Shown here piece after piece: positions 1 through 64,000 of a DNA stretch of 64,000 nt. The first letter of the stretch is position 1; each line of letters opens with the position of its first letter. The notes under the pieces were generated by a model. That model was not told where the DNA came from, made no database searches, and worked only from the letters and a program-made list of their open reading frames with translations. The stretch covers positions 189,539-253,538 of the forward strand of contig JBNKUM010000094.1 of assembly GCA_050298595.1 (NCBI GenBank), in the 5' to 3' direction. Source of the stretch: Gammaproteobacteria bacterium (GTDB lineage: Bacteria; Pseudomonadota; Gammaproteobacteria; GCA-001735895). A program made the position numbers and the translations under genes.

Positions 1-46
1 AGTCATCACCTATGTTACTCGAGGGCAGAATATTGAACTCACAATT

Positions 47-331
47 TTGGTAGAACATGGTGAGTTGTTTTTAATATCTACTGCAATAGCCGCTACTGGC
101 TTGGGCGAGTTGGTAACAGAAGGACCAAAGCCAACTACCGGTGTAATACTTACAGCATTTTCATCTTTTGCTCTAACGGCAGTTTCAGCTTATTGGTTTT
201 CTGATTTAAATAATGCAGCACAGGTGGATCTAAATAATATCGTTAATGCATCAGTCACAATTTTCCTTGTGTCTTTGATAAGTACATTTATATGTTTTAA
301 ACAGACGGAGGTCCCAGCATGGAGAATCTAA
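47..331 (+). CDS. small membrane protein, possibly 5'-truncated by the window edge
   Basis: ORF with about 3 hydrophobic segments; overlaps the next ORF. Confidence 0.5.
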   Translation: MVEHGELFLISTAIAATGLGELVTEGPKPTTGVILTAFSSFALTAVSAYWFSDLNNAAQVDLNNIVNASVTIFLVSLISTFICFKQTEVPAWRI

Positions 332-765
332 CAATTTTGTATCCTGTTATCTTCGGATTAATCTCAATTTTTGGTTTATTTCTTACTAAAAATAAAAATT
401 CAAAAATTGAGTCGCACCTTAAGAGTATAAAGAATAACTTTATTGGTTTTCAGTCCACAGAAAGCAATGATAGTGATATTTCTGAGAAAGCGAAAGATAT
501 TGTATGGGAATTAGAAGAATCGTTGGCTGATATTAAGGAAGCTGTTGTTCAAATTGGAAACAATCTATTTATCAAGAAATTAGGGCAAAGGGGTCCCGAA
601 ATAATTTATTTTAATCTTGAGCCAAAAATTTCAGGATTCATAAAGGATAATCCGAATCTTTTGAGGCATCCTGATAAAATCTATGAAGTTGTTATCTCAA
701 TGAGGATGGAGAAGCAATCATTAGAACGTGACCCAAAAGATAGTATAAAGATAATGAATAACTAG
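319..765 (+). CDS. hypothetical protein with N-terminal TM anchor
   Basis: 148-aa ORF, GGAGG RBS at 307-311, AT-rich. Confidence 0.65.
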   Translation: MENLTILYPVIFGLISIFGLFLTKNKNSKIESHLKSIKNNFIGFQSTESNDSDISEKAKDIVWELEESLADIKEAVVQIGNNLFIKKLGQRGPEIIYFNLEPKISGFIKDNPNLLRHPDKIYEVVISMRMEKQSLERDPKDSIKIMNN

Positions 766-889
766 CCAATTTGATCTTCTGAACTCAAACTTTGAATGTC
801 GGTTCATGGTCAAGACTGTGTGAAAAGTCAAAGATTGGTATAATAGTTCATTACAACCACCGGGTCATTGTGAACGACCGCTTATTTGA

Positions 890-1058
890 CAGGCTGTGTG
901 AAAACTATTTTCAATTTTTTAAAGTGGTTTTGAACAGTCTAAAACTGGCAAATGCTCATGCCATTGTGGGTTTTATACGCTGATAATTCATCATTAAACT
1001 GGCTGGTGTAGGAAATATTTTTTGAATTTCATTTTTCTTTGAGTTTTTACACAGCCTG
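890..1058. mobile_element. MITE/IS scar with IS1182-like terminal inverted repeats
   Basis: CAGGCTGTGTGAAAACT (890-906) inverted against AGTTTTTACACAGCCTG (1042-1058); a third end AGACTGTGTGAAAA at 813-826; family from recalled IR similarity. Confidence 0.55.
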
Positions 1059-1133
1059 TTGACTTACCTGTCATTCCCTACGCCCTAGGGGTCAGGTCTA
1101 GCTTTTAGCCTATCAATCTGATAGTGTTTATCC

Positions 1134-1343
1134 ATGTCCAGACCTTTACGATTAGAATTCCCCGAAGCACTCTACCATCTCACCTCCAGAGGGGGTCGTC
1201 GTGAAAATATTTATGAAGACGATGAAGATAGCCTGGCTTTTCTAGAAGTGTTTTCATCTGTCATCGAGCAGTTCAACTGGGTGTGTTATGCCTATTGCCT
1301 GATGAGCAATCATTACCATCTTCTGGTTCAGGCCCCCGATGCT
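1134..1343 (+). pseudogene. truncated REP-associated tyrosine transposase (RAYT, Y1/HUH)
   Basis: MSRPLRLEFPEALYHLTSRG...YCLMSNHYHLL HUH motif; similarity ends at ~1343, where the duplicated block begins. Confidence 0.85.
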
Positions 1344-1344
1344 C

Positions 1345-2103
1345 AAATAACGAGGGTCAGATACAAATTAAAAATATCGCGCAGAATTTTGGGGTCACGT
1401 AAGGCTGTCAATTATGATTAGACCCAAGCTAAACTTTATAGCAATGTATTTAATGCATGCAGGGAATTCGAGAGACGGTTTACTAAATTCAACACCACTC
1501 GGGATGCGTTAGAGGAAATGTCCAGTGGACGTTTTCCTCCATGCATCCCCATGCCGTCAGATCTAAAAATGATTTCTGTAGTGCTTTTGTGTTATCCGGT
1601 CTTGCTCATGATATCCAGTTCGTTTGAAATGGCCTGATTTTTTCTTATTAGGGTTCCCACTCTCATGTAGTCTTTTACTCCGGTTGCGATCATTATGCGT
1701 CAAATCATAGATGCGATGGCTGGCCAGGTTTAGCTTCCGTTTCAGTGTCTTTCGCTCAAATCGACTTAAGTGTCCATCCTTGTTGAATTGTCTGCTCAGA
1801 GTTTTTATGTGCCGGTGTTGTTTGCGTAGCTTATGGGCTTCTTTTTTGGTTAACTCACCCATGCGAACCCCTTTATTGATGCGCTTATGCTGTCGTTCTA
1901 TTCGGTCATCGAATTGTGAATAGCCACTATGATCAACGTGAGCCATTACCGGGTTTGAGAGCACTGCTACCAGGGGTAAAACAAAAATAGTGTTAAAAAA
2001 TTTCATAATTATCTCCAGTTGTTCATTCGGAAATTACTTTATGATTGATATACTGAATGGATGCTGAACTGATAATCTTGTTCGGGGAAAAGCTCTGATT
2101 TAG
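1345..2103. repeat. direct repeat copy 1 (~750 bp); copy 2 at ~5959-6702
   Basis: Shared AATAACGAGG(G/A)TCAGATACAAATTAAAAATAT start, shared gene and shared CTCTGATTTAG end. Confidence 0.9.
1563..2006 (-). CDS. secreted basic His/Arg-rich helical protein (copy 1)
   Basis: Signal peptide; RIxxGVxxGELT and DGHLS motifs; GGAG RBS; paralog at 6176-6619. Confidence 0.8.
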   Translation of the reverse strand: MKFFNTIFVLPLVAVLSNPVMAHVDHSGYSQFDDRIERQHKRINKGVRMGELTKKEAHKLRKQHRHIKTLSRQFNKDGHLSRFERKTLKRKLNLASHRIYDLTHNDRNRSKRLHESGNPNKKKSGHFKRTGYHEQDRITQKHYRNHF

Positions 2104-2448
2104 TTCTTAAGTGCCCCTTTTTTCCGGAAACATCTTGCTTTCAAGGTAGAGGCTTTGCCTAAAATCCATGGGAATTACTATTTACTTTTTTATTGGGTTT
2201 CGATTTCATGTTACTTGCCTGGAACTAAACCGGGTCGGACATAGGTAACTCCAGAAAGTGCTACAGCATATGGGTGATGAGGTATAAAATGTGCGGATAC
2301 CTAAAATACAGAAGTGATTAATCGCTAAAACTCTGACAGAGTATGAGAGAGTGACACCAGGACGAGACGAGGAAATTGTGCAGGCGTATGCAAGCGGTAT
2401 TCACTCTTATATGGCTGACCCTGAGACTCCTGACCTTGCGAGTATGTA

Positions 2449-3264
2449 ATGAACAAAAGTCCCGATCATTTAAATAATGCTTTGTTGAACGAAATCACTC
2501 TGGCTTTCAAAACGGCGGGTGTCAGAGTAGAGGACTTAAAACTTGAGGACCTGGGACGCATCGATGAATTTCATATTGGTGGTCGGCACGTCACCCACCT
2601 GATCACACAACAATTGAATCTCAGGGCTGATCAGCAGTTGCTTGATATAGGTTGCGGCATTGGCGGAACTGCACGTTATCTTGTCGATACCTATAACTGT
2701 GAGGTGACAGGTATAGATTCAAATTCCGAATATATTGCCACTGGGCAGACGCTAAATCACTGGGTAAAACTAGCAGATAAAATCGATTTAAACTGTTGTA
2801 ACGCATTAGATCTGCCTTATGATTCAAATAACTTTGATTGCGCCTGTATGCTACATGTAGGGATGAATATTGATGACAAGTCAACATTATTCTCAGAAAT
2901 TTATCGTGTAATAAATGCGCAGGGAAAGTTGCTTATCTATGATGTGATGTTGACTGACTGTGCGCAACCAGAATATCCATTGCCCTGGGCTGATGATGCT
3001 TCAGAATCATATTTAGAAACACTTAACGACTATCTGAAACGATTAACTGCAGCAGGTTTTAAAATCGACAGGACGCAGGGCCATCGCGATACAGCTTTAA
3101 AAAGTATCAATGCATTGCGTGATTTCCGGCGCAGCAGTAATAAACCAGACATGCCGGGACTGGAGATACTCATGGGGCAAACCTTTTCTCAAAAGATTAG
3201 TAACTTGACGGCTGGTTTGACTGCCGGGTTAATTGCTCCGTTTGAAATAATTGCCAGTAAATAA
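2449..3264 (+). CDS. class I SAM-dependent methyltransferase
   Basis: LLDIGCGIGG motif; DEFHIGGR N-terminal motif. Confidence 0.9.
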   Translation: MNKSPDHLNNALLNEITLAFKTAGVRVEDLKLEDLGRIDEFHIGGRHVTHLITQQLNLRADQQLLDIGCGIGGTARYLVDTYNCEVTGIDSNSEYIATGQTLNHWVKLADKIDLNCCNALDLPYDSNNFDCACMLHVGMNIDDKSTLFSEIYRVINAQGKLLIYDVMLTDCAQPEYPLPWADDASESYLETLNDYLKRLTAAGFKIDRTQGHRDTALKSINALRDFRRSSNKPDMPGLEILMGQTFSQKISNLTAGLTAGLIAPFEIIASK

Positions 3265-3825
3265 TCAGCAGCGCTAAAAAAAAATTTAATTGTCCATTGT
3301 TTAGAGGATATTATTGACTAATTTTTATTCCCTGTGAACAAGAATAAGGGGGCAGGTTTTTTGATTTAGGATCAACCTTTTTAAATATAATTAGACTCGT
3401 ATACTTTAATAATATTTATTTTCCGGTCATTTTTTATTAGGTAGCTTGAAGCATTTAGACAAAATTTATGAAACTGTAATAAGAAATAGTTTGACATTAA
3501 AAAAATCGAAGCGTATTTTCAAAAATTAGAAAGCAGTCTTCATGGATCAAACAGGAAGTTAGTTTGGAAGTGCTCTGCAGTCTCTATGCAAAATAAATAA
3601 TAATCGCATAAAGGCAGGGGGGTATTTATACAACAAGCCATATTGGGTATAGAAGATCAAAAGCTAGTTTTTCATCAGAGAAAATTGGCGCCCGAAATAT
3701 TTCTAGTAAAGTCGTTGCCTCTCTTTTACATTAATTTGAGCAACCAAGGTTACCGTGTTTTTCAGTAGTGGCTCAGTATTTTTGCATTAGGCTAAAAGCT
3801 AGACCTGAGCCTGTTGTCTTCAATT

Positions 3826-4454
3826 CAGGGTGGATTGCCTGATGATTTTGTTAAAAAAATTAGGAATTGATACATCAAAAACATATGTGGATTTGTCCTC
3901 TGCAAAAGATGTTTTAAATAGACATACCCATATAGAAGAGAGAACTTTCTCATTATCAAAAAAAGAAATATACCTTCTCTCAGAGTAATGCCTTCAGGCC
4001 TTTGAAACATACATTACAATAATTGATGAATGTAAAGAGAGGATTAGTAATAACATAATTGATGAAGTAGATAGACACCTTAATTAATAAAGTTGTTTCC
4101 GGTGGAGTTGATGAAATTGGAGAAATAGCTACCCATAGCTGGTTTGATGAAATCTTAATTGATTAGGTTGTCGTTGATAAAATATTGGCAAAAACAGTAC
4201 TGCTAACAGTATTCGGAAATATCGGAGTAGGACTACAGTATGGATCTAATTCGGATGTAAGAGATGATATTGGTTACGTTACTTCAGACTCTTTCCCGTA
4301 TAGAGCAAATGTTACTGTTGTAATGAAACGCCCATTAGGTTCGCATACTAAAGTAATATCTCTAAATGTAGATACAGATAGTTTTATGAATGAAAAATGT
4401 ACTAACAATCTGCTGCATAGGATACGCTCGCTCTTCTGTGAGTCGGGGCGTTAG
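3826..4454 (+). pseudogene. decayed gene with frameshifts and stops, resembling pPIWI-associating nuclease-like proteins
   Basis: Segments GGLPDDF, LNRHTHIEERTF, EIATHS and LQYGSNSD...DSFPY lie in different frames; family recalled, not searched. Confidence 0.4.
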
Positions 4455-4456
4455 AA
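4400..4456 (+). other. degenerate integron attC-like site
   Basis: TACTAAC...GTTAGAA ends with imperfect internal symmetry, lying between two co-oriented AT-rich ORFs. Confidence 0.4.
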
Positions 4457-4488
4457 TTTAGGAACTACACATACTGGAAAAAATAAAA

Positions 4489-5457
4489 ATGAAAACGGTA
4501 CAATACTTCTATTTCTTCACAATTGCCCTTAGTTCGTTAATGATGATATCAGGTTGTCAATCAGCTAGTATAGAAGAACCTGTGCCAGCTTCAGAATCCG
4601 AAGATCCCAGCGCAGCAACGAAAATCGCTATCTACAATTCTAAATTAAAGTTTGCTCGCCTGGGAAGTCAGGGGAATGACTATCCTGAAATAATTAACTT
4701 AATAAGAGCAGCGGAAGAAACTGCAGCAACTGGTGAGGAAGATCAGGCAATTATGCTGGCTAATCTCGCAAGTACCAAGATCGATTTATTACTGATATCA
4801 GCTTCAAAAACAGGTTTAAAAACTGCACCAAAAATTGTGGAAACCCTATTACCGAGATTCCCTTGGCCTCCTCCTAAACCATCTTCGATGGTCGTACTCC
4901 CAACGGCTTTTTTTACACACGAATCTGGGAATGAACTTCTACTTTCTGATATTGATGAAAAAATCCTGCGTGCTCTTGACTCTTCAGGATATGTAGAACG
5001 CAGTTATCACGGTATCTCTGATGGGTTCGTGTTGGTAACACGTTTAGAAGCATTTAATTCTGATGGAACTCCAAAACTGGGGGATGATCGATGGTCTAAA
5101 GATGTTAAACCACTCAGCAATTTCACGTTAGCAGGATATCTCAAGGCTTTATTTACTAGCAATCCTGGTTTCTTTAGGGTAATTGTTTTTGCTGTAACTC
5201 CTCACTCATTCAGTCCTGATACAAAAAAGGGAAAAGTAAGTCGACCCGAGGCTATAGATTGGATTTCTAAAGGTGCAAATGTCTTACCAATACCTATAGC
5301 CAGCCAAAAGTATTCGAGTCACTATTCTTGTACCGCACTAGTTTATGAGTTCAAGAAAGAAGCGGTCGATAAAACTGCTAAGACAGAAGTTCCTGGTAGC
5401 TTACCCGCTAAAGTCCACCTTCAGAGATCAGGCATATGGCAAGGACTAAACCAATGA
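4489..5457 (+). CDS. hypothetical lipoprotein
   Basis: Lipobox ISGC; PRFPWPPP motif. Confidence 0.8.
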   Translation: MKTVQYFYFFTIALSSLMMISGCQSASIEEPVPASESEDPSAATKIAIYNSKLKFARLGSQGNDYPEIINLIRAAEETAATGEEDQAIMLANLASTKIDLLLISASKTGLKTAPKIVETLLPRFPWPPPKPSSMVVLPTAFFTHESGNELLLSDIDEKILRALDSSGYVERSYHGISDGFVLVTRLEAFNSDGTPKLGDDRWSKDVKPLSNFTLAGYLKALFTSNPGFFRVIVFAVTPHSFSPDTKKGKVSRPEAIDWISKGANVLPIPIASQKYSSHYSCTALVYEFKKEAVDKTAKTEVPGSLPAKVHLQRSGIWQGLNQ

Positions 5458-5909
5458 CTAAAAAAATATCGATTTCTATTTGCAAAAAAAGGCTTGCTAC
5501 TACATGGTTTGTAGGCGCAGGCATTCTCTTTCTTCTATTCTTTATCCAATCAGTTCTCGGTCGATTCTCTGATCGCATTATGGATGCATGGGGCTGGTTT
5601 TTGCCTAACCTAGTCCCAACTCTATCATTAATAATTGGTGTTCTGGTGTCAGAAACTATTAAAGATAATCAAAATAACAAAGAGATAGATCCCTTTATTT
5701 TTAAGCTAGCATTAGCTTTATCATATGCCTACTTCATTATTCTATCATCTACAATATTACTTAAGCCATTTAATAATTCACCACTAATAGAGTATCTAAA
5801 CACTTCAAATTTATGGCTTGCCCCATTACAAGGTTTGGCTACTGCAGCACTAGGAGTTTTTTTTGTTAACGCTGAGAAAAATGAAGAATTAGACAAGTTA
5901 AGCAATTGA
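5454..5909 (+). CDS. 4-TM membrane protein
   Basis: Hydrophobic helices; ATGA overlap with the upstream stop. Confidence 0.75.
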   Translation: MTKKISISICKKRLATTWFVGAGILFLLFFIQSVLGRFSDRIMDAWGWFLPNLVPTLSLIIGVLVSETIKDNQNNKEIDPFIFKLALALSYAYFIILSSTILLKPFNNSPLIEYLNTSNLWLAPLQGLATAALGVFFVNAEKNEELDKLSN

Positions 5910-5958
5910 TGACCCATAAAAATATCAGAGCGTTAAATGCCCGAATAACGAGGGTCAG

Positions 5959-6702
5959 AATAACGAGGATCAGATACAAATTAAAAATATTACGCAGAGA
6001 TTTGGGGTCACGTAAGGCTGTTAATTATGTTTAGACCAAAGCTAAACTCTCTAGCAATGTATTTAATGCATACAGGGAATTCCGGGGACGGTTTACTTAA
6101 TTTAACACTACTCGGGATGCGTTAGAGGAAATGTCCAGTGGAAGTGTTCCTCCATGCATCCAAATTTCGTCACATCTAACAATGATTTCTGTAATACTTT
6201 CGTGTTACTCGGTCTTGATCATGAAGTCGAGTTCGTTTGAAATGGCCAGAATGTTTCTTATTAGGGTTACCACTATCATGTAGTCTTTTATTCCGGTTGC
6301 GATCATTATGCGTCAAATCATAGATGCGATGGCTGGCCAGGTTTAGTTCCCGTTTTAGTGTCTTCCGTTCAAACCGACTTAAGTGTCCATCCTTGTTGAA
6401 TTGCCTGCTCAGCTTTTTTATGTGCCGGTGTTGTTTGCGCAGCTTATGGGCTTCTTTTTTTGTCAACTCACCCATGCGAACCCCTTTATTGATGCGCTTA
6501 TGTTGTCGTTCTATTCGGTTATCGAATTTTGAATAGCCACTATGATCATAGTGAGCCATTACGGGGTTTGAGAGTACCGCCATCAGGGGTAAAACGAAAA
6601 CAGTGTTAAAAAATTTCATAATTATCTCCAGTTGTTCGTTCGGAAATTACTTTATGATTGATATGCTGAATGGATGCTGTTCCGGGAAAAACTCTGATTT
6701 AG
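5959..6702. repeat. direct repeat copy 2 of 1345-2103
   Basis: Aligns by eye with copy 1. Confidence 0.9.
6176..6619 (-). CDS. secreted basic His/Arg-rich helical protein (copy 2)
   Basis: Same length as, and highly similar to, 1563-2006. Confidence 0.8.
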   Translation of the reverse strand: MKFFNTVFVLPLMAVLSNPVMAHYDHSGYSKFDNRIERQHKRINKGVRMGELTKKEAHKLRKQHRHIKKLSRQFNKDGHLSRFERKTLKRELNLASHRIYDLTHNDRNRNKRLHDSGNPNKKHSGHFKRTRLHDQDRVTRKYYRNHC

Positions 6703-6755
6703 GAGGCGGGGGGGCAGGTCTATCCTTTATCCTATCAATCCGATAGTCTTTATCC

Positions 6756-6850
6756 ATGTCAAGGCCCTTACGATCAGAATTCCCCGAAGCACTCTACCAT
6801 CTCGCTTCCAGAGGGGATCCTCGTGAAGATATCTATGACGACGATATAAA
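6756..6850 (+). pseudogene. short 5' remnant of RAYT
   Basis: Near-copy of 1134-1225, including its upstream GGGGCAGGTCTA...CCTATCAATC leader. Confidence 0.8.
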
Positions 6851-6930
6851 TGGTAGATTGCTGGATGAAATTTAGCGAATTGATATACGTGGATTGGGCT
6901 TCTATACTTCCTATCATTTAGGCGGAGGCC

Positions 6931-9780
6931 ATGGTGAAAAGAGTTCTCGTTTGTCTGGTTGTGGTTTTAATAGTACTGCTGTCCGCTTGCGGCGGTGGCT
7001 CCACCTCTTCAAACAACACTACGGGCGATAACACCAACCCGGGAACTACCCCCACTCAAATCCCGAATACGATTCCCGACCTCTCATGCACTTCGGGAAC
7101 CGTGCAGACGGGCGTTTGCACAACCTACGGACTCAGCGGAACACATAGCCGTAGCTGTAACACTTCCGGCGAGTGGGACGCCTGGAGCAACTGCACATCC
7201 GACCCACAGCTCCCTTCGGCCTCGGGCAATACCTATTACGTCTCCGCCAGCGGTCCCGACATCGCCGACGATACCCTGCACGGCAGCGACGCGGCCCCCT
7301 GGAGAACTATTCAGTATGCGGTAACCCAACTGCAACCCAATGATACGCTAATCATCCGGCGCGGATACTATTTTGGAACAGTGACCATCAATAGCAGCGG
7401 CGACGTAGCCAACCGAATCACCATCCGTTCCGAAATCTCGCATGCCGCCAAACTGAGCGGCGGTATCACCATAAACGGCAGCTATGTCACCGTTTATGGA
7501 CTGGATATCGAGCAGCCCACCTCCGGCACAGGCATCACCATCAACAACTCGCAAGGGGTGGAAATTCTCAGCAATCGAATCCACGACTGTCCGATGTACG
7601 GCATCAATGTCGCATCGACAGCGGCCGGTAATTATACCATCGGCGGCAATACGCTCAGCTATAACGGACAGGCCGGGATCATTCTTCGCGGCGATAGCGG
7701 CACGGTGGAAAACAACAATATTCTGGAAGTGGTGGCTTTTCATCCCAAGCTATCCTCCGTCAACGTCAGTAACGGCGACGATGCCGACGGCATCATCGTC
7801 GCGGGAAGCAATCACACCATCCGACGCAACCTCATCGCCAACTACAGCGATCCCCTGGATACCCACAACTACTATCTGCCCGACCCGATCCACAACGCCC
7901 ATGCGGACTGTTTCGACATGCGGGAGATTAGCGGAGTAACCGTTGAAGGCAACTACTGCTGGAGCAACTTTCACGTCAGCAAGGGACTTATCTTCAACGG
8001 TACCGGCGCCACCCGGGACAACGTAACCATTCGCAACAACATTTTCGAATACCGCGACGTCGGCATCAGCATTCATGCGGGCAGTTTTGCGGTACAGAAC
8101 ACCCACGTGTACAACAATCTGCTCAAAGCAAAGATCGACGATGTCATAGATTCATACCTGAACCCCGGCACCGTTGCGAGCATACCGGGGGACTGCATCT
8201 CAATCTCTGGTGTTACCAACTACACCGTGTTCAATAATATTACCGTCGACTGCGACAACCATAACATGGCAAACGTCACCGGCAACCCGGTAAAAATCAC
8301 CGGTGGCACCGGCAGTGCCGACTATAACTTCTCATGGAATTCGGACGGTGCCGTATTCAGTGGCGCCAATCCCGGCGCGCACGGCAGCCTGAGCCTCGAC
8401 CCTACATTTGTTGCCTACGACAGCAACGTGCACGGTAAAAACAATTACCGCCTGCAGGCAACCTCCCCTCTCATTGGCAAGGGCACCGCAGGCATCAACG
8501 ACACGAGCGCCACACTCATCACAGTGACCGACGACATCGATGGTCTGGCCCGCCCGCAGGACACCACCTACGAGCCCGGTCCCTATGAGTATTCAACCAA
8601 CACCGCCGCCACACCCGATTTCATCTCCACTCATGTAAATTCGACTGCGCTGGAACTGACCCCGACCAGTTGCGCCGCGCCAGCCAGCACAGTCGACGTG
8701 CAGATAGCCCGCTGGTCCGGCAATAAACAGGGAGCGGTGATTATCCGCTTTGACGACAGCACACCGGGACATGCCCTGTGCGGACTCAAGGCATTCGGTG
8801 ACCGCGATCTCACAGGAACCTGGTACATCAATCCGGGCGGTACTGCATTTAACGCCTCGATGCAGCACCCCACAACCGGCGAAACGATTGTCCTGGCGGA
8901 CAGATGGAACAATGCACCGAACCTCGGCCAGGAGCTGGCCAACCACACGCAAAATCACAGCTACGAAACCAGCCCCAGCGTGTGGCGCTCGGAAGTCGAA
9001 CAGGCGGCAGACAAAATATGGGAGATCCGCCACGGCTTGCCGCTGAAAAAGAACGGCTCGTTAATGGCGTTCAACAATAGCAGCAGCGTCGCCTGGCCCT
9101 GGTCGCCCAGCGAGGAAGCGGTTATATTGAGCGACTTAAGTAACATTGAACGGCAAACCTACATGGGACCAACCTATCAGGCACAGGCCAACCCCACCTT
9201 CTCGGTGCCGGCCGGTTCCACCGCAGATGCAATGTATTGCAGTCACCCCAGCCTGAGCCTCAACAGTGCCGGAGAGTGCGTTGACAGCGGCGGCACCGTC
9301 TACTCCAGTGGCGTCAATCAAGCAATAAACAGTGGCGTCATCTATCAGGCGGCGTTCCACGGCATTCTCAGCACCGCCACCGACAACTGCCCCGACTACA
9401 CCAACACGGGCACAACAGATAGTGGCAATGCTGGTGTGCAGTTCGCCGAACTGGAAACCTTTCTCGACAGGGTTGCCGCGCAAAAAAGCAAAGTCTGGGT
9501 GGCGGGAGCCATTCAACTCTACAAATATACCCAGGAAGCACAACGCGCCAACATCCGCATGCATCAGAGCTGCGCCGACAGAGTCTACTTCGATCTCACC
9601 ACCGCCCTCGATCCGCTCTACGATGAACCGTTAACGCTCATCGTGACGGTTCCAACTGACTGGACGGCCTGTAGCGCGATGCAGGGTGGGCAGCAACTGG
9701 GATGTACAATCGACAGCAATGGCAAGGTATTAATCAACGTCGTCCCGAACAACGGTCGGATAGCACTGTTGAAGCAGTAA
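6931..9780 (+). CDS. large lipoprotein: right-handed beta-helix plus C-terminal polysaccharide deacetylase-like domain
   Basis: Lipobox LSAC; TYYVS...GSDAAPWRTIQ; parallel beta-helix Asn ladders; RFDD and ELANHTQNH motifs. Confidence 0.85.
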   Translation: MVKRVLVCLVVVLIVLLSACGGGSTSSNNTTGDNTNPGTTPTQIPNTIPDLSCTSGTVQTGVCTTYGLSGTHSRSCNTSGEWDAWSNCTSDPQLPSASGNTYYVSASGPDIADDTLHGSDAAPWRTIQYAVTQLQPNDTLIIRRGYYFGTVTINSSGDVANRITIRSEISHAAKLSGGITINGSYVTVYGLDIEQPTSGTGITINNSQGVEILSNRIHDCPMYGINVASTAAGNYTIGGNTLSYNGQAGIILRGDSGTVENNNILEVVAFHPKLSSVNVSNGDDADGIIVAGSNHTIRRNLIANYSDPLDTHNYYLPDPIHNAHADCFDMREISGVTVEGNYCWSNFHVSKGLIFNGTGATRDNVTIRNNIFEYRDVGISIHAGSFAVQNTHVYNNLLKAKIDDVIDSYLNPGTVASIPGDCISISGVTNYTVFNNITVDCDNHNMANVTGNPVKITGGTGSADYNFSWNSDGAVFSGANPGAHGSLSLDPTFVAYDSNVHGKNNYRLQATSPLIGKGTAGINDTSATLITVTDDIDGLARPQDTTYEPGPYEYSTNTAATPDFISTHVNSTALELTPTSCAAPASTVDVQIARWSGNKQGAVIIRFDDSTPGHALCGLKAFGDRDLTGTWYINPGGTAFNASMQHPTTGETIVLADRWNNAPNLGQELANHTQNHSYETSPSVWRSEVEQAADKIWEIRHGLPLKKNGSLMAFNNSSSVAWPWSPSEEAVILSDLSNIERQTYMGPTYQAQANPTFSVPAGSTADAMYCSHPSLSLNSAGECVDSGGTVYSSGVNQAINSGVIYQAAFHGILSTATDNCPDYTNTGTTDSGNAGVQFAELETFLDRVAAQKSKVWVAGAIQLYKYTQEAQRANIRMHQSCADRVYFDLTTALDPLYDEPLTLIVTVPTDWTACSAMQGGQQLGCTIDSNGKVLINVVPNNGRIALLKQ

Positions 9781-10245
9781 CAACCGGATATACAACAGCA
9801 AGGTCATATTGAATCTCTAACGGATGGTGTTGTATAGCCAACGCGCCGGACGGACAGCGCGCTCTGGGGTCACCCATTAGGCAAATGGTCAAGCGAAGGT
9901 ATAAAAATATTCTCCCGATGTCCCGGGCTGATTCAATCACCGGTACATTTAAATTAGCGTGCCCGTCTTTTTATGGTAATGGTGCCACAGTAAGTGCTCA
10001 CCAAGAGTTCACGGTCAGGTCTTTGATTTATGATCAAGTATTGTTCGAGTATTACAGCTCACTTTCAAATTTTCTAAACGGCAACTTAGGGCCGATTGGA
10101 GTCAACTCAGTCACAATCTCGAACGACCACTTATTTGTCACTCCTGTTATTTGCTACAGCTCTTACTCAGGAATGACGGCAGTTTGCACTCGAGAAGAGC
10201 CATTGACTCTGTAGTATGGAATGTCCACTTTTTTATAACAGCCAA

Positions 10246-10872
10246 TTAACAGGTGTAATTTTTTTGATATACAACATCCCCCATGCATTTAATATGGTGG
10301 CCAATCATTTTATTAAATATTTCTAACAGGGGCTGATATTTATCAGGACCTTCCTCCAGACAGGAAAGCAAACCTACAATTGATTCCAGAGTTGAAACCA
10401 GTCCTGGTCCTGGTTGTTTTCTGATTTTATAATTTGATTGTTTCAGTTTATCTAGCTCAATAGCTGTCAACTGGTGCAAATTAGTTGATAAGTGCCATAT
10501 CTTTTTAGCTTTACGCCAACTCGCATCAATAAATACAAAGGTATACTGACTAAGAGCATTTTCTTCAACAGCATGCTTTTGCTTAAATAAACTTAGTGAC
10601 AATGCATTAGCAGTAGGAAATACAAGAAATACTTTATTAAGATTCTCATGAAGTATTTGATTTAGTTCCTGGTTGGAAGAAAAATCCTCACCAACATATC
10701 GAATGCATCGTTGCAAATATAAATCGGCAATAATCGCACTCCCTTTAGGATGACGAACTTCATCCTTATGCTGCAATATAATAATGCCTGGTTTGTTATG
10801 AACTCGCTTTATCTTGCCACATAAACAGGCCGTTTTTGGGCGATAACACTGATAACAATATGCTCGACTCAT
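10246..10872 (-). CDS. DTW-domain tRNA-uridine aminocarboxypropyltransferase (TapT-like)
   Basis: CxxC...CxC, LQHxxE, DASW and STLE motifs. Confidence 0.85.
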   Translation of the reverse strand: MSRAYCYQCYRPKTACLCGKIKRVHNKPGIIILQHKDEVRHPKGSAIIADLYLQRCIRYVGEDFSSNQELNQILHENLNKVFLVFPTANALSLSLFKQKHAVEENALSQYTFVFIDASWRKAKKIWHLSTNLHQLTAIELDKLKQSNYKIRKQPGPGLVSTLESIVGLLSCLEEGPDKYQPLLEIFNKMIGHHIKCMGDVVYQKNYTC

Positions 10873-11031
10873 ATCGATGATATTAACATTTAATAAAACA
10901 CATTAAAGTTTATGTATTCTTGCTCATTATGCATACTAAGGATTAAACCCCGAGTATTTGGAAATTTATTTACAGTGGCTATCCCAAAAAATTAAAAGAT
11001 TTTCTCCAAAACAATTTCGTCTAAAAAGAAT

Positions 11032-11847
11032 ATGAATGTAGCACAACAACCCGTAACTCTCAGCCGACTACGTCAGCAAATCCATGCCAGCTCAGCACTG
11101 GATATGGCGACCATGCTGCAGCACTACTTTGACTACCTGCGTCAACGTCTACATGCCGATATGGTAGGGCTGCTCATCGCCTACCGGGGCAAGTATGTGG
11201 ATGAGGTCTGGAAGGCAGACTTGCTTGATGACTGGAAGGTGATGGATTACATCACCCCGGCTGGCAATATCAGCAGCAACTGGGCTATGTGTGAAGCCTA
11301 TTATCAACAGGCAAGGGCCAAGGGCATCGGCCCAGTGACCCGATACGCCCTCAAGCATACCGGGAAAACCCGCACCCACCGCTATTCTGATGTTATTCAG
11401 GATAATGATGAGGAGTGGCAGCAACACTGGAAGCGCGAAGCGTTGCAAGAGCAGAATGTGGGCGATCGTATGATAGGGGTTTACCACCTCGATGCCGAAG
11501 CGGAAAGCTACCTCATCGTCGACAGGGCTATGGCTGCCACCCCTTTCAGCAAGGAGGATGAAGCACGACTGATGGATTGTCTGCTCGAATTCCCTCGGCT
11601 GCACTACTGGTTATTTCTTGAGCGTGGTCTGCTTGCCCGGCACGAGCGACCCTGCTCACCCAAACAGCGTGAAATCATCCCATTGCTCTTCTCGAGTATG
11701 ACCGAAAAGGATATCGCAGAAACCATTGGCGTATCGCGGGGGACAGCCCACGGATATATCGTGGACATCTACCGCAACTTCGGCGTCAACTCGCGGGCCG
11801 AACTGGCTAGCCTGTGGTTTGAAGCACTACCAGTCACAGAGTCGTAG
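11032..11847 (+). CDS. LuxR-type C-terminal HTH regulator
   Basis: SPKQREII...EKDIAETIGVSRGTAHGYIVDIYRNFGVNSRAEL. Confidence 0.85.
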   Translation: MNVAQQPVTLSRLRQQIHASSALDMATMLQHYFDYLRQRLHADMVGLLIAYRGKYVDEVWKADLLDDWKVMDYITPAGNISSNWAMCEAYYQQARAKGIGPVTRYALKHTGKTRTHRYSDVIQDNDEEWQQHWKREALQEQNVGDRMIGVYHLDAEAESYLIVDRAMAATPFSKEDEARLMDCLLEFPRLHYWLFLERGLLARHERPCSPKQREIIPLLFSSMTEKDIAETIGVSRGTAHGYIVDIYRNFGVNSRAELASLWFEALPVTES

Positions 11848-11982
11848 TCTGCATCTCGCTATCCTTGCTGATCGATCTGCCGGGTTATCTCCACAGTCAA
11901 CTTTCAACTAAATAGTAGGGTCACAACCTCCCTCTGGCTGGGTATATTTCCATGTTTGCCCAGCATTATAGAGAATAGCTAA

Positions 11983-13713
11983 ATGAAAGACAGACCGATC
12001 AAGCACTACCTGAAGTTCACCATTTATCTCCCATTTTTAGTGGTCAGTATGATTATTAGTGGGTGTGGCGGGAGTGGAACTAAAGAGGCTACTGCAGAAA
12101 CTATTTCTGGCCAGTTTATTGATGCACCTGTTAGCGGATTAACTTACAGCTGTTCATCAGGTAGTAGTGGTGTGACGAACAATAATGGAGACTACAGCTG
12201 TAACGTTGGGGATACTGTAACCTTCAGCATCAACGGCTTTGTTATTGGTAGTGCTGCTGCGGCAGATGTTGTTACCCCATACGATATCTCTGGTGATGAC
12301 GCACAGGCAATAAATATTGCACAACTATTACAAACGCTTGATAGTGACGGTGACCCAACAAACGGAATCTCCATAGCACAAAGCGGTATTCTGTATGATG
12401 TCATGGGTACGCTTAAGGAAGGCGGCATAACGCTTGCACAAGTCGATTTTGATACAAACGTCCAGGCATATATCGACGCAGCATATAGCGCAGCGGGCCT
12501 GACACCGGCCACACTGGTTGATGCAGATACCGCGGAGACCGACCTGATTAAATCCATCGCAGGTTTATCTGGCTATGTGTCGAGCGAGGTGAATGCGGCA
12601 ATCACGCAGCAGCTTGTTCCCACTACCATCACCGATCCGATCCACGTGGAGCTAGTCACCGTGGCCGACTACCCGACTCTCCTCAAGAACCCGATGGTCA
12701 GCGTCCCGGCGGGATTCAACGGCGTCACGGTGAGCGAGAACGTTGACGGGCGTTATTGCCCCAACGGCAGCAGCGGCTGCAAGCAACGTTGGGACCTATA
12801 TTTCACGGCTGATGGCGCGTGTGAACTCGACGGCAACTATGACTTTTCTTTTACTGTGGGATGTGCGGCGGGTGGTGACTGCGGCACCATCGACCCTGAG
12901 TTTACGGATTTCGCGGTTACTGCAACGCTAGATTCTGAGAACTACTGCGCGGGGACGCAGGTTGGCTATGACCCGTTTACAGCGACAGCGGCTGTCACAC
13001 AGCAGATTGTTCCCACCGACGTCAAAAATCCCCTCTATGTAGAGCTCGTGACCATCAGCGACGCGCCTTACCGTTTGACGGCGAATAACGTCACCATCCC
13101 GAGCGGTCTCACCCTCCAGAGTTTCTCTGAGGATGAGGCGAATGCCGATTGTCCGAACAGCAGTGGTAACTGTAAGCAGCGCTGGGATCTCTACCTTCTC
13201 GACAACAGTGCCTGCGCCCTCGACGGCGATTACGTGTTCAACTTTGATACCACTTGCGATGTCGATGGGAACTGCGATCCGGCAGCAACCTACCAGGTGA
13301 AGGCGACGCTGGATTCTGAGAACTACTGCGCGAGCACGGGGTTCGACCCATTTAGAGCGGTAGCGGCAATCACGCAGCAGATCGTTCCTGTCGACGTCAG
13401 CAATCCTATCTATGTCGAGCTCGTTACTATTGCCGACGCGCCCTACCGATTGGTGGCGAACAACGTCAAGCTCCCGAGCGGCCTCACCCTCCAGAGTTTC
13501 TCTGAGGACACAGCGAACGCAAAATGTCCGAACAGCAGTGGCAACTGTAAGCAGCGCTGGGATCTCTACCTTATTGATAACGGCGCCTGCGCTCTAGACG
13601 GTAATTATGTCTACACTTTTGACACCACCTGCGATAATGGTGGGAACTGCGATCCGGCGGTGAGCAGCTACCAGGTGAAATCCACGTTGAACTCTGAGAG
13701 GTACTGCCACTGA
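11983..13713 (+). CDS. lipoprotein/adhesin with three ~120-aa Cys-rich repeats
   Basis: Lipobox ISGC; GQFIDAPVSGL N-terminal domain; 3x AAITQQ...CKQRWDLY...SENYC. Confidence 0.85.
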   Translation: MKDRPIKHYLKFTIYLPFLVVSMIISGCGGSGTKEATAETISGQFIDAPVSGLTYSCSSGSSGVTNNNGDYSCNVGDTVTFSINGFVIGSAAAADVVTPYDISGDDAQAINIAQLLQTLDSDGDPTNGISIAQSGILYDVMGTLKEGGITLAQVDFDTNVQAYIDAAYSAAGLTPATLVDADTAETDLIKSIAGLSGYVSSEVNAAITQQLVPTTITDPIHVELVTVADYPTLLKNPMVSVPAGFNGVTVSENVDGRYCPNGSSGCKQRWDLYFTADGACELDGNYDFSFTVGCAAGGDCGTIDPEFTDFAVTATLDSENYCAGTQVGYDPFTATAAVTQQIVPTDVKNPLYVELVTISDAPYRLTANNVTIPSGLTLQSFSEDEANADCPNSSGNCKQRWDLYLLDNSACALDGDYVFNFDTTCDVDGNCDPAATYQVKATLDSENYCASTGFDPFRAVAAITQQIVPVDVSNPIYVELVTIADAPYRLVANNVKLPSGLTLQSFSEDTANAKCPNSSGNCKQRWDLYLIDNGACALDGNYVYTFDTTCDNGGNCDPAVSSYQVKSTLNSERYCH

Positions 13714-13821
13714 ATGTCGTAGGCCGCAATCACCCCGGTTAGCACGAAATTTTACTTATTCCATTAAGGTGAAATTAAGTTGTCCCTGGTTGACAGTAAC
13801 CATCTAAGGCCGTTAATTTAA

Positions 13822-13855
13822 CCAGAGCCTGTTAGCACGTGTTAACAGGCTCTGG
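13822..13855. repeat. 34-bp near-perfect palindrome, possibly collapsed IS5-family ends
   Basis: CCAGAGCCTGTTAGCAC|GTGTTAACAGGCTCTGG. Confidence 0.6.
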
Positions 13856-13905
13856 CCCAGCGCATCTGGCGAGGGTTGAAATTACTACGGAACTTACGGA
13901 CATCC

Positions 13906-14808
13906 ATGATTACACGAAAATATCGCTACCTGATAGCATTGGCCAGCGAAAAACACTTTGGACGAGCAGCCGCGATCTGCCATGTTTCACCCTCTACCCT
14001 GTCTGCAGCAATTCGAGATATCGAAGAGACTCTGGGCGTTACCGTGGTAGAGCGCGGACAGCAGTTCGCCGGATTAACCTCTGAAGGCGAGGTCGTAGTG
14101 AAGTATGCCCAGCGTATGGCGGCAAGCGTGACCGACCTTAAACATGAGCTGGAGAATCTACGTGATGAGTTGACAGGATGCTTGCGCATTGGTGTGATTC
14201 CGACGGCAACTACGGCCGTTGCTACGTTGACTACCGCTTTCTGTCACCGACATAAAAATGCAACTGTCCAGGTATTGTCCCAGACCAATGATCAAATCTT
14301 GCAGCGCCTGCAACGTTTCGAACTCGACGCTGGGGTGATTTACTTCGACACGGCGGTTGATCCGGCATTCAAGGTGGTACCGATGTGGAACGAACAACAT
14401 GTTTTGCTCACTGCAGTGGATGGACCTTTTGCCGATTACTGCAGCGTTAGCTGGAAGGATGCAGCGAAAACTCCGTTATGCCTGCTGACGCCTGACATGA
14501 CCAATCGCAAGACCATCGATTCGGTGTTCGCACAGGTTGGTACAACCGTTTCCCCCACACTTGAAACCAATTCGCTGATTAGCCTGCTTGCGCATGTTGA
14601 CACGGGTAACTGGTCCTCCATTATCCCACGTAGCGTGCTGGAACAAATTGGCACACCACCAGGAGTCGTCGCTGTCGAACTGGTAGACCCCGGTGTAAAG
14701 TGGTCAACCGCGCTGGTGACCCTGGCGCGCGAACCTGCACCGCCTATCGTCAAGGAAATTGTACGTCAAGCTGAGTTGATGGTGCAGTCATTCGGCCCAG
14801 ACGAATAG
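13906..14808 (+). CDS. LysR-family regulator, probably of the fds operon
   Basis: HFGRAAAICHVSPSTLS HTH; immediately upstream of fdsG. Confidence 0.9.
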   Translation: MITRKYRYLIALASEKHFGRAAAICHVSPSTLSAAIRDIEETLGVTVVERGQQFAGLTSEGEVVVKYAQRMAASVTDLKHELENLRDELTGCLRIGVIPTATTAVATLTTAFCHRHKNATVQVLSQTNDQILQRLQRFELDAGVIYFDTAVDPAFKVVPMWNEQHVLLTAVDGPFADYCSVSWKDAAKTPLCLLTPDMTNRKTIDSVFAQVGTTVSPTLETNSLISLLAHVDTGNWSSIIPRSVLEQIGTPPGVVAVELVDPGVKWSTALVTLAREPAPPIVKEIVRQAELMVQSFGPDE

Positions 14809-14863
14809 TTGTTCGAAAAATCTCGCTTTTCATTACTCAGGAACGAGATTAAAAAACGGGGTT

Positions 14864-15313
14864 ATGAATAATGCACACAATAAAATCGTCGATCGACTGA
14901 TCGCTAACCATCGGGATCGTCCCGGCCCCTTATTACCCCTGCTACATGATGTGCAGGATGCTCTGGGGTATATCCCTGCTGACACGGTACCGATGATTGC
15001 CGCAGGGCTCAATCTGTCGCGTGCCGAAGTGCACGGCGTCATCAGCTATTACCATCATTTTCGCAGCAAGCCACCCGCAGCCAGGGTCATCAAGATTTGT
15101 CGTGCCGAAGCCTGTCAGGCCAGAGGCAGTGAGGCCCTGGCACAGCATGCAGAGGCAAGTGTTAACGGCCAGGACGTTGAGCTGGAAACCGTATATTGCC
15201 TGGGGCTATGCGCCAGCGGCCCCGCGATACAGATCAACGAGACCCAGCTCCACGCCAATCTTACGACGGATAAATTTGACGCTATCGTCGCAGACCTGGA
15301 GACACAATCATGA
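14864..15313 (+). CDS. fdsG: NAD-dependent formate dehydrogenase gamma subunit (NuoE-like)
   Basis: CRAEAC and CLGLC 2Fe-2S motifs; LSRAEVHGV. Confidence 0.92.
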   Translation: MNNAHNKIVDRLIANHRDRPGPLLPLLHDVQDALGYIPADTVPMIAAGLNLSRAEVHGVISYYHHFRSKPPAARVIKICRAEACQARGSEALAQHAEASVNGQDVELETVYCLGLCASGPAIQINETQLHANLTTDKFDAIVADLETQS

Positions 15314-16803
15314 GAGTGACGATGTATGTACCCGGTGATGCTGCAGCCTGTGCATTAGGGGCCGACGCGGTTGCTGAAGCAATTGTGAGAGAAGCATCAA
15401 GCCGTGATCTGCAGATTTCGCTGGTACGTAATGGCTCACGCGGCCTGTTCTGGCTGGAGCCCATGGTAGAGGTAAACACGCCTGGCGGGCGTGTCGCCTA
15501 CGGAGCGGTACAGGCCAGTGACGTCCCTGCGTTATTTGATGCGGGATTGTTTAATGGTGGTGAGCATGCCCTGCGCCTGGGTCTGGTTGAGCAGATTCCT
15601 TACCTGGCGAAACAGCAACGGGTCAGCATGAAGCGGCTTGGCGTGGTTGACCCACGTTCTCTGGACGACTATCTGGCTCATGGCGGTGGCGCAGGGCTGG
15701 CGCGCGCGCGTCAGATGAAGCCTGAAGAAATCGTTCAGGAAGTTATAGATTCAGGATTGCGCGGTCGCGGTGGTGCCGCTTTTCCTACCGGTATTAAATG
15801 GCAAACCGTACACAATACCCCCGCACCACAGAAGTATATTGTGTGCAATGCAGATGAGGGTGACTCTGGCACTTTTGCAGATCGCTTACTGATGGAAGGT
15901 GACCCTTTCTGTCTTTTTGAAGGCATGGCTATCGCTGGACTCGCCGTTGGTGCAAGCCGTGGCTACATCTATTTACGTTCGGAATATCCGCATGCCTATG
16001 CAGTGATGCAGGATGCACTGGATCAGGCCGGGTCCTGGCTCAATGGCTTCAGCATTGAGATTCGTAAGGCTGCGGGAGCCTATGTTTGCGGTGAAGAAAC
16101 CGCATTAATGGAAAGTATCGAAGGCCGCCGAGGTATTGTGCGTAACAAGCCACCCTTGCCAGCCATTGAAGGGCTGTTCGGTGCGCCAACCGTGATTAAT
16201 AATGTGATCAGTCTTGCCAGCGTGCCGGATATTCTAGCCGAGGGCGCTGCTTTTTATCATGGCTATGGCGTTGATCGATCGCGCGGTACGCTGCCATTCC
16301 AGCTTGCGGGTAACCTGAGGTACGGTGGACTGGTAGAAGTCCCGTTCGGACTTACCCTGCGCGAACTACTATATGACTTTGGCGGCGGTTCCGTCTCTGG
16401 ACGTCCTCTGCGCGCAGTCCAGGTCGGCGGACCTCTCGGTGCCTACCTGCCTGAGTCACAGTTCGACACGGTGCTGGACTATGAAGCCTTTAGTGCCATT
16501 GGTGCAGTACTCGGTCACGGTGGCATCGTGGCCTTCGACGATAGTGTCGATATGGTCAGCCAGGCCCATTATGCAATGAAGTTCTGTGCTGAAGAATCCT
16601 GTGGTAAGTGTACCCCCTGTCGCATCGGTTCCACTCGTGGTATGGAAGTGATTGATCGCATCCGCGCCGGCCAGGCGGGGCAAACCGAATTACTGCGCAG
16701 CCTTTGTGACACCATGCTTAACGGTTCTATGTGCGCCATGGGCGGCATGACCCCTTATCCAGTGCTTTCTGCACTCAATCATTTTCCAGAGGACTTCCAG
16801 TGA
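15310..16803 (+). CDS. fdsB: formate dehydrogenase beta subunit (NuoF-like)
   Basis: GLRGRGGAAFP, NADEGD and ESCGKCTPC motifs. Confidence 0.95.
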   Translation: MRVTMYVPGDAAACALGADAVAEAIVREASSRDLQISLVRNGSRGLFWLEPMVEVNTPGGRVAYGAVQASDVPALFDAGLFNGGEHALRLGLVEQIPYLAKQQRVSMKRLGVVDPRSLDDYLAHGGGAGLARARQMKPEEIVQEVIDSGLRGRGGAAFPTGIKWQTVHNTPAPQKYIVCNADEGDSGTFADRLLMEGDPFCLFEGMAIAGLAVGASRGYIYLRSEYPHAYAVMQDALDQAGSWLNGFSIEIRKAAGAYVCGEETALMESIEGRRGIVRNKPPLPAIEGLFGAPTVINNVISLASVPDILAEGAAFYHGYGVDRSRGTLPFQLAGNLRYGGLVEVPFGLTLRELLYDFGGGSVSGRPLRAVQVGGPLGAYLPESQFDTVLDYEAFSAIGAVLGHGGIVAFDDSVDMVSQAHYAMKFCAEESCGKCTPCRIGSTRGMEVIDRIRAGQAGQTELLRSLCDTMLNGSMCAMGGMTPYPVLSALNHFPEDFQ

Positions 16804-19634
16804 AAGCGACTGACTACGGTACCCCGGCGATCACTGCCGATGATGAGGTAAATCTTGAGATAGACGGCGTTGCTGTCAAGGTGCCAGCGGGCACCTCGGT
16901 AATGCGCGCAGCGGTCATGGCCGGTGCAATGATCCCCAAGCTATGCGCGACCGATAGCTTGAAACCCTTTGGTTCCTGTCGTTTATGTCTGGTGGAAATT
17001 GAAGGGCGGCGTGGTACACCAGCCTCCTGTACCACGCCAGTAGAGCAGGGCATGCAGGTGCGTACCCAGTCAGCGCAACTGGCTGAACTGCGACGCAACG
17101 TGATGGAGCTTTACATCTCCGACCATCCGCTTGATTGCTTAACCTGTTCCGCCAACGGTAACTGCGAGTTACAGACGATGGCTGGCGTGGTTGGACTACG
17201 CGAAGTACGTTACGGCTTTTCTGGCGCCAACCATTTCGAGGATGCGCAAAAAGACGAATCCAACCCGTATTTTAGTTATGACCCGGCAAAGTGCATTGTA
17301 TGTAACCGCTGCGTGCGAGCCTGCGAAGAGCAACAGGGCAGCTTCGCCATTACCATTTCAGGACGAGGTTTCGAGTCTCGAGTGACTGCAGGCCAGGAGG
17401 AATCCTTTATGGATTCTGAATGTGTTTCCTGTGGTGCCTGCGTTAATGCCTGTCCCACCGCCACGCTGATGGACAAAAGTGTCATAGAGCACGGTCAAGC
17501 TGAGCATAGCATCTCCACCACCTGCGCCTACTGCGGTGTCGGTTGTGGCTTCGATGCCGAGATGCAGGGCAACAAAGTGATCCGCATGACCCCTACCAAA
17601 TCCAGCCGCGCCAACGAAGGTCATGCCTGCGTTAAGGGGCGTTTTGCCTGGGGCTATGCGACACACCCAGATCGCATTACCAAACCGATGATTCGAGCCA
17701 AAACCAGCGACCCCTGGCGCGAGGTCTCATGGCAGGAAGCGCTGGATCATGCTGCCTCTGAATTTCGCCGTATTCAACAAAAGCATGGACAAAACGCCAT
17801 TGGCGCACTGGTGTCCAGCCGTTGCACCAACGAAGAAGACTATCTGGTACAGAAGTTAGTACGTACCGCGTTTGGCAATAACAATGTCGACACCTGCGCT
17901 CGAGTATGCCATTCACCTACGGGTTATGGACTTGGCCAGACTTATGGTACCTCCGCTGGAACCCAGACCTTCAAATCGGTAGAAAAGGCCGATGTCATCA
18001 TGGTCATAGGCGCCAACCCGGTTGCTGCTCATCCGGTGTTTGGTTCACGCCTGCGCAAACGGGTACGCGAGGGTGCCAAACTGATTGTCATCGATCCGCG
18101 TACCACTGAGATGGTCGATTCACCGCATGCGGGTGCAATACATCACCTTAAGTTACGTCCAGGCACCAATGTCGCTTTACTCACCTCGCTGGCGCATGTC
18201 ATTGTCGATGAGGGTCTACTCGACGAAGCTTTTATCAGTGAACGCTGTGAAAGCCAGGCCTTTGCCGACTGGCGTAACTTTGTGGCGCGACAGGAGAATT
18301 CCCCCGAAGCCATGGCCAAAGAAACCGGCGTTGAGGCGCAGCAGGTACGTGAAGCGGCACGCCTGTATGCTAGTGGCGGTAACGCAGCCATCTACTACGG
18401 TCTGGGTGTCACCGAACATTCTCAGGGCTCTACATCTGTCATCGCTATTGCAAACCTTGCCATGGCAACCGGAAATGTGGGCCGTGAAGGCGTAGGCGTG
18501 AATCCATTGCGAGGACAAAACAATGTGCAGGGTTCCTGTGATATGGGGAGTTTTCCTCATGAGCTGCCCGGCTACCGCCATGTCTCTGACAGTGCGACTC
18601 GGTCGTTGTTTGAGCAGGCCTGGGGCGTCAGCCTGCAGGCTGAACCTGGCCTGCGTATTCCGAATATGCTGGAAGCAGCCTTGGATGGCTCATTTCAGGG
18701 GCTCTACTGTCAGGGCGAGGACCCAGCCCAGTCCGACCCCAATACCCAGCACGTTCAGGCAGCGCTAAAAGCAATGGAATGCGTGGTCGTTCAGGATCTG
18801 TTCCTCAACGAAACCGCCAAATATGCCCATGTCTTTCTACCCGGCGCATCGTTCCTGGAAAAGGATGGTACCTTTACCAATGCCGAGCGCCGCATCTCGC
18901 GGGTGCGTCGAGTCATGCCACCCTTAGCCGGTAAAGCTGACTGGGAAGTAACCATGGGGCTGGCTAATGCACTCGGTTACAGCATGCACTACGAGCATCC
19001 TGCGCAAATCATGGATGAAATCGCAACGCTGACGCCTTCTTTCAACGGTGTCAGCTACGATAAGCTGGAACAACATGGCAGCTTACAATGGCCCTGCAAT
19101 GACAGCGCCCCTCTGGGCACAGCAACCATGCACGCAGAAGGTTTTGTGCGCGGTCAGGGACGTTTCATGATCACCCAGTATGTCCCTACCGATGAAAAGG
19201 TGAACAAGCGCTTTCCGCTGATACTCACTACCGGTCGCGTACTGTCGCAATACAATGTCGGCGCACAGACACGACGTACCGAGAATAATCGCTTCTTTGC
19301 CGAAGACCGACTGGAAATCCACCCGCAGGATGCCGAGGATCGCGGTATCGCTGAAGGCGACTGGGTAGGCATTCGTTCGCGTACTGGCGAGACGGTACTA
19401 CGCGCAACACTGACACAACGTGTACAGGCAGGTGTATGCTATACCACCTTCCACTTTCCGGAAAGTGGCGCCAACGTGATCACCACCGATAACTCAGACT
19501 GGGCCACCAATTGCCCAGAATATAAGGTCACTGCTGTTGAGCTGGTGCGGGTTGAACAGCCTTCCACCTGGCAGCAACGCAATGCGCGCCATGATGCTGA
19601 ACAGCGCCGCCTGCTGACTGGGGCAGAAAGCTAA
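16800..19634 (+). CDS. fdsA: formate dehydrogenase alpha subunit (Mo-bisPGD, Cys ligand)
   Basis: Fe-S motifs, CAYCGVGC, DTCARVCH, RGQNNVQG; GTG start overlaps the fdsB stop. Confidence 0.95.
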   Translation: MKATDYGTPAITADDEVNLEIDGVAVKVPAGTSVMRAAVMAGAMIPKLCATDSLKPFGSCRLCLVEIEGRRGTPASCTTPVEQGMQVRTQSAQLAELRRNVMELYISDHPLDCLTCSANGNCELQTMAGVVGLREVRYGFSGANHFEDAQKDESNPYFSYDPAKCIVCNRCVRACEEQQGSFAITISGRGFESRVTAGQEESFMDSECVSCGACVNACPTATLMDKSVIEHGQAEHSISTTCAYCGVGCGFDAEMQGNKVIRMTPTKSSRANEGHACVKGRFAWGYATHPDRITKPMIRAKTSDPWREVSWQEALDHAASEFRRIQQKHGQNAIGALVSSRCTNEEDYLVQKLVRTAFGNNNVDTCARVCHSPTGYGLGQTYGTSAGTQTFKSVEKADVIMVIGANPVAAHPVFGSRLRKRVREGAKLIVIDPRTTEMVDSPHAGAIHHLKLRPGTNVALLTSLAHVIVDEGLLDEAFISERCESQAFADWRNFVARQENSPEAMAKETGVEAQQVREAARLYASGGNAAIYYGLGVTEHSQGSTSVIAIANLAMATGNVGREGVGVNPLRGQNNVQGSCDMGSFPHELPGYRHVSDSATRSLFEQAWGVSLQAEPGLRIPNMLEAALDGSFQGLYCQGEDPAQSDPNTQHVQAALKAMECVVVQDLFLNETAKYAHVFLPGASFLEKDGTFTNAERRISRVRRVMPPLAGKADWEVTMGLANALGYSMHYEHPAQIMDEIATLTPSFNGVSYDKLEQHGSLQWPCNDSAPLGTATMHAEGFVRGQGRFMITQYVPTDEKVNKRFPLILTTGRVLSQYNVGAQTRRTENNRFFAEDRLEIHPQDAEDRGIAEGDWVGIRSRTGETVLRATLTQRVQAGVCYTTFHFPESGANVITTDNSDWATNCPEYKVTAVELVRVEQPSTWQQRNARHDAEQRRLLTGAES

Positions 19635-20470
19635 TGCAACGCCATTCCGCGTTTCGCGTACGCCGCCCCGGACAACCTAGCGCTATTGATCGAGTGGTTG
19701 AAGAGGTAGCGGTGGCTTTCGAATACAATGGCATCGCGCATACCGTGATGCTGGCGACGCCTGATGATCTGGAAGATTTTGCCGTTGGTTTTAGTCTAAC
19801 TGAGGGTATTGTTAACGATGTCACGCAGATCCATGACCTCGAAATAGAGTCATCAGATATGGGGGTCGTGTTGCACATCGATATCGCGGGCGGGCCTTTT
19901 TTCCAGCTCAAGCAACGGCGTCGTAGCCTGGCCGGACGTACCGGCTGCGGTCTGTGTGGTGCAGAAAGCCTTTCTCAGGTTACGCGCGACCTGGCAGCGG
20001 TCAGCGCCAGTGCAACACCGACACTGGAAGCACTGCGCAGCGCAATACATAAGCTGCCGCAGCATCAGCAGTTACAGCAGGAAACCGGAGCAGTCCATGC
20101 CACCTGCCATGTAGCAGTTGATGGAGAACTGAGTCATATACGCGAAGATGTTGGGCGTCATAATGCACTGGACAAAACCCTGGGCAGCCTAGCACGTACG
20201 AGGCACCCGGTAGAGGGCGGCCTGCTCGTTACCAGTCGCGCAAGTTTTGAGATGGTACAAAAAACCGCTGCGCTTGGTTATGGGCTACTGGCCGCCGTCT
20301 CAGCGCCCACCGCCGCCGCAATCAGGCTGGCACAAAGCCTTGACCTGACACTGGTCGGTTTTTTACGGGGTGATAAATGCGTGATCTACACCCACGAACA
20401 CCGCCTGCTCAACGAGCCTGTCTGCAGTGAAGATTACCCGTTTTACTTTTCGATGGAAAACCGAGCATGA
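19634..20470 (+). CDS. fdhD: formate dehydrogenase accessory sulfurtransferase (FdsC/FdhD)
   Basis: CGLCG and EDVGRHNALDK motifs. Confidence 0.95.
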   Translation: MQRHSAFRVRRPGQPSAIDRVVEEVAVAFEYNGIAHTVMLATPDDLEDFAVGFSLTEGIVNDVTQIHDLEIESSDMGVVLHIDIAGGPFFQLKQRRRSLAGRTGCGLCGAESLSQVTRDLAAVSASATPTLEALRSAIHKLPQHQQLQQETGAVHATCHVAVDGELSHIREDVGRHNALDKTLGSLARTRHPVEGGLLVTSRASFEMVQKTAALGYGLLAAVSAPTAAAIRLAQSLDLTLVGFLRGDKCVIYTHEHRLLNEPVCSEDYPFYFSMENRA

Positions 20471-20685
20471 ATCCAAACAACCTGATCAAAATGGCCAACC
20501 AGATTGGTGACTTCTTTTCTGCTATGCCCGATGCTGAACAAGCTAAACATGATATTGCTGACCATATGCAACGCTTCTGGGAACCACGCATGCGACAAAA
20601 CCTGATGAGTCATCTTGACCAGCACGGCGATGCACAATTGAAACCCATGGTGCGCGCTGCGCTTGTGTTGATGAAAGAAAGTTAA
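20467..20685 (+). CDS. fdsD: formate dehydrogenase delta subunit
   Basis: LIKMANQIG...FWEPRMR. Confidence 0.92.
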   Translation: MNPNNLIKMANQIGDFFSAMPDAEQAKHDIADHMQRFWEPRMRQNLMSHLDQHGDAQLKPMVRAALVLMKES

Positions 20686-20925
20686 GTCAGCGCCTGCTCA
20701 ACAAATAGGAGCAATGGCATGACAGGTAAAGGAACTACAACGGGAAGCACTGGGGCCGTTTAAGCCTGAATAATCGCCAGTTTTCGGATAAAATATTTGT
20801 TTAAACAATAGCTTACTTTGGTCCATCCCTCTATGTGACTCAAAGATCTCAGTTAAAGCGATGCGGGGTTTCTGTTATGGTTTCCCTGTTAGAAAATTCA
20901 TGTCCCCAGGTGTTTAGAAAATAAT

Positions 20926-21915
20926 ATGAAAACAAGAATATTGGGTAAGTCTGGTTATGTGGTATCTGAAATAGGCTTGGGTTGCTGGCAGCTCGGTAAT
21001 GACTTTGGCCCCGTGGAAGAGCAACAGGCTGCCGCAATACTGGACACGGCTGAGGACCAGCAGATTTGCTTCTGGGATACTGCCGATGTTTATGGTGCAG
21101 GTTTGAGTGAACGCCGTATTGGTCAATGGCTGGCCAGCTTGGGACCGAATGATAAGCGGCCACTGGTGGCTACCAAAGTCGGGCGGGATGCCGCTCTTTA
21201 TCCCGATGGATACACTAAAGCCAGGGTACGGACTAATTTACTTGGCTCGATTGATCGTTTGGGTGTGGAAGCGTTAGATCTGGTTCAGCTACATTGTGTA
21301 CCTACCGAGATATTGATGGCAGGCGATATGCTGGACTGGATGGAAGACTTTCAACAGGAAGGGTTGATCAAGGCTTTTGGAGCCAGTGTAGAGAAAATAG
21401 ATGAGGCTTTGTTCTGTGTTGAGCACCCTAAGCTGACCAGTTTGCAGATTCTATTTAATCTCTTTAGACAGGATGCTACCGAAGTTCTGTTGCCCAAAGC
21501 AGCAGAAAAAGAGGTAGGTGTTATTGTACGTTTGCCATTAGCCAGTGGCTTACTCAGTGGCAAGATGACCAAAGATCAGCAATTTGCAGCGGGAGATCAT
21601 CGCAACTATAACCGTGATGGTGCCGCTTTCCATGTGGGAGAGACCTTTAATGGTATTCCCTTTGAAAAGGGCGTGGAGTTGGTGCAAGAACTGAATAGCT
21701 TTGTTCCTCAGGACATGACGTTATTGCAAATGGCCTTGCGCTGGATATTGGATCAACCGCAGGTGAGCACGGTTATTGCCGGTGCTAGTAAAGCTTATCA
21801 GGTGGAAAGCAACGCCGCTGCTTCAGCACTTCCACCTTTATCTGACGTTCTGCATCAACAATTGCGGGCATTCTATTACGACAAAGTAAGAGACCAGATT
21901 CGGGGAGGGCTCTAA
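20926..21915 (+). CDS. aldo/keto reductase (copy 1)
   Basis: GLGCW, DTADVYG and ATK motifs; paralog at 36449. Confidence 0.93.
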   Translation: MKTRILGKSGYVVSEIGLGCWQLGNDFGPVEEQQAAAILDTAEDQQICFWDTADVYGAGLSERRIGQWLASLGPNDKRPLVATKVGRDAALYPDGYTKARVRTNLLGSIDRLGVEALDLVQLHCVPTEILMAGDMLDWMEDFQQEGLIKAFGASVEKIDEALFCVEHPKLTSLQILFNLFRQDATEVLLPKAAEKEVGVIVRLPLASGLLSGKMTKDQQFAAGDHRNYNRDGAAFHVGETFNGIPFEKGVELVQELNSFVPQDMTLLQMALRWILDQPQVSTVIAGASKAYQVESNAAASALPPLSDVLHQQLRAFYYDKVRDQIRGGL

Positions 21916-21968
21916 GAGCTAAAAGGACAGGTCTATCCTTTAAGACTTTCAAAATGATACGCTTTACT

Positions 21969-22130
21969 CATGTACAGACCTTACGACTAGAATTTCTGTT
22001 TGCCCTCTAACGTCTCGCTTCCAGTGTGGGTATCGTGAAGATATCGAGGAAGATCGCCTGGCTTTTCTAGAAGTGTTTTGATCTGTTATCGAGCAGTTCA
22101 ACTGGTGTGTTTTGCCTATTGCCAGATGTG
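21969..22130 (+). pseudogene. decayed 5' RAYT remnant
   Basis: Matches 1134-1303 (GCCTGGCTTTTCTAGAAGTGTTTT...GAGCAGTTCAACTGG) with indels. Confidence 0.8.
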
Positions 22131-22730
22131 CACTCGTTACACCTTCGAAGTTGCATCGAGAGTGAGTGAAGAGGCTCTGCAAATTCTAAAGGCGGGTGCA
22201 TTGATGGTCGTTCTCGAATATGTTTCCCCATACGCTTGCGCACCACATCGCCTGCTCGCTCAGCATTCCAATCATCGGTATCGGCGCTGGTAACTTCTGT
22301 TCAGAAAAGGAATCGATGGAGTTTCCCCGCAATATTAACCAGCTCATCAGTAGTGATTCGGGTTGATATTGGCACCGCCTCCTGGTCTATGCAGAAAGTG
22401 TTAAATCTCGAGTAGCGTTCTGCAGTTGCACATGAATTTGTGTGTATCTTTACCCTATGTCCGTTTCTTGCGGTCAATAGAGAAATCTGATTTTGTCTGA
22501 ACCTGTCCATTCATCGTTTTGCTTAATTCTGACCCGGATCTATGAAATATATAAAATAAATTGAGATTTAGTTCAAAATTGCATGTAGTATTGATATAAA
22601 TTTATTTTACATTTAAATAAGAGCTTATTAGTAGCTATTTAAGTAAATAAATAAATTATCTATAACATATATAAATCAGATACTTATAAAAATAACAATA
22701 TTTTAATTAACCAATTAGAGGAATTACGCT

Positions 22731-23429
22731 ATGAAAACTACTGTTTCTATATTAGCAGGTCTAATGTTCACCATTTTTTGTAGCATATCATTTGCGGAAG
22801 AAGTGTCATCCATAGCCAGGGGAGGAAGACTTTACGACAAGTGGTTTAAGGTGATCGGTGCACAAAAACCCAAAGATACTCATCCGGCCTGGCCTGCATC
22901 CAACACTAAGAAGAAAGGCGACGCCACACATCGTTGTAAAGCGTGCCATGGCTGGGATCTCATGGGTAAAGATGGCGCCTATGCATCGGGATCCTATAAA
23001 ACTGGAATTAAAGGCTTAACTGATATGAAAGGAGCAGCCAACGACAGGGTCATTGCTGCTATGAAAGATGCGACACATGGATTTGCCGGGAAGATGCAGG
23101 CACAGGATTTCACCGATCTGGCTAATTTTGTAACCAAAGGGCAAATCGATATAGATGCGGCTATTGACCGAAAATCGAAAATGGCACGCGGTGATAATGC
23201 GCAGGGCGAGAAATATTTTAATACAATATGCGCCAACTGCCATGGAAAATCCGGCCTGCGGCCTAAAGAGATGAAACCTCTTGGTATGTTATCTAATGAT
23301 AATCCCTGGGAAATCCTGCAAAAGATTCAAAACGGTCAACCTGATGAAAATATGCCCGCAATGAGAGCATTTGAGTTACAGGTTTCTGTAGACATACTTG
23401 CCTACCTGCAAACGCTGCCTAAACGGTAA
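22731..23429 (+). CDS. periplasmic diheme cytochrome c
   Basis: Signal peptide; CKACH and CANCH. Confidence 0.9.
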   Translation: MKTTVSILAGLMFTIFCSISFAEEVSSIARGGRLYDKWFKVIGAQKPKDTHPAWPASNTKKKGDATHRCKACHGWDLMGKDGAYASGSYKTGIKGLTDMKGAANDRVIAAMKDATHGFAGKMQAQDFTDLANFVTKGQIDIDAAIDRKSKMARGDNAQGEKYFNTICANCHGKSGLRPKEMKPLGMLSNDNPWEILQKIQNGQPDENMPAMRAFELQVSVDILAYLQTLPKR

Positions 23430-23532
23430 TCCGAATTAAGAGTTTGATAGGCAGCTGCGCCAGCCTTCGTTAATTCAGCAGCCTACAAATAAGATACTGA
23501 CCGTCCCTGTTTATACAGGGGCCGGTTTCAGG

Positions 23533-24099
23533 ATGGCTAAATATATGTTTTCAAAAAATAAAAAACGTGCCTTTTATACCTTCATTGCTGGAACTGTGTT
23601 CGGCATTCTTTTCTGGGGTGGATATCACACGGTAATCGAACAGACCAATACACTGGGGTTTTGTATTTCATGCCATGAGATGGAGCAAACGGTGTATCAG
23701 GAATACAAAAAAAGCATCCACTACACAAACGCCTCGGGAGTCAGAGCAATCTGTTCAGATTGTCATGTACCCAAACAATGGCTGCCAAAAATGGTTCGCA
23801 AAATACAGGCAAGTAACGAGCTTTATCACAAGTTACTGGGATCTATAGATACGGTCGAAAAATTCGAAGCTAAACGTCTTCAACTTGCCGAACATGTTTG
23901 GGCGAGTATGGAGAAAAACGATTCACGCGAATGTCGAAACTGCCACTCTTTTGAGTCGATGAATTTCCATGAACAACGTCGACGATCAGCGGAAAAAATG
24001 CAGCCGGTGGTTGAGCAGAACACGGGAGAAACCTGTATAGATTGCCATAAAGGTATTGCGCATGAATTACCCGAGGGATATGGGGATGACGATGATTGA
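23533..24099 (+). CDS. NapC/NirT-family tetraheme cytochrome c
   Basis: N-terminal TM; four CxxCH; CISCHEM. Confidence 0.92.
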   Translation: MAKYMFSKNKKRAFYTFIAGTVFGILFWGGYHTVIEQTNTLGFCISCHEMEQTVYQEYKKSIHYTNASGVRAICSDCHVPKQWLPKMVRKIQASNELYHKLLGSIDTVEKFEAKRLQLAEHVWASMEKNDSRECRNCHSFESMNFHEQRRRSAEKMQPVVEQNTGETCIDCHKGIAHELPEGYGDDDD

Positions 24100-24526
24100 G
24101 GGATATCTAAAAACTGCCCCTTCCAATCAGGTCTGGGTGGCTGTGCTCGCTTAACTCGTTTTTCTGGCATGGGTAGTAAAGTCATCGAGGAAAGCGCTCT
24201 GGGGTCAGGTCTTTGAATTAGGATCAATCTTTTTGAGGGTCTTTGTCGGGGTTAGGTCTTTGAATTTAAATCAAGGTTTTTTCAGTATTTCTACTCTATC
24301 AGGATTCGATCCAGTCCGAAAGGTTTTGGGCTTGGCCTATCATTAAGCTTAATCATCGTAAACTCTAATTAATTGTGCCAATTAATTGATAGCAAATAAT
24401 CAGTTCGTTTATTTTTAGGCGAGTTAAGGGTGGATTGTCATCTAGAGGTTTACTGGTTTACCAAAAATGGATATTGAATATAAGGGGACGCTACTTTTTT
24501 AATAGTCATTCAACTACACTATCTGA

Positions 24527-25207
24527 ATGCCAAGACAAGCCAGAACCGTATTTGCAGGTGTTCCTCACCACATCACCCAAAGAGGTAATCGTCGAGAGGA
24601 CATATTCTATGCTGACGAAGATAGAGAAGTTTATCTGGGCTGGTTGCAGGATTATTGTCAGATACACAAAGTCGAGATTCTGGCTTATTGCCTGATGACT
24701 AACCACATTTACTTATTCGTCCTGCCTAAGAAAGAGGCTGGATTATAATTAGTACTCAAACCGCTGCATATGCGATATGCACAGCGATTTAATCGTCAAC
24801 GTGGATGGAAAGGACATGTTTGGCAGGGGCGTTATTTTTCATCAGCACTGGACGAGCATTATCTGAGGGCCGCGATTCGCTATGTCGAAAGAAATCATGT
24901 CAGGACAAAAATGGTGATAAAAGCAGAAAACTATACCTGGTCAAGTGCAGCCGCGCATTGTAAAGGGTATACAGACACGGTATTGACTATAAAGGTTTAC
25001 TGGAAGAAACAATTCGAATCTATTGGCAATTGGTCCGCCTGGTTAGCGGAAGGTGATCCTGTTGATGATCTATTGATCATTCGACATAATATTGAAAAGG
25101 GATTGCCCTGTGGTTCTAATCGATTTATTCAGAAACTGGAAAAACAAATTAGAAGGGTATTACAGTATCGACCACTTGGTAAACCAAGAAAGCTGGACGA
25201 AGATTGA
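24527..25207 (+). pseudogene. full-length RAYT transposase with one in-frame stop (TAA 24746-24748)
   Basis: PHHITQRGNRRE, YCLMTNH, GHVWQGRY and IRYVERN in one frame; flanked by inverted GGGGACGCTAC (24484) / GTAGCGACCCC (25214). Confidence 0.88.
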
Positions 25208-25329
25208 AAAAGGGTAGCGACCCCGTTAAATTTAAAACTTCTATCTGATATGATATTGAGTTACTGCTATTTGGTCAGCGGAGCCTTAAGGAGGCAGAGT
25301 GCTTAGTCAGGCAAAGCGAAATTGTCATT

Positions 25330-25701
25330 TCAAGCAACAAATTTAACAAAGTCCAGCGAAGACAAAATTCCTACCAGTTCCTCGGCCTCTGTTACCACCA
25401 GGTGATGCACCTGATGTTCGAGCATCTTTTGAGCGGCTTCTTCAATTGTGGTTTCAGGTGAAATGATGATCACTATTGGGCTTGCAATTTCAAACACCCT
25501 TGTATAATTTGGGTCCTCGCCTGTGGAGTCAAAACGTGTAACATCTGACTTTGATACGAATCCAATCAGACTCCCTGAGTTATCGATAACAGGGCCTCCA
25601 CTGATTTTGTGGGTAACAAAGATTTCCTCTAGATCGCAAACCGAGATGTCACGATGAATTGTTCTGACTGAGGTCGACATAATGTCACTGACAGTTTTCA
25701 T
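25330..25701 (-). CDS. CBS-domain pair protein
   Basis: VSDIMS...PVID...GFVS / HHLVV...VGILSSLD. Confidence 0.85.
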   Translation of the reverse strand: MKTVSDIMSTSVRTIHRDISVCDLEEIFVTHKISGGPVIDNSGSLIGFVSKSDVTRFDSTGEDPNYTRVFEIASPIVIIISPETTIEEAAQKMLEHQVHHLVVTEAEELVGILSSLDFVKFVA

Positions 25702-26050
25702 TTGAATGTCATTTTGACTTCGATTGGCTGATGCGAATGTAGCAGTGGAAATCATAGAAAAATAGTGTTTTTGTCTGCAGTAGATTGTAGCTTATAAATA
25801 AAAATTTCGGTAAAGATAAACAGTAAAACAATATAAAATCAAAAGCTCATGACCGTAAAAAACTTCATGAGTTTATACCTGGAATTAACGTAAGGTATTC
25901 AATTGACATGCTAATTATGATATCGAGCTGTTTCTCAAATATTTCACCTGCAAATTAAATTGTTACAAAATATTTCAAAACCCTGGAGCCAGGTAAGCTC
26001 ATGCCAGATAAAATGCAATCAGGAAAAATTCTAATCGTCCAACGTATAAT

Positions 26051-26111
26051 GGTGAGGCAGGGCCCCACCCTACGGCCTATGATTTCGTGTAGGGTTAGGC
26101 TCTGCCCCTCC
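26051..26111. repeat. inverted doublet of GTAG-type REP palindromes (REPIN-like)
   Basis: GGTGAGGCAGGGCCCCACCCTAC ... GTAGGGTTAGGCTCTGCCCCTCC. Confidence 0.7.
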
Positions 26112-26333
26112 GATTTTCGCTGAATGGACCATTAACATTTCCTTTACAACGATTAAGTAAGTGCTATTCCTCTCTGGCCTGGTTTTTCAGCTGAGGTACT
26201 GCCCTTAAAAATGCACATCGATGGTTAGCCCCGCATAAGGCGGTGGCCTCTGCACAAAAACTGCACCAAATTTCCGCTGAATTTCCTGCTTTGCACCACG
26301 GGATTTGCACGGTCGCTGTTCATACTGTGTCAC

Positions 26334-27854
26334 ATGAATAGACCACTACACATCCCTTCAGTCTCTTTCTTAATGTTGGCGCTCGGCGTCAGCATCTTAG
26401 CCATTGATCCCATTCACTGGTTGGTTAATTCCTGGTTTGAACCCAGTTATGATTCCGATGGGCTTTGGGTCTTTATGTTGTTCTCCCTGCTGCTGTTGTG
26501 GAGCCTGACCTCGCCTCGGAAAGAGGTGCCAGGCCGACATCAGCGCCTGGCTTTGCTGCTGTTGGCGGCAACCGCCATGCTCCGCCTGGCGGGGCAGGTG
26601 TTGGCGGTCAATATTCTCGGCGCCTTAGCCCTGGTGGTGGATGTCTATGCTCTGGGGTTGATACTGGGCTTGCAACAACGACAGCGTCCGCTGTCACCTC
26701 TGTGGATGGCGCTGTTGTTCGCTTGTGCCCTACCACTGGAGCGGGTATTGCAGCGTACTCTGGGGTATGGCCTGCAACAATTATCTACCTGGTCTTCCTG
26801 CTCATTGCTGACAGGCCTGGATGCCGGCATTACTTGCCAGGGCACGCGAATACAACTACCAACTGAGACCTTGTTGATCGATTTGCCCTGCTCGGGGGCT
26901 TCGGCTCTGGTATTACTGACCGTGCTGCTGAGCGCTTTGATGGCTGTGGCGCGTCCTGGTCGTTGGCAAGGCGTGGCAGCGACCTGGGTTATGTTGTTGG
27001 CTGCCTGGATGAGCAATAGCCTGCGTATCCTGATCTTGACGCTGGGTGTGCTGCATCCTGTGTCAAATGTGGATGTGATGCAGCAGCCCTGGCATGAGTT
27101 GATCGGATTGTTTTCCCTGCTGCCTGCCTTCGCTTTACTGGTCTACTATTTTCTGTTGGTGACTCGGCCAGGCCGGTGCCAGGTGTGCGACAAGGCCTGG
27201 AGACCAGCAGCTCAAAGCCAACCGGTAAAGACCGCTTTGACTTCTGTTTCACCTGCCCTGGGTGCTGTGGCCTTCTTCTTGTTGGTCCTGGTGATTGTTA
27301 CCCGCACTCCGCATCCGGTGGACAGCAGCACAGTACTGGATACACCCTATGCCCCGCGTTTTCTGGCGGGAGAGTATGGCCAGGTCGTGCCCTTACTCGA
27401 TAAAGAGCGTCACTATTTTGAACGCTTCGGCGGCGCCGCCATCAAGGTGCAATATGCTGAGCATGGCTTGCTGATTACCCAGACCCAATCCCCGTTGCGC
27501 CATCTGCATGCTCCAGATGAATGCTTGCGCGGACTGGGGTTTTCTGTGGACTACGTCGGCAGCCATGCCGCCGTGTTGCCTACTGCCGTCTACCGGGCGC
27601 AATCCCCTGATGGTCGCCTCTGGCGTGTTTCCGTCAGCTTTGTATCCAGTAGCGGCAAGACCGCGACACATGTGGCAGAGGCTGTTTGGTATTGGTTGCG
27701 CACACCAGAGACCTGGATGGCGATGCAGCGCATTGTCCCCTGGGATAGCCCAACTCCCGAGGATCAGGATTGGGACCAATACTTATTCGCCGCGCTAGAT
27801 ATCCCTTCTGTTGCGATTAATCCGCAGCTTAACCCTCAACCCTTAAGGAATTGA
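26334..27854 (+). CDS. exosortase-family transpeptidase with C-terminal EpsI-like domain
   Basis: Multi-TM; DLPCSG (Cys), NSLRI (Arg), PWHE (His); HAPDECL. Confidence 0.85.
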   Translation: MNRPLHIPSVSFLMLALGVSILAIDPIHWLVNSWFEPSYDSDGLWVFMLFSLLLLWSLTSPRKEVPGRHQRLALLLLAATAMLRLAGQVLAVNILGALALVVDVYALGLILGLQQRQRPLSPLWMALLFACALPLERVLQRTLGYGLQQLSTWSSCSLLTGLDAGITCQGTRIQLPTETLLIDLPCSGASALVLLTVLLSALMAVARPGRWQGVAATWVMLLAAWMSNSLRILILTLGVLHPVSNVDVMQQPWHELIGLFSLLPAFALLVYYFLLVTRPGRCQVCDKAWRPAAQSQPVKTALTSVSPALGAVAFFLLVLVIVTRTPHPVDSSTVLDTPYAPRFLAGEYGQVVPLLDKERHYFERFGGAAIKVQYAEHGLLITQTQSPLRHLHAPDECLRGLGFSVDYVGSHAAVLPTAVYRAQSPDGRLWRVSVSFVSSSGKTATHVAEAVWYWLRTPETWMAMQRIVPWDSPTPEDQDWDQYLFAALDIPSVAINPQLNPQPLRN

Positions 27855-27858
27855 TGAC

Positions 27859-29901
27859 ATGAAAAAAATGCTAATTTTACTGATGATTCTGTGGTGCTTG
27901 CCCGTCTGGGCTGAAGATCAGGTTCCCGGCGGTTTTATTGAAGCTGAACATCAGGGAAAGAAGATCCTGTTTCCATTATTGAAATCCCATTACCAGGTCG
28001 ATATCCAGGGCGACCTGGCCCAGGTGACCCTGGAGCAGGACTTCCAGAATCCGACCGGTATTCCACTCAATGCCAGCTACCTTTTTCCCTTGAATAAGGA
28101 CGCCGCCGTGCATGCCATGCACATGCAGGTAGCGGACGAACTGGTCGAAGCCAGGATTCGCCGCCGCGAAGAGGCCAGGAAAGCATTTGCCGAAGCTAAG
28201 GTGCAGGGTAAATCTGCCAGTTTACTTGAACAGCATCGCCCCAACATGTTTACCCAACAACTGGCCAATCTCATGCCGGATATTCCCATCCATATTACTT
28301 TGCAATATGTACAGCATATTAACCGGGTGGACAGCCACTATGAGCTAGTCTTGCCACTCATTGTGGGGCCCCGCTACCAACCGGAACAAACACAACAAAA
28401 GACCATCAAGCGAGTCGGCATGTGGCAGTTGGAGGCATTACCAGCCTATCCCTCAGTGGCTGGGCTGAACCTGCCCAAAGAAATTGAACAAGAGCGGGTG
28501 AGCATCGAGATTACTTTAGACGGTGGAATGCCTATCTCGGCTGTTTCCAGCCCGACTCACGGCATAGAGATCAAATCAGTGGATGAACAGCAAAGGCGCA
28601 TCAGTCTTAGCAACGGTCGCACCATCGATAACCGGGATTTTGAATTGCACTACCGTTTAGCTGGAGAACGGGTACAGGCTGGTTTGCTGACCCATGAAAA
28701 TGAGCGTGGCCGCTTCTTTAGCCTGTTACTGGAACCGCCAGCTATACCCCAGAGCGAGGCCATCACCCCGCGTGAGATGGTGTTTGTGCTAGACACCTCT
28801 GGCTCCATGTCCGGTGACCCGCTTAAGGCCAGCAAAGCTTTCATGCAGCAGGTGTTGCACCACTTGCGGCCCAGTGACCATTTTCGCATCATCGACTTCA
28901 GCAACAGTCCCAGGGAATTCCATGCCAACCCGTTGCCAGCAACCGCTGAGAATCTGCGTCTCGGTCAGGCTCATATCCAGGGCTTTAAAGCCGGTGGCGG
29001 CACCGAGATCGATAGTGCTATCAAGCAGGCCCTATCAGTACCAGCGATGCAAAACCATCTACGCATCGTAGTATTTCTGACCGACGGTTACATCGGTAAT
29101 GAGCACAGCGTACTACAACGCATCCAGTATTTGCGCGGTAATGCCCGTATCTATGCCCTGGGTGTCGGTACCGCTGTTAACCGCTACCTGTTGGATGAAA
29201 TGGTGCGGGCAGGTCAAGGCTTTGTGCGCTATATCGACCCTACCGAGGAAGTGGAAGGTGCCGCCCAGCGCTTTGCAGAGCGCTTGCGTACGCCGGTGCT
29301 GACCGATGTTAGTATCGACTGGGGCGATACCAGGGTCGAGCAGGTCACACCTGCGCAGCTGCCTGACCTCTTTACCGGCGATTCTCTGCGTCTGCTGGGC
29401 AAGATCAAGCAGGTGGGTCAGAAGCCCATCAAAATTCTCGGACGCATCAATGGGCAGCAGGCTACTTTGCCGCTCAAACTTCAGTTCGATGAGCAAGCAG
29501 CAAATCAGGGCCAGGCGATTCCCCTGATCTGGGCCAGAAGCCGGATTGCCGATCATATGCGAGAAATGACGTTGCCGAATGATCGCCGCTCTTCGGAACT
29601 GCCTGATAAGGCATTGAAAGAAAAGGTGACCCAATTGGGGTTGGATTATTCCCTGATGACGCGTTGGACCGCTTTCATCGCCGTGTCGCAGAAGATCTAC
29701 AATGAACAGCCCGCTGCGTCTAAGGATGTTTCGGTTCCCCTGCCCATGGTCAAGGGTGTCAGTCAAAAGGCCTATCCTAAACAAACTCAGCAGTTTCATG
29801 GCAGCTCAGCGCCGGAGGCTGAAGAGGGCCTGCTGTTGCTGATGTTGGTCTTGGCTGGGTTGTACTGGTGGCAGCGTCACCAGTATGGAGAAATGCTTTG
29901 A
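27859..29901 (+). CDS. VIT + vWA domain protein with PEP-CTERM-like sorting tail
   Basis: VIT N-terminus; DTSGSM and LTDG MIDAS; C-terminal SAPE-TM-basic tail. Confidence 0.9.
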   Translation: MKKMLILLMILWCLPVWAEDQVPGGFIEAEHQGKKILFPLLKSHYQVDIQGDLAQVTLEQDFQNPTGIPLNASYLFPLNKDAAVHAMHMQVADELVEARIRRREEARKAFAEAKVQGKSASLLEQHRPNMFTQQLANLMPDIPIHITLQYVQHINRVDSHYELVLPLIVGPRYQPEQTQQKTIKRVGMWQLEALPAYPSVAGLNLPKEIEQERVSIEITLDGGMPISAVSSPTHGIEIKSVDEQQRRISLSNGRTIDNRDFELHYRLAGERVQAGLLTHENERGRFFSLLLEPPAIPQSEAITPREMVFVLDTSGSMSGDPLKASKAFMQQVLHHLRPSDHFRIIDFSNSPREFHANPLPATAENLRLGQAHIQGFKAGGGTEIDSAIKQALSVPAMQNHLRIVVFLTDGYIGNEHSVLQRIQYLRGNARIYALGVGTAVNRYLLDEMVRAGQGFVRYIDPTEEVEGAAQRFAERLRTPVLTDVSIDWGDTRVEQVTPAQLPDLFTGDSLRLLGKIKQVGQKPIKILGRINGQQATLPLKLQFDEQAANQGQAIPLIWARSRIADHMREMTLPNDRRSSELPDKALKEKVTQLGLDYSLMTRWTAFIAVSQKIYNEQPAASKDVSVPLPMVKGVSQKAYPKQTQQFHGSSAPEAEEGLLLLMLVLAGLYWWQRHQYGEML

Positions 29902-30029
29902 GGGTTTACTAAACCGGGTCGAGAATAATGTAGGTCAGATACAAATATATAAATATTGCGTGTACAAGACTCCAGTTATGTAGGTGAAAAATGCATGTTG
30001 ATGAGGGGCACCCATTAAGGGGCAGGGGG

Positions 30030-30635
30030 TCAGGTTGAACCAGCGGCTATGACCCTGGATATCTGCATCATTTTATCCTTTTCTTTTTGATCCAGATTTG
30101 AGTAGATCATCAAAATCTCCTGAAGATCATCTGGAAAGTAGGCGCATAGGCCATCTAGCTCCACATGCTGTTCATCCATCCAGTTGCGGGATTTTTTTAG
30201 CTGCTTTTCGATTTTACGACATAATTTATCCTGAAGTTTCAGGAAGGGATTATCCAGGTGTTGCTTGAATTCTGAAGGTTTCAGCCCGGTAGTTTTTCTA
30301 AGTGCCGTGACTTCTGTTTTATTTAAAGATTTTACCAGTTGGCTCAGGTTCTGATGACGAATAGCCTGAAGATCGCGCTCACCAGACCCTATGCTACCTA
30401 AACCAAACTGAATCCAGCAGGGATTAATTTTAGTGACTTCGGCTATCTTCAATATGTCCTGAGAGGCGGGCATAGAGATGCCCTGCTCATAGTTACCCAA
30501 TCGGCTGACACTCCATTCAGGAGTCGCCTGTATAAATGCTGCGCGCGTCTTAAACCCCGCCATTTGCCGGGCCTGTTTAATTCGTGCACCGACCTGTTTT
30601 CTAAAATCATCAGTAGTAGTATTTTTTTTGGTCAT
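30030..30635 (-). CDS. XRE-family repressor with two HTH-like domains and no peptidase domain
   Basis: GARIKQAR...RLGNYEQG...WIQFG; second phage-repressor-like unit IRHQNL...RKIEKQL..NWMD. Confidence 0.8.
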   Translation of the reverse strand: MTKKNTTTDDFRKQVGARIKQARQMAGFKTRAAFIQATPEWSVSRLGNYEQGISMPASQDILKIAEVTKINPCWIQFGLGSIGSGERDLQAIRHQNLSQLVKSLNKTEVTALRKTTGLKPSEFKQHLDNPFLKLQDKLCRKIEKQLKKSRNWMDEQHVELDGLCAYFPDDLQEILMIYSNLDQKEKDKMMQISRVIAAGST

Positions 30636-30643
30636 AATAAATA

Positions 30644-30693
30644 ACAAGAATCTTGTAATTAGTGGTTGACAGCTTGTAATGCTTCATTATACT
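30644..30693 (+). promoter_or_regulatory. sigma70 promoter with adjacent and overlapping operator-like sites
   Basis: TTGACA(30666)-16 nt-TATACT(30688); palindrome ACAAG-AAT-CTTGT at 30644-30656; CTTGTAAT at 30652 and 30673. Confidence 0.7.
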
Positions 30694-30729
30694 ACGCAGC
30701 AATTCTTAATTCTGATTAATTTTAAAGGT

Positions 30730-30846
30730 ATGCATCATTTATTCATTTCAACGCAGAAGCAACTCAGTATCAGCCCCCAGGCTGTGCCTATGTGTGAGTG
30801 GATATGTATATCTTTTGATAATGAGTATAAGACAGTAGATTTTTGA
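30730..30846 (+). CDS. putative leader peptide 1 (38 aa, MHHLFISTQK...EYKTVDF)
   Basis: Short ORF just after the promoter, ending 11 nt before an attenuator hairpin. Confidence 0.5.
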   Translation: MHHLFISTQKQLSISPQAVPMCEWICISFDNEYKTVDF

Positions 30847-30857
30847 CTTTCTATTTT

Positions 30858-30927
30858 GGAAGGTCAATGGCACCTTCCGAGCAAAAATTAAAAACCCGGT
30901 TTGTGCTAAACAAGTCCGGGTTTTTTT
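30858..30927 (+). terminator. attenuator 1: protector hairpin plus intrinsic terminator with alternative antiterminator
   Basis: GGAAGGT/ACCTTCC hairpin; CCCGG...CCGGG-T7; GCACCTTCCG can pair with CGGTTTGTGC. Confidence 0.75.
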
Positions 30928-31297
30928 ATGCCGGGAGAAAGGGAAACCAGAGATACTACATAATTGACAAGGGGTGCTCTAGTTATTCACAACTAGAGGA
31001 ATATGAAATGTCTGTAAAAAACAAGACTATAGATAGAGAGCTCTATGGTTGTGTTAAAAGAAAATATATAGGGCCATGGTCAACATATTGGTTAGTGTTA
31101 ACAGACCCTGGGTCAAGCTAGATATGACACGGCCAGGAAGAAGGGAAAATAAATGTTGCTGTATTGCAGTAACGAAGGGGAAGGATCCAGATGGTCTGGT
31201 ATTCCCTTTGGGTAATCACCGACCCCATGAATATTACTGGTGAGTGACTGGCGTAATAAGCTATTGAATAAATTTAGGAGCAAAGTTTTTAGTGAAC

Positions 31298-31468
31298 ATG
31301 TTATCGATAAATAGAGCTGTCTGGCCGGTGATTTATGTATCGCCAACAGCCCAGTTGCGCCCTGAGTTTATGGGCAAGCAGCTCTGTATATCCGCTCTGT
31401 ATATAAGCAATGCGCCCAGGAACCTGGAACAGAATCATTTTGATTCAAAGGGTATTGGTAAAACGTAA
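31298..31468 (+). CDS. putative leader peptide 2 (56 aa, MLSINRAVWP...KGIGKT)
   Basis: AGGAG at 31276, in-frame GTG at 31292 and ATG at 31298; ends 17 nt before attenuator 2. Confidence 0.5.
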   Translation: MLSINRAVWPVIYVSPTAQLRPEFMGKQLCISALYISNAPRNLEQNHFDSKGIGKT

Positions 31469-31485
31469 TTCTCCATGAAAGTCCT

Positions 31486-31567
31486 TCGGAGGGTTGCAGT
31501 AATAACAAGCACCTCCGAGAGTTTAAAAAACCCCGGTTGTGCTTGAGAAGGCACCCGGGGTTTTTTT
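31486..31567 (+). terminator. attenuator 2 (same architecture as attenuator 1)
   Basis: TCGGAGG/CCTCCGA hairpin; CCCCGG...CCGGGG-T7; AAGCACCTCCG can pair with CGGTTGTGCTT. Confidence 0.78.
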
Positions 31568-31575
31568 ATGCCCCC

Positions 31576-31610
31576 ACACCGGCGTTCCCGGTGTTAATGA
31601 TCTTTGACAA
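31576..31610 (+). promoter_or_regulatory. rrn-type boxB-boxA antitermination signal
   Basis: Hairpin ACACCGG-CGTTC-CCGGTGT, then TGATCTTTGACAA (E. coli boxA is TGCTCTTTAACAA). Confidence 0.7.
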
Positions 31611-31731
31611 TTTGGAATCACGCAATGCCACCGGGAAACCGGTGGCCGGGCGAAACACTGAAGTAATCAGTCAGTTGTTTTGTCGCGGACATTTGTCTGC
31701 GATATGTCGAACCCATCGACCGCCCACAACT

Positions 31732-31806
31732 GCAGATATAGCTCAATGGGTAGAGCGACGGCTTTCCTGGCCGAGGACCCCAGTTCGATTCCGGGTATCT
31801 GCTCCA
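31732..31806 (+). tRNA. tRNA-Gly(TCC), atypical (U37, stem mismatches)
   Basis: Cloverleaf GCAGATA/TATCTGC, TTCGATT loop, U73, CCA. Confidence 0.8.
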
Positions 31807-32742
31807 GATTCGCCTGCTTGCAGGCAAATGCCTGGCATTCTTGTCCCGAGATGCCGGTGCAGCGACACATCGGGTTCCCATGATGGATAAGCCGGACATC
31901 CAGTGTAGTCGGCAGTGTCATCAGACCGCGTGAGGTCTTTACGATAATTGATGGCGACATCGAAAAAGGGGGAATGCCTGCATACCCTCGCCGGGGCAAC
32001 TCGGTCGATTTACGCAAGCCCAGTCCTCTACGTCTTCGGGTCGCTCGGAGATACTGATAAAGGGATGCATGGTAATTAAGGATGCCGGGCGGCTAAAACC
32101 GTGGTATTCGAATGTTTTCGTGACTGTTAACGCCATGGGTCAACATCTCGTTTCAGGAGGGATGAAGGGTGCACTTTTAGTCCGAGCCGTCAGGTTAGGG
32201 CGTTAGTGAAGTTTGAAGGGTGAGGGCAGTGGCCCAGATCCTGAAAAACGGTCAAGTAGCGGGATACGTGAAAGACATGGGGTGTGTGGCATTTTTGTCC
32301 TCAAAAGGGACTGGAACCACCGGAGTACGCACATCCTGGCAGGTTGTTGAAATAGCTCAACTGGTAGAGCAATTACCTCTTAAGTAATGGGTTTCAGGTT
32401 CAATTCCTGATTTCAAGGCAAACAGAAAATGGAAAGACGTACTCCAGCGTTAAGTGAAAGTGACCTAAGTCTCGGCAGCTTGCTGAACCGAGAAGGGTTT
32501 GAGGCCCCAAGCCAATAACCCGGGTACCGAATCGCATCAATGGGCCGGACAGCTCAGAGAGTAGATGAAGTGCCGAGTAGCTTAGCGGTATGTAGGTATT
32601 GCCACCTACTCAAACAAGGCGGTTACGAAGGTTTACCATGATGCCAAGAAAGGGGGCATGGTGGATAAGCTGGGAAACAGCGGGTGGAACCGACTGATAA
32701 TCCAGTGAAAGGATCTTCATAGAGGCTGTAATCTCAGGCCTT
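31807..32742 (+). ncRNA. large structured RNA, GOLLD-like, with embedded tRNA; boundaries approximate
   Basis: ~930 nt without a credible ORF; dense helices and GNRA loops (GGGCAACTC, GCTGGGAAACAGC); 3' end GGCTGTAATCTCAGGCC; tRNA-array context. Confidence 0.7.
32346..32418 (+). tRNA. tRNA-Lys(CTT), embedded, G1:G72 mismatch, no CCA
   Basis: Full D, anticodon and T arms; loop CTCTTAA. Confidence 0.8.
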
Positions 32743-32747
32743 ATTCT

Positions 32748-32823
32748 TCCCTGATGGCGTAAATGGTGAACGTAGCTGACTGTTAATCAGAAGTTTCGGG
32801 TTCGAATCCTGATCGGGGAGCCA
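32748..32823 (+). tRNA. tRNA-Asn(GTT)
   Basis: Cloverleaf, G73, CCA. Confidence 0.88.
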
Positions 32824-32829
32824 GATATT

Positions 32830-32913
32830 GGTTGTACTGAGCATTGGTGGGCTCACCTGGCTGTAACCCAGACTCCTCTGGACGTGATGGTTCGACTCCA
32901 TCTGCAACCACCA
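32830..32913 (+). tRNA. tRNA-Tyr(GTA)
   Basis: Cloverleaf with long variable region, C8, CCA. Confidence 0.85.
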
Positions 32914-33027
32914 GACAAAAAAATCATGAGAGCAAACTGCAGACACTCTCGATATCGATTGATAAAAGCGGCGTTGGCCGTGAATTATCCCCTGGCTAAT
33001 TCCTGAAACGGCGAGGGTTAGATTTAT

Positions 33028-33104
33028 GCGTCCGTAGTATAACTGGATATTACACCGGACTTTTAATCCGGCTAATGCGAGTTCAACTCTTGCCGGACGT
33101 ACCA
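33028..33104 (+). tRNA. tRNA-Lys(TTT)
   Basis: Cloverleaf, CCA. Confidence 0.88.
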
Positions 33105-33110
33105 TTTTAT

Positions 33111-33185
33111 TGCTCTGTAGCTCAATGGTAGAGCCCCCGGCTGATAACCGGAAGGTAGTGGGGTCAGTACCCACCAGAGCAACCA
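33111..33185 (+). tRNA. tRNA-Ile(GAT), non-canonical T-loop GTCAGTA
   Basis: Cloverleaf, CCA. Confidence 0.82.
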
Positions 33186-33260
33186 GTTTGTTATGTTCCC
33201 AGGCTCTGGACAAACGATATTCCTGCGAGCCAGGCTGCCCGACAATCGGGCTCAAATTAC

Positions 33261-33335
33261 ACTCCCGTGGATTAATGGTGAGATCGACAGACTTTCAATC
33301 TGTAGGTGAGGGTTCAATTCCCTTCGGGAGTACCA
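33261..33335 (+). tRNA. tRNA-Glu(TTC)
   Basis: Cloverleaf, CCA. Confidence 0.88.
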
Positions 33336-33340
33336 GATAT

Positions 33341-33414
33341 GGGGTCATAGTTAAGTTTGGGCGAGTGCCTGTTTTACAAGTTGATTATTGCCAGTTCGAT
33401 TCTGGCTGGCTCTA
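33341..33414 (+). pseudogene. degenerate tRNA, Ala-like acceptor (G3:U70) with TAC in the loop
   Basis: T arm and acceptor intact; D and anticodon stems broken; no CCA. Confidence 0.65.
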
Positions 33415-33553
33415 CTGAATGTGCCTACCTTGTTAGCTACAGGAAGGTCATCACACCACAGTCAGCACAGAGGGGGGCTGAATAGCAGCGAGGCTGCAAA
33501 ACGGTGCGGTAAAAGTCCGAAGTTTCGTAACACAACAGTAACGGAGGTATCCA

Positions 33554-33724
33554 ATGAATCACTATCGTAAATTTGAACGTGCAGTTCAGGATATGAATAT
33601 CCCGAAAAACCGCAAGACTGCCAACCCAGCTAATGCGAGTTGGTTCTTAAGGTCAGGAGTAGCCTACAACCGTGATCACGACAAGATCATGACGGCGATA
33701 TTCCATGCGCGCAATATTTCTTAA
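33554..33724 (+). CDS. small basic protein (56 aa, MNHYRKFERAVQDMNIP...WFLRSG...HARNIS)
   Basis: GGAGG RBS at 33543; fills the gap between two tRNAs; absent from the ORF track (<60 aa). Confidence 0.65.
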   Translation: MNHYRKFERAVQDMNIPKNRKTANPANASWFLRSGVAYNRDHDKIMTAIFHARNIS

Positions 33725-33728
33725 CAAT

Positions 33729-33806
33729 GGTGGGTATAGCTCAGTGGGTAAGAGCGCCGGGTTGTGACCTCGGAGGTCATCGGTTCAAGTCCGATTATTC
33801 ACCCCA
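33729..33806 (+). tRNA. tRNA-His(GTG)
   Basis: Cloverleaf, G-1:C73, CCA. Confidence 0.92.
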
Positions 33807-33872
33807 AACAAGGACTGCTTTAACTTCCCCCAGGGATTGGTGGATACAGACCCGGAGTTAAAGCACCAATTT

Positions 33873-33949
33873 ATCCTGATGGCCAAATTGAATAAGGCAG
33901 CGGTTTATGAAACTGGAGAATGCAGGTTTGACTCCTGCTCGGGATACCA
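33873..33949 (+). pseudogene. degenerate tRNA with ATG anticodon, probably ex-Arg(ACG)
   Basis: Acceptor, T stem and CCA retained; TTTGACT T-loop; mismatched anticodon stem. Confidence 0.6.
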
Positions 33950-33958
33950 AATCATTCT

Positions 33959-34035
33959 GCCGGGGTGATGGAATTGGCATACATGCTTGTCTTAGAAACA
34001 AGATTTTGCGGGTTCAAATCCCGCCCCCGGTACCA
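33959..34035 (+). tRNA. tRNA-Leu(TAG), short variable loop
   Basis: Cloverleaf, Leu-type D arm, A73, CCA. Confidence 0.88.
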
Positions 34036-34041
34036 GTTCAA

Positions 34042-34118
34042 TAGCGATTAACTCAGCTGGTTAGAGTGCCAACCTTACCAGTTGGATGTCGTGTGTTCGA
34101 ATCACACATCGCTAACCA
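34042..34118 (+). tRNA. tRNA-Val(TAC), C37
   Basis: Cloverleaf, CCA. Confidence 0.88.
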
Positions 34119-34119
34119 C

Positions 34120-34196
34120 GGCAAAGTGGCTGAAATGAAAATGGCGCAAACCTCATAAGATTGAAAATGCCGATTTAATCCCGGCCTTTGCCTCCA
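34120..34196 (+). pseudogene. degenerate tRNA-Met-like (CAT)
   Basis: Perfect acceptor and CCA; D-loop GG and T-loop degraded. Confidence 0.6.
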
Positions 34197-34202
34197 ATAT
34201 TT

Positions 34203-34277
34203 AGCGAGATAGACCTAATGTTAGAGCACCGGGTTCATTTCCCCGAAGACCCGGTTTAGATTCAAAATTTCGCTCCC
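34203..34277 (+). pseudogene. degenerate initiator-like tRNA (CAT)
   Basis: AGCGAGA/TTTCGCT acceptor; GGG/CCC anticodon stem; T stem destroyed. Confidence 0.55.
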
Positions 34278-34283
34278 GATTAT

Positions 34284-34361
34284 CTGGGTGTAGCTCAGTC
34301 TGGTCAGAGTTCTTGCCTTGGAAGCAAGATGCCGTTGGTTCGAATCCAACCACCCAGACCA
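34284..34361 (+). tRNA. tRNA-Pro(TGG)
   Basis: Cloverleaf, C1:G72, CCA. Confidence 0.92.
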
Positions 34362-34366
34362 AATAT

Positions 34367-34441
34367 GCGGATGTAGCTCAACGGTAGAGCATTGCCCTGT
34401 CAAGGCAGAGGTCGTGGGGTCAGTACCCATCATTCGCGCCA
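34367..34441 (+). tRNA. tRNA-Asp(GTC), non-canonical T-loop GTCAGTA
   Basis: Cloverleaf, G73, CCA. Confidence 0.85.
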
Positions 34442-34464
34442 GATTCTACGAAAGGAAAAGTCCA

Positions 34465-34590
34465 GTGAAACAAAGAAACCCTGTGCCCGTTAACAGGCCC
34501 TGGAAGGAAAGTGTTTATGAAAATAGTAGCAAGGCCAAACGTCAACAATCAAAGATGGCGTTTCAAAAAAGATTATGTGGACGTGGCTGA
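34465..34590 (+). CDS. small Lys/Arg-rich ORF (41 aa, MKQRNPV...) whose stop lies inside tRNA-Cys
   Basis: AAAGGA RBS at 34451, GTG start. Confidence 0.4.
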   Translation: MKQRNPVPVNRPWKESVYENSSKAKRQQSKMAFQKRLCGRG

Positions 34591-34652
34591 ATGATTATAG
34601 CGCCTGGTTGCAACCCAGGATTTTGCAGGTTTGATTCCTGTCGTCCACTCCA
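34577..34652 (+). tRNA. tRNA-Cys(GCA)
   Basis: Cloverleaf, U73, CCA; T-loop TTTGATT. Confidence 0.82.
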
Positions 34653-34701
34653 AATGTTAGGGCCTGCTAAGTCGTACAACCTTTTACGTTAATTTTTAAA
34701 T

Positions 34702-34775
34702 AGTCCTGTGGTGTAGCGGTAACACTCTTGTCTTTGACACAAGCATCGGTAGTTCGAATCTACCCGGGGCTGCCA
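34702..34775 (+). tRNA. tRNA-Gln(TTG)
   Basis: Cloverleaf, G73, CCA. Confidence 0.9.
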
Positions 34776-34797
34776 GATATTATCAGTTTGTCATACT

Positions 34798-34872
34798 GGG
34801 CCGTTAGCATATTGGTAGATGCAAACCCCTCATAAGGGTTTGAAGAAAGTTCGATTCTTTCACGGCCTACCA
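34798..34872 (+). tRNA. tRNA with CAT anticodon (Ile2-like or Met)
   Basis: Cloverleaf, GGGCC acceptor start, CCA. Confidence 0.85.
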
Positions 34873-34961
34873 CATAGCTTGTATCTCCCTGCGTATCAAT
34901 AGGGTCAGAGTGAATGAAGCTTACTTAAAACTTGATGCACTGTCATTGCATTTCAATTTCT

Positions 34962-35038
34962 ACCCCTGTAGCTTAATCGAATAGAGCACCTGGCTTCGAA
35001 CCAGGCGGTTGGGAGTTTGAGTCTCTCCAGGGGTGCCA
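34962..35038 (+). tRNA. tRNA-Arg(TCG)
   Basis: Cloverleaf, CCA; T-loop TTTGAGT. Confidence 0.82.
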
Positions 35039-35044
35039 ATAATT

Positions 35045-35120
35045 GTAGCGATAATTCAATTGGCAGAATGCCGGTCTCCAAAACCGGACGTTGGGGGTTC
35101 GAGGCCCTCTCGCTACGCCA
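35045..35120 (+). tRNA. tRNA-Trp(CCA)
   Basis: Cloverleaf, G73, CCA. Confidence 0.88.
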
Positions 35121-35179
35121 TGCATGTGATTCCAAATGGTCTTCTATTTTTTAACATGGACAAGATCTGGAGGTTAACT

Positions 35180-35752
35180 ATGGTCACATCCATTCTACAA
35201 CTGGATATTGCAGGAAACCCTGCAGGCTGGATCAATCATCGGCAAGCCATCTTGTTGGTGGCCTCAGATCGTGTGGTAGCCGGTCTGGGTGACCATGATT
35301 TTATATTTCAGGGTGGGGTAAACCGGGTTACCCGGTCACGATCATGCGTGATTGTCAGCTCCATTTTGCTGACTCGTGAGAGAGTAGTTGGGAATCGGTG
35401 GCAACATAACTTTGAAGCCCCGTTGACCAATAAAGGGCTGTTTGCTCGGGACCGGTATATGTGCCTGTACTGTGGACAAAGCCACGTTCCATCACAACTG
35501 ACAATGGATCATGTGATGCCGAAATCTCGAGGAGGTGCAGATACCTGGGTAAATGCAGCGACAGCCTGTCGCAAGTGTAATCATGCCAAAGGTAATCGAA
35601 CCCCGGAAGAATGGGGGCACCATCTGTTGGCGGTGCCATTTGCACCGAACTGGGCTGAATACCTGTACCTGAAAAACACGCGACGCATCATTGCGGATCA
35701 AATGGCTTTTTTAAAAAGTCGATTTCGTAAGGACAGTCCGCTGCTGGTCTGA
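35180..35752 (+). CDS. HNH endonuclease (McrA-like)
   Basis: RDRYMCLYCG...TMDHVMPKSRGG..W.N...C..CN..K; GGAGG RBS at 35169. Confidence 0.92.
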   Translation: MVTSILQLDIAGNPAGWINHRQAILLVASDRVVAGLGDHDFIFQGGVNRVTRSRSCVIVSSILLTRERVVGNRWQHNFEAPLTNKGLFARDRYMCLYCGQSHVPSQLTMDHVMPKSRGGADTWVNAATACRKCNHAKGNRTPEEWGHHLLAVPFAPNWAEYLYLKNTRRIIADQMAFLKSRFRKDSPLLV

Positions 35753-35904
35753 AGAGACAGGTCGGTAATTTTGGTAAAACCGACTCGGTCCAAAACCGGG
35801 TCGGGCGCAGGTAAGCATTTGATTTTATGGCTTTATTAGCTATTTAAATATACAAAGCTGACCTTAAAGGGGCAATTTAACGAACTTTGTAGGGCCAGCA
35901 GGTT

Positions 35905-36132
35905 CTAGTAAATACCACGCATCCGTATAAGCTTCAGGATCAGCACCACAAAGGGTGAACCGTGCATCAGCAGGTCAAAGATATCGAGCGGCTTCACCAG
36001 TGTTCCTGCTGAAAGCATCTTCAGCTTTTCCCATATGTGAGGCTCAGGAACAAAGGGTGCTAGCCCCAATAAGAGACAGGCAATCACTATCATCTGTAAC
36101 GAAATATTATCTAACCAGGACCTAACTTTCAT
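35905..36132 (-). CDS. small conserved membrane protein (GLAPFxPEPH family)
   Basis: LGLAPFVPEPHIWEKL...DIFDLLMHG. Confidence 0.75.
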   Translation of the reverse strand: MKVRSWLDNISLQMIVIACLLLGLAPFVPEPHIWEKLKMLSAGTLVKPLDIFDLLMHGSPFVVLILKLIRMRGIY

Positions 36133-36448
36133 AAAGTTCTCTAATTGTATATCCAAACATCTGTGATCATACTGCTACGCTGAAAGCATCTTAGGGTATA
36201 GTAATTTGCCTTGCAGTTACACAGGCTAAAAATTAGAACTGATCGAGGTACCCTTGACTAAGTGCTATTCTATTGTATCTCTGGAATTCCGTAATTTCCT
36301 TCTCAATAGATGGATGTCCTCGTTTACTTGCGTTTACTTTTTTTGGTAGCTTATAGCATAGTGAGAATATCTCAGTTAAAGTGATTCGGGTAATCTGCTA
36401 TGGTTTCCTGCTTGGAAAATTAATGCCTCAAAGTATTTAGAGAAAAAT

Positions 36449-37438
36449 ATGAAAACAAGAATATTAGGTAAGTCTGGTTATGTGGTATCTGAAATAGGTC
36501 TGGGTTGCTGGCAGCTCGGTAATGATTTTGGCCCAGTAGAAGAACAACAGGCTGTCGCAGTACTGGACACGGCTAAGACCCAGGAGATTAGTTTCTGGGA
36601 TACCGCCGATGTTTATGGTGCGGGTCTGAGCGAACGCCGTATTGGTCAATGGCTGGCCAGGTTAGGACCGAATGATAAACGCCCACTGGTGGCTACCAAA
36701 GTCGGGCGGGATGCCGCTCTTTATCCTGATGGATACACTAAAGACAAGGTGCGGACTAATTTGCTTGGCTCGATTGATCGTTTGGGTGTGGAAGCGTTAG
36801 ATCTGGTACAGCTACATTGTGTACCGACCGAGATATTGATGGCAGGCGATATGCTGGCCTGGATGGAGGACTTTCAACAGGAAGGGTTAATCAAGGCTTT
36901 TGGAGCCAGTGTGGAGAAAATAGAAGAGGCTTTGTTCTGTATTGAGCACCCTAAGATGACCAGCTTGCAGATTCTATTTAATCTCTTTAGGCAAGATGCT
37001 ACCGAAGTACTACTGCCCAAAGCAGCAGAAAAAGAGGTAGGTATTATTGTACGCTTGCCATTAGCCAGTGGCTTACTCAGTGGCAAGATGACCAAAGATC
37101 AGCAATTTGCGGAGGGAGATCACCGCAACTATAACCGTGATGGTGCCGCTTTCCATGTGGGTGAGACCTTCAATGGTATTCCCTTTGAAAAGGGCGTGGA
37201 GTTGGTGCAAGAACTGAATAGCTTTGTTCCTCAGGAAATGACGTTACTACAAATGGCCTTGCGCTGGATATTGGATCAACCGCAGGTGAGCACGATTATT
37301 GCTGGTTCTAGTAAAGCTCATCAGGTGGAAAGTAATGCCGCTGCTTCAGCGCTACCACCCTTACCTGACGCTCTGCATCAACAATTACGGGCCTTCTATT
37401 ACGACAAAGTAAGAGACCAGATTCGAGGAGGGATCTAA
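36449..37438 (+). CDS. aldo/keto reductase (copy 2)
   Basis: Near-identical 329-aa paralog of 20926-21915. Confidence 0.93.
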   Translation: MKTRILGKSGYVVSEIGLGCWQLGNDFGPVEEQQAVAVLDTAKTQEISFWDTADVYGAGLSERRIGQWLARLGPNDKRPLVATKVGRDAALYPDGYTKDKVRTNLLGSIDRLGVEALDLVQLHCVPTEILMAGDMLAWMEDFQQEGLIKAFGASVEKIEEALFCIEHPKMTSLQILFNLFRQDATEVLLPKAAEKEVGIIVRLPLASGLLSGKMTKDQQFAEGDHRNYNRDGAAFHVGETFNGIPFEKGVELVQELNSFVPQEMTLLQMALRWILDQPQVSTIIAGSSKAHQVESNAAASALPPLPDALHQQLRAFYYDKVRDQIRGGI

Positions 37439-37492
37439 GAGCTAATGGGGTTAGATTAAATTATATTTAACGTGTTCTTTGACACCAGTTAT

Positions 37493-37558
37493 TCAACGAT
37501 CAGCTATCGCATAGCCGTCGGCAAGCAACAGGAGCACAATGTCTTTATCCTGCAAGCA
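37493..37558 (+). pseudogene. tiny IS91/ISCR-like transposase remnant
   Basis: Translates STISYRIAVGKQQEHNVFILQ, resembling the recalled SITYRIAVGPQQGRKVFTLQ segment. Confidence 0.5.
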
Positions 37559-37581
37559 TAGCCAGCCATGCAAGTTCGGGA

Positions 37582-39411
37582 TCAATTGGGTTTGATTGGG
37601 AAGCCGCTATTTTCATGAACCAACGTCCAGCTCATTCCCTCATCGAACGACTCGTAGAACTCTCCAGTCGTGCCGTTGCAGCCAACTAAAAGCCGGTCGG
37701 TCACTTCAGAGATCAGATCTTTACAGTATTCTTTGGGTAAGGAAGCATCTGTTACATACCAGGACATTCCTCCATCCTTTGTAAACAATAAACGTGACTC
37801 TTTCAGTGGGGCTCCATAGGTGCCTAGCTCTCTAAAATCCACAGAAGCAATGGCCTCTTTTTCATTTTTAAACAGAGGCAGAGAATTGAATCCAAAGGGG
37901 GAAGACAGCTGTTTGATATTAGTCACGGTTTGATCGATGAGGTTTTGAGAGGCTTCTTCGCCTGGGCCTTCACAACCATCCTCATCTGGCCATTTACCAT
38001 CAACACAGGGTGTGACTCGACTCTTAAGAATCTTCCATAAGTCACTGTCAGAGTCATAACGATATAGATTAGCACCATAATTGAAGATGATTGCATGCTT
38101 ACCTTTTCTTCCTAACTTGACGCCGTCGTGAATAAAAACTGAGGTAATATCAGGTAGCTCCTGATCTGGTAAGGTAACCCAATCCTGATCGGTTAACTCA
38201 AATGCTTCCGTATTTGTCGGTGCAAAGAACCTGGTATCACCATGTGATACGAAGTCAATACTGATATATCGATTATCACCAACTTTCGAAACATTAACTT
38301 TCTTAATCGAATCTTTCCATCTATTTGAACCTGCAGGTGATGCTGATGCTGTCGAAGCATCCTGCCTCGCGCCGCTTCTGCTGTGCGACCAGCCATGGTC
38401 TGATGTATATCTATTCAATTCATCCCATTCAATAGAACCATTAACTTTATTTCCTCTAAGAATTCTTATTGTGTCACTGCTATTAGCAATTACATCCAGC
38501 GAATTTTCACCAGTAAAGTTGATGTAGTCTATTTGAAACTCCGAGGGCATACTTAAATCCACCCAACTACCTTTTGCCATTTTGTAAAAAAAACGGCCAT
38601 CCAGTCCACCAACCGCTATGTCACCTTTATTATTCTGAGAAATTGCTGTTAAACCTGAATTTGTATTCACAGTGTCCTGAGACCATCTTCCACTGGAATC
38701 TCGTTTTAAAATGACGCCTAACTTAGCCAGAAAATATATACTTCCATCTGGCGACTTATACCTGCCGTCAAAGATAGTCGGATGTTGAGAGGCTGTTAGG
38801 TACAACTTTTCTCGTTCACCATCGAATTCATCTTTATTCCACCTATAGATATGGGTATCCGGTGTTTTATAGGATGGGAAATAGGTGCTTAATACATTCG
38901 ACGGCTCATCGGGTACTCGTATGAGCATTCCAATATTTTCATCTCCCAGATGCTTCTGGTAAAAAACCAGACTACCGAGGTCAGTTACTTCTCCAGGTTT
39001 CACCTCAAAGGTACCAGACGCTTTACCAACAGGAATAGTCTGGTAGTAAATCAAATCATCCTGCACATGTCTGAAGCCAATCGCACCAAGGGTGTAAGCC
39101 CCACCAGGAGTCGCTGAAGCAAAGACCGTACTGCCGTCCGATAGTGGTCTAATGGAATTAAGCAGCTGAAACTTGGCGTCTTTGGACTCATTGATATTTT
39201 CGGGAGTAATGATTAACTCGTTGAAGGGTTTGGAAAGTGATGCGTTAATTATTTTTGCAACAACAATGCCATGATTTTGATCGAGTGGAGCGGAATTTTT
39301 CTCAGGTAATGGGGATAAATAATTAATATTGCCAGCACATCCAGAAACAAGAACCAGAAGTAAAGCTACAGCAAGCATATTAAAATCATGCAGAAAAGAA
39401 AATTTCTCCAT
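37582..39411 (-). CDS. lipoprotein with Asp-box/BNR beta-propeller features
   Basis: Lipobox VSGC; TKDGGMSW and SFDEGMSW. Confidence 0.75.
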   Translation of the reverse strand: MEKFSFLHDFNMLAVALLLVLVSGCAGNINYLSPLPEKNSAPLDQNHGIVVAKIINASLSKPFNELIITPENINESKDAKFQLLNSIRPLSDGSTVFASATPGGAYTLGAIGFRHVQDDLIYYQTIPVGKASGTFEVKPGEVTDLGSLVFYQKHLGDENIGMLIRVPDEPSNVLSTYFPSYKTPDTHIYRWNKDEFDGEREKLYLTASQHPTIFDGRYKSPDGSIYFLAKLGVILKRDSSGRWSQDTVNTNSGLTAISQNNKGDIAVGGLDGRFFYKMAKGSWVDLSMPSEFQIDYINFTGENSLDVIANSSDTIRILRGNKVNGSIEWDELNRYTSDHGWSHSRSGARQDASTASASPAGSNRWKDSIKKVNVSKVGDNRYISIDFVSHGDTRFFAPTNTEAFELTDQDWVTLPDQELPDITSVFIHDGVKLGRKGKHAIIFNYGANLYRYDSDSDLWKILKSRVTPCVDGKWPDEDGCEGPGEEASQNLIDQTVTNIKQLSSPFGFNSLPLFKNEKEAIASVDFRELGTYGAPLKESRLLFTKDGGMSWYVTDASLPKEYCKDLISEVTDRLLVGCNGTTGEFYESFDEGMSWTLVHENSGFPIKPN

Positions 39412-39799
39412 TTTATTACAACTCCTCTATCACAAATTACGACCGATATGGCCGATAAAACTATCCATAGGACTGTGGACTAATTCGAACGAGAATGGTG
39501 AGAACCAATAAGTTATTATTGGCAATCCCATCACAGAATACTTAAGATGCAGAAAGTTATCAGAATCTCAACCGTTGAAAAAGGATTTTTTGTTTGTTTT
39601 CTTTAAATTGAGTCATTGGTTTTCTGGTATACAGTATGTCAACATAAAAAAATTAAGCGGCGTATAAAAGAGCTTGAAACATAACAGGGTAAATGCACTT
39701 TGGAAAATATTAAGTCACTACACTTTATGTGACGAGGAATAGCTGATACTTTGTGTTAGCTGTCATATTCATAATTTCATCTAATATCGTTTATTGTTC

Positions 39800-39995
39800 T
39801 GGTCCTCATGTTCGGCTCTGGCATCCACGGCTCTGGCTTCCTGCTTCGCCCTACCTCCTCCCTCCCTGGAGTCGTACTTCGCTCTATCACCTAAATCCCT
39901 TTAGGTGTCCTGCATTGTTCTACCTTCGACCATCCATAGTCTCGTACCTTCACTCATCTCTGAGCTTGTGCCACCTACGTCCATGTAAGCGTCCA
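39800..39995 (-). other. cluster of GGA-loop hairpins (Csr/Rsm-sRNA-like or repeat element)
   Basis: About 11 TCC motifs on the + strand, several in hairpin loops (CACCTAAATCCCTTTAGGTG, GACCATCCATAGTC). Confidence 0.45.
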
Positions 39996-40310
39996 GAGTG
40001 TGAGCGATAGATGTAAATTGTAAGCACTGACCCTATCAGCCTATCCCTTTTTCAGATGAGTGTCGTACGCTAAATAGCTTATGTGGTTTTCTGATCTACG
40101 CTGTTTAGCTAATTGTAAGACGGCTATCTATCATCTAAATTATCTCTGTAGATATATTCTTCGTAGGATTTTTTTATTTAGAAAGCATCTTGCTGGAATA
40201 GTTATTTTTGATAAAAACGGGAATATTCGAGCTTAAATTTCACGTTTGGTTTTCAATAATATAAAAAAGTCTACGTTAAATCCATTACACACTTTCAGAA
40301 GGATTATATT

Positions 40311-40745
40311 ATGAAAACATCTCAAAGCGGTTTCACTCTTATCGAGCTGGTCGTGGTTATTGTTTTGCTGGGTATTCTTGGGGTTACTGCACTGGGGAAG
40401 TATCAGGATTTATCTGGAAGCGCAAGAAAAGCCGCCTTATCAGGAATTGCTTCAGAAATATCAGGTGCTTCAAAAATAAATTTTGCCAAAGGCTATGCGA
40501 GCGGTAATTACACTGTAGATCTTAAAGCTAGTGATGTTTGCACGGTAAGTATTTTAAAAAAATTACTCCAAACTGGAGAATTTCCTACCGCTTCCCCAGC
40601 CTATGCTGTGAATGGATTAGGTGATTGCTCAGGTGGGGCAGGGACAACAACAAGTTGTATCATATATCAGGATACTGACACAACGACTGGAGGATATAAC
40701 GCAGATGATGCCCAAGCAGTTGCCACTCTGATATGTGGTGGGTAA
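40311..40745 (+). CDS. type IV pilin, MSHA-like (1)
   Basis: QSG|FTLIEL prepilin motif; C-terminal Cys residues. Confidence 0.9.
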   Translation: MKTSQSGFTLIELVVVIVLLGILGVTALGKYQDLSGSARKAALSGIASEISGASKINFAKGYASGNYTVDLKASDVCTVSILKKLLQTGEFPTASPAYAVNGLGDCSGGAGTTTSCIIYQDTDTTTGGYNADDAQAVATLICGG

Positions 40746-40858
40746 TACATTAATTAACCTTAAAAATGAAGTCAGGAACAGTTCATACCTGGCTTCTATG
40801 CCAATAATAAATAAATGTCTGCGTTAAATCCATTACACACTTTCAGAAGGATTATATT

Positions 40859-41353
40859 ATGAAAAAATCTCAAAGCGGTTTCACTCTTATCGAGTTGGTC
40901 GTAGTTATTGTTTTGCTAGGTATTCTTGGGGTTACTGCAATGGGGAGATTTCAGGACTTGTCTGGTAATGCAGAGCAGGGGGCCCTTAATGGTATCGCGA
41001 CTGAAATAACCGGTGCCGCAACCCTCAATTATACATCCAGCCTTTTATCTTCAAATCCTGGTGACTTTGCTTTAGATATAGGTGATACAACAAATGGTAA
41101 TGGTGTCGCCACAATGAGCACATCTGCTACAGCAACTGCTTGTACTGCAGCAGGGCTTGCTAGTTTACTTAACGGGGGGGCTTTACCTAAAGTTGGAGCA
41201 GGCACAGCGGTTACTGCAACAGCTTTTATAGCAGGTACTACCACTGAAATTACAGATGCCAATTTATGTGCCGCACCAGGTGATACCTTTAGTTGCCAAA
41301 TTACAGGTGGTGCTTCAGCAAAGGCATTAGTCACTTTAATCTGTACTGAATAA
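40859..41353 (+). CDS. type IV pilin, MSHA-like (2)
   Basis: QSG|FTLIEL prepilin motif. Confidence 0.9.
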   Translation: MKKSQSGFTLIELVVVIVLLGILGVTAMGRFQDLSGNAEQGALNGIATEITGAATLNYTSSLLSSNPGDFALDIGDTTNGNGVATMSTSATATACTAAGLASLLNGGALPKVGAGTAVTATAFIAGTTTEITDANLCAAPGDTFSCQITGGASAKALVTLICTE

Positions 41354-42304
41354 AGACGCTATCCTGCTCAAAAGACAGGGACGTATCCGATTCTTTAGAA
41401 AAAGAATATCAAGCGTATCAAGGGGTAGGAACGTTGAGCATTAAGGTTGACCAGGAATGACGAAACAGGGAAGTGTGGGTGTTAATGTTTGGTCGCTTAT
41501 ATTAACGGTGAACTTCTGAGGCTTAAATACCTGTATCTACTGATCAATGGGAGCCTTGTACTTTTGTACTTCATTTGGGATGCATGGAGTTGAGAGGTCG
41601 GTAATTATGCGGCATGTCAATATATGGGGGCACCGGTTCGCCGTGTTATTAATCCTCTCGAAAAAAACTGGTTTGACTGCTCCCGTAGATTGAAAACTTC
41701 GCAATGAAGATTTTTAATTTTAGGGGCTGTCTTATTCCTAAATAATTATGGATATCCAGGTATTGGAAAGAAAATTTAACTTCAACTATTCAGCTACAGC
41801 TTCAGTTAAAAGATAGGGCTATTAAATCCAAATTCGGATTTTGTTAAACCGTTTCGGGTATTTTTTCTGGCTGGCTTCAAGCACAAAATAATCCTGCAAG
41901 CTGTATTACTTTATTGAAGGAAGAAAGAATTATCAGGGGATTGAGGGTTATGTGTTGGAAAAACTTCAGCGTAGCACTTCTGACTGGTCGATCTGCAGTA
42001 ATATCGATAGCAAAGATGTTGGGTAATGAAAGTGGGTGTTCCGGTTTATCAGTTTATGCCAGTTGATGTACTAAACTATCTGGCATTGATTGCCAGATGA
42101 ATGTCTCAGTGCCGTATGCTAATGGGATTATATTGTTTTCTTATCTACGTTGTTATGCTAGTTTTACGGCGTCTGTCTATTATCTAATTTTCATCCCTGA
42201 TTATTACACTTCGAAGTGGTAGGACAGAAAGTGGTCTCAATCTTGTTTTGAGCCGGTAGACCCAGATTTACCTTATAACCTGTTTAATACAAAAGGAATT
42301 TTCG

Positions 42305-45300
42305 ATGTTTTTTTCATCCGTTCATAATGCTCTGTTCCATCAACGTCTGTCACTGCTATTACCCCTGATACTCCTGTTTGCTGGACCCGGTGCACAGGCC
42401 GCCAGCTTCGATTGTACGAAGGCTTCAAGTTCCACAGAAAAAACAATCTGCAGCGACAACAGTCTTTCTGAACTCGACACTCAGTTGGGACAGCATTACC
42501 GCAATGTACTTGATGTGGCAGAAGATAGTGTCAGCGCAAAGGTGAAGGAAGAGCAACGTCTATGGATCAAGCAGCGCAATAATTGTACAAATACGCAATG
42601 TATGGCTGATAGCTATAGCCAACGAATTTCCGAACTGGTCAACCTCTACCAGCAGGCAATCTATGCCGGTAAGGATATCGAGGTAAGCTCCGTGCTGGAA
42701 CAGAACTATGACAATGCTGCGTCAATTGTCGTGCGCTTCAACGTACCGGTTGATCGCAATGCAGATTTCCGTAGTCGTCTGGAGATCAGTCAGGATGGTA
42801 AGCAACTTGATGCATCCAACTGGCTGATTAACGAAGATGGATTACTGGCGGTCTATCCCTTTATTGAACCCTCAACAGAATACAGCATACAGGTGAAGCC
42901 TGGCCTTCGCGCTATTAACGGCCGTAGCCACTCAGGCAACCGCTCTTTCAGCGTCTCTAGCCGTCGCAGTGTGCCAAGTGCCTCATTCGCCAGCTCAGGA
43001 CAGGTCATGAGCAATCACTTAAAACCTGCATTACCGGTAGTTACGCTGGATGTGGATGAAGTTGATGTGGATTTTTTTCATATAGCCGTTGCTGACATTG
43101 CCAAATGGAGTCACCTCAATAATGGTCAAAGACGCAGTTACTACCAGTTAGAAAGTTTTACTCAGAAGAATCCGCTGGTTTACAGTGCGCGCTTCCCGAT
43201 ACCCAACAAGCGTCATCAACGCACTACCACCAATCTGGATCTGAGTGGGATACCGCCACTGCAACAGAATGGCGCTTATCTTGCCGTATTGCGTGTACCC
43301 GGTAAATACAGCCATTCCTATGAAACCAATTTTTTCACCGTTAGCGATATCGGTGTTCAGGTTCGTCGTACCGAGAAAGGTATGCATATACTCGCGAACT
43401 CCATCGCTACCGGCGAAGCACTTGAAGGTATTGAAATCTCGCTGTACAAGGGCAATGAACTGAATGCAAGCCAGACCACCGCAAACAATGGAATCGCCAG
43501 CTTTAGTAACTGGTTCAAGGGCACCAATACCTTGATTGCACACAAGGGCAATCAATACTCTATCCTTCGTCTGGATAAACCGTTGGATCTTTCCGGCATT
43601 AGTAACGCTACTGCGCGACACCAGCAGATGCAGGTATTTGCCTGGGGGCCGCGTGACCTGTACCGCCCCGGAGAAAAGCTCGAAACCTATGCCATTGTGC
43701 GTGATCACGATGGACGCCAGCTACGTGATACACCACTACGCGCCAGTCTGGTGAATGCAACCGGTGCCCAGCTAATCAATGCTACATTGAACCGCGAAGT
43801 TGATGGCAGCTATCACTTTACCCATCAACTGACCGATACCGCCAAGCCCGGAAAATGGAAGCTGGTTTACCGCAATCCCGGCACCGATGAGATACTCACC
43901 GAGTATGCTTTCTCGGTAGAAGAATTCATGCCGGAACGTATGGAACTCACCCTGTTCGATGGAGACCCACTACGCCGTCGGCTAGTCTACGATATCAATC
44001 AGATTAAAATCCCTGTATCCGGTGACTATCTGTATGGCGCACCTGCCTCGGGTAACGCTGTGGATGGCTACCTGCTGGCAGAACTCGACCGTCACCCATT
44101 CGAGCAATGGAAAAGCTACAGCTTTGGGGTCGACAAGGAAAACATTCCCAATGCGCGACTGACCCTGCCGAAAATCACCCTGGATGAGGCGGGCAAGGCA
44201 GAGTGGGCAATAGATCTGGGCAACTGGAAAAATGTTAACTCCCCGCTCGCCCTGACCACAACAGCCAGTCTTTACGAAAGCGGTGGCAGGCCGGTTACCC
44301 GAACCCTGAGTGCTACCCGCATCAAGCAGCAGGAGATGGTCGGTATCGAACCCCAGTTTAAGGACCAGGCCAGTAACGATAGTCGAGTGGGCTTCAAGCT
44401 GATTTTGACCGATAACCAGGGTGCACAACGTGCAGGAAATTACCAGTACGTACTCATCCGTGAAGATCGAAACTATTACTGGACCTACGATGATAACGGC
44501 GGCTGGAACTGGCACTACGATCCAATGGAGTATGAGAGTTACTCCGGTAAACTGAAATTTGCGGACGATGAGGCACTGAGCATTCAGGTCCCTGTTGAAT
44601 GGGGCAATTATCGTCTTGAGGTACGCAATAAAAGCAATACTACTGTCAGCAGCTACCGCTTTCGCACTAGCTGGTACTGGTGGGGCAATAGTGAAAGCGG
44701 TGCGGCAGTGCGACCCGATCAGGTCAGCATGGGCTTTCGCGATAAGATCTACCAGGCCGGCGATACTGCCCATCTGCTGCTGACTCCAGCAACAGCTGGC
44801 CTCGCTACTATCACAGTTGAAGATAACGACAAGATCCTGTGGGTATCGCAGGTAGATGTCGAAGCGAAAAAGACCGAGATCGAGATCCCCATCATGTCCG
44901 ACTGGTCACGTCATGATATCTATGTCACCGCAACCATCCTGAGTCCGGGTGATATGAAACATAGCGTGGCACCGAAACGCGCATTCGGTTTTATCAACCT
45001 GCCGCTCAGACGTAAGGATGCTGCCTTCGATGTGACCATTGAGGTACCGGAAAAAATCGAACCATTGCAGCATGTGTCCGCCAGGGTCAGGCTCAGCGGT
45101 AACCCGGTTGCAGATAATACCTATGTCACGCTGGCGGCAGTCGATGTGGGCGTGTTGAATATCACCCGCTTTAAGACACCCGATCCGGTTGCACAACTTT
45201 ATGGTGCTCGGCGCTACGAAGCCAGTTACTACGACCTGTATGGGCAGATAATAGATAACGCCGGTTTTGACTACAGTCAGCAGAGATTCGGTGGTGGTTT

Positions 45301-47437
45301 TGCGCAATCCGCAGCCGAGCTATCACGTGGTGGCGATAAACCTAAGAATGATGTGCAAATCGTAGCTCTGCAATCTGCTCCGGTGCTGGTCAATTCAGAT
45401 GGCGTAGCCACTGTTGAGATCGATATCCCTGAGTTCAATGGAAAGCTGCGCTGGATGGCTATCGTCTACTCTGAGCAAACCTTTGGCAGTGCAGAAACCA
45501 ATAGCACCGTGGCCGAGAAGCTGGTCACCCAGCTCTCCAAACCACGATTCCTGGCGCTGGATGATCAATCCGAACTGACGCTGGATCTGAGCAACATGAG
45601 CGGGTTATCCCAGCATTTGAAGGTCAGCCTGAAAACATCAGGTGCGCTGCAGGCGCAACAATGGGATAAGGCCCTGGTGCTGGCTGACGCCCACAAGGAT
45701 ACCTTGCGTTTCCCGATTACGGCACAACAGATCGGCGAGGGTAATATTGAGCTTAAGGTAGAGAATGATCTTACAGGCAAAGATGCCCTGTCGCTGAAGC
45801 GTAGCTGGAAGCTGGGGGTACGCTATGCCTATCCGGCTGTGGCACGCAAAGCTATGGAGATCATCAACCCAGGCAAGATCTGGCAGCCGCAAATCGCTTT
45901 AAACGATCTGGTCAGCGACAGTGTGCAGGCGCAGCTGATTCTATCCAGCCAGCCGCCGATTGATGTTAATTCACAGTTTGAGCACCTGCTGAAATACCCC
46001 TATGGCTGTACCGAGCAAAGTACCAGCTCTGGATACCCCTGGGTATTGGTCGATCTTGATGCGGCCGAGCGCATGAAACTGTTGCCGATCATCCAGCGCG
46101 AATTTAAAAAGGAGTACAGCGCTGATTTCCGCAAGCAACAGATCGAAAAAGCGGTCAAACGGATCACACCGCGCCAGAATAGCTCCGGAGGCTTTGGTTT
46201 GTGGTCGGGTAGCGATAGTGAATCCTACTGGTTGACTGCTTATGTGACCGATTTCCTCACGGATGCAGAACTGGCCGGTGCCAACGTCGATAGAGAGGTG
46301 CTGAACAAAGCGATCAAGCGACTGCAGGAATACCTGCAGGAACGAGTACGTTTTGCCAGTCGCTGGGGCAGTGATGATCAGTACTATTCGTTCGCGACTC
46401 GTGCCTATGCCGCTTACGTATTAGCCAAGATTAATCGCGTACGTCTGTCTGATCTGCGTCGACTCTACACTGCGACAGAAAAAAGCTATGAAGATACGCC
46501 GCTACCCTGGGCGCATCTGGGCTATGCACTCGATAAGGCAGGTGATGTTAATCGGGCCACAGCAGCATTTGACAAAGCCAGAGGACTGAAACATTCCGGG
46601 CAACACCATGGATACTACGATAGCGAACTGCGAGACCTGTCGCTCAGCTATGCAATTCTGGCATCGCGCGGTAAGGCTTCGGCAGAAATCCTGTTGACGA
46701 TTTTTGAACTCACCAAAAAACGCCAGTGGCTGAGTACCCAGGAACGTAATGCCCTGTTCAAGGCCGCGCTGGCGGCGAATACGCAAACTGGTGAAGCATT
46801 GCTTGCGCTGATCCAGACGCGCGATTTCAAACAGGATGTCGATCAGAAAGAAGCGTTCAAATCGATCCTCAACTACCAGCAACTGGAATCGCTGCAATCT
46901 ATCAGCAGTAAAGACAGCACGGTGTATGCCAGCCTGGAGGTGATAGGAAACCAGTCTGGCCTACCAGAGCCGGAGAGTAACGGCTTCAGCATCAAGCGCG
47001 ACTATTTTGACATCAACGGTAAGGCTATCCAGCTAAGCGAGTTAAAAGGTGGCGAGATGGTGGTGGTGCGTATCAATGTCAGCGCCACCGAGCATACGTC
47101 GAATGCACTTGTCGTAGACCTGCTACCCGCAGGCCTCGAACTGGAGAACCAGAACCTGGCTAACGCCAGCGTTGATCTGAGTCGCATAGCGATTGATGGG
47201 GCCGAACTGAAAGACTGGCAGAGTAAGGCACAAGTCGAGCATGTGGAATATCGTGATGACCGCTTTGTCGCTGCCCTTGCGGTCAATGAATACGGTTCAC
47301 GCGATATCTTTTATCTGGCGCGAGCGGTCACCCCTGGCATCTACCGTGTACCGCCGCCTCTCATCGAAGATATGTATCGGCCATACCTCCGTGCCGTAGG
47401 CTCGACGGTTGAAACGGTGCGTATCACCAGTCCATAG
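42305..47437 (+). CDS. bacterial alpha-2-macroglobulin with N-terminal LprI/DUF1311-like domain
   Basis: RDLYRPGE, YPYGCTEQ thioester, DLLPAGLE; N-terminal ASFDCxKA...ICSD. Confidence 0.93.
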   Translation: MFFSSVHNALFHQRLSLLLPLILLFAGPGAQAASFDCTKASSSTEKTICSDNSLSELDTQLGQHYRNVLDVAEDSVSAKVKEEQRLWIKQRNNCTNTQCMADSYSQRISELVNLYQQAIYAGKDIEVSSVLEQNYDNAASIVVRFNVPVDRNADFRSRLEISQDGKQLDASNWLINEDGLLAVYPFIEPSTEYSIQVKPGLRAINGRSHSGNRSFSVSSRRSVPSASFASSGQVMSNHLKPALPVVTLDVDEVDVDFFHIAVADIAKWSHLNNGQRRSYYQLESFTQKNPLVYSARFPIPNKRHQRTTTNLDLSGIPPLQQNGAYLAVLRVPGKYSHSYETNFFTVSDIGVQVRRTEKGMHILANSIATGEALEGIEISLYKGNELNASQTTANNGIASFSNWFKGTNTLIAHKGNQYSILRLDKPLDLSGISNATARHQQMQVFAWGPRDLYRPGEKLETYAIVRDHDGRQLRDTPLRASLVNATGAQLINATLNREVDGSYHFTHQLTDTAKPGKWKLVYRNPGTDEILTEYAFSVEEFMPERMELTLFDGDPLRRRLVYDINQIKIPVSGDYLYGAPASGNAVDGYLLAELDRHPFEQWKSYSFGVDKENIPNARLTLPKITLDEAGKAEWAIDLGNWKNVNSPLALTTTASLYESGGRPVTRTLSATRIKQQEMVGIEPQFKDQASNDSRVGFKLILTDNQGAQRAGNYQYVLIREDRNYYWTYDDNGGWNWHYDPMEYESYSGKLKFADDEALSIQVPVEWGNYRLEVRNKSNTTVSSYRFRTSWYWWGNSESGAAVRPDQVSMGFRDKIYQAGDTAHLLLTPATAGLATITVEDNDKILWVSQVDVEAKKTEIEIPIMSDWSRHDIYVTATILSPGDMKHSVAPKRAFGFINLPLRRKDAAFDVTIEVPEKIEPLQHVSARVRLSGNPVADNTYVTLAAVDVGVLNITRFKTPDPVAQLYGARRYEASYYDLYGQIIDNAGFDYSQQRFGGGFAQSAAELSRGGDKPKNDVQIVALQSAPVLVNSDGVATVEIDIPEFNGKLRWMAIVYSEQTFGSAETNSTVAEKLVTQLSKPRFLALDDQSELTLDLSNMSGLSQHLKVSLKTSGALQAQQWDKALVLADAHKDTLRFPITAQQIGEGNIELKVENDLTGKDALSLKRSWKLGVRYAYPAVARKAMEIINPGKIWQPQIALNDLVSDSVQAQLILSSQPPIDVNSQFEHLLKYPYGCTEQSTSSGYPWVLVDLDAAERMKLLPIIQREFKKEYSADFRKQQIEKAVKRITPRQNSSGGFGLWSGSDSESYWLTAYVTDFLTDAELAGANVDREVLNKAIKRLQEYLQERVRFASRWGSDDQYYSFATRAYAAYVLAKINRVRLSDLRRLYTATEKSYEDTPLPWAHLGYALDKAGDVNRATAAFDKARGLKHSGQHHGYYDSELRDLSLSYAILASRGKASAEILLTIFELTKKRQWLSTQERNALFKAALAANTQTGEALLALIQTRDFKQDVDQKEAFKSILNYQQLESLQSISSKDSTVYASLEVIGNQSGLPEPESNGFSIKRDYFDINGKAIQLSELKGGEMVVVRINVSATEHTSNALVVDLLPAGLELENQNLANASVDLSRIAIDGAELKDWQSKAQVEHVEYRDDRFVAALAVNEYGSRDIFYLARAVTPGIYRVPPPLIEDMYRPYLRAVGSTVETVRITSP

Positions 47438-49764
47438 TGGGGCATTTGCGATTACAACGGAGCTGGCGTTTAGTCAGCTCCGTTGTGCTGGTGGCTGGGC
47501 TGTTGTTTGCTGGCTTCCTGCTATTTGATCAAATCTATCCCGTCGATCTGCAGCCACGAAGCGCCGCACAGGTAGTCATCGATAGCCGTGGTGAACCGTT
47601 ACGTGCCTTTGCCGATGAACAGGGTGAGTGGCGTTATATGGTTCGCCTGGATCAGGTTTCACCACTTTATATTAAGACCCTGATCGCCTACGAAGACCGC
47701 TGGTTTTATCGTCACTTTGGGGTCAATCCACTGTCCCTGCTACGCGCTGCGCTGCAGTGGATACGTAATGGCTATATCGTGTCCGGTGGCTCCACTCTGA
47801 CTATGCAGGTGGCACGTATACGCTATGATCAAGCCCCTGGCATCGCGGGAAAAATTTTGCAGATGCTGCAGGCGCTACAACTGGAATGGCATTACAGCAA
47901 GGATGAAATCCTCGAGTACTATGTCAATCACGCACCTTTTGGTGGCACTCTGCAGGGGGTTGAGGCCGCCAGCCGGAGTTACTTCGGATATCCATCCGCG
48001 CAACTGACTCAGGCACAGGCCGCATTGCTGGCCGTGTTACCTCAGTCTCCGAGTCGCTACCGTCCAGATCGCTATCCTGAACAGGCACAAAAGCAACGCA
48101 ACAAGGTGCTGGACCGCCTGGTACAATATCAGATACTGACTGCAGAGCAGGCCAGTGATGCCAAACTCGAAAACGTAGACGCAAATCCGCCCCGTTTTGA
48201 GATACTGGCACCCCTGTTGAGTCGACGCCTGATGCGTCAATATCCCGCAGCACAGATCATCCCCAGCTTTATCGAGCGCGACCTGCAACGTCGTATTGAA
48301 GCGCTCGCATTCGACCAGAAGCAGATCCTGCCGCCGCATACCTCGCTGGCGATTCTGGTTATGGAGCATGGCAGCGGCAAGGTGGTCGCCTATGCGGGTT
48401 CTATCGACATGACAGATAGCGAACGTTTCGGCTATATCGATATGGTGACCGCCGAGCGCTCACCCGGTTCGACCCTGAAACCCTTTATCTACGGGCTGGC
48501 GCTGGATGAAGGTTTGATTCATAGCCAGAGCCTGTTGATGGATGTTCCACTGACCTTTGGCGATTATCGACCCCAGAATTTTACGCGCGGGTTTTCCGGA
48601 GCGGTTAGTGTCAGCCGGGCATTGCAAAAGTCGCTGAATATCCCGGCCGTTCAGGTGCTGGAGCAACTTGGCCCCGGCAACTTTTTTGCCCGCATGCAAA
48701 CCGCTGGAGCCGGGCTTTTGCTGCCGCCTGATGCCACCCCGAACCTGACGCTGGCGCTTGGTGGGGAAGCAACAAACCTGCAACATCTGGTCGCCCTGTA
48801 TAGCGCACTGGCTAATGAAGGCTACGCGATTACACCCAGGTTCACTGCGCTTGACAGCATACAAAGACGCAAGCTACTCAGCCCCGGTGCCGCCTGGATT
48901 ATTCGAGATATTCTGGCGCAGGCAAAGGTTGGAGAAAGCTGGCGCCAGAATGTCGCCATCAAGACTGGAACCAGTTATGGTAACCGCGATGCCTGGGCCA
49001 TAGGTGCTAGCGAACACCATACCATTGGCGTCTGGGTGGGTAGCCCGGATAATGCTGCCATGACAGGGCATTATGGCAGCTTTACAGCCGTCCCGATCCT
49101 GCGCTCAGTCTCTGCCATCCTGCCCGACACGGCCTACTCAGCGCATGCGCAGCCGGATAGCGTAACACGCGAGCAGATTTGCTGGCCCGGTGGGCAAAAC
49201 ACACCCGGTCTATGTGATCAGAAGATGGATGCCTGGATACTGGACGGTGTGATACCACCCACGTTGATGGGTAGCCTTGCTCAATCTCCACTCATCTCGA
49301 CACCTTATCAGACCTTCAGCATTGCAGCAGACAGCGGTCTGCGTGCAGCGCTGGGCTGTCACGTTCAGAGCAGGCAACAAACGCTGCCGATCTGGCCTGC
49401 AGCATTACAAAGCTGGATACCAGCAAAATGGCGAAATGTTAATCGAATTCCACCACTCGATCCTCGTTGCAGGCAAAGTGATGGTCTGTTAAGTGAAACC
49501 CCAGTTCAGATCACAGGCCTGGACAGGAATACAAGACTCAAGCGTCATCCAACGACCACCTCACAACCGCAACTTAGTTTCAAGGCTGTTGGCGGACAGC
49601 CTCAATGGTACTGGTTTCTGAATGGAGAACTACTGGACGAGCATGGAGACACCCTTCATCTGAGTATGCCTTTACCCGGCAGTTACCAGTTAGCGGTATC
49701 CGACCAGGCTGGCATGAGCGACGCGCTCGATTTTATTGTCGAGCCGCAGGAAATTTTTCGTTGA
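47437..49764 (+). CDS. pbpC: penicillin-binding protein 1C
   Basis: EDRWF, GGSTLTMQ, STLK, SLN and KTGT motifs; adjacent to alpha-2-macroglobulin. Confidence 0.93.
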   Translation: MGHLRLQRSWRLVSSVVLVAGLLFAGFLLFDQIYPVDLQPRSAAQVVIDSRGEPLRAFADEQGEWRYMVRLDQVSPLYIKTLIAYEDRWFYRHFGVNPLSLLRAALQWIRNGYIVSGGSTLTMQVARIRYDQAPGIAGKILQMLQALQLEWHYSKDEILEYYVNHAPFGGTLQGVEAASRSYFGYPSAQLTQAQAALLAVLPQSPSRYRPDRYPEQAQKQRNKVLDRLVQYQILTAEQASDAKLENVDANPPRFEILAPLLSRRLMRQYPAAQIIPSFIERDLQRRIEALAFDQKQILPPHTSLAILVMEHGSGKVVAYAGSIDMTDSERFGYIDMVTAERSPGSTLKPFIYGLALDEGLIHSQSLLMDVPLTFGDYRPQNFTRGFSGAVSVSRALQKSLNIPAVQVLEQLGPGNFFARMQTAGAGLLLPPDATPNLTLALGGEATNLQHLVALYSALANEGYAITPRFTALDSIQRRKLLSPGAAWIIRDILAQAKVGESWRQNVAIKTGTSYGNRDAWAIGASEHHTIGVWVGSPDNAAMTGHYGSFTAVPILRSVSAILPDTAYSAHAQPDSVTREQICWPGGQNTPGLCDQKMDAWILDGVIPPTLMGSLAQSPLISTPYQTFSIAADSGLRAALGCHVQSRQQTLPIWPAALQSWIPAKWRNVNRIPPLDPRCRQSDGLLSETPVQITGLDRNTRLKRHPTTTSQPQLSFKAVGGQPQWYWFLNGELLDEHGDTLHLSMPLPGSYQLAVSDQAGMSDALDFIVEPQEIFR

Positions 49765-49900
49765 GTTATTTGTTGGGGGGCATGACGACCATGTTTGGTG
49801 TTTTTAATATGAGTTATTTTTGTTTTCTGATTAAAGCATATTATTTTCCAGGGCACTGTACTAGACTCGTTTAATTTCATTTATAAATCAGGGTTTAGAT

Positions 49901-50542
49901 ATGCGTAAACTTATGTTTATTGCTGCAATAGGCTTCGCTGTCTGGTACTGGAATACAGGCCGCTTGCCTTTTATGTCGACTGCAGGAGCTTATGACGAAG
50001 CAGGCAATCCAGTGGTGTGGATATTTACCGTAAAGGGTTGTGGGAAAGCCTGTGAAATAGGGCGGCAAGACCTGAAAAGCAGACGGATTGACTTCGAAGA
50101 AAAATTGATCGATCCAGATAACGCCAGTGATCCAGATGTACAGCTGTGGAAAGATATTGGCAAAGGAGGTTTCCCATTAACTGTTGCTGGCGATATCAAG
50201 ATCAGGGGCAGCGGCAACCTGCCCAGGCTGCAGGAGATGCTCGGTAAGAATTTTGGGGAGCGTTATCTGACCAGCGCTGAAAAAAGGCTCTTCAAAAAAC
50301 ATTTTTATCCTGATGGCACACCCAGGATTGTTTTATATGGTGCCGACTGGTGCCCGTATTGCAAGAAACTCAAAGAAGAATTCGCGGCCAATAATATTGA
50401 TTACCTGGATATAGATGTAGAAAAAAGCAGCAATAGAAAACAGATAGTCAATACCCTGGATATACCTGGTTACCCAGCTATATGGGTCGGTTATACTCGG
50501 GTTAATGGCAGTGACCTTAAAGCGGTTAAAAAACTACTCTAG
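49901..50542 (+). CDS. membrane-anchored double glutaredoxin-like protein
   Basis: CGKAC and WCPYC motifs. Confidence 0.85.
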   Translation: MRKLMFIAAIGFAVWYWNTGRLPFMSTAGAYDEAGNPVVWIFTVKGCGKACEIGRQDLKSRRIDFEEKLIDPDNASDPDVQLWKDIGKGGFPLTVAGDIKIRGSGNLPRLQEMLGKNFGERYLTSAEKRLFKKHFYPDGTPRIVLYGADWCPYCKKLKEEFAANNIDYLDIDVEKSSNRKQIVNTLDIPGYPAIWVGYTRVNGSDLKAVKKLL

Positions 50543-51058
50543 GGGATTGGATATTACAGGGTAACCTTTAGGTACTTCGGGAAAAGTCCATTAAGCCAGT
50601 ACGACTTGTTCAGGCTTCCGTTATATGCAGCTATAACAGCCATGTTAGTGGTAAAAGATGAAACCTTAGCCTGAATATTCCATATAAACCCGAGGCTTAG
50701 ATGTGAAACGTAAGGCCTGACCCCAAAGCCAATACAAGAAAAAGGAAAGCAAGTGCTGAATGGATGATCGTCGGGTAGGCGCAGAGAAATGAGGTAGATT
50801 TCTAGTGTCGAATAGCCACTTGATATATAGGGATATTGAGTTTATCCTACCTGTACTTCTGCTGCGACAGCGTGGTGGTGGTTACCTTACTGCCATAGTT
50901 TTTGGTGGCATCACAGGCAAGTCTTCCCCATCCCGTATACTTCACTCCAGAACAGACCGAACAATTTATTACTCAGCAGCCGATTCGGCGCTTTAATGGT
51001 GTGGGGCGTGTTATCGAAAAGAAACCTGAACAATCATTATTTTGAGAGGATGAGGAAA

Positions 51059-51673
51059 ATGAGAAAGCTTTTAAATGCAATTTTAACTGCAAGTCTGTTT
51101 TTCTGTGCTACTCCGGTCATGGCTATTCCTTTTTACTATGAGGCTAGTGATGTTGCTGGTGTCGGTACAGTGGCTTATGGGGTCGGAGCACCCGTATTTG
51201 ACTTTTTGGCTAGTTCGGGATCAGTAGACACCAATATGGCTGGTTTCGTTGCAGGGAACTACAGTATCGATGTGACTCTGGCTAACTTATGGGTAGATGT
51301 TAACGAGGATGGCACCAATGACTTTACTTTGTCGGATCAAAGCTTATCGTTAGGTGCCTATTATATTCCTGCGATCCCTCTTTCTGGGTCGTATGGTGCT
51401 CTGGATTGGGCTTTCGATCCTTATAGCAGTGTACATCTTTCTTATGATTTTGGTGACACGGGTCTTACAAATGAGCAAGTTAATGGAAGTCTTGCTTTAT
51501 TTGATATTCTCTATGGTGATGGCGCAAATGGCTTTATGAATGCAAATATTGGTTGGGAAACTCTTCGGATAGACCTGACGGATACTGCTCCCGTTCCTGA
51601 GCCGGGCACATTCATCCTGCTGGGTGCAGGTATTACCGGGCTCGCATTTTATAGACGCAGGAAAAACGCATAA
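51059..51673 (+). CDS. PEP-CTERM sorting-domain protein
   Basis: Signal peptide; VPEP-TM-RRRK C-terminus. Confidence 0.92.
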   Translation: MRKLLNAILTASLFFCATPVMAIPFYYEASDVAGVGTVAYGVGAPVFDFLASSGSVDTNMAGFVAGNYSIDVTLANLWVDVNEDGTNDFTLSDQSLSLGAYYIPAIPLSGSYGALDWAFDPYSSVHLSYDFGDTGLTNEQVNGSLALFDILYGDGANGFMNANIGWETLRIDLTDTAPVPEPGTFILLGAGITGLAFYRRRKNA

Positions 51674-51943
51674 ATTTCAGTAAGCTGTCCTATCCATTGG
51701 ACTTGACCCCGTGTTGGTATTATCAAACATGTGCGGGCGAATCTATCATATGAATGACAGTTCGATTGCTGGTAAAAAAAGCGCACTGCTTTTTTTCGCT
51801 GAAAAAGGGGAGCAAGTGTGCTGAATGGGTGATCATTGAATAAATGCAGGTTAATAGATGAGTTTCTGGTGTCAATTACACCCTTGAAAAACAGAGGTAT
51901 GGCGTTTATTCTGCCTATTCTTAATCCATTGGAAGGGTTCGAT

Positions 51944-52459
51944 TTGTTTAACAATATTCTTACAGTTTGTACAGCCAATATCTGCCGCAGTCCGATGGCC
52001 GAATACCTCCTGCGTTATCGGCTTGAGCAGACGGGTAATTGGCAGGGCCGGGTGTGTTCAGCAGGTGTTTCAGCGCTGGACGGCCAGCCCGCAGAAGCGG
52101 ATACAGTGGCGATGATGTTGAGTCGTAGCATTGATCTTTCTCCCCACCGAGCCACGCAGCTGACACGGCAGCAACTTCGCCAGGCTGACCTGGTGCTGGT
52201 GATGGAGAAATATCACCGACAGAGGGTGCTGGAGCTGGATTCCACTGCAAGGGGGAAGACCTTTCTGCTGGGCCACTGGAGTAATAGTGAAATAGCCGAT
52301 CCATACCAGCGTGGTGGCGAAGTGCACGCCCAGGCTCTGCAGTCAATTAAAAATGGGCTGGAGCAGTGGCTGGAAAAAATGGGGGTTACTGATTATACGA
52401 TTGACCGGACCAGTATATCGACTTCAAGGCATGGTATTCCTGGTCGACTACGCACATAA
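51944..52459 (+). CDS. wzb: low-molecular-weight protein tyrosine phosphatase
   Basis: CTANICRS and DPY motifs. Confidence 0.9.
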   Translation: MFNNILTVCTANICRSPMAEYLLRYRLEQTGNWQGRVCSAGVSALDGQPAEADTVAMMLSRSIDLSPHRATQLTRQQLRQADLVLVMEKYHRQRVLELDSTARGKTFLLGHWSNSEIADPYQRGGEVHAQALQSIKNGLEQWLEKMGVTDYTIDRTSISTSRHGIPGRLRT

Positions 52460-52478
52460 AAAAATAAAGGAATCTTAT

Positions 52479-53660
52479 ATGGGAGTTTCTTTTTTGCTTC
52501 CCAGGTGGTTATGGGTGACTATCGTTTGTCTTGTCACTACTGCACTGTCGGCTTGCGCCTTAGCCCCCGGCAGCTATCTCGGCAAACGGCAGGAATCCGT
52601 GATCAAGCTTCCGCAACAGCAAGGAGATGAACTAGCGCCAGCCAACATTAAGATCAAGGAGATCACTGCGGAGTTGATCATCGATATGTTCAACGCGGCG
52701 CGTCTGTCGCGGGCAGATGGCAGTGATGCCGCCATCAACAGACCCGCTCAACCCTCCGCAGTCGACCCTGCGGTAGATACGATCAACTACAAACTCGGTC
52801 CTGGCGATATTATTTCGATCATCGTCTGGGATCACCCGGAACTTACAACACCGGCGGGCACCTTCCGTGCGGCTGAACAAGCCGGTACTGTCGTTGCAGA
52901 AGACGGCACGATCTTCTTCCCCTACGCCGGAGTCATCCGAGTTGCCGGGCTGACTACTCGCCAGGTCCGTGATGTCCTGGCTAGCAAACTCGCCAAATAC
53001 ATCGAAAAAATCCAGCTCGACGTGCGCATGGCCCAGTTCCGCAGCAAGCGGGTGTATGTCGTTGGCGAGGTCGCCCGACCCGGTACGCAGGAAATCACCG
53101 ACATTCCGATGACCATCCTGGAAGCTGTCAACCGTGCAGGTGGATTCACCCCTGAAGCCGACTATAGTCGTGTGTTACTCACCCGTCGAGGCACCACATA
53201 CCGGGTCGATATCCAACTGATGTACGAACAGGGTGCCACCGAGCAGAATGCCCTGCTTGAACCAGGAGATATCGTGAATGTCTCGGACCGCAGCTACAAC
53301 AAGATATTTGTCCTCGGCGAAGTCAACAACCCCGGTTCACTGATTATGAACAAGAAACGCTCGACCCTGGCAGAAGCCCTGGGAGATGCTGGCTACATTA
53401 ATCAGGATAAGGCCAACCCGAGCTGGATCTACGTCATGCGTGGCGACAGCAATACACCCGAGCTTTTTCATCTTGACGGCAGCTCTCCTGATGCCATGTT
53501 GCTCGCAGATCGCTTTCCACTGCACCCACGTGACATCGTTTATGTTGATGCTGATGACCTTGTGCGCTGGAACCGTGTGATCAACAATATCCTGCCCACC
53601 TCGAATATGCTCAACATTACCAGCGGGATACGCTACCCACTTTTCGGAGGCCGGCAGTAA
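52479..53660 (+). CDS. wza: polysaccharide export outer-membrane lipoprotein
   Basis: Lipobox LSAC; YKLGPGD, VWDHPEL, SLBB repeats. Confidence 0.92.
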   Translation: MGVSFLLPRWLWVTIVCLVTTALSACALAPGSYLGKRQESVIKLPQQQGDELAPANIKIKEITAELIIDMFNAARLSRADGSDAAINRPAQPSAVDPAVDTINYKLGPGDIISIIVWDHPELTTPAGTFRAAEQAGTVVAEDGTIFFPYAGVIRVAGLTTRQVRDVLASKLAKYIEKIQLDVRMAQFRSKRVYVVGEVARPGTQEITDIPMTILEAVNRAGGFTPEADYSRVLLTRRGTTYRVDIQLMYEQGATEQNALLEPGDIVNVSDRSYNKIFVLGEVNNPGSLIMNKKRSTLAEALGDAGYINQDKANPSWIYVMRGDSNTPELFHLDGSSPDAMLLADRFPLHPRDIVYVDADDLVRWNRVINNILPTSNMLNITSGIRYPLFGGRQ

Positions 53661-53755
53661 GCTCGGCTAAAACAGCAATTGGGTGCACTGCCAGTGACGC
53701 CCAGAATAGATCACCATCCGGCTTCATGCCGGGTAGCGGTTAGAACGGAGAAAGC

Positions 53756-56023
53756 ATGGAATTAGACCAGCTTAAGCAAACCATCCCACAGAGCGTAGTT
53801 CAGCCTGGTCTGCAACAGCTAGCTCAGGAAGATGACACCATAGAGCTTGGTGAAATCATCGGCGCTATCACGGAGCGTAAATGGCTGGTTGCAATTATAA
53901 TCCTGTTGTCGTTGATGATCGGTGCTGCCTTGGTATTCGTTTCTACGCCGATATACCGTGCTGATGGACTGCTGCAGATAGAGGAAAAGAGTACCGGTAT
54001 GGAGAAGTTAGAAGCCCTGCAGTCCCTTATCGGCGATGATACCTCTGTATCAGCCGAGATCGAGATTCTCTCCTCGCGTATGATTCTGGGGCGCGTGGTA
54101 GCAAGGCAGAAGCTGGATATCGTCGCAGTACCCAAAACATTCCCACTGATCGGCGGTGTGATTGCCCGCCGCTACGTGGGTGATGGCCCCAATCTACCCT
54201 GGTTCGGTCTTTCCAGCTATGCCTGGGGCGGGGAGGTCATCCAGGTCGACTCGTTTTCCGTCCCGCAGGAATACCTCGACCACCCCATGCTGTTGCTCGC
54301 TGGCGAGGCAGATGCATTCAGCGTTATCGATGAGAGTGGCAAGCAAGTGCTCAGTGGAATCGCCGGCACTCGCACAGGAAACGAGGGGTTCTCCATCTTC
54401 GTCACGCAGATCAAGGCGAGGCCGGGGACCAGGTTCCGACTGATTAAACTTTCTGAAGAATCGGCCATCAACAATTTGCGCGCGCACTTCGGAGTCAGGG
54501 AGCGCGGTAAGCAGTCCGGCATTCTGGAACTGAGTTTTACAGGCTATGACGCCAATAAAATTGGTGTTGTGCTGGATGAAATCCAGAAAACCTACTTACG
54601 TCTGAATGTCGAACGCCGTTCGACCCAGGCCCAAAATACCCTCAAATTCCTGGAGACTCAGCTTCCCGTTCTTAAAGAGCAAGTCGACACCGCAGAAGCC
54701 GCCTACAACAGCTATCGCCAGAGCCGGGGTTCGCTAGATCTCAGTCTCGAAACACAGGGGGTGCTGAAATCGGTAATCGACATCGAGGATGCTACACTAA
54801 AACTCAAGCAGGAAAGGGAGCAACTGCGCCAACGCTTTACCGCTGAACACCCGATCATCCAGGCGGTCGATGCACAGCTTGCAAGGCTCAATGATCGCCG
54901 CAAACAGTTTGATCGGGAAGTAGCCCGATTGCCGGACACCCAGCAGACCGTGTTACGCCTGGCGCGAGATATGGAAGTGTCCACCAAGCTCTATATCGAG
55001 CTACTTAATACCGCTCAGCAATTGAAGGTATCAAAGGCTGGAACGGTAGGCAACGTACGGATCATTGACAGAGCCCTTGTTAAACGCAGCTCTGTGGGTA
55101 CTAAGCCCATTATTATTCTCGGCATCGCCTTTCTGCTCGGGCTAATGGCGAGTATGCTCACCATCCTGTTGCTGCGTGTCCTGCGAGTGGTCGTTGAAGA
55201 CCCGGAAACCATTGAAACCAGACTTGGATTGCCGGTATACGCCGTTGTGCCCCACAGCGAAGAGGAAGCGGCACTTGAGCGTAACTGGCAGAGAGGTCAA
55301 AAGAAAGGTCAAAAGAGAGGTCAAAATAGACGTAAAAAGAGAGGTGAATTGTTGGCCCTGATGATGCCGGATGATGATGCGGTGGAAAGCCTGCGCAGTC
55401 TGCGCACCACGCTACACTTCGCCCTGGTGGACGCGCCGCGTAGCTCCCTGCTTATTACCAGTCCCTGCCCCAGTGTAGGGAAGAGCTTTGTTTCGAAAAA
55501 TCTCGGTACAGTATTGGCTCAACTTGGCAAACGTATCGTGATCGTAGACGCCGACCTGCGACGTGGTCATATTAATAAGGAATTGGGGTTGGAGCGCGAA
55601 ATCGGTATTTCGGAGTACATTAGCGGCCAGTCCTCTTTCTCGGAAATTGTTAAATCCACATTGGTCCCCAACCTGTTTGTGGTCACTACTGGACAGATCC
55701 CCCCCAATCCGTCCGAGCTGCTGATGCATCCGCGTTTTGAAGCCTTACTAAGCGAGTTGAGTGGGGAATTTGAAGCTATGATTATTGATGCGCCGCCTGT
55801 GCTTGCTGTTTCCGATGCGGCCATCATCGGCCGCCATGCGGGGGCGACCCTGATTATCGCGCGTGCGGGCAAGCACCACATTTTCGAACTCGAGCAAACA
55901 GTCAAGCGGCTCAATCAGGCGGGTGTAAAGGTCAAGGGGTTTATCTTCAACGACCTCAATACCGATCGCCAGCGCAAGCGTTACGGGTACAAGGGCTACG
56001 TCTTTCAATATTCATACAAGTAA
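53756..56023 (+). CDS. wzc: polysaccharide co-polymerase tyrosine autokinase
   Basis: Two TMs; GKS Walker A; DADLRRG; IIDAPP; Tyr-rich tail. Confidence 0.93.
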   Translation: MELDQLKQTIPQSVVQPGLQQLAQEDDTIELGEIIGAITERKWLVAIIILLSLMIGAALVFVSTPIYRADGLLQIEEKSTGMEKLEALQSLIGDDTSVSAEIEILSSRMILGRVVARQKLDIVAVPKTFPLIGGVIARRYVGDGPNLPWFGLSSYAWGGEVIQVDSFSVPQEYLDHPMLLLAGEADAFSVIDESGKQVLSGIAGTRTGNEGFSIFVTQIKARPGTRFRLIKLSEESAINNLRAHFGVRERGKQSGILELSFTGYDANKIGVVLDEIQKTYLRLNVERRSTQAQNTLKFLETQLPVLKEQVDTAEAAYNSYRQSRGSLDLSLETQGVLKSVIDIEDATLKLKQEREQLRQRFTAEHPIIQAVDAQLARLNDRRKQFDREVARLPDTQQTVLRLARDMEVSTKLYIELLNTAQQLKVSKAGTVGNVRIIDRALVKRSSVGTKPIIILGIAFLLGLMASMLTILLLRVLRVVVEDPETIETRLGLPVYAVVPHSEEEAALERNWQRGQKKGQKRGQNRRKKRGELLALMMPDDDAVESLRSLRTTLHFALVDAPRSSLLITSPCPSVGKSFVSKNLGTVLAQLGKRIVIVDADLRRGHINKELGLEREIGISEYISGQSSFSEIVKSTLVPNLFVVTTGQIPPNPSELLMHPRFEALLSELSGEFEAMIIDAPPVLAVSDAAIIGRHAGATLIIARAGKHHIFELEQTVKRLNQAGVKVKGFIFNDLNTDRQRKRYGYKGYVFQYSYK

Positions 56024-56278
56024 TCAGGTACTACAGGGTATTGCATAACCAGGCGAACTCAAATCAATACCTCGTCAGCTTGCGGCGGGGATTCCAGGAT
56101 AATCGGCAGCTGATACTGGTTCGCCAGGGCAGCCCACAGCTAAATAGTGGAAGCTTAGGGTGCCTTAGATGAGGGTTTTCCCTTAATCGATTTTAAATGT
56201 CTGCACTAGACAGAGTGCACAACTTTGCGTTAAATGGGCACAAGTGCAGCATTGAGATAACCTGAACAGGATACGGCA

Positions 56279-56752
56279 ATGAAATGGAAAAACTGGCTCG
56301 AGAACTGGGATTTAACCGCACTTAAGATCAAGGCTCCTTTCCTTGAGATGGAATGGAACCCGCACGAGCCGGATCGGGATGCCGCCTGGGAACTGTACGT
56401 GGAGCTGTTAACCCGGATCACCACGCAACCGCTGGCAGCTGATGAGGGCGATGAAAAAACCGCGCTCGACAGTGTTTATTCATTGACCCCGATAACTCGC
56501 ACCATCATCAAGCAACATGGCCGCGACAGTATCGCGTTCACCCGGCTGGCCGTGGTGGTGCTGAATCAGATCATCCGGCCCTTTACTGCGCGCTGGCACA
56601 CAGTTTACCTGCAGGGGGAGTTTAACAATCCACAGACCTGTCAGCAGTTCCGGGAAGAGTTGTCCGAGTTGCAGAAGTTTCTGCGCAAATATACCCAGAT
56701 GCTGGCGGATATGGCCGGGGTGGAAGACCTGACGGCGCTAGAGGATGAGTAA
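56279..56752 (+). CDS. conserved hypothetical helical protein (WELYVELLTRI)
   Basis: 157-aa ORF overlapping the start of the next gene. Confidence 0.75.
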   Translation: MKWKNWLENWDLTALKIKAPFLEMEWNPHEPDRDAAWELYVELLTRITTQPLAADEGDEKTALDSVYSLTPITRTIIKQHGRDSIAFTRLAVVVLNQIIRPFTARWHTVYLQGEFNNPQTCQQFREELSELQKFLRKYTQMLADMAGVEDLTALEDE

Positions 56753-57578
56753 GGCTCCGGCAACCATGGAGGATCAGACATCCACGAAAACTATCCTTGT
56801 CCCCGACATCGACTGGGTCACCATTCCCGCTGGGGAATTCATTTATGGAGAGGGTGAAACACAGACGACGCTGTATCTGGATGCTTTCGAGATAGCCCGT
56901 TACCCGGTGACCAATGCCCAGTATCAGTGTTTTATCGATGATGACGGTTATGAGGACAACCAGTGGTGGCAGGGCCTTGAAAAACAGACGGTCGAACGCT
57001 CAGACTGGCCACAGGGCAACAGGCCGAAGGTCAAGGTGAGTTGGTACGAAGCGACGGCCTTCACACGCTGGTTGTCGGCACGACTGAACAAGGACATCCG
57101 CTTGCCGTTCGAACATGAATGGGAGAAGGCGGCACGAGGTGAAAAGGGGCTAGTGTATCCCTGGGGTAATGAATATGAAACAGGATTTGCCAACGTCAAC
57201 GAGTCAGATCGTAAGGGGGGAGTCTACCTGAAACAGACAACGGCGGTTGGTCTGTATCCACGTGATGACTCGTCAAACCAGATCAGAGACATGTGCGGAA
57301 ATGTCTTGGAATGGTGTAATGAATTTGGAACTGAATCTGTAGAATCAGATGATGATGAATCTCGTATGCAGGTGCTGCGCGGTGGTTCCTGGATTTTAGG
57401 CCCTGAGTTTGCGCGCGCCGCCTTCCGCTACGGAGGCAGTACCTACCACCATGACATCAATCTCGGGTTTCGGTTGTTGCGTTCGCCTGGTGTGCCTGAT
57501 GCTAGTCAGTCATCGAATTCCAATGGATCGTGGAATTCTAACGGGACGTGGAATTCCGTGTCAGGGCGGAAGAATTAA
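56745..57578 (+). CDS. standalone FGE-sulfatase (CLec-fold) domain protein
   Basis: YPVTNAQY, EWEKAARG, GNVLEW, RGGSW and GFR motifs. Confidence 0.9.
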   Translation: MSKAPATMEDQTSTKTILVPDIDWVTIPAGEFIYGEGETQTTLYLDAFEIARYPVTNAQYQCFIDDDGYEDNQWWQGLEKQTVERSDWPQGNRPKVKVSWYEATAFTRWLSARLNKDIRLPFEHEWEKAARGEKGLVYPWGNEYETGFANVNESDRKGGVYLKQTTAVGLYPRDDSSNQIRDMCGNVLEWCNEFGTESVESDDDESRMQVLRGGSWILGPEFARAAFRYGGSTYHHDINLGFRLLRSPGVPDASQSSNSNGSWNSNGTWNSVSGRKN

Positions 57579-57602
57579 TTTCGCTGGTAAATTTTTTTTT
57601 TG

Positions 57603-57622
57603 GCCTGCCCTGTCGGGCGGGC
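57603..57622 (-). other. GC-rich hairpin with GACA loop, 17 nt downstream of the FGE effector stop (DGR-type cruciform or terminator)
   Basis: Minus strand GCCCGCCC-GACA-GGGCAGGC, 7/8 bp. Confidence 0.5.
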
Positions 57623-57639
57623 AGCCAGAGAACAGCAGA

Positions 57640-60432
57640 TCATGATGGGGGCGAACGCAACAACCGAAACCCGAAATTATAGCTACGGCTGTCGGGAAGG
57701 TTCAAGCTGCGGAGGGCGGCGCGCGCAAAGTCTGGATTAAAGTACCAGCCACCGCCGCGCATCACCGGCAAGCTGGGCACCTCGACTTCTTCATCAGGTT
57801 TGTCGAAGTCGTTACGGCACCATTCCCAGACATTACCTGATGTGTCCAGAACGCCTTCCTGTGTTGAGGCATGGCGGTAAACCCCGATAGCGGTGGTTTG
57901 TTCCAGAAAATACGCACCATCTTTGTTTCTCTTTTCATTAACATTGGCGTAACCGCTCAGGTATTCAGCACCCCAGGGATAAACACGGCCTTGCTGACCA
58001 CGCGCGGCACGCTCCCATTGAGTTTCGTGGGGCAGGGTGACAGAGTAACCGAGCCGGTAGGAAAGCCAGCGTGTAAAGGCGGTTGCCTCGTACCAGTCAA
58101 CATTGGTTTTGGGTCGGTTACCCTGTGGCCATTCTGAGGGTTCCTTCTGTGGTTTTTCGAGGCCTGTCCACCAGCGTTCATCATCATAGCCTTTGTCATC
58201 GACAAAGGCCTGGTACTGTGCATTGGTGACCGGGTAGCGTGCGATCTCGAAGGCATCGAGATAGCGTTTTTCTTCGTCGCTGTCTTTACCGTAAATGAAT
58301 TCTCCTGCGGGTATGTTTACCCAGTCGATCTCGGGCCAGCTATCTGCATTCAGGCCAACGCCGAAACGCGGGTCACCGCCGGGCATGTCATTCAGCTCAT
58401 CGCCGATTTTCAGGCGTCGTTCAGGTTGGGTTTCGGGGTTGTCGAGTTCAGCCAGCAATTCATCAACAGGGGATGTTCGCGTTTGTGCCTGGGGATCTGG
58501 GCCGGGTACCTCAATTTCGATGGTGCCTACACCGGGGCGCGGATCGCCGATCTCATCCAGACGGTCGCCGATTTCGAGACGGCGTTCGGGTTTAGTATCG
58601 GGGTTTTCGATTTCGGCAAGTAGACTGTGAATATCTACCCAATAATAGATGTAGTCGGCAGTAATCCGCTCGATATCATCGATTGGCCAGATGGTTTCAG
58701 CGCTCTGGTAGAGTGCGTTTTTCTCCAATTCGGTGTGCGAAGCGAGGTGAAATACAGGGATATTAAACCGTCTTGCCAGGTTTGCTTCGTCAATGCGCGG
58801 ATCGCCTTTCATCAGGGGCATGGTTTCAAGTGAATGGATAACGAGTAACGCCGTTGCAGTTGGCAGGATACCTTCAATTGGTAATGGCTGCTCGGTATTT
58901 TGATTAACCACAGTCTCCCGATCGATACATTTCAGACCCTGGTCATGCAATTGCTGGCGGATTGAGTATGCCCATTCCTCGCTGCCGAAACCCCATGAGA
59001 TCCAGACGGTGGGCAGGGTGTTGTCAAGCGCTTCGGTTTCGCTTTCAGCGGTCTCGTCAGAGGGTTTTTGAGATTGGTTTAAGGTATAGAATTCGGCCTG
59101 GTTCAGCAATTCCTGTGGATGCTCCATCCAGCTTCGCAGGGCCTGTTGCAGTTGCAGTTGCTGTTCCACGGAATCGAAATGTTCCAGCCCCGGCCAGTCG
59201 ATGAGCGACGCGCGGCCGGATTCGCTCATGGGTGGTTCGACATCGTCGAGGCGCAGGAACAGCCCTTCTGGCAGATATTCAGTTTCTTCAGTGGATTGTG
59301 CCTGCCAGTATTTTTCGGCGTTGCGGCTCCAGATTCGAACAATGGGCCTGATGTCGTCTGGATCCTGTTGATAAACGTTACGCGGTGATTCCTCGTGCAG
59401 TTCGCAGGGAATACCCTGATCATGCAGCCACTTGCTGATCTTCTCGACGTCCGCGTAATCCGCCTTGAAGTAACTCAGTATGAGTGGCTGAACTTTATCC
59501 TGCTTCGTTGCTTTGTTCGATTCTTCAACTGGCTCGTAGCGTTCGGCACTCAGCTCCCACTGGCGACCTTCGAGTGTGGCCAGAACAAAAGATGCGGCGG
59601 GCTGATCGATTTTGATGCGTGTGTTGTTGCCTACGCTGTGCCAGTGTCCGGGTTGGCCAGCCGGTTCGATATACAGGCGGGCGGGTAGTGGGGTGGCAAA
59701 CTCGATAGCCTCCGAGTCTGCCGACGCCTCGGTGAACGCGATAACCTGGCCATGCTCTGCATCTTGGTGAATTTCGGCCAGCAGCCTTGAGATGTCCAGC
59801 GCTGCTGGCAGTTTATCCTTCAGTGACTGAGGTAACGCCTGTCGTTTATCCGGATTTATCCAGCTGTTCGAATCGCCCAAAGCCTGGGCGGCGTAGTTTG
59901 CGAGCACACGGGTTTCTTCCGATTTCTGGCCATTGTGCGTGATCACCGGCAGTATGCGCTTGGCGAGTCGAGACAGTTCAATACGCTCTTCGTCGTTGAT
60001 ATCCGCATGCAGGCGCCTGAGAATGCTTCCAACACCGGTTTCGATACCTTCAAGGTCGTCTCTGAGTGCGTAATAGCGCAGATCCCGCTCCAGCCGATCC
60101 TCGGCTGTCCAGTGGCGGGTGTGCCGGAAGGTGAATTGCCACAGCTCGTCAAGATCCTCTGCGGCTTGATTCGCTGCCAGCGCGGAAGCAACACCCTGAT
60201 GCAGGATGATTTCACTGTTTGAACGTGCTGCGATTAAAGGGCTGAACCAGAGCAATGACTCAACTTCGGCCTGTAGCTGAGGGGTAAATTCAAGACGTGC
60301 GTTGCGCAGCAGCAGGGGTTCAATACGTGGTGCCAGGATAAGGCATTGGGCAAGATCTAGCACTGCTGGATTTTCCTCCCGCACCTGGTTTATCAGCTCC
60401 AGCTCGTGGTTTTTGGCGGCTCTCCAGCTCAT
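57640..60432 (-). CDS. multidomain effector: helical N-domain, TIR-like segments, duplicated helical motif, C-terminal FGE-sulfatase
   Basis: RIEPLLLR...LWFSPL N-terminus; LILSY and VWISW TIR-like starts; 2x LLAE..NP.T.PERRL.IGD; FGE motifs. Confidence 0.82.
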   Translation of the reverse strand: MSWRAAKNHELELINQVREENPAVLDLAQCLILAPRIEPLLLRNARLEFTPQLQAEVESLLWFSPLIAARSNSEIILHQGVASALAANQAAEDLDELWQFTFRHTRHWTAEDRLERDLRYYALRDDLEGIETGVGSILRRLHADINDEERIELSRLAKRILPVITHNGQKSEETRVLANYAAQALGDSNSWINPDKRQALPQSLKDKLPAALDISRLLAEIHQDAEHGQVIAFTEASADSEAIEFATPLPARLYIEPAGQPGHWHSVGNNTRIKIDQPAASFVLATLEGRQWELSAERYEPVEESNKATKQDKVQPLILSYFKADYADVEKISKWLHDQGIPCELHEESPRNVYQQDPDDIRPIVRIWSRNAEKYWQAQSTEETEYLPEGLFLRLDDVEPPMSESGRASLIDWPGLEHFDSVEQQLQLQQALRSWMEHPQELLNQAEFYTLNQSQKPSDETAESETEALDNTLPTVWISWGFGSEEWAYSIRQQLHDQGLKCIDRETVVNQNTEQPLPIEGILPTATALLVIHSLETMPLMKGDPRIDEANLARRFNIPVFHLASHTELEKNALYQSAETIWPIDDIERITADYIYYWVDIHSLLAEIENPDTKPERRLEIGDRLDEIGDPRPGVGTIEIEVPGPDPQAQTRTSPVDELLAELDNPETQPERRLKIGDELNDMPGGDPRFGVGLNADSWPEIDWVNIPAGEFIYGKDSDEEKRYLDAFEIARYPVTNAQYQAFVDDKGYDDERWWTGLEKPQKEPSEWPQGNRPKTNVDWYEATAFTRWLSYRLGYSVTLPHETQWERAARGQQGRVYPWGAEYLSGYANVNEKRNKDGAYFLEQTTAIGVYRHASTQEGVLDTSGNVWEWCRNDFDKPDEEVEVPSLPVMRGGGWYFNPDFARAALRSLNLPDSRSYNFGFRLLRSPPS

Positions 60433-61415
60433 CGAGTATTATCCGCCAGGTGGCGCTTGATCATGGCGACAGTGGTGCGGGGGCTCCAGTGTAATACGCG
60501 AGCGTAGCCACTGGGGTCGCGCGGTGAAAAGTCTCTGGGCCAGGGTGTCAGGAATGTCAGGGGCGAAGATGCCCGCTGGCATTGTGCGATAATCCCCTGC
60601 CATTGCTGATCGAGTCTGGGGTTCCTGGTCATCCCACGCACAGCGAAGTCGGTGGCGACCAGCACAGGGCGACCATCAGCACGCCACTGGTCTCGCTCGC
60701 CTTTTAGGGTCCAGCGCATGGCTGTTTCAGGTACTGAATCGAAGTTGTAGGTATGCACCCGGCCAGGGCCGACCACATTCATCACCTGACTTTCGAGTGC
60801 AAACAGGTCTTCGCGGAAAGGCATCATGCTATGGCTGAAATCGCGCAGCAGGTGGCATCCGGCATCGAGCGTAAACTCAGCTTTATAGGGCAGATCGAAA
60901 ATCAACGGTTGATGACAAATACGCTCGATCAAACGCGGTAAATCGATTTTTCTTCCTGTTCTTTGCGTGTTCAGTGTTGCGGTGAAGATGTGGCGGCTGA
61001 CCCGGTCTGGAAAGAGGTTGCTACGGGTGAGTTTGGGCAGTGTAGAATCTGCAAGTAGATCTTTGGATGCCTGAGTCCATTTTATATCGAGACTGGCCTC
61101 CTGTGCGCGTTCAGATCGCTCGTGTAATCGCTGATTACCGGATTTGATAGTCGGCAGAGCCGGGGGGAGTTTCGGCTGGGGTGGTGTGACCGGTTTGCGT
61201 GTGGGTTGTTTTGCAGGTTGTATCTTTTGCGCCCCTTCATCAAGTCGAGGATTGCTGATTTCATCTGAGGGTTTTATATCAGGAAGCTGGCTGACATTGA
61301 ATCCAAGGCTGGCCGCAATGTCTGCTGCGTGCCCATCTTGCCAGTCCAGATTCGATAGTGCCCGAATCAGGTCACCCAGCTGGATATTGCCTTTTCTGGA
61401 GTCCTCGCTGGTCAT
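60429..61415 (-). CDS. vWA-like partner of MoxR
   Basis: DFSHSM and VATD MIDAS-like motifs; Pro-rich linker; overlaps both neighbours. Confidence 0.72.
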   Translation of the reverse strand: MTSEDSRKGNIQLGDLIRALSNLDWQDGHAADIAASLGFNVSQLPDIKPSDEISNPRLDEGAQKIQPAKQPTRKPVTPPQPKLPPALPTIKSGNQRLHERSERAQEASLDIKWTQASKDLLADSTLPKLTRSNLFPDRVSRHIFTATLNTQRTGRKIDLPRLIERICHQPLIFDLPYKAEFTLDAGCHLLRDFSHSMMPFREDLFALESQVMNVVGPGRVHTYNFDSVPETAMRWTLKGERDQWRADGRPVLVATDFAVRGMTRNPRLDQQWQGIIAQCQRASSPLTFLTPWPRDFSPRDPSGYARVLHWSPRTTVAMIKRHLADNTR

Positions 61416-62422
61416 AGAGATGGATTTTTATTTAGCACCGCGCTTTCCAGAATTTTCCAGAAAGACTGTTCATCTTCCTCGATCTTGATATCCAGTTTGT
61501 CGGCAGCCTCTAGCGCGTCGAGAAATTCACTGGTTCCAGAAGGTCTCAGTTGCATGGATTTAGCATGATCCCTGATTTTGACAAACAATTTGGCAATGTC
61601 TGTGATTAAGCCTCGGTCAATTTCTGGATGATGTCGCTCGCCGATCTCCTGAAGATGCTCCTGAAGGGGATCAGGTATCTTGAGCAGAATGCAGCGTCGT
61701 ATGAAGGCTTCTGGCAGCTCGCGCTCACCATTGGTGGTAATGATGGTTAACAGGTGAGGATTTTGCTCCGGCTTATTGTCTTTTATAGAGCGACTGACTT
61801 CATTTTGATTGTCGACCTTGTAACCCTCAGGCAGGTAAAAACGCCCAATGTCCAAGGGCTCCAGCAGATCATTGGGCAGATCCGGTTCAGCCTTGTCTAT
61901 TTCATCAATCAGCAGCACCGTATTGGCTAGTCCACCCTCATGTCTACGCTGACCGGGATAAGGCAGTTGCACATTAAGCTCCTCGGCCTGTTGCTCACTA
62001 AGCCCACGACGCGAGGCACTGTCAGGCGCGAAAGCCCACCAGAAGATTCCCGGATTAAGATAAAAATTATCCGCTTTTAGTCCCGGCCCAGCTGTTCGTA
62101 CCTGAGCATCATTCAGGCGTCGGAGCTGGTCGACCTCCGCAGTCAATGATGCGCCACTCGTTCTTGAGGTTAGCGTGGTGCGTAGCAGGTTCCACTGCTG
62201 TACCTCGGAAATAGCATCGGCAAGTCGGCTTTTACCGGTGCCCGGATTGCCCGAAACCAACAATGGACGGCCTGTCGCCAGGGCTACATCGACTGCAATC
62301 GTAATCGTGGGATTGAATATATAGGGGGCTGAGTTTGTCGTTTTTTCAAGCACCCAGCTGCCTGATTCCTCATCGAAAAGCGGTGGTATTTTGTCGAAAA
62401 AAGTCGGGTTGTATTTTTTCAT
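61412..62422 (-). CDS. MoxR-family AAA+ ATPase
   Basis: GNPGTGKS, LLIDEIDKA, TNGERELPEAFIRRC. Confidence 0.92.
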   Translation of the reverse strand: MKKYNPTFFDKIPPLFDEESGSWVLEKTTNSAPYIFNPTITIAVDVALATGRPLLVSGNPGTGKSRLADAISEVQQWNLLRTTLTSRTSGASLTAEVDQLRRLNDAQVRTAGPGLKADNFYLNPGIFWWAFAPDSASRRGLSEQQAEELNVQLPYPGQRRHEGGLANTVLLIDEIDKAEPDLPNDLLEPLDIGRFYLPEGYKVDNQNEVSRSIKDNKPEQNPHLLTIITTNGERELPEAFIRRCILLKIPDPLQEHLQEIGERHHPEIDRGLITDIAKLFVKIRDHAKSMQLRPSGTSEFLDALEAADKLDIKIEEDEQSFWKILESAVLNKNPSL

Positions 62423-62425
62423 GGT

Positions 62426-63766
62426 TTATCCGGGTATATTGTATTTTCGATAAATGAACTGTCTGGACAGGCGTTCCTCGGTATAGGCATTGGCTTCCAG
62501 CTCTGGATTGATGGCAGGATCTACACTTTCCAGGTCTTCAGGTATAGCCTGTGGGGTCTCGGCGCTGGATATGACCAGCACAATTTTATGGTAGATCTTG
62601 TTCAGCCCCCTGATTTTCTTACGTAGCCGATAATCGGGTAAACCACTATCATCAGTTGAGGTAACAACCAGGAAAATTATGGTTCCAGAGTTATTTATCT
62701 GGGCCAGGCGTTGTGCCTCAGGGATTTGCGTGGGGAAACCCTCTCCAAGCACTTTATCCTGTATGCTTTGTTTTATCTCATCAAGTGGCTGAGTGTGGGT
62801 AACCGTAACAATGCAGGGATCACTTGATCCAGGGAAAGCGCGTTCAATGCATCGGTTGAGACTGTAGCACTGAGTGCCGAGCAGTGTATCCTCAAGAGTT
62901 GCGAGGAACCCGGTCATCAACAATACGTCATCGTGTCTAAGTGCTTTGGGGAATTTCCCTGCCGCAGCCGGGTCAACCCAGAGTGATCGTATCAAGCGGA
63001 AAAGGTACTCCGCACTGTCTTTATCTGGTTGCGGTGTTAGCTTGTTCAGGCTGGTTTCAAATACCTTGAAACAACGTGCTTCGGTTTGCGTGTTGACTGA
63101 AAACATTTCTCTGGAAAGCATATCTGCAAAGCGGCTGATGCTCTGGTTTCCGTCATCGGGAATCGTACAATTGAGTGATTCGAGGGCCGCAATAATCGAT
63201 TGCTGTGTAGTCTGATCTGACAGCAGTTTGGTGATACCTCCCTGCAGAACTTCGAGTGGTGTTTGTGGGTACTTGTCGGCAAGTTCATCGGGTTCACCCA
63301 GTGCCTGCACCAGACCATCCACTATATCCTGCGCGCTTTCGATATCCCTTATGCACTGGTTGACTGCTATCTTGATTGTACCCAGGTAGCCGGTGGAGAG
63401 TTTGTCGCAGGAGAGTTCGTTGTTGATGGTTACCGGGATCAGCTTGAAAGTGTCATCCAGATCGGCTCGCCAACTGAGAATAGTGGCTTCCTTTGCCACC
63501 CAGTCGGATTTTTCAACAGCACGTTTTGAAAAGATGATCAGGGCGACATGGCATTCAGCTAACCAGAGATTGAGATGATGATTCCAGTCTCCGCCCGGTA
63601 TCAGTCCATCCTTGTCCACTAGCACCTGAATCCGGTCACCGTATTTATTCTTGATGGCCGCGCAAGTCTCTTCCAGCAATTTCCAGTTGTGGTCCTCTGA
63701 TGTCCATTTGTTGGGGACATCATCGAGCCTTGAACTGTGGCTGATGAATAGTTTTAGTTTTGCCAT
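62426..63766 (-). CDS. TIR-domain protein with uncharacterised C-terminal domains (VMAP-like position)
   Basis: LFISHS...VDKDGLIPGGDW...SDWVAKE; directly upstream of MoxR. Confidence 0.8.
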   Translation of the reverse strand: MAKLKLFISHSSRLDDVPNKWTSEDHNWKLLEETCAAIKNKYGDRIQVLVDKDGLIPGGDWNHHLNLWLAECHVALIIFSKRAVEKSDWVAKEATILSWRADLDDTFKLIPVTINNELSCDKLSTGYLGTIKIAVNQCIRDIESAQDIVDGLVQALGEPDELADKYPQTPLEVLQGGITKLLSDQTTQQSIIAALESLNCTIPDDGNQSISRFADMLSREMFSVNTQTEARCFKVFETSLNKLTPQPDKDSAEYLFRLIRSLWVDPAAAGKFPKALRHDDVLLMTGFLATLEDTLLGTQCYSLNRCIERAFPGSSDPCIVTVTHTQPLDEIKQSIQDKVLGEGFPTQIPEAQRLAQINNSGTIIFLVVTSTDDSGLPDYRLRKKIRGLNKIYHKIVLVISSAETPQAIPEDLESVDPAINPELEANAYTEERLSRQFIYRKYNIPG

Positions 63767-64000
63767 CCGGTGGAATTTTGTTATTGGTCTGGCTGTATCA
63801 TATAGCAAAGAGCCAATAGTGAGAAGCACATGGATTATCGTCCAACTGCGGATTCCAGGATGATGACTATCGGCGTTTGAAGGCGGAGCTGCAACACAGG
63901 CTCTCATCGGAATTATCCACCGTATTAGTTCCATTGTTTAGTTTTGTTATGTCATAGGGGGTATAGAGCGCAGTTTTTTTTGTAACATGTTTCTCTTTAT

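Follow-up and report, generated by a model that had tools for sequence, protein, structure and literature searches.

Does the run of tRNA genes, structured RNA and HNH gene at 30030-35752 of this 64,000-nucleotide stretch of gammaproteobacterial DNA (the whole of which is here called the window) form one regulated unit, and what might such a unit do? A preliminary description had read it as an inducible translation-rescue operon under three control layers (repressor, ribosome-coupled attenuation and Nus antitermination), in a combination not described before. As a whole this interpretation was partly supported: the anatomy and, under comparison, all three control layers stood, and the claim of novelty was only half right. 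Each listed element was found in its place by ARAGORN, Rfam, Pfam and folding (Table 1), in the order divergent XRE repressor, promoter, two leader-ORF/terminator attenuators, boxA-like element, tRNAs with GOLLD RNA, and HNH gene. The unit is confirmed as real in its parts, their order and their conservation. Chance is excluded as its source because of the Rfam scores and the conservation in related genomes.

Table 1. Features of the locus (positions in the window).
Feature	Position	Strand	Details
XRE-family HTH repressor	30030-30635	-	201 aa counted from ATG
Operator palindrome CAAGAATCTTG (predicted)	30645-30655		directly upstream of -35
Sigma-70-type promoter TTGACA-16-TATACT	30666-30693	+	11/12 consensus positions
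Second CTTGTAAT	30673-30680		within promoter spacer
Leader ORF 1	30730-30846	+	38 aa, from first ATG 3' of promoter
Attenuator 1	30845-30928	+	seg1 GACTTTC overlapping stop codon, seg2, seg3, then intrinsic terminator with T-run
79-aa ORF remnant	31008-31243	+	frameshifted in window; no family
Leader ORF 2	31292-31468	+	58 aa, C-terminus GIGKT-stop
Attenuator 2	31469-31567	+	hairpin 31486-31518, intrinsic terminator 31525-31566
boxB-like hairpin	31577-31593	+	
boxA-like TGATCTTTGACAA	31598-31610	+	
GAAA-loop hairpin	31628-31645	+	
tRNA-Gly(TCC)	31732-31806	+	first array gene; ARAGORN, Rfam 56.5 bits
GOLLD RNA, ~0.9 kb	31835-32743	+	Rfam core 32279-32740
Main tRNA block	32748-35120	+	16 ARAGORN tRNAs and two weaker tRNA-like genes; first half Asn, Tyr, Lys(TTT), Ile, Glu, His(GTG), His(ATG), Leu; second half Val, Pro, Asp, Cys, Gln, Met, Arg(TCG), Trp
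Small ORF inside array	33554-33724	+	56 aa, ORF list
HNH nuclease	35180-35752	+	190 aa; PF14279 at 3.9e-15, PF01844, phrog_16726; CxxC...DH...N...CxxC motifs intact (alignment A3); nearest solved relative 4h9d
Aldo/keto reductase	36449-37438	+	Pfam; right end of block common to G010

ARAGORN called 18 co-oriented tRNA genes (31732-35120) and Rfam added two weaker tRNA-like genes at 33341-33414 (33 bits) and 34120-34193 (40 bits). The array is real, with a total of 20 genes in place of the 21 first counted. CCA is encoded by all 16 ARAGORN tRNAs of the main block; tRNA-Lys(CTT), embedded in GOLLD at 32346-32419, has no encoded CCA. Array tRNAs share 54-75% identity with housekeeping tRNAs of the same anticodon and appear to be of foreign type and origin. 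They cover 16 amino acids; ARAGORN found no Ala, Phe, Ser or Thr tRNA among the array genes, and the array is therefore no full back-up set. Identity to the related genome G010 is mostly 97-100% for the tRNAs, GOLLD and attenuator 2 (exceptions are tRNA-Val, 93.5%, and tRNA-Asp, 96%), about 95% for the protein genes and mostly 90-96% for the spacers, two of which reach 98.5-99%. The interval 33415-33729, a spacer with the 56-aa ORF (no PHROG or NCBIfam match), is 99% identical, and the tRNA-Ile copy of G010 is broken by a 158-nt insert.

The structured RNA was identified as GOLLD. Its match to RF02032 spans all 416 model positions at 166.7 bits (curated cut-off 150; E 5e-45), and it is 97.6-100% identical in G010. 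It resembles that family in having a tRNA within its linker and in lying in a tRNA island. Of 150 further genomes drawn evenly from the whole class, only one had GOLLD. RNA-library contigs extend from 31834/31836 to 32652-32743, with coverage at 31834-32715, 31836-32652, 31878-32913 and 31951-32711, and contigs of GOLLD length were present in 4/4 metatranscriptomes examined, these being runs chosen for containing words of this stretch. The ~0.9 kb GOLLD RNA of the window's cassette accumulates in nature, and the unit is therefore not always silent. Its presence in every run fits leaky or constitutive expression equally with induction.

GOLLD, which forms a 14-mer nanocage by cryo-EM (bioRxiv 10.1101/2024.12.08.627333), is described in the available text of that preprint and of PMC5737381 as a prophage and phage RNA, often close to tRNA islands. 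The locus could then be a phage-derived or anti-defence module, a remnant of the tRNA/GOLLD region of a temperate or jumbo phage, whose tRNAs would either stand in as nuclease-resistant replacements or decoy anticodon nucleases in phage-host or inter-bacterial conflict instead of in a general stress response. The best phage matches of the HNH protein are jumbo phages, the copy in Salicola phage SCTP-2 (44% identity) has nine tRNAs around it, and the repressor matches the PHROG phage-repressor families phrog_2967 and phrog_4. However, in line with the preliminary description, Pfam detected no integrase or phage structural gene (terminase, capsid, tail) among the ORFs scanned at 19.6-50.5 kb, where the sole mobile-element match was a weak IS200-like piece (24770-25207), nor any such gene flanking three sister loci. 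Unlike the GOLLD family as described, this RNA belongs to a chromosomal operon, apparently under repressor control, in a gammaproteobacterium, and no prophage surrounds it. The repressor matched no plasmid of the collection searched; many named members among its 255 homologues (identity mostly about 42-54%, alignment A1), and the 80 related loci described below, are from Gammaproteobacteria, several of them on contigs of 0.2-7.9 Mb. A phage origin is considered quite improbable, and the decoy idea is compatible with the reading preferred below, not opposed to it.

The repressor consists of an N-terminal HTH (weak Pfam matches to HTH_31/HTH_3) and a C-terminal domain, conserved and about 115 aa long, that matches no known family; its ORF as listed extends to a TTG at 30647. 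CAAGAANCTTG has eight matches in the genome, and a TTGACA / TATACT promoter is visible within 70 nt downstream only at the array. With the repressor as query, 80 related loci were found, and 54 leaders were compared against shuffled leaders. The operator (CAAG-N3-CTTG or TGCAA-N8-12-TTGCA) was present over the promoter in 47/54 leaders against a mean of 0.18/54 in shuffles, and the -35/-10 pair is conserved among them. The XRE protein probably represses the array through the palindrome.

Each attenuator is composed of a hairpin and a T-run terminator with a small ORF ahead. Leader ORF 1 is retained in G010, G001 and G011; leader ORF 2 stays open in each of the four genomes of the genus that carry the cassette, and it parallels the leader ORFs of other loci in position and C-terminus (LGMT, LGMS or AAVT). 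The folds reach -31.7 kcal/mol (z -3.9) for attenuator 1 (30840-30932) and -41.3 kcal/mol (z -4.5) for attenuator 2 (31462-31572), the latter 99% identical to G010. Both attenuators were missed by a simple terminator scan. In attenuator 1, seg2 is GGAAGGTC and seg3 is GCACCTTCC; its GGAAGG/CCTTCC design recurs in related leaders, and RNAalifold recovered the seg2:seg3 hairpin together with the terminator-stem base. The folds showed no clear pairing that would serve as antiterminator: free seg3 and the terminator arms form only 4-6 pairs, some of them G-U. A terminator was present in 53/54 related leaders, and 49 of these 53 terminators had, 30-90 nt upstream, the end of an ORF with 30 or more codons, an arrangement seen in 30% of shuffles. 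These results suggest ribosome-dependent attenuation of the array transcript.

The boxA-like element of the window agrees with the rrn consensus at 11/13 positions and differs at 2/13. At the same place, boxA is exact in 11/54 related leaders (shuffles 0) and present with at most two mismatches in 26/54 (shuffles 0.5); a perfect boxA also precedes the array of the Methylibium PM1 plasmid. Transcription of the array may be Nus dependent. It could be supposed that the locus is an ordinary supernumerary tRNA operon, in which the adjoining regulator is unrelated and the hairpins are plain terminators of upstream small genes. The small leader ORFs match no family, and in a simple scan promoter- and terminator-like motifs of the region were not above shuffles, both of which would suit such an operon. 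This is already very unlikely, because the operator, the terminator and boxA all occur far more often than in shuffled controls and the repressor keeps its synteny with tRNA genes: among the 71 loci with enough upstream sequence, 51 have divergent tRNA genes at most 1.5 kb from it.

The repressor defines an operon family in sulfur-oxidising and related Gammaproteobacteria. The family leader carries a palindromic operator, an ORF of 30-60 codons, a strong terminator and an rrn-type boxA, with one attenuator per transcript where the window's genus has two; behind it stand either a single tRNA or a long tRNA array, frequently HNH, and in most cases genes for SPFH and the RNA ligase RtcB. Synteny of repressor, array and HNH, which the preliminary description had set as a test, was borne out, HNH being found in 21/80 loci in addition to the tRNA linkage. 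Where at least 3 kb of upstream sequence was available (60 loci), 17 had arrays of at least five tRNAs, 16 of these with HNH, and 45 had SPFH and/or RtcB on the same strand in the same operon. In a separate family (G174), a GOLLD array, HNH, SPFH and RtcB stand behind the same leader type. The window's cassette appears to be a portable, truncated form of the operon family, without SPFH and RtcB; the rtcB of the same genome (C85) has neither operator nor repressor homologue nearby.

Portability raises the case for a selfish mobile cassette, in which array, GOLLD and HNH would spread by HNH-assisted homing or recombination with no host benefit, its cost being merely contained by the host repressor, the terminators and a low level of expression. 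Array-linked HNH genes are homing endonucleases in the published view (available text of PMC8421152 and PMC6582537), and HNH homologues adjoin tRNA arrays on 4/4 plasmids inspected and in 1/2 phages. The block common to the window and G010 measures 7.4 kb (30027-37441, blastn limits). It is present in 3/13 other genomes of the genus at 90-97% identity, above the 85-93% of nearby shared segments, with sharp borders and four different left neighbours across four species, insertion contexts that also fit such a cassette. The 79-aa ORF, without a family in Pfam or NCBIfam, is decaying, being intact in G010 and G011 and broken in the window and G001. However, the differing flanks offer no homology for homing, conservation of the tRNAs and GOLLD exceeds that of most spacers, and HNH is retained where tRNAs are few or absent (L034, L046, L050, L052, L056). 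A purely parasitic element would not readily account for the conservation of repressor, operator, leader ORF, terminator and boxA across 40-55% protein divergence, together with their physical linkage to RtcB/SPFH. The selfish reading is considered unlikely.

The nearest known system is that of Anabaena sp. PCC 7120, whose trn L-array is likewise a long co-oriented supernumerary tRNA array with an adjacent HNH gene (PMC8421152) and is silenced by a dedicated repressor, TrcR, as is predicted for the window, from a site overlapping the promoter (PMC10272220). According to the available text of both reports, loss of TrcR derepresses the trn array together with rtcB, a slipin gene and HNH genes, and translation inhibitors induce the array. 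The gammaproteobacterial family links the same kinds of gene (rtcB, SPFH/slipin, HNH), in one operon where Anabaena has a scattered regulon; the window is without rtcB. Since SPFH and RtcB are both among the TrcR regulon genes (PMC10272220), their frequency in the family favours a stress-rescue reading. TrcR belongs to the ribbon-helix-helix proteins and its gene is at another chromosomal site, whereas the window's regulator is an XRE-type HTH protein divergent at the array and not its homologue, so the locus is an analogue only. 'Terminator', 'boxA', 'leader peptide' and GOLLD are absent from the main text of PMC8421152.

GOLLD within a tRNA array with HNH, an embedded tRNA or pseudo-tRNA, and GOLLD expression are shared with Mycobacterium, where the array is horizontally acquired and exceeds 30 genes (PMC6582537; also Morgado et al. 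2020, RNA Biol, via the Kretsch preprint). That system belongs to a different phylum, and the available text of PMC6582537 makes no mention of a dedicated repressor, attenuator, boxA or RtcB linkage. The Rtc operon of Salmonella and E. coli resembles the related loci in its regulator-switched RtcB ligase and link to tRNA damage, but its RtcR is a sigma-54 activator with a CARF-like domain (available text of PMC7790460). The window's family has instead an XRE repressor and attenuator, tRNA genes or arrays in the transcript, and SPFH, not RtcA, as the partner of RtcB. Like rrn-type boxA, that of the window heads a long untranslated multi-gene RNA and has a hairpin before it. Stringer et al. (2020, eLife) reportedly described boxA/Nus antitermination ahead of CRISPR arrays. 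Use of boxA in arrays is also noted in part of PMC7862264. Unlike the rrn-type and CRISPR cases, boxA here comes after a leader-peptide terminator and precedes tRNA arrays. A literature search found no description of the gammaproteobacterial operon, its XRE repressor or the attenuator-plus-boxA leader; array with HNH and GOLLD (PMC6582537) and co-regulation of array, HNH and rtcB (PMC8421152) are already published.

We favour, at a probability of about 0.6, the reading in which the locus, portable and truncated, belongs to a family of gammaproteobacterial operons that couple spare tRNA genes with RNA repair under layered control. The XRE repressor would bind the CAAGAATCTTG palindrome over the strong promoter and keep the unit low. 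Escaping transcripts would reach one attenuator, or two in this genus, where the leader-ORF stop codon abuts alternative hairpins and the terminator, so that read-through is proposed to depend on the behaviour of the ribosome on the leader. Polymerases getting through would meet boxA, which would recruit Nus factors and so enable them to traverse several kb of untranslated, highly structured RNA. The products would be foreign-type tRNAs for 16 amino acids, the tRNA-carrying GOLLD RNA and the HNH nuclease; in most relatives the same transcript would run on into the SPFH and RtcB ligase genes. Counting against this explanation are the weak seg3 antiterminator pairing, the two boxA mismatches, the missing SPFH and RtcB of the window's cassette, the incomplete tRNA set, the GOLLD RNA in every run and the four insertion contexts. 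By analogy with Anabaena, the inducing signal may be translational stress. When translation is attacked, damaged tRNAs would be replaced and, in relatives, also re-ligated; as the family usually carries an RNA-repair enzyme, it probably aids recovery after damage to the protein-making machinery.

The repressor, promoter, attenuators, boxA, tRNA array, large RNA and HNH gene listed in the preliminary description were all confirmed at the locus (see table). The promoter, TTGACA-16-TATACT, agrees with the consensus at 11 of 12 positions and has a predicted transcription start near 30700. A perfect palindrome, CAAGAATCTTG, lies directly 5′ of the −35 element, and CTTGTAAT is found again in the promoter spacer. 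An operator of one of two forms (CAAG-N3-CTTG or TGCAA-N8-12-TTGCA) is present at the promoter in 47 of 54 leaders of the family, against 0.18 in shuffled sequences; this set of 54 includes the window and three sister genomes of the genus.

Features of the locus, of its surroundings and of the RNA libraries, with two plasmid loci for comparison (positions in the window unless stated)
Feature	Position	Strand	Size	Remarks
Repressor, XRE-type helix-turn-helix	30030-30635	-	201 aa	Pfam, PHROG
Leader	between repressor and first tRNA		1.1 kb
Palindrome	30645-30655
Promoter	30666-30693
Leader ORF 1	30730-30846		38 aa
Terminator 1	30890-30927			fold of 30840-30932: -31.7 kcal/mol, z -3.9
ORF between modules	31008-31243		79 aa
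Leader ORF 2	31292-31468		58 aa
Terminator 2	31525-31566			fold of 31462-31572: -41.3 kcal/mol, z -4.5
boxA region	after terminator 2			hairpin, boxA-like TGATCTTTGACAA, second hairpin with GAAA loop
tRNA array	31732-35120	+	18 genes	ARAGORN
Weaker tRNA-like genes	33341-33414; 34120-34193		2 genes	Rfam
tRNA-His(ATG)	33873-33949
GOLLD match (RF02032)	32279-32740
HNH nuclease	35180-35752		190 aa	3′ of last tRNA; good ribosome-binding site
RNA contig, run 1	31834-32715		884 nt
RNA contig, run 2	31836-32652		817 nt
RNA contig, run 3	31878-32913		1057 nt
RNA cover, run 4	31951-32711			depth ~110 vs <=10 elsewhere; adapter sequence at 31951 and 32743
Aldo/keto reductases	20926-21915; 36449-37438		329 aa each
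Pilin-like genes	40311-40745; 40859-41353
L018, Methylibium petroleiphilum PM1 plasmid RPME01	terminator/boxA ~4050-4160 of the locus			27 tRNAs, then HNH homologue
L020, Burkholderia pM7012	terminator/boxA ~4180-4345 of the locus			37 tRNAs, then HNH homologue

The repressor differs in fold from TrcR, which silences the tRNA array of Anabaena. TrcR is a ribbon-helix-helix protein of the All0854 type, whereas the window protein carries an XRE-type helix-turn-helix (HTH_31, HTH_3; PDB relative 7t8i, an Xre-family regulator). Not being a ribbon-helix-helix homologue of All0854, it would be a functional analogue of TrcR only. The −10 region TTATACTACG (30687-30696) shares 7 of 8 bases with ATACTACA, the site published for TrcR of Anabaena, though the two repressors are of different folds; this likeness was set aside as probably a coincidence. 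A plasmid origin of the repressor was dropped after tblastn against 72,556 plasmids returned no relative. At Thiodiazotropha-type loci (L045, L058, L062, L068 and others) the repressor ATG abuts the operator (CAT then TTGCAA...) in the first 30 nt of the leader, an arrangement in which the repressor mRNA may be leaderless. The lambda cI mRNA from PRM is leaderless. A paralogue of the C-terminal domain only (contig C119 of the window's genome, 11450-11785; 37% identity) has an internal TAA stop and is probably a gene fragment.

Two modules built alike follow in the leader, each with a short ORF, a hairpin and then a strong intrinsic terminator with a seven-T run. In module 1 the stop codon overlaps GACTTTC, which can pair with GGAAGGTC; GGAAGGTC can pair instead with GCACCTTCC. 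A terminator hairpin (−12 kcal/mol or lower, then at least five T) is present in 53 of the 54 leaders. The arrangement of an attenuator, a short ORF ending just 5′ of an intrinsic terminator, is seen in the window and in 49 of 53 family leaders, where an ORF of at least 30 codons ends 30-90 nt 5′ of the terminator (30% of shuffles). Many leader ORFs in an alignment of 22 leaders end in GGTATGACCTGA (Gly-Met-Thr-stop). The ORF is followed by three segments in which GGAAGG can form a hairpin with one or the other of two CCTTCC copies, and in the 3′ direction by the terminator, a variable hairpin, boxA and then TTTGGAA. Both pairings, segment 1 with segment 2 and segment 2 with segment 3, are conserved across leaders, and RNAalifold recovered the second hairpin together with the base of the terminator stem. 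A pairing with the terminator arms that would convincingly block terminator formation was found neither in the window nor in the family leaders. A second ORF, from an ATG before segment 3 through the terminator, was dropped, the ATG being missing at many loci. Of the sister genomes, G010 and G011 keep the 79-aa ORF between the modules intact; in the third, G001, it is frameshifted, as in the window. The ORF has no family match and, among the fetched loci, is confined to the window's genus.

The sequence TGCTCTTTAACAA, which we take to be the rrn-type boxA consensus found near the transcript 5′ end, is exact in 11 of the 54 leaders, present with at most one mismatch in 17 and with at most two in 26, compared with 0, 0.06 and 0.5 in shuffles. 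It lies a few tens of nucleotides 3′ of the terminator in each of 23 leaders inspected. The window's TGATCTTTGACAA matches 11 of 13 positions and was counted as a boxA-like site; the assembly of this genome has no rrn boxA for comparison. The arrays on the betaproteobacterial megaplasmids of Methylibium PM1 and of Burkholderia (pM7012) likewise have a terminator and then boxA (exact and with two mismatches, respectively) just before the first tRNA, and a divergent HTH regulator gene is also present on pM7012.

The tRNA genes, 18-20 in 3.4 kb, are co-oriented, closely spaced, supernumerary and horizontally acquired, and so form a long tRNA array (L-array) as defined in PMC8421152. The genome has 57 tRNA genes, 39 housekeeping and 18 in the array, and identity between an array tRNA and housekeeping tRNAs of the same anticodon is only 54-75%. 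CCA is encoded by 17 of the 18, the exception being the one within GOLLD. With the array the genome gains Arg(TCG) and an odd His(ATG); no tRNA for Ala, Phe, Ser or Thr is among the ARAGORN calls of the array. The weak tRNA-like gene at 33341-33414 may have the anticodon TTA, and 'tRNA-Stop' genes were called by ARAGORN in the leaders of L049, L058 and L068 (anticodon TTA shown for L049); together with the His gene of unusual anticodon, these are possible suppressor-type tRNAs. In the G010 copy (L014) the tRNA-Ile(GAT) equivalent to that at window position 33160 is split by an insert of 158 nt. The insert has inverted repeats at its ends and looks like a miniature transposable element; the interrupted gene escapes ARAGORN calling.

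The large RNA of the array belongs to the GOLLD family (Rfam, 166.7 bits over the conserved 3′ domain against a gathering score of 150, E 5e-45, model positions 1-416 of 416). A tRNA-Lys(CTT) lies within the match, and the large RNA has tRNA-Gly and tRNA-Asn on either side. RNA-library contigs of 817-1057 nt over about 31835-32743 agree with the size and build of GOLLD (at least about 800 nt, a variable 5′ domain, a tRNA adjoining or inside). Each of four metatranscriptome runs from four studies gave contigs about 98% identical to the window, over GOLLD and little besides; the runs had been selected for sharing words with the window, and the contigs carry neither strand nor level information. 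All the same, GOLLD-length RNA of the window's type accumulates in nature. One further contig, 31553-31814, runs from the end of terminator 2 through boxA into tRNA-Gly, a weak hint of co-transcription. The repressor and most of the HNH gene are without RNA-contig cover, which says nothing on their expression. Very high RNA depth at 34996-35186 was discounted as short pieces of tRNA-Trp from other organisms. Sub-threshold Rfam matches to His_leader, ncr1015 and YrlA were set aside as chance.

The array is followed by the HNH nuclease (PF14279, PF01844). Its catalytic D-H...N and two zinc-binding CxxC pairs are kept without change in 18 of 18 aligned sequences, and the closest relative of solved structure is a small HNH endonuclease, 4h9d (E 7.5e-17).

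The block proved portable in a DNA search of 40 related genomes: of the 13 other genomes of the genus, 3 have it (90-97% identity), and contig ends cut off two of these three copies. The left border is the same in all four genomes, similarity beginning exactly at the repressor stop codon (30027), and a different neighbour lies beyond it in each (a VIT/VWA protein, a solute-binding protein, a glycosyltransferase and a patatin-like protein). On the right, similarity to G010 stops after an aldo/keto reductase, at 37441. The borders are without terminal repeats, integrase or IS. RtcB, an RNA ligase often encoded in the same operon in relatives, is absent from the window's block, which is therefore not an RtcB operon; the rtcB genes of the genome are elsewhere, on contigs C85 and C69. 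It is possible that this truncated, mobile copy is a selfish cassette that is merely tolerated. In the comparison with G010, most tRNAs, GOLLD and the second attenuator are 97-100% identical (exceptions being tRNA-Val at 93.5%, tRNA-Asp at 96% and the interrupted tRNA-Ile), against about 95% for protein genes, mostly 90-96% for spacers (two at 98.5-99%) and 81% for the decaying 79-aa ORF. The RNA genes and control structures thus exceed the protein genes and most spacers in conservation.

The surroundings are those of a chromosome. ORFs scanned with Pfam over 19.6-50.5 kb encode FdhD, cytochromes, an exosortase, a VIT/VWA protein, aldo/keto reductases, pilin-like proteins, an alpha-2-macroglobulin and a penicillin-binding protein, all ordinary chromosomal genes. 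The earlier statement that no integrase or phage structural gene is nearby held over this range. Pfam found no integrase, terminase, capsid or tail gene in the neighbouring ORFs of the window or in the flanks of the three sisters, so the block does not qualify as a prophage or integrative element; Pfam and PHROG scans of the neighbours were free of phage genes, and the prophage reading was rejected. The two aldo/keto reductase genes are 87% identical over the 300-nt repeat found. Besides the tRNA cassette, the 14.4 kb between them contain cytochrome, exosortase and VIT/VWA genes and a fragment that is IS200-like; the downstream reductase gene travels with the cassette in G010. Two tandem pilin-like genes have an N-terminal methylation motif and overlap a duplicated 229-nt segment (82% identical).

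Homologues of the repressor number 255 at E <=1e-3, and are mostly about 42-54% identical; many of the named ones come from Gammaproteobacteria, including sulfur oxidisers such as Thiodiazotropha, Sedimenticola and Thiolapillus. A profile scan, with one genome per species, gave 80 loci, three of them from the sister genomes. The synteny search proposed in the preliminary description, with the repressor as anchor, showed a tRNA gene on the opposite strand within 1.5 kb of the repressor at 51 of the 71 loci having at least 1.5 kb upstream. This conserved synteny and the conserved cis-elements across the 54 leaders back the structural interpretation offered there. Upstream sequence of at least 3 kb is available for 60 loci; 17 of these have arrays (5 to 33 tRNAs), 30 have 1-4 tRNAs and 13 have none. 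An HNH homologue (38-97% identity) is present at 16 of the 17 array loci, and the gene stays in the operon even at loci with few or no tRNAs. SPFH/Band-7 and/or RtcB RNA ligase genes lie on the array strand at 45 of the 60, often joined by a conserved 315-aa protein of no known family. Complete examples (L047, L054, L056 and L098) have, in this order, repressor, leader, tRNAs, HNH, SPFH, the 315-aa protein and RtcB. In a quick repressor tree, arrays fall in at least four separate clades and are mingled with few-tRNA loci; array size thus varies inside a stable frame. At C85:63150-65537 of the window's genome, rtcB stands beside a gene for the 315-aa partner, without SPFH; this locus has no family operator, no boxA and no repressor homologue.

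At the gathering score GOLLD was found at 2 of 10 array loci (L032 and L036), at none of 9 few-tRNA loci and at none of 5 plasmid or phage loci. The RNA-like conserved leader of the Thiodiazotropha loci was considered as a GOLLD and rejected, none being detectable in L045 in a relaxed search (E up to 1). When the class was sampled evenly, 6 of 399 other genomes had the repressor family, and 1 of 150 had GOLLD. The single GOLLD genome, G174, has a 25-tRNA array with GOLLD, followed by HNH, SPFH and RtcB, and ahead of the array are a leader of this type and a distant homologue of XRE type.

To our knowledge, the Anabaena array is the only long tRNA array for which a regulator and an inducing condition are known, and for GOLLD a structure is available and no function is known. 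Another member of GOLLD forms a 14-mer nanocage by cryo-EM, and its linker sometimes holds tRNAs (bioRxiv 10.1101/2024.12.08.627333). Long arrays spread horizontally, have an HNH neighbour and lie near rtcB in some cyanobacteria, and the Anabaena array is induced together with rtcB by chloramphenicol (PMC8421152). TrcR, besides silencing that array, represses rtcB, a slipin gene and two HNH genes, among others (PMC10272220). The Anabaena genes form a scattered regulon, whereas the gammaproteobacterial operon has several of them in one transcript under a non-homologous repressor; it thus unites what is scattered in Anabaena. The combination had been thought undescribed. This stands for the operon, for an XRE regulator of tRNA arrays or rtcB, and for tRNA arrays headed by a leader-peptide terminator or by boxA, none of which was found in the literature searched; the supplementary array lists of PMC8421152 and PMC10272220 may include proteobacterial arrays. 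The words 'terminator', 'boxA' and 'leader peptide' are absent from the main text of PMC8421152. It does not stand for array, GOLLD and HNH together, which are on record for Mycobacterium tRNA clusters (PMC6582537).

An inducible rescue of translation, the function suggested in the preliminary description, is a candidate function strengthened by the RtcB linkage in relatives and, by analogy, by the Anabaena precedent. A joint reading, tentative and given a probability of roughly 0.3, is that a ribosome-based sensor gates a 'replace and repair' operon, with GOLLD in the same pathway. The leader ORF and terminator would report tRNA damage or stalled translation directly. They would gate a single operon, which many sulfur-oxidising Gammaproteobacteria would share and of which betaproteobacterial megaplasmids would carry a simpler form. 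Fresh tRNAs of foreign type would stand in for cleaved ones, and RtcB with SPFH would re-ligate the cleaved ones. GOLLD, with its covalently held tRNA, would be a cage or scaffold of this pathway.

Long tRNA arrays, GOLLD and adjoining HNH genes are recurrent and puzzling. The window locus opens onto a family in which spare tRNAs, HNH, SPFH and RtcB are found in one operon, GOLLD in a few of the loci, and whose control region is readable: a palindromic operator, a leader ORF with a terminator, and boxA. An association thereby becomes a set of specific questions, namely which signal opens the attenuator, whether array transcription needs Nus factors, whether the array tRNAs work jointly with RtcB against phages or toxins that cleave tRNA, and whether GOLLD is part of that pathway. 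The control region, compact and testable, bears on three poorly understood items, the long arrays, GOLLD and the array-linked HNH genes. It is short enough to be rebuilt in E. coli, and some members can be had in culture: the single-tRNA form is found in Thiocystis, Thiorhodococcus and Imhoffiella, with repressor, tRNA, SPFH and RtcB in Thiocystis violacea and Thiorhodococcus, and an array with boxA and HNH in Methylibium petroleiphilum PM1. If true, the 'replace and repair' reading would for the first time assign a physiological role to GOLLD and to the array-linked HNH, as parts of an immunity against anticodon nucleases and ribosome-targeting toxins.

What the first reader, a model, noticed from the sequence alone, without database searches (positions are those of the whole stretch)
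30730..31567. Two tandem leader-peptide attenuators gate the tRNA array
Seen twice: short ORF, then hairpin 1:2, then terminator 3:4 with T7. In both copies the 3' arm of the first hairpin can instead pair with the terminator's 5' arm: GCACCTTCCG/CGGTTTGTGC (7/10) and AAGCACCTCCG/CGGTTGTGCTT (9/11). Loops differ but the alternative pairing is kept. The leaders have no single-amino-acid run; leader 2 uses all 20 amino acids and leader 1 uses 18, with 3 and 2 ATA codons respectively. Segment 1 starts 11-17 nt after the stop, unlike biosynthetic attenuators. Inference: general sensors of ribosome stalling, slow termination or readthrough, wired in series in front of stable-RNA genes.
Basis: partly seen in the sequence, partly recalled or inferred. 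Interest (0 to 1): 0.85.

Follow-up and report, generated by a model that had tools for sequence, protein, structure and literature searches.

The report
Tandem translation-sensing attenuators before tRNA array
Two copies of a conserved RNA switch, each a short reading frame that ends inside a chain of competing hairpins followed by a transcription stop, sit in front of a block of spare tRNA genes and probably let it be made only when ribosomes lag behind.

Summary
They are two members of a conserved family. A covariance model built only from 33 loci of other Gammaproteobacteria finds exactly these two sites in the 64-kb window (52.5 and 52.0 bits).

The anatomy is therefore a chain: A:B, B:C, C:D (antiterminator), D:E (terminator). 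All four pairings are locus-specific in 24 non-redundant modules (permutation p<=0.0002 each; three control pairings p=0.23-0.31).

Most likely mechanism, inferred and not shown: a ribosome at the stop codon masks A, so B:C and the terminator form. A late, stalled or absent ribosome allows A:B and C:D, and transcription reads through.

An rrn-type boxA follows terminator 2. An XRE-type HTH gene is divergent from the unit. In relatives the same cassette heads tRNA arrays, GOLLD RNA, RtcB and ArfB.

The ATA-codon and all-20-amino-acid points are not special. Ribosome-binding signals for the window's own leaders are weak. I found no published account.

The parts
30030..30635 (-). XRE-type helix-turn-helix gene, divergent from the leader (201 aa from ATG 30635)
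   Evidence: Pfam HTH_31/HTH_3, below cut-off. NCBIfam gives a weak DicA-like N-terminus. Relatives of this protein mark 51 loci.
30644..30656 (.). Perfect 13-nt palindrome, candidate operator of the HTH protein
   Evidence: Read. Similar CAAG..CTTG repeats flank the promoter in relatives. Binding is inferred.
30666..30693 (+). Sigma-70-type promoter, 11 of 12 consensus positions
   Evidence: Invariant hexamers in 4 genomes.
30730..30846 (+). Leader ORF 1 (38 codons, TGA)
   Evidence: Open and without indels in 4 genomes. 14 of 17 variable codons change the residue. No Shine-Dalgarno by the rule.
30843..30853 (+). Module 1 segment A (includes the stop codon)
   Evidence: Pairs with 30857-30867 in the fold and in the nascent-chain fold.
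30855..30867 (+).
30870..30881 (+).
30890..30927 (+). Module 1 terminator D:E with T7
   Evidence: Model R1 match 30834-30932, 52.0 bits.
31292..31468 (+). Leader ORF 2 (58 codons from GTG, 56 from ATG 31298; TAA)
   Evidence: Open and without indels in 4 genomes. 12 of 17 variable codons change the residue. One relative ends G-M-T-stop like the wider family.
31466..31474 (+). Module 2 segment A (includes the stop codon)
   Evidence: free nascent-chain fold.
31486..31496 (+). Module 2 segment B
31506..31520 (+). Module 2 segment C
   Evidence: (I3).
31525..31567 (+). Module 2 terminator D:E with T7
   Evidence: Model R1 match 31464-31572, 52.5 bits.
31576..31594 (+). Hairpin just before the boxA-like element (boxB-like position)
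   Evidence: Read. 31568-31731 is only 7.3% variable in 4 genomes.
31598..31610 (+). rrn-type boxA-like element (2 mismatches to the 13-mer)
   Evidence: E. coli rrn boxA sequence taken from Table 1 of PMC2724277.
31732..35120 (+). Regulated cargo: 18-20 tRNA genes with a GOLLD RNA (32279-32740) inside
35153..35752 (+). HNH endonuclease gene at the end of the array
   Evidence: Pfam HNH_5, 56.2 bits.

Best explanation
The stretch is the control region of an accessory tRNA/GOLLD operon. One strong promoter (30666-30693) drives it, probably repressed by the divergent HTH protein.

The transcript passes two ribosome-dependent transcription attenuators in series. Then comes an rrn-type boxA, which would make RNA polymerase resistant to Rho over the long untranslated array.

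Each attenuator is a chain of five segments:
- A overlaps the leader ORF's stop codon.
- B can pair with A or with C.
- C can pair with B or with D.
- D:E is the terminator.

If a ribosome reaches the stop codon in step with RNA polymerase, it covers A. B then pairs with C, D pairs with E, and transcription stops. If the ribosome is late, stalled anywhere in the 38-58 codon frame, or absent, A pairs with B. C is then free to capture D, the terminator cannot form, and the array is transcribed.

The cassette thus reports general translation capacity rather than one amino acid. Two in series sharpen the response.

Shown: the anatomy, membership in a conserved family, locus-specific complementarity of all four pairings, and conservation of the frame but not of the peptide. 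Inferred: translation of the leaders, the polarity, the roles of the HTH protein and boxA.
For: (1) Family membership. Model R1, built from 33 loci outside the window's genus, hits only the two modules on the + strand of the window (52.5 and 52.0 bits, full length; next unrelated hit 12.2 bits).

(2) Conserved context. Relatives of the HTH protein mark 51 loci. Of these, 29 have tRNAs on the divergent strand. 40 of 51 carry the terminator motif 200-1000 nt from the HTH start.

(3) Alignment-free test on 24 modules under 75% identical. Duplex energy, own locus against other loci:
- A:B -12.35 vs -7.92
- B:C -17.37 vs -10.00
- C:D -15.85 vs -11.04
- D:E -17.41 vs -11.45
Each gives p<=0.0002 in 5000 permutations. 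Control pairings A:D, B:E and A:E give p=0.23-0.31. A was defined only by the stop codon, and C and D only by their other partners.

(4) MAFFT alignment of 35 modules, not fitted to any structure.
- B:C + D:E: 89.6% of cells paired vs 78.8% shuffled; 16 of 21 pairs change on both sides (0 of 500 shuffles reach this).
- A:B + C:D: 78.9% vs 73.4% (0 of 500); partners slid by 1-3 columns give 39-49%. In the A:B helix 8 of 10 pairs change on both sides.

(5) Nascent chain up to D. With no mask, D is engaged in 24 of 24 modules. With 14 nt masked from the stop codon, D is free in 16 of 24.

(6) Leader frames.
- An ORF of at least 20 codons ends just before A in all 41 modules tabulated.
- 15 of 24 have a Shine-Dalgarno-preceded start, vs 9% of start triplets nearby.
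- In the genus both frames have 0 indel columns, against 57 of 400 between the modules. Substitutions are spread over codon positions (6/8/9 and 6/7/10).

(7) No room for an internal promoter. There is no promoter-like site in 31568-31731. In relatives the first tRNA lies 25-117 nt behind the T-run in 5 loci.

(8) BoxA-like element (3 or fewer mismatches) follows the last terminator in 17 of 23 loci with a tRNA within 700 nt, vs 3 of 16 without.

(9) Cargo in relatives fits a translation-stress role: RtcB (434 bits), ArfB (156.9 bits, cut-off 100), tRNA arrays, GOLLD. The Anabaena tRNA array, its HNH gene and rtcB are induced by translational stress (PMC8421152, passages read).

(10) Tandem modules before tRNAs recur in another family's genome (G026: two loci) and in L045.
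Against: - There is no experimental datum. RNA-library contigs show no ends or levels.
- The window's own leaders have poor ribosome-binding signals. Leader 1 has only AGG one base before ATG, and that is lost in 3 relatives. Leader 2 has AGGAG 13 nt before GTG. Both fail the rule.
- Under the proposed polarity an untranslated leader 1 would make terminator 1 leaky.
- By minimum free energy the mask does not free D in either window module; they are 2 of the 8 non-switchers.
- The full-length optimum of module 1 has A:B and the terminator together. Antitermination would therefore have to be kinetic.
- The 3' part of C:D shows no pair changed on both sides (0 of 5). The count of pairs with double changes for A:B + C:D is not beyond shuffles (96 of 500).
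- Related loci are not independent.
- The conserved [G/D]-M-[T/S/N]-stop ending of most family leaders is unexplained. In the window it is changed to G-K-T.
Confidence: 0.65

Rival explanations
1. The two terminators are constitutive, leaky insulators. The real switch is the HTH repressor at the promoter. The competing helices only tune terminator strength and no ribosome is involved.
For: The window leaders lack good Shine-Dalgarno sequences. The Anabaena array is controlled through promoter repeats (PMC8421152). A palindrome sits beside the promoter. The terminator is the thermodynamic optimum.
Against: It does not explain why an open frame ends exactly in segment A in all 41 modules tabulated. 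It does not explain why frames stay free of indels while neighbouring DNA does not. It does not explain why four successive mutually exclusive helices co-vary.
Confidence: 0.15
2. A trans-acting factor decides between terminator and antiterminator. Candidates are a protein, a tRNA, or a 30S subunit binding segment B, which is Shine-Dalgarno-like (GGAGG or GGAAGG), or binding the B:C hairpin.
For: B is purine-rich and Shine-Dalgarno-like in most loci, and A and C resemble the anti-Shine-Dalgarno sequence. Cargo includes RNA-repair and ribosome-rescue genes.
Against: At least four loci keep the chain with quite different B sequences (L040, L047, L051, L067). What is conserved is therefore pairing, not a binding sequence. 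No Rfam family matches at its cut-off. The conserved leader frame is left unexplained.
Confidence: 0.12
3. The short ORFs are ordinary small genes with their own terminators (remnants of a mobile element's early region). The tRNA array is driven by its own promoter.
For: The island is bounded by a repressor-like gene and an HNH gene. Tandem promoter-ORF-terminator units are common in phages.
Against: The peptides are not conserved: 14 of 17 and 12 of 17 variable codons change the residue, and there is no Pfam hit. No promoter-like site lies downstream of 31567. The boxA and the region after the terminator are more conserved than the ORFs. There was no megablast match among 50,697 phage records.
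Confidence: 0.05

Closest known systems
Leader-peptide transcription attenuators of amino-acid operons (trp, his, leu, thr, ilv, pheA)
   Same: A promoter-proximal short frame, successive mutually exclusive hairpins, an intrinsic terminator, and ribosome position as the input. Sub-threshold Rfam resemblance: His_leader 28.5 and 17.8 bits, Phe and Thr leaders about 16-18 bits.
   Different: No run of regulatory codons. Frames of 38-58 codons rather than about 14-32 (recalled). Five segments, not four. The stop codon lies in an extra segment A, so the untranslated state is predicted to read through rather than super-attenuate. The cargo is stable RNA. The scores are below Rfam cut-offs (49-55 bits), so these are not members of those families.
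Leader-ORF attenuators that sense translation inhibition in general (e.g. B. subtilis vmlR, PMC9226507; E. coli toiL-topAI uORF, PMC12121999; both seen only as search listings and abstracts)
   Same: A short upstream frame reports ribosome stalling of any cause and opens downstream expression.
   Different: Those control resistance or toxin-antitoxin genes. Here the cargo is tRNAs, GOLLD, RtcB and ArfB. The segment-A design and the following boxA are not described there, as far as I read.
[quoted passage not shown]
   Same: A horizontally spread supernumerary tRNA array with an adjacent HNH gene. Co-regulation with rtcB. Silent until translation is impaired.
   Different: Regulation there is assigned to direct repeats in the promoter. 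The words attenuat*, terminator and Gammaproteobacteria do not occur in its main text. Its supplements were not seen.
rrn operon antitermination (boxB-boxA-boxC leader; NusB/NusE)
   Same: The 13-mer behind the terminator matches the E. coli rrn boxA (Table 1 of PMC2724277). It has 0-1 mismatch in 9 loci outside the window's genus and 2 in the window. A hairpin precedes it.
   Different: It lies downstream of an attenuator and in front of tRNA/GOLLD genes, not rRNA. Binding of Nus factors is untested.
Earlier notes of this scan on codon-matched leader-peptide attenuators before phage tRNA arrays
   Same: A short frame plus a switchable terminator in front of tRNA blocks. Those agents also found no published account.
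   Different: Here the leaders are not matched to the array's amino acids: 0.74 and 0.77 covered vs 0.754 in the proteome. The host is a chromosome, not a phage. The cassette includes an HTH gene, segment A and boxA.

Membership tests
Ribosome-mediated (leader-ORF) transcription attenuator | Short ORF between the promoter and the terminator, with translation signals | tested here: inconclusive
   The ORFs are present, open and free of indels in 4 genomes. Shine-Dalgarno is weak or absent for the window's leaders. It is present in 15 of 24 family leaders.
Ribosome-mediated (leader-ORF) transcription attenuator | Intrinsic terminator ahead of the regulated genes | tested here: met
   Two G+C stems, each followed by T7. 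D:E co-varies.
Ribosome-mediated (leader-ORF) transcription attenuator | Antiterminator pairing that excludes the terminator, kept by compensatory change | tested here: met
   C:D own locus vs other loci -15.85 vs -11.04, p<=0.0002. The 5' helix has 4 of 7 pairs changed on both sides; the 3' helix 0 of 5.
Ribosome-mediated (leader-ORF) transcription attenuator | ORF placed so that ribosome position selects the fold | tested here: met
   The stop codon lies in or within 2 nt of the 5' arm of A:B in 19 of 24 modules, both window modules included.
Ribosome-mediated (leader-ORF) transcription attenuator | Readthrough depends on leader translation | not testable with these tools
   Needs reporters, Term-seq or coupled in vitro transcription-translation.
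Amino-acid-specific attenuators (Rfam His, Thr, Phe, Leu, Trp leaders) | Run of cognate codons, and a score above the family cut-off | tested here: not met
   No run of one residue. The best score is 28.5 bits against a cut-off of 49.
rrn-type boxA antitermination site | BoxA 13-mer in the transcript, downstream of the promoter and ahead of untranslated genes | tested here: met
   31598-31610 with 2 mismatches. 17 of 23 tRNA-led loci have 3 or fewer mismatches, vs about 5 in shuffles. Reference sequence.
rrn-type boxA antitermination site | NusB/NusE binding and resistance to Rho | not testable with these tools
   -
L-array (long horizontally acquired tRNA array) | Dense supernumerary tRNA genes with an adjacent HNH gene | tested here: met
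   18 ARAGORN genes in 3.4 kb. 15 of 18 anticodons also occur elsewhere in the genome. HNH at 35153-35752. Present in 4 of 14 genomes of the genus, the window's own included.
GOLLD RNA (RF02032) | Score above Rfam's gathering score | tested here: met
   166.7 bits vs 150.

The most novel reading that the evidence does not exclude
The cassette (HTH repressor, leader frame, five-segment attenuator, optional boxA) is a portable sensor of general translation capacity. It defines a horizontally spread translational-stress regulon in sulfur-oxidising and methane-oxidising Gammaproteobacteria. That regulon comprises spare tRNAs, the giant GOLLD RNA, the RNA ligase RtcB, the ribosome-rescue factor ArfB, an HNH nuclease and an SPFH protein. 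This would place GOLLD functionally in the response to damaged or depleted translation machinery. It would also give the mechanism by which silent tRNA arrays are switched on.
Probability: 0.45. Interest if true: 0.9.

Novelty: new variant of a known kind. Interest (0 to 1): 0.8.

Why it matters
Accessory tRNA arrays are widespread and mostly silent, and how they are switched on is largely unknown. The one studied case (Anabaena, PMC8421152) shows induction by translational stress but names no sensor.

A conserved attenuator whose input is simply whether a ribosome arrives on time would be such a sensor. It is directly testable with reporters.

It also links GOLLD, a giant RNA of unknown function, and the repair and rescue genes rtcB and arfB to one regulatory logic. 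And it adds a five-segment design, 'untranslated means on', to the textbook set of attenuators.

Tried and rejected
- Megablast of 29500-33500 against phage records: no match.
- The module as a dispersed genomic repeat: only the two copies in the own genome. Other R1 hits there are 31.4 bits or less. That is no better than the reverse strand of terminator 2 (32.8 bits), so I take them for ordinary terminators.
- In 151 genomes of the class, 57 have hits at E<=1e-4. Only 5 genomes reach 45 bits (G026, G000, G210, G177, G228). I read the rest as generic terminators (inference).
- Rfam: no family at its gathering score on the leaders. Sub-threshold ncr1015 (41.5 vs 60 bits) and His_leader were not pursued.
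- BoxA in the own genome's rrn leader: no 16S is assembled. The 1-mismatch pattern gave 10 hits vs 6 for the control, which is uninformative. In G028 the single exact 12-mer lies about 400 nt behind the 16S 3' end, inside the rrn operon. In G041 and G044 it is not near a detected 16S.
- RNA evidence: four metatranscriptome runs hold only contigs of relatives. Parts of the leader without cover mean nothing, and no ends or levels can be read.
- Rare-codon design: rejected. ATA is 14.1 per 1000; leader adaptation sits at the 0.45 and 0.36 quantile.
- 'All 20 amino acids' as design: the tails are 0.087 and 0.020 against proteome windows but 0.23 and 0.14 against random open frames. Across the 24 frames tested, 20 are above the random mean, a weak tendency only.
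- Leader matched to the array's amino acids: rejected.
- The middle ORF 31008-31121: frame broken by indels in relatives.
- A second frame starting at the ATG in the B:C loop: that ATG is present in only about half of the loci by eye. It is better explained by C:D pairing.
- Earlier notes of this scan, by place and by sequence: nothing.
- Rows dropped before the statistics:
  - Six extra T-run sites (L040_1, L045_1, L046_1, L060_0, L063_1, L065_0) were set aside by eye. L045_1 is in fact a family-type second module (36.2 bits).
  - L061 was dropped because no terminator hairpin met my rule.
  - The six modules of the window's three close relatives (L022-L024) went into neither the alignments (A4, A5) nor the non-redundant set.
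Full report
**What is at the coordinates**

The window is chromosomal. A VIT/vWA-type ORF lies before the island and an aldo-keto-reductase-like ORF after it (read from the translations; no domain search was run on either).

The island runs from an XRE-type helix-turn-helix gene on the minus strand (30030-30635) to an HNH endonuclease gene (35153-35752). Between them lie, in order:
- a 13-nt perfect palindrome (30644-30656);
- the only strong sigma-70-like promoter of the region (30666-30693, 11 of 12 positions);
- the two modules of the finding;
- 164 nt of highly conserved non-coding sequence;
- 18 ARAGORN tRNA genes (20 by Rfam) from 31732 to 35120, with a GOLLD RNA (32279-32740, 166.7 bits vs a cut-off of 150) that encloses tRNA-Lys(CTT).

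**Checking the observation**

- The folds are far better than shuffles (z -4.3 to -5.2, 0 of 200).
- The modules are paralogues of each other.
- They occur nowhere else in the 5.49-Mb genome.

**Relatives**

Three other genomes of the genus carry the whole region at 87-92% identity. A fourth genome (G012, locus L013) has a single, more diverged module between a homologous HTH gene and a short tRNA array.

Using the HTH protein as a handle, a scan of one genome per species returned 51 loci. They are mostly uncultured Gammaproteobacteria labelled Sedimenticola, Thiodiazotropha, Ectothiorhodospiraceae, Thioalkalispiraceae, Methylococcaceae and Chromatiales.
- In 29 of 51, tRNA genes lie on the divergent strand, up to 29 in a row.
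- In 40 of 51, the same G-rich stem plus T-run lies 200-1000 nt from the HTH start.

The shared layout, read, is:
- CAAG..CTTG repeats around a promoter;
- a frame of usually 30-62 codons;
- a stop codon directly followed by a pyrimidine segment (A);
- a purine segment (B);
- a second pyrimidine segment (C);
- a terminator (D:E);
- where tRNAs follow, a match to the rrn boxA.

**The window's modules are members of this family**

A covariance model built from 33 modules, none from the window's genus, finds both window modules full-length at 52.5 and 52.0 bits (E about 1e-13). It finds nothing else on that strand of the window. The reverse strand of the two palindromic terminators scores 32.8 and 16.6 bits, and the next hit 12.2 bits.

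**The chain of pairings**

Module 1:
- A, 30843-30853, pairs with 30857-30867 (first fold).
- B:C is 30855-30865 with 30870-30881.
- C:D is 30870-30879 with 30897-30906.
- D:E is 30890-30925.

Module 2:
- A, 31466-31474, pairs with 31488-31496.
- B:C is 31486-31495 with 31508-31520.
- C:D is 31506-31517 with 31534-31545.
- D:E is 31525-31566.

Two independent tests support all four helices across the family.

(i) An alignment-free test on 24 modules under 75% identical. A is taken as the 17 nt from the stop codon. B and C come from the B:C fold, and D and E from the terminator fold. Each segment pairs better with its own locus's partner than with other loci's partner:

| Pairing | Own locus (kcal/mol) | Other loci (kcal/mol) |
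|---|---|---|
| A:B | -12.35 | -7.92 |
| B:C | -17.37 | -10.00 |
| C:D | -15.85 | -11.04 |
| D:E | -17.41 | -11.45 |

Each gives p<=0.0002. The non-chain combinations A:D, B:E and A:E show nothing (p=0.23-0.31).

(ii) A plain MAFFT alignment of 35 modules.
- The 'terminated' structure (B:C + D:E) has 89.6% of cells paired vs 78.8% in shuffles. 16 of 21 pairs change on both sides (0 of 500 shuffles).
- The 'read-through' structure (A:B + C:D) has 78.9% vs 73.4% (0 of 500). Slid partners give 39-49%. In A:B, 8 of 10 pairs change on both sides, and in the 5' half of C:D, 4 of 7.
- The 3' half of C:D varies on one side only (0 of 5). The pair-count measure is not beyond shuffles (96 of 500).

C:D is thus the least well supported helix, but it is supported. 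Several loci (L040, L047, L051, L067) keep the chain with entirely different sequences.

**The frames**

- In all 41 modules tabulated, an ORF of at least 20 codons ends just before A.
- In 19 of 24 non-redundant modules the A:B helix starts within the stop codon or no more than 2 nt after it.
- The peptide bodies are not alike. Most family members end [G/D]-M-[T/S/N]-stop. One relative of the window keeps G-M-T-stop, while the window has G-K-T-stop.
- Within the genus both frames have no indel column, against 57 of 400 columns between the modules.
- Variable sites are spread over the three codon positions (6/8/9 and 6/7/10). 14 of 17 and 12 of 17 variable codons change the residue.
- The structured parts (7-9% variable) are better kept than the frames (14-20%).

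This is the pattern of a frame whose translation matters, not its product.

Against this, translation signals are weak in the window itself. Leader 1 has no Shine-Dalgarno. Leader 2 has AGGAG 13 nt before GTG 31292. In the family, 15 of 24 leaders have one, vs 9% of start triplets nearby.

**How it most likely works (inferred)**

Folding the nascent chain up to D gives A:B plus C:D when nothing is masked; D is engaged in 24 of 24. Masking 14 nt from the stop codon, as a terminating ribosome would, gives B:C with D free in 16 of 24.
- A ribosome that reaches the stop in step with RNA polymerase would therefore favour termination.
- A late, stalled or missing ribosome would favour readthrough.

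Both window modules are among the 8 that do not switch by minimum free energy. The full-length optimum of module 1 holds A:B and the terminator together. For the window the argument therefore rests on the order of synthesis: B:C forms before D exists, and C:D forms before E exists. This is also how classical attenuators are understood (recalled).

The polarity differs from trp. Here no translation is predicted to mean 'on'.

Two modules in series would multiply the off-state and demand sustained slowness.

**What follows the terminator**

31568-31731 is only 7.3% variable. It holds a hairpin (31576-31594) and at 31598-31610 a 13-mer with 2 mismatches to the E. coli rrn boxA. I took that sequence from Table 1 of PMC2724277.

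A match with 3 or fewer mismatches follows the last terminator in 17 of 23 loci where a tRNA lies within 700 nt, and in 3 of 16 others. One of those three is followed by GOLLD. Shuffles average about 5 mismatches.

I infer rrn-type protection of the long untranslated transcript from Rho. No promoter-like site lies between terminator 2 and tRNA-Gly. In five relatives the first tRNA is 25-117 nt behind the T-run. The array must therefore be reached by readthrough.

**Cargo in relatives**

Where tRNAs do not follow directly, the cassette heads protein genes:
- RtcB: Pfam 434 bits for the L047 representative. Six more loci are alike by their printed N-termini.
- A 140-150-aa RF-1-domain protein named ArfB by NCBIfam: 156.9 bits vs a cut-off of 100 for the L026 representative. 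Six more are alike by N-terminus.
- A recurrent 317-aa protein with no family.
- HNH and SPFH proteins.

GOLLD is in the arrays of L028 and L032 as well.

These are all tools for damaged translation, which fits a sensor of translation capacity. It also parallels the Anabaena L-array, whose HNH neighbour and rtcB are co-induced by translational stress (PMC8421152, passages read).

The window's array is supernumerary: 15 of its 18 anticodons also occur elsewhere in the genome.

**Tandem design elsewhere**

Two modules in series precede tRNAs in two loci of a genome from another family:
- G026 locus L102: 46.2 and 50.2 bits, then 11 tRNAs starting with Gly-TCC as in the window.
- G026 locus L103: 59.3 and 36.2 bits.

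The same is seen in L045 (57.0 and 36.2 bits).

- ATA is a common codon here (14.1 per 1000).
- Leader codon adaptation is ordinary (quantiles 0.45 and 0.36).
- 18 and 20 amino-acid types are unusual for real proteins (tails 0.087 and 0.020) but not for random open frames (0.23 and 0.14). 20 of the 24 frames tested lie above the random mean, a weak trend.
- The leaders are not enriched in the amino acids served by the array (0.74 and 0.77 vs 0.754).

**Is it known?**

- Rfam has no family for the modules.
- Full-text searches found no paper holding at least three of the six terms rtcB, arfB, tRNA array, GOLLD, leader peptide and attenuator (0 papers).
- The tRNA-array papers listed each show zero occurrences of transcription attenuation, upstream ORF and antitermination.
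- The Anabaena paper has no occurrence of attenuat* or terminator. Its supplements were not seen.
- Earlier AI notes of this scan describe codon-matched leader attenuators before phage tRNA arrays, and likewise found no publication. They are leads, not evidence. I tested the codon-matching idea here and it is not met.

I therefore class this as a new variant of a known kind: ribosome-mediated attenuation.

**Expression data**

Contigs from four metatranscriptome runs of four studies cover the stretch from about 31834-31914 to 32400, which includes the start of the GOLLD match. They are mostly under 99% alike, so they come from relatives. One run also has short contigs over 30978-31095, 31146-31298 and 31553-31814. 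Being contigs, they show neither ends nor levels. I use them only to say that such RNA libraries contain this locus's relatives.

Noticed in passing
window 32279-32740 (and 31807-32278): A GOLLD RNA (166.7 bits) lies inside the tRNA array and encloses tRNA-Lys(CTT). The 470 nt between tRNA-Gly and the start of the model may be its variable 5' half. RNA-library contigs of four studies cover about 31834-31914 to 32400. GOLLD is also in the arrays of L028 and L032.
   Followed up: partly
window 33554-33724 (+): A 56-codon ORF is embedded in the array, with look-alike small ORFs in L025, L048 and L065 (shared 'W-F/L-x-R/G-N/K-G' stretch by eye). No Pfam or NCBIfam hit.
   Followed up: partly
window 33873-33949; 33341-33414; 34120-34193: A tRNA-His with anticodon ATG beside a normal His(GTG). 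Two further tRNA-like Rfam hits (33.3 and 40 bits) that ARAGORN does not call.
   Followed up: no
family leaders; window 31457-31468: Most family leader frames end [G/D]-M-[T/S/N]-stop, with C or T after the stop codon. All three stop codons are used. The role is unknown; it may affect dwell time at the stop. The window has G-K-T, and one close relative has G-M-T.
   Followed up: partly
segments A, B, C of most loci: B is Shine-Dalgarno-like (GGAGG or GGAAGG). A and C resemble the anti-Shine-Dalgarno sequence. In about half of the loci an ATG lies 9-10 nt behind B, in the B:C loop.
   Followed up: partly
L062 3615-3846 (-): A HEARO RNA (117.9 bits, cut-off 83) sits between the HTH gene and the leader frame of a 29-tRNA array.
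   Followed up: no
L026, L029, L030, L033, L038, L039, L041, L048, L052, L057, L067, L069: A recurrent protein of about 317 aa with no Pfam or NCBIfam family (N-terminus '..LLDEIIACLPK.RT.F.Y') stands beside ArfB or RtcB under the same cassette. A recurrent ORF of about 73 aa ('NPLH..PL..KGG.H') reminded me of ArfA (recalled, no hit).
   Followed up: partly
window 30977-30998 and 31002-31016: An 8-bp inverted repeat lies between the two modules, followed by GAGGAA and an invariant 4-codon ORF. It is conserved in all 4 genomes, while the flanks carry indels.
   Followed up: no
G000:C119:11462-11794 (-): A second, partial copy of the HTH protein's C-terminal half in the same genome (38% identity, one internal TAA).
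   Followed up: no
window 30825-30931: A sub-threshold match to Bacillus sRNA ncr1015 (41.5 bits, cut-off 60), with sequence-level likeness over the end of leader 1. Probably chance plus the shared hairpin-terminator shape.
   Followed up: no

What the first reader, a model, noticed from the sequence alone, without database searches (positions are those of the whole stretch)
31807..32742. GOLLD-like large RNA carrying a tRNA-Lys(CTT) clamped inside a helix
Seen: ~930 nt of dense helices and GNRA loops. tRNA-Lys (32346-32418) sits within a perfect 8-bp stem, GGAGTACG (32322-32329) / CGTACTCC (32438-32445). Unlike the other intact array tRNAs it lacks CCA and has a G1:G72 mismatch. Known: GOLLD RNAs are ~800 nt, sit near tRNAs, sometimes embed a tRNA, and form RNA-only cages. 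Inference: a proteobacterial GOLLD variant in which the tRNA is displayed cargo or a decoy (tRNA-Lys is a frequent anticodon-nuclease target) rather than a processed tRNA.
Basis: partly seen in the sequence, partly recalled or inferred. Interest (0 to 1): 0.82.

Follow-up and report, generated by a model that had tools for sequence, protein, structure and literature searches.

The report
GOLLD RNA carrying a tRNA-like insert
This is a genuine member of the known GOLLD family of giant cage-forming bacterial RNAs, sitting at the head of an extra set of tRNA genes and carrying a tRNA-shaped insert in its variable loop, a layout already described for this family.

Summary
The Rfam GOLLD model (RF02032) matches window 32279-32740 over its whole length at 166.7 bits, above the cut-off of 150. 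The 358 nt upstream form a structured 5' domain: 92 pairs, 35 with compensatory changes. tRNA-Lys(CTT) at 32346-32418 lies in the model's unpaired linker. It has a G1:G72 mismatch and no CCA, whereas 17 of 17 other ARAGORN tRNAs of the array end in CCA.

The 8-bp "clamp" is real. It is not special to this locus: it is a covarying helix found across the family, and it forms a pseudoknot with the first 3'-domain hairpin.

The RNA heads an accessory tRNA array that ends in an HNH endonuclease gene. The same module occurs in two metagenome relatives and is published for mycobacteria.

GOLLD linkers that hold tRNAs, cages with the linker inside, and the tethered or stored tRNA idea are all already in print. 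The lysine-specific decoy argument is weak: homologous inserts carry other anticodons (CTC in the closest relative; at least 15 kinds overall).

Contigs from four RNA libraries run through the insert.

Verdict: a new member of a known kind, of moderate to low interest.

The parts
30030..30647 (-). Helix-turn-helix regulator-like gene at the left edge of the segment shared with G010
   Evidence: PHROG transcriptional regulator families, best E 8.7e-08. The Pfam HTH hits fall below their cut-offs. 97.5% identical to its copy in G010. The shared segment starts at 30027.
31732..31806 (+). tRNA-Gly(TCC) directly upstream of the GOLLD RNA; first gene of the array
   Evidence: ARAGORN; Rfam tRNA 56.5 bits; ends in CCA. 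A tRNA ends just upstream of the GOLLD 5' domain in 15 of 51 viral-contig loci with 1100 nt or more of upstream sequence.
31807..32742 (+). Whole GOLLD RNA, about 910-936 nt. The 5' end is not mapped and lies between 31807 and about 31836.
   Evidence: Bounded by the tRNA-Gly end (31806) and the tRNA-Asn start (32748). Contigs from RNA libraries cover 31834-32715, 31836-32652, 31878-32913 and 32075-32825.
31863..31918 (+). Extra 5' hairpin, present in L206 and absent in L209
   Evidence: Alignment of close relatives. In L209 a tRNA-Gly(GCC) abuts the position equivalent to about 31920.
31921..32278 (+). Lineage-specific structured 5' domain
   Evidence: Homologous to L209 and L206 (nhmmer E 4.9e-28 and 1.5e-29). 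No nhmmer match in the 74 viral-contig segments. Alignment A1: 92 pairs, 35 with compensatory changes, 97.5% of cells paired; slid controls give 2-5; 0 of 500 shuffles reach the observed value.
32279..32740 (+). Conserved GOLLD 3' domain (Rfam RF02032)
   Evidence: 166.7 bits against a gathering score of 150, E 5.3e-45, model positions 1-416 of 416.
32279..32337 (+). First hairpin of the 3' domain. Outer stem 32279-32285 with 32331-32337; A-rich loop TCAAAAG.
   Evidence: Rfam alignment. The variants G32280A and C32336T occur together in the contigs of 3 of 4 RNA libraries, which is a compensatory change. Helix 1 of A3: 5 of 7 pairs with compensatory change.
32322..32329 (+). 5' strand of the 'clamp' helix. 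It lies in the 3' bulge of the first hairpin, so the clamp is a pseudoknot.
   Evidence: Covariation.
32346..32419 (+). Embedded tRNA-like module, anticodon CTT (Lys); G1:G72 mismatch; no CCA
   Evidence: ARAGORN; Rfam tRNA 61.8 bits. Lies in the unpaired linker of the GOLLD model. In 9 aligned GOLLDs the D, anticodon and T stems are 97-100% paired with compensatory changes, while the outer three acceptor pairs are 66.7% paired.
32438..32445 (+). 3' strand of the clamp helix, directly after the conserved AAAG-N motif
   Evidence: Helix 3 of A3: 8 pairs, 6 with compensatory change, 98.6% of cells paired. 16 distinct helix sequences are all 7 of 7 paired.
32748..35120 (+). Rest of the accessory tRNA array: 16 ARAGORN tRNAs plus 2 tRNA-like hits found only by Rfam
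   Evidence: 54-75% identical to the genome's own tRNAs with the same anticodon. The order Asn-Tyr-Lys-Ile-Glu after the GOLLD is the same in L209 and L206.
35033..35752 (+). HNH endonuclease ORF closing the array. The real start is probably after the tRNA-Trp end at 35120.
   Evidence: PF14279 E 3.9e-15 and PF01844 E 9e-14; PHROG HNH families. Homologues follow the last tRNA in L209 (61% identity) and L206 (55%), aligned from residue 49 or 54 onward.
35742..35767 (+). Terminator-like hairpin at the HNH stop codon
   Evidence: Consensus scan. The scan found no more such sites than in shuffles, so this is only a pointer.

Best explanation
Window 31807-32742 (+) encodes a bona fide GOLLD RNA. 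It has a lineage-specific but structured 5' domain (about 31921-32278, plus an extra 5' hairpin) and the canonical 3' domain (32279-32740).

It is the second gene of an accessory, foreign-looking tRNA operon. The order is tRNA-Gly, GOLLD, about 18 tRNAs, then an HNH endonuclease. The operon sits in the chromosome of a probable member of the Pseudomonadota.

Between the first 3'-domain hairpin and the rest of the 3' domain lies the family's variable linker. In this lineage the linker holds a tRNA-shaped module.

By analogy with the two solved GOLLD structures, the RNA should assemble into a homo-oligomeric cage with the linker, and hence the tRNA-shaped module, facing the interior. This step is inferred from published cryo-EM work and was not tested here.

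The module is most likely kept as part of the large RNA, as a tethered tRNA mimic with an intact elbow, and does not serve as a decoding tRNA. Three observations point that way:
- Its arms are preserved by compensatory change, while the anticodon drifts between homologues.
- The acceptor end is loose.
- CCA is missing.

What the tethered tRNA shape does is not shown. It could bind or sequester a tRNA-recognising factor, or act as a stored tRNA. The link to tRNA supply or repair is contextual only.

Identity as a GOLLD RNA: about 0.97. The 'retained, non-decoding module' part: about 0.6.
For: Identity
- The Rfam GOLLD hit covers the full model above the curated cut-off.
- All 7 relatives tested also pass the cut-off.

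5' domain
- 35 of 92 pairs carry compensatory changes, against 2-5 in slid controls.

Clamp
- The best helix fell in the same register (5' strand just before the C-N-C of the outer stem's 3' strand, 3' strand just after AAAG-N) in 23 of 27 unique GOLLD sequences.
- 16 distinct helix sequences are all 7 of 7 paired; non-cognate pairings average 4.17 of 7.
- In the 9-sequence alignment A3, 6 of 8 pairs have compensatory changes and 98.6% of cells are paired.

Module and context
- The sequence GOLLD, then Asn-Tyr-Lys-Ile-Glu ... Trp, then HNH is shared with L209 and L206.
- The array tRNAs are only 54-75% identical to the genome's own tRNAs with the same anticodon.
- GOLLD was found in 2 of 61 relatives' genomes and 2 of 151 genomes of the class, both counts including this genome.

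Insert kept as a shape and not as a decoder
- Homologous inserts read CTT (window, G010) and CTC (L209); L206 has a degenerate T arm. The anticodon and T stems change by compensation.
- The outer three acceptor pairs are only 66.7% paired.
- There is no CCA here, while 17 of 17 neighbouring tRNAs have it.
- In 10 arrays whose other tRNAs almost all encode CCA and whose insert ARAGORN calls, 7 inserts lack it.

Expression
- Contigs in 4 RNA libraries from 4 studies, 95-99% or more alike, each bridge the insert with far more than 31 nt on both sides.

Literature (passages read)
- Linker inside the cage, and tRNAs sometimes present in the linker: PMC12286853.
- A pseudo-tRNA inside a mycobacterial GOLLD that was not detectably expressed on its own, and the cluster of GOLLD with an HNH gene: PMC6582537.
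Against: - Contigs cannot show RNA ends, amounts or processing, and an RNA library can contain DNA. Efficient excision of the insert is therefore not excluded.
- The insert is a good tRNA by score: 61.8 bits, in the upper half of the array. One mismatch at 1:72 does not prevent function. Initiator tRNA has one (recalled, not checked).
- Lack of an encoded CCA is not decisive. Bacteria have a CCA-adding enzyme, and phage T4 tRNAs that lack CCA are matured in E. coli (recalled, not checked).
- Three of 10 inserts in arrays that encode CCA do carry a CCA-like end. One of them is the insert in G186, a genome of the same class, which scores 71.1 bits.
- Cage assembly was not tested for this sequence. 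Its 5' domain has no detectable sequence similarity to the GOLLDs on the viral contigs. Relative to the Rfam model it lacks one small hairpin (about model positions 247-265).
- The covariation structure of the 5' domain was derived from the same 4-row alignment on which it was counted. Two of those rows are about 95% identical.
- No promoter could be assigned.
Confidence: 0.6

Rival explanations
1. The insert is an ordinary tRNA gene nested in the GOLLD linker. RNase P and 3' processing enzymes cut it out, CCA is added afterwards, and it decodes AAG. After cutting, the GOLLD halves either stay together through the clamp pseudoknot or are merely a precursor or spacer.
For: - Rfam tRNA score of 61.8 bits with all four arms intact.
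- The insert in G186 (same class) has a CCA end and scores 71.1 bits.
- The clamp and the outer stem could hold a nicked RNA together (structure).
- The genome's only other tRNA call with anticodon CTT is an odd 99-nt one, so a Lys(CUU) decoder could be useful.
Against: - The anticodon differs between homologous inserts (CTT, CTC, degenerate) while the stems are kept.
- G1:G72 mismatch and no CCA, against 17 of 17 neighbours with CCA.
- 7 of 10 inserts in arrays that encode CCA lack it.
- Contigs from 4 RNA libraries run through both junctions.
- In Mycobacterium aubagnense the pseudo-tRNA inside GOLLD gave no Northern signal of its own (PMC6582537, passage read).
Confidence: 0.25
2. The insert is specifically a tRNA-Lys decoy. 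It soaks up a lysine-tRNA anticodon nuclease, whether a host defence or a toxin, and so protects translation.
For: - Two unrelated GOLLDs carry a CTT insert: the window with G010, and viral contig L069.
- The closest relative, L209, has an RtcB RNA ligase gene next to the HNH gene, hinting that the module meets cleaved tRNAs.
- Anticodon nucleases that cut tRNA-Lys are known (recalled, not checked).
Against: - Inserts carry at least 15 different anticodons: CTT, CTC, GCA, TCC, GCT, CTG, TAG, TTC, ATT, TCT, TGA, GAT, TTG, TAT and CTA.
- The homologous insert in L209 reads CTC.
- The best-known lysine anticodon nuclease targets the UUU isoacceptor with a modified wobble base, not CUU (recalled).
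- The published structure places the linker inside a closed cage, which would hinder access (PMC12286853, passage read).
- No nuclease or defence gene was identified beside this locus.
Confidence: 0.07
3. The locus is an inert remnant of a phage-derived tRNA island. Neither the large RNA nor the insert has a function in this host.
For: - GOLLD was found in only 2 of 14 genomes of the genus searched and 2 of 151 of the class.
- The array is reduced (18-20 tRNAs) compared with L209 (27) and L206 (29).
- Some array members look defective.
Against: - Compensatory changes maintain helices throughout both domains and the insert.
- The full-length Rfam match is above the cut-off.
- The same sequence turns up in contigs of RNA libraries from several habitats.
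- The segment is kept at about 95% identity in G010, the same level as other shared genes at 91-96%.
Confidence: 0.03

Closest known systems
GOLLD RNA family (Rfam RF02032). Structures solved for env-38 (14-mer) and Streptococcus agalactiae (12-mer), as listed in PMC12286853 and PMC12990946.
   Same: - Full-length match of the 3' domain above the curated cut-off.
- Total size of about 0.9 kb.
- Divergent 5' domain.
- Variable linker between the first 3'-domain hairpin and the rest of the domain.
- Lies among tRNA genes.
   Different: - The 5' domain has no detectable sequence similarity to the GOLLDs sampled from viral contigs.
- One small 3'-domain hairpin is missing and two hairpins are extended.
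- The linker holds a 73-nt tRNA-like module, whereas env-38 has a 42-nt disordered linker.
- The setting is chromosomal with no phage genes in the 64-kb window.
- Oligomeric state is unknown.
GOLLD inside mycobacterial tRNA arrays (Behra et al. 2019, PMC6582537, passages read; Morgado et al. 2020, not held and known only from citations)
   Same: - A horizontally acquired tRNA cluster contains the GOLLD RNA and an HNH endonuclease gene.
- There are tRNAs on both sides of the GOLLD RNA.
- A tRNA or pseudo-tRNA sits inside the GOLLD RNA.
- My own Mycobacterium locus L143 shows the same clamp register (GGGAAAG/CTTTCCC) and an insert with a shortened acceptor stem.
   Different: - Different phylum.
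- Different anticodon in the insert: Phe or Gln-like there, CTT here.
- The array here is smaller (18-20 tRNAs against 32-37).
- Whether the HNH genes are homologous was not tested. tblastn found no hit in the 8-kb L143 locus, which may simply not reach the gene.
ROOL RNA
   Same: A large ornate RNA near tRNA islands that forms a cage with a disordered variable linker inside (PMC12286853; PMC5737381, passages read).
   Different: Unrelated sequence and fold. Rfam reported no ROOL match in the window.
tRNA-like modules built into larger RNAs, such as tmRNA and the tRNA-like 3' ends of plant viruses (recalled from general knowledge)
   Same: A tRNA-shaped part is kept as one domain of a bigger RNA and is used for recognition and not for decoding.
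   Different: Those modules are terminal and are aminoacylated at a CCA end. This one is internal and has no CCA, so charging without prior cleavage is impossible.

Membership tests
GOLLD RNA (Rfam RF02032) | Score at or above the curated gathering score of the covariance model, over the whole model | tested here: met
   166.7 bits against 150; model positions 1-416 of 416; E 5.3e-45.
GOLLD RNA (Rfam RF02032) | Conserved 3'-domain helices present | tested here: met
   The cmscan alignment shows all major helices. One small hairpin (about model positions 247-265) is deleted, and two hairpins carry insertions.
GOLLD RNA (Rfam RF02032) | Large, less conserved but structured 5' domain, giving a total length above about 800 nt | tested here: met
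   358 nt with 19 helices, 35 of 92 pairs with compensatory change. Total length about 910-936 nt. Correspondence to the published stems P1-P13 could not be checked, because figures and supplements are not available.
GOLLD RNA (Rfam RF02032) | Variable linker between the first 3'-domain hairpin and the rest, sometimes holding a tRNA | tested here: met
   The tRNA lies in the unpaired stretch of the model. The same site holds a tRNA in 5 of 63 other GOLLDs found with a general pattern and in 14 of 23 of the long-insert subgroup.
GOLLD RNA (Rfam RF02032) | Lies next to tRNA genes or inside tRNA arrays | tested here: met
   It is the second gene of an array of 18-20 tRNAs.
GOLLD RNA (Rfam RF02032) | Phage or prophage setting (frequent, not obligatory) | tested here: not met
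   No phage structural, integrase or lysis genes among the ORFs scanned in the window. Only HNH and regulator hits were found. No blastn match in the phage collection. The literature notes GOLLDs outside prophages (PMC5737381).
GOLLD RNA (Rfam RF02032) | Self-assembly into a homo-oligomeric cage | not testable with these tools
   Needs cryo-EM or native gel analysis of the transcript.
Accessory tRNA array with GOLLD and HNH (as in mycobacteria) | Foreign tRNA set that duplicates the host's own isoacceptors, plus a GOLLD RNA, plus an HNH endonuclease | tested here: met
   Array tRNAs are 54-75% identical to the host tRNAs with the same anticodon. An HNH gene follows the last tRNA here and in L209 and L206.
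Functional elongator tRNA-Lys | Seven paired acceptor positions, an encoded or added CCA end, and a stable anticodon among orthologues | tested here: not met
   G1:G72 mismatch and no CCA. Homologous inserts read CTC or are degenerate. Addition of CCA after transcription cannot be excluded.

The most novel reading that the evidence does not exclude
The tRNA-shaped insert is a tethered substrate mimic held inside an RNA cage. Each cage would present 12-14 copies of a tRNA elbow and anticodon arm. These would capture, or sense, a tRNA-directed enzyme such as an anticodon nuclease, a modification enzyme or RNase P during conflicts over the tRNA pool. On this reading the variety of anticodons among GOLLD inserts (at least 15 kinds), including change between homologous inserts, reflects adaptation to different such enzymes and not decay. 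The accompanying tRNA array, with RtcB in one relative, would supply replacement or repair.
Probability: 0.12. Interest if true: 0.75.

Novelty: new member of a known kind. Interest (0 to 1): 0.3.

Why it matters
GOLLD is one of the very few natural RNAs known to form RNA-only cages, and its function is still unknown. This locus adds no new principle. It does give a clean, chromosomal, probably proteobacterial example of the complete module: an upstream tRNA, a GOLLD RNA with an insert, a tRNA array and an HNH gene. Near-identical sequence is present in environmental RNA libraries.

The comparison made here bears on the published 'tethered or stored tRNA' idea in three ways:
- The inserts keep the tRNA shape through compensatory changes.
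- They mostly lack CCA, even where all their neighbours encode it.
- They change anticodon between close relatives.

That pattern makes a structural or recognition role somewhat more likely than storage of a decoding tRNA. It also points to constructs that a structural or biochemical laboratory could test directly.

Tried and rejected
- Phage collection: blastn (distant mode) with the 936-nt RNA and with neighbouring genes found no match.
- Single-sequence folding of the 5' domain gave a weak z-score of -1.38. I relied on covariation instead.
- The promoter and terminator scan found no more sites than in shuffles (9 against 8.9; 6 against 5.9). No promoter was assigned.
- The genome-contig scan with a 19-base pattern was a poor choice. 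The collection is so large that chance matches dominate. Only 7 of the 119 loci returned also had the GOLLD tail motif.
- nhmmer profiles for the first hairpin collapsed to 39 positions and did not align the bulge. I replaced that approach with a per-sequence helix search.
- MAFFT on 19 sequences (A2) put the clamp strands of 10 rows one column out of register. For the formal count I realigned only 9 rows (A3) and dropped L021, L008, L016, L143, L004, L025, L051, L077, L036 and L023. Their helices are covered.
- In one search, 4 of 27 unique sequences (L005, L038, L010, L076) gave a best helix out of register. The 'best helix anywhere' control separated cognate from non-cognate pairs only weakly (median 7.0 against 5.5; 19% of non-cognate pairs reached the cognate median). 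The comparison restricted to the shared register separates them better.
- Empty-site search in 13 congeners: the left flank is unique to this genome and the right flank is not syntenic. No insertion site could be defined.
- G010 shares other genes with this genome at 91-96% identity. The 95% identity of the module is therefore no sign of recent transfer between the two.
- Parts of 31400-33300 without contig cover in the RNA libraries (before about 31834 and after about 32913) are not evidence for transcript ends. Two contigs from two wetland studies of one year start at 31834 and 31836. No DNA run was laid for comparison, so this is not even a weak hint.
- Papers not held: Morgado 2020 and Weinberg 2009. 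Their content is cited only through other papers.
- Supplements are closed. Behra's Additional file 4 (Fig. S11), Kretsch's supplementary tables and the secondary-structure figures might show that the clamp is a named published helix (perhaps P15) and which tRNAs sit in linkers.
- My CCA test is lenient, allowing a shift of one base either way. In L069 and L207 the 'CCA' overlaps the conserved A-rich motif that follows the insert. The script ended with a KeyError after printing all rows.
Full report
**What is there**

ARAGORN finds 18 tRNA genes on the + strand between 31732 and 35120. Rfam adds two weaker tRNA-like hits. It also gives one match to the GOLLD model RF02032 at 32279-32740: 166.7 bits against a gathering score of 150, E 5.3e-45, covering model positions 1-416 of 416. 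This is the only GOLLD match in the genome, which is 5.49 Mb in 119 contigs and 98.6% complete.

This is a regular GOLLD RNA and not a new class. The Rfam model covers only the conserved 3' domain, so the stretch from the end of tRNA-Gly (31806) to 32278 had to be assessed separately.

**The 5' domain**

The stretch has no nhmmer match among 74 viral-contig segments that carry a GOLLD motif. Two metagenome contigs, L209 and L206, are homologous from about 31921 onward (E 4.9e-28 and 1.5e-29). Both pass the Rfam GOLLD cut-off.

I aligned four sequences: the window, its congener G010 and these two contigs.
- RNAalifold predicts 92 pairs in 19 helices, and 35 pairs show compensatory double changes.
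- 97.5% of cells are paired.
- Sliding the partners by 1-3 columns leaves 2-5 such pairs, and 0 of 500 shuffles reach the observed values.

There are caveats. The structure was derived from the same alignment on which it was counted. Two of the four rows are about 95% identical. The single-sequence folding z-score is only -1.38.

A further hairpin at 31863-31918 is shared with L206 but not with L209. In L209 a tRNA-Gly(GCC) abuts the domain directly.

There are 2 strict cases against 2.26 in shuffles.

**The insert and the clamp**

In the cmscan alignment the tRNA-Lys(CTT) at 32346-32418 lies in the model's long unpaired stretch, which is the family's variable linker.

Its acceptor stem has G1 opposite G72, and the discriminator is followed by CAAAC. 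All 17 other ARAGORN tRNAs of the array end in CCA.

By chance such a helix arises in 35 of 5000 shuffles. The 5' strand is the 3' bulge of the first Rfam hairpin, and the 3' strand follows a conserved AAAG-N motif. The helix therefore forms a pseudoknot with that hairpin's outer stem (32279-32285 with 32331-32337).

The helix is not peculiar to this locus.
- In 23 of 27 unique GOLLD sequences with both anchors, the best helix falls in exactly this register.
- 16 different helix sequences are all 7 of 7 paired, against 4.17 of 7 for non-cognate pairings.
- In a 9-sequence alignment, 6 of its 8 pairs show compensatory changes and 98.6% of cells are paired. Ten further rows were dropped from that alignment because MAFFT misplaced them by one column.
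- It also closes linkers that hold no tRNA: the loops between its strands range from 60 to 108 nt.

I suspect it is one of the published stems, perhaps P15, closing 'J13/15'. I could not see the figures to confirm this.

**How common tRNA inserts are, and what they look like**

- Among GOLLDs found with a general motif, ARAGORN finds a tRNA at this site in 7 of 65 eligible sequences. These are the window, G010, four viral contigs and one Mycobacterium.
- In the subgroup with a long terminal hairpin insertion, fetched from metagenomes, 14 of 23 eligible loci have one. These 14 comprise 10 unique sequences.
- A genome of another family in the same class (G186) has one too.

The anticodons are varied: CTT, CTC, GCA, TCC, GCT, CTG, TAG, TTC, ATT, TCT, TGA, GAT, TTG, TAT and CTA.

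The inserts of the window, L209 and L206 are homologous. The window reads CTT and L209 reads CTC. L206 has a decayed T arm but still scores 43 bits on Rfam's tRNA model.

Across 9 GOLLDs the stems of the insert behave differently:
- The D stem is 97.2% paired, the anticodon stem 100% and the T stem 97.8%, with many compensatory changes.
- The three outermost acceptor pairs are only 66.7% paired. This figure depends on the alignment.

I also compared CCA ends in arrays whose other tRNAs nearly all encode CCA (88-100%) and whose insert ARAGORN calls. There are 10 such arrays. In 7 the insert lacks CCA, and in 3 it has a CCA-like end. The insert of L206 was not called by ARAGORN; by eye it has no CCA.

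Taken together, the tRNA shape is under selection, while the anticodon identity and the chargeable end mostly are not. This weakens the lysine-specific decoy argument and favours a structural or recognition role. It does not exclude processing.

**Expression**

Near-identical sequence is held by 14 runs recorded as RNA. I laid four of them, from four studies. Each gave a contig that bridges the insert: 31836-32652, 31834-32715, 31878-32913 and 32075-32825, with 7-18 differences.

The differences G32280A and C32336T occur together in three of the four runs. They convert a G:C pair of the outer stem into A:U. The clamp strands are unchanged.

Contigs cannot show RNA ends or amounts, and DNA can be present in RNA libraries. 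This result is consistent with an intact transcript but is not proof of one.

**Context**

The array tRNAs are 54-75% identical to the genome's own tRNAs with the same anticodon. The genome has 39 further tRNA genes elsewhere.

After the last tRNA comes an HNH endonuclease gene. L209 and L206 have the same layout: GOLLD, then Asn-Tyr-Lys-Ile-Glu ... Trp, then a homologous HNH gene at 61% and 55% identity. In L209 an RtcB RNA ligase gene follows.

No phage genes were seen in the window.

GOLLD was found in 2 of 61 relatives' genomes and in 2 of 151 genomes sampled from the class, counting this genome both times. The segment 30027-37441 is shared with G010 at about 95% identity. That is the same level as other shared genes, at 91-96%. 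Common descent within this pair of species is therefore enough to explain it. Acquisition happened earlier, and no empty site could be found.

The host is probably a member of the Pseudomonadota (weak evidence).

**Comparison with what is known**

- Behra et al. 2019 (PMC6582537, passages read) describe a horizontally acquired mycobacterial tRNA cluster. It contains a GOLLD RNA, an HNH endonuclease and a pseudo-tRNA inside the GOLLD RNA. The pseudo-tRNA gave no Northern signal of its own.
- Kretsch et al. 2025 (PMC12286853 and its preprint; GOLLD section and Discussion read) show a 14-mer cage with the unresolved linker inside. They note that tRNAs are sometimes present in the linker and draw the cage 'exposing the covalently linked tRNAs'.
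- A 2026 review (PMC12990946, passages read) mentions a tRNA-Phe in J13/15 of a Mycolicibacterium GOLLD and proposes 'inhibited storage'.
- Weinberg et al. 2017 (PMC5737381, passages read) state that GOLLDs also occur outside prophages.

The kind of element, its context and the cargo idea are thus all in print. My literature searches found no paper that assigns a function.

**Verdict**

It is unproven, and not new, on mechanism, and its lysine-specific rationale is weakened. This is a new member of a known kind. Its residual value lies in the comparative pattern of the inserts and in providing a well-defined construct for experiments.

Noticed in passing
window 33873-33949 and 33959-34035: Two odd array tRNAs. 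One is called His but has anticodon ATG and no G-1. The other is a 77-nt class-I tRNA with anticodon TAG, whereas the genome's own Leu(TAG) is 85 nt with a long arm. The insert inside the GOLLD RNA of G186 is also a 77-nt tRNA(TAG).
   Followed up: partly
window 33341-33414 and 34120-34196: Two tRNA-like sequences found only by Rfam (33.3 and 40 bits). The first has a wobble-rich acceptor stem and no CCA. The second has a CAT anticodon and a CCA end, and ARAGORN calls it Met in G010.
   Followed up: partly
window 20926-21915 and 36449-37438: Two aldo/keto reductase paralogues of 329 aa, 93% identical. The second lies at the right edge of the segment shared with G010. Between the two lie cytochrome c, NapC/NirT, exosortase and VIT-VWA genes and the tRNA array.
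   Followed up: partly
L209:912-2039 (-): An RtcB RNA ligase gene (E 8.6e-89) directly follows the HNH gene that ends the tRNA array of the closest relative. The window has no such gene at the same place.
   Followed up: no
window about 39812-39950 and about 40056-40270: Short repeats with dozens of copies in this genome and in most congeners (70-98% identity). They look like small mobile or REP-type elements.
   Followed up: no
L063:5069-5412 and L204:2626-3024: Viral contigs that carry a GOLLD RNA also carry tmRNA genes within a few kb of it.
   Followed up: no
window 31521-31570: A strong GC-rich hairpin flanked by A and T runs. By eye it looks like a two-way terminator between the upstream unit and the tRNA array. 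The consensus scan did not list it.
   Followed up: no
window 10246-10872 (-): A DTW-domain protein (E 5e-49), a family of tRNA-modifying enzymes, lies 21 kb upstream. Probably unrelated to the array.
   Followed up: no
window 32458-32481: The loop region GCAGCTTGCTGAAC of a 3'-domain hairpin is identical in the window, L209 and L206, while the stem below it changes by compensation. It is a candidate tertiary or inter-chain contact.
   Followed up: no
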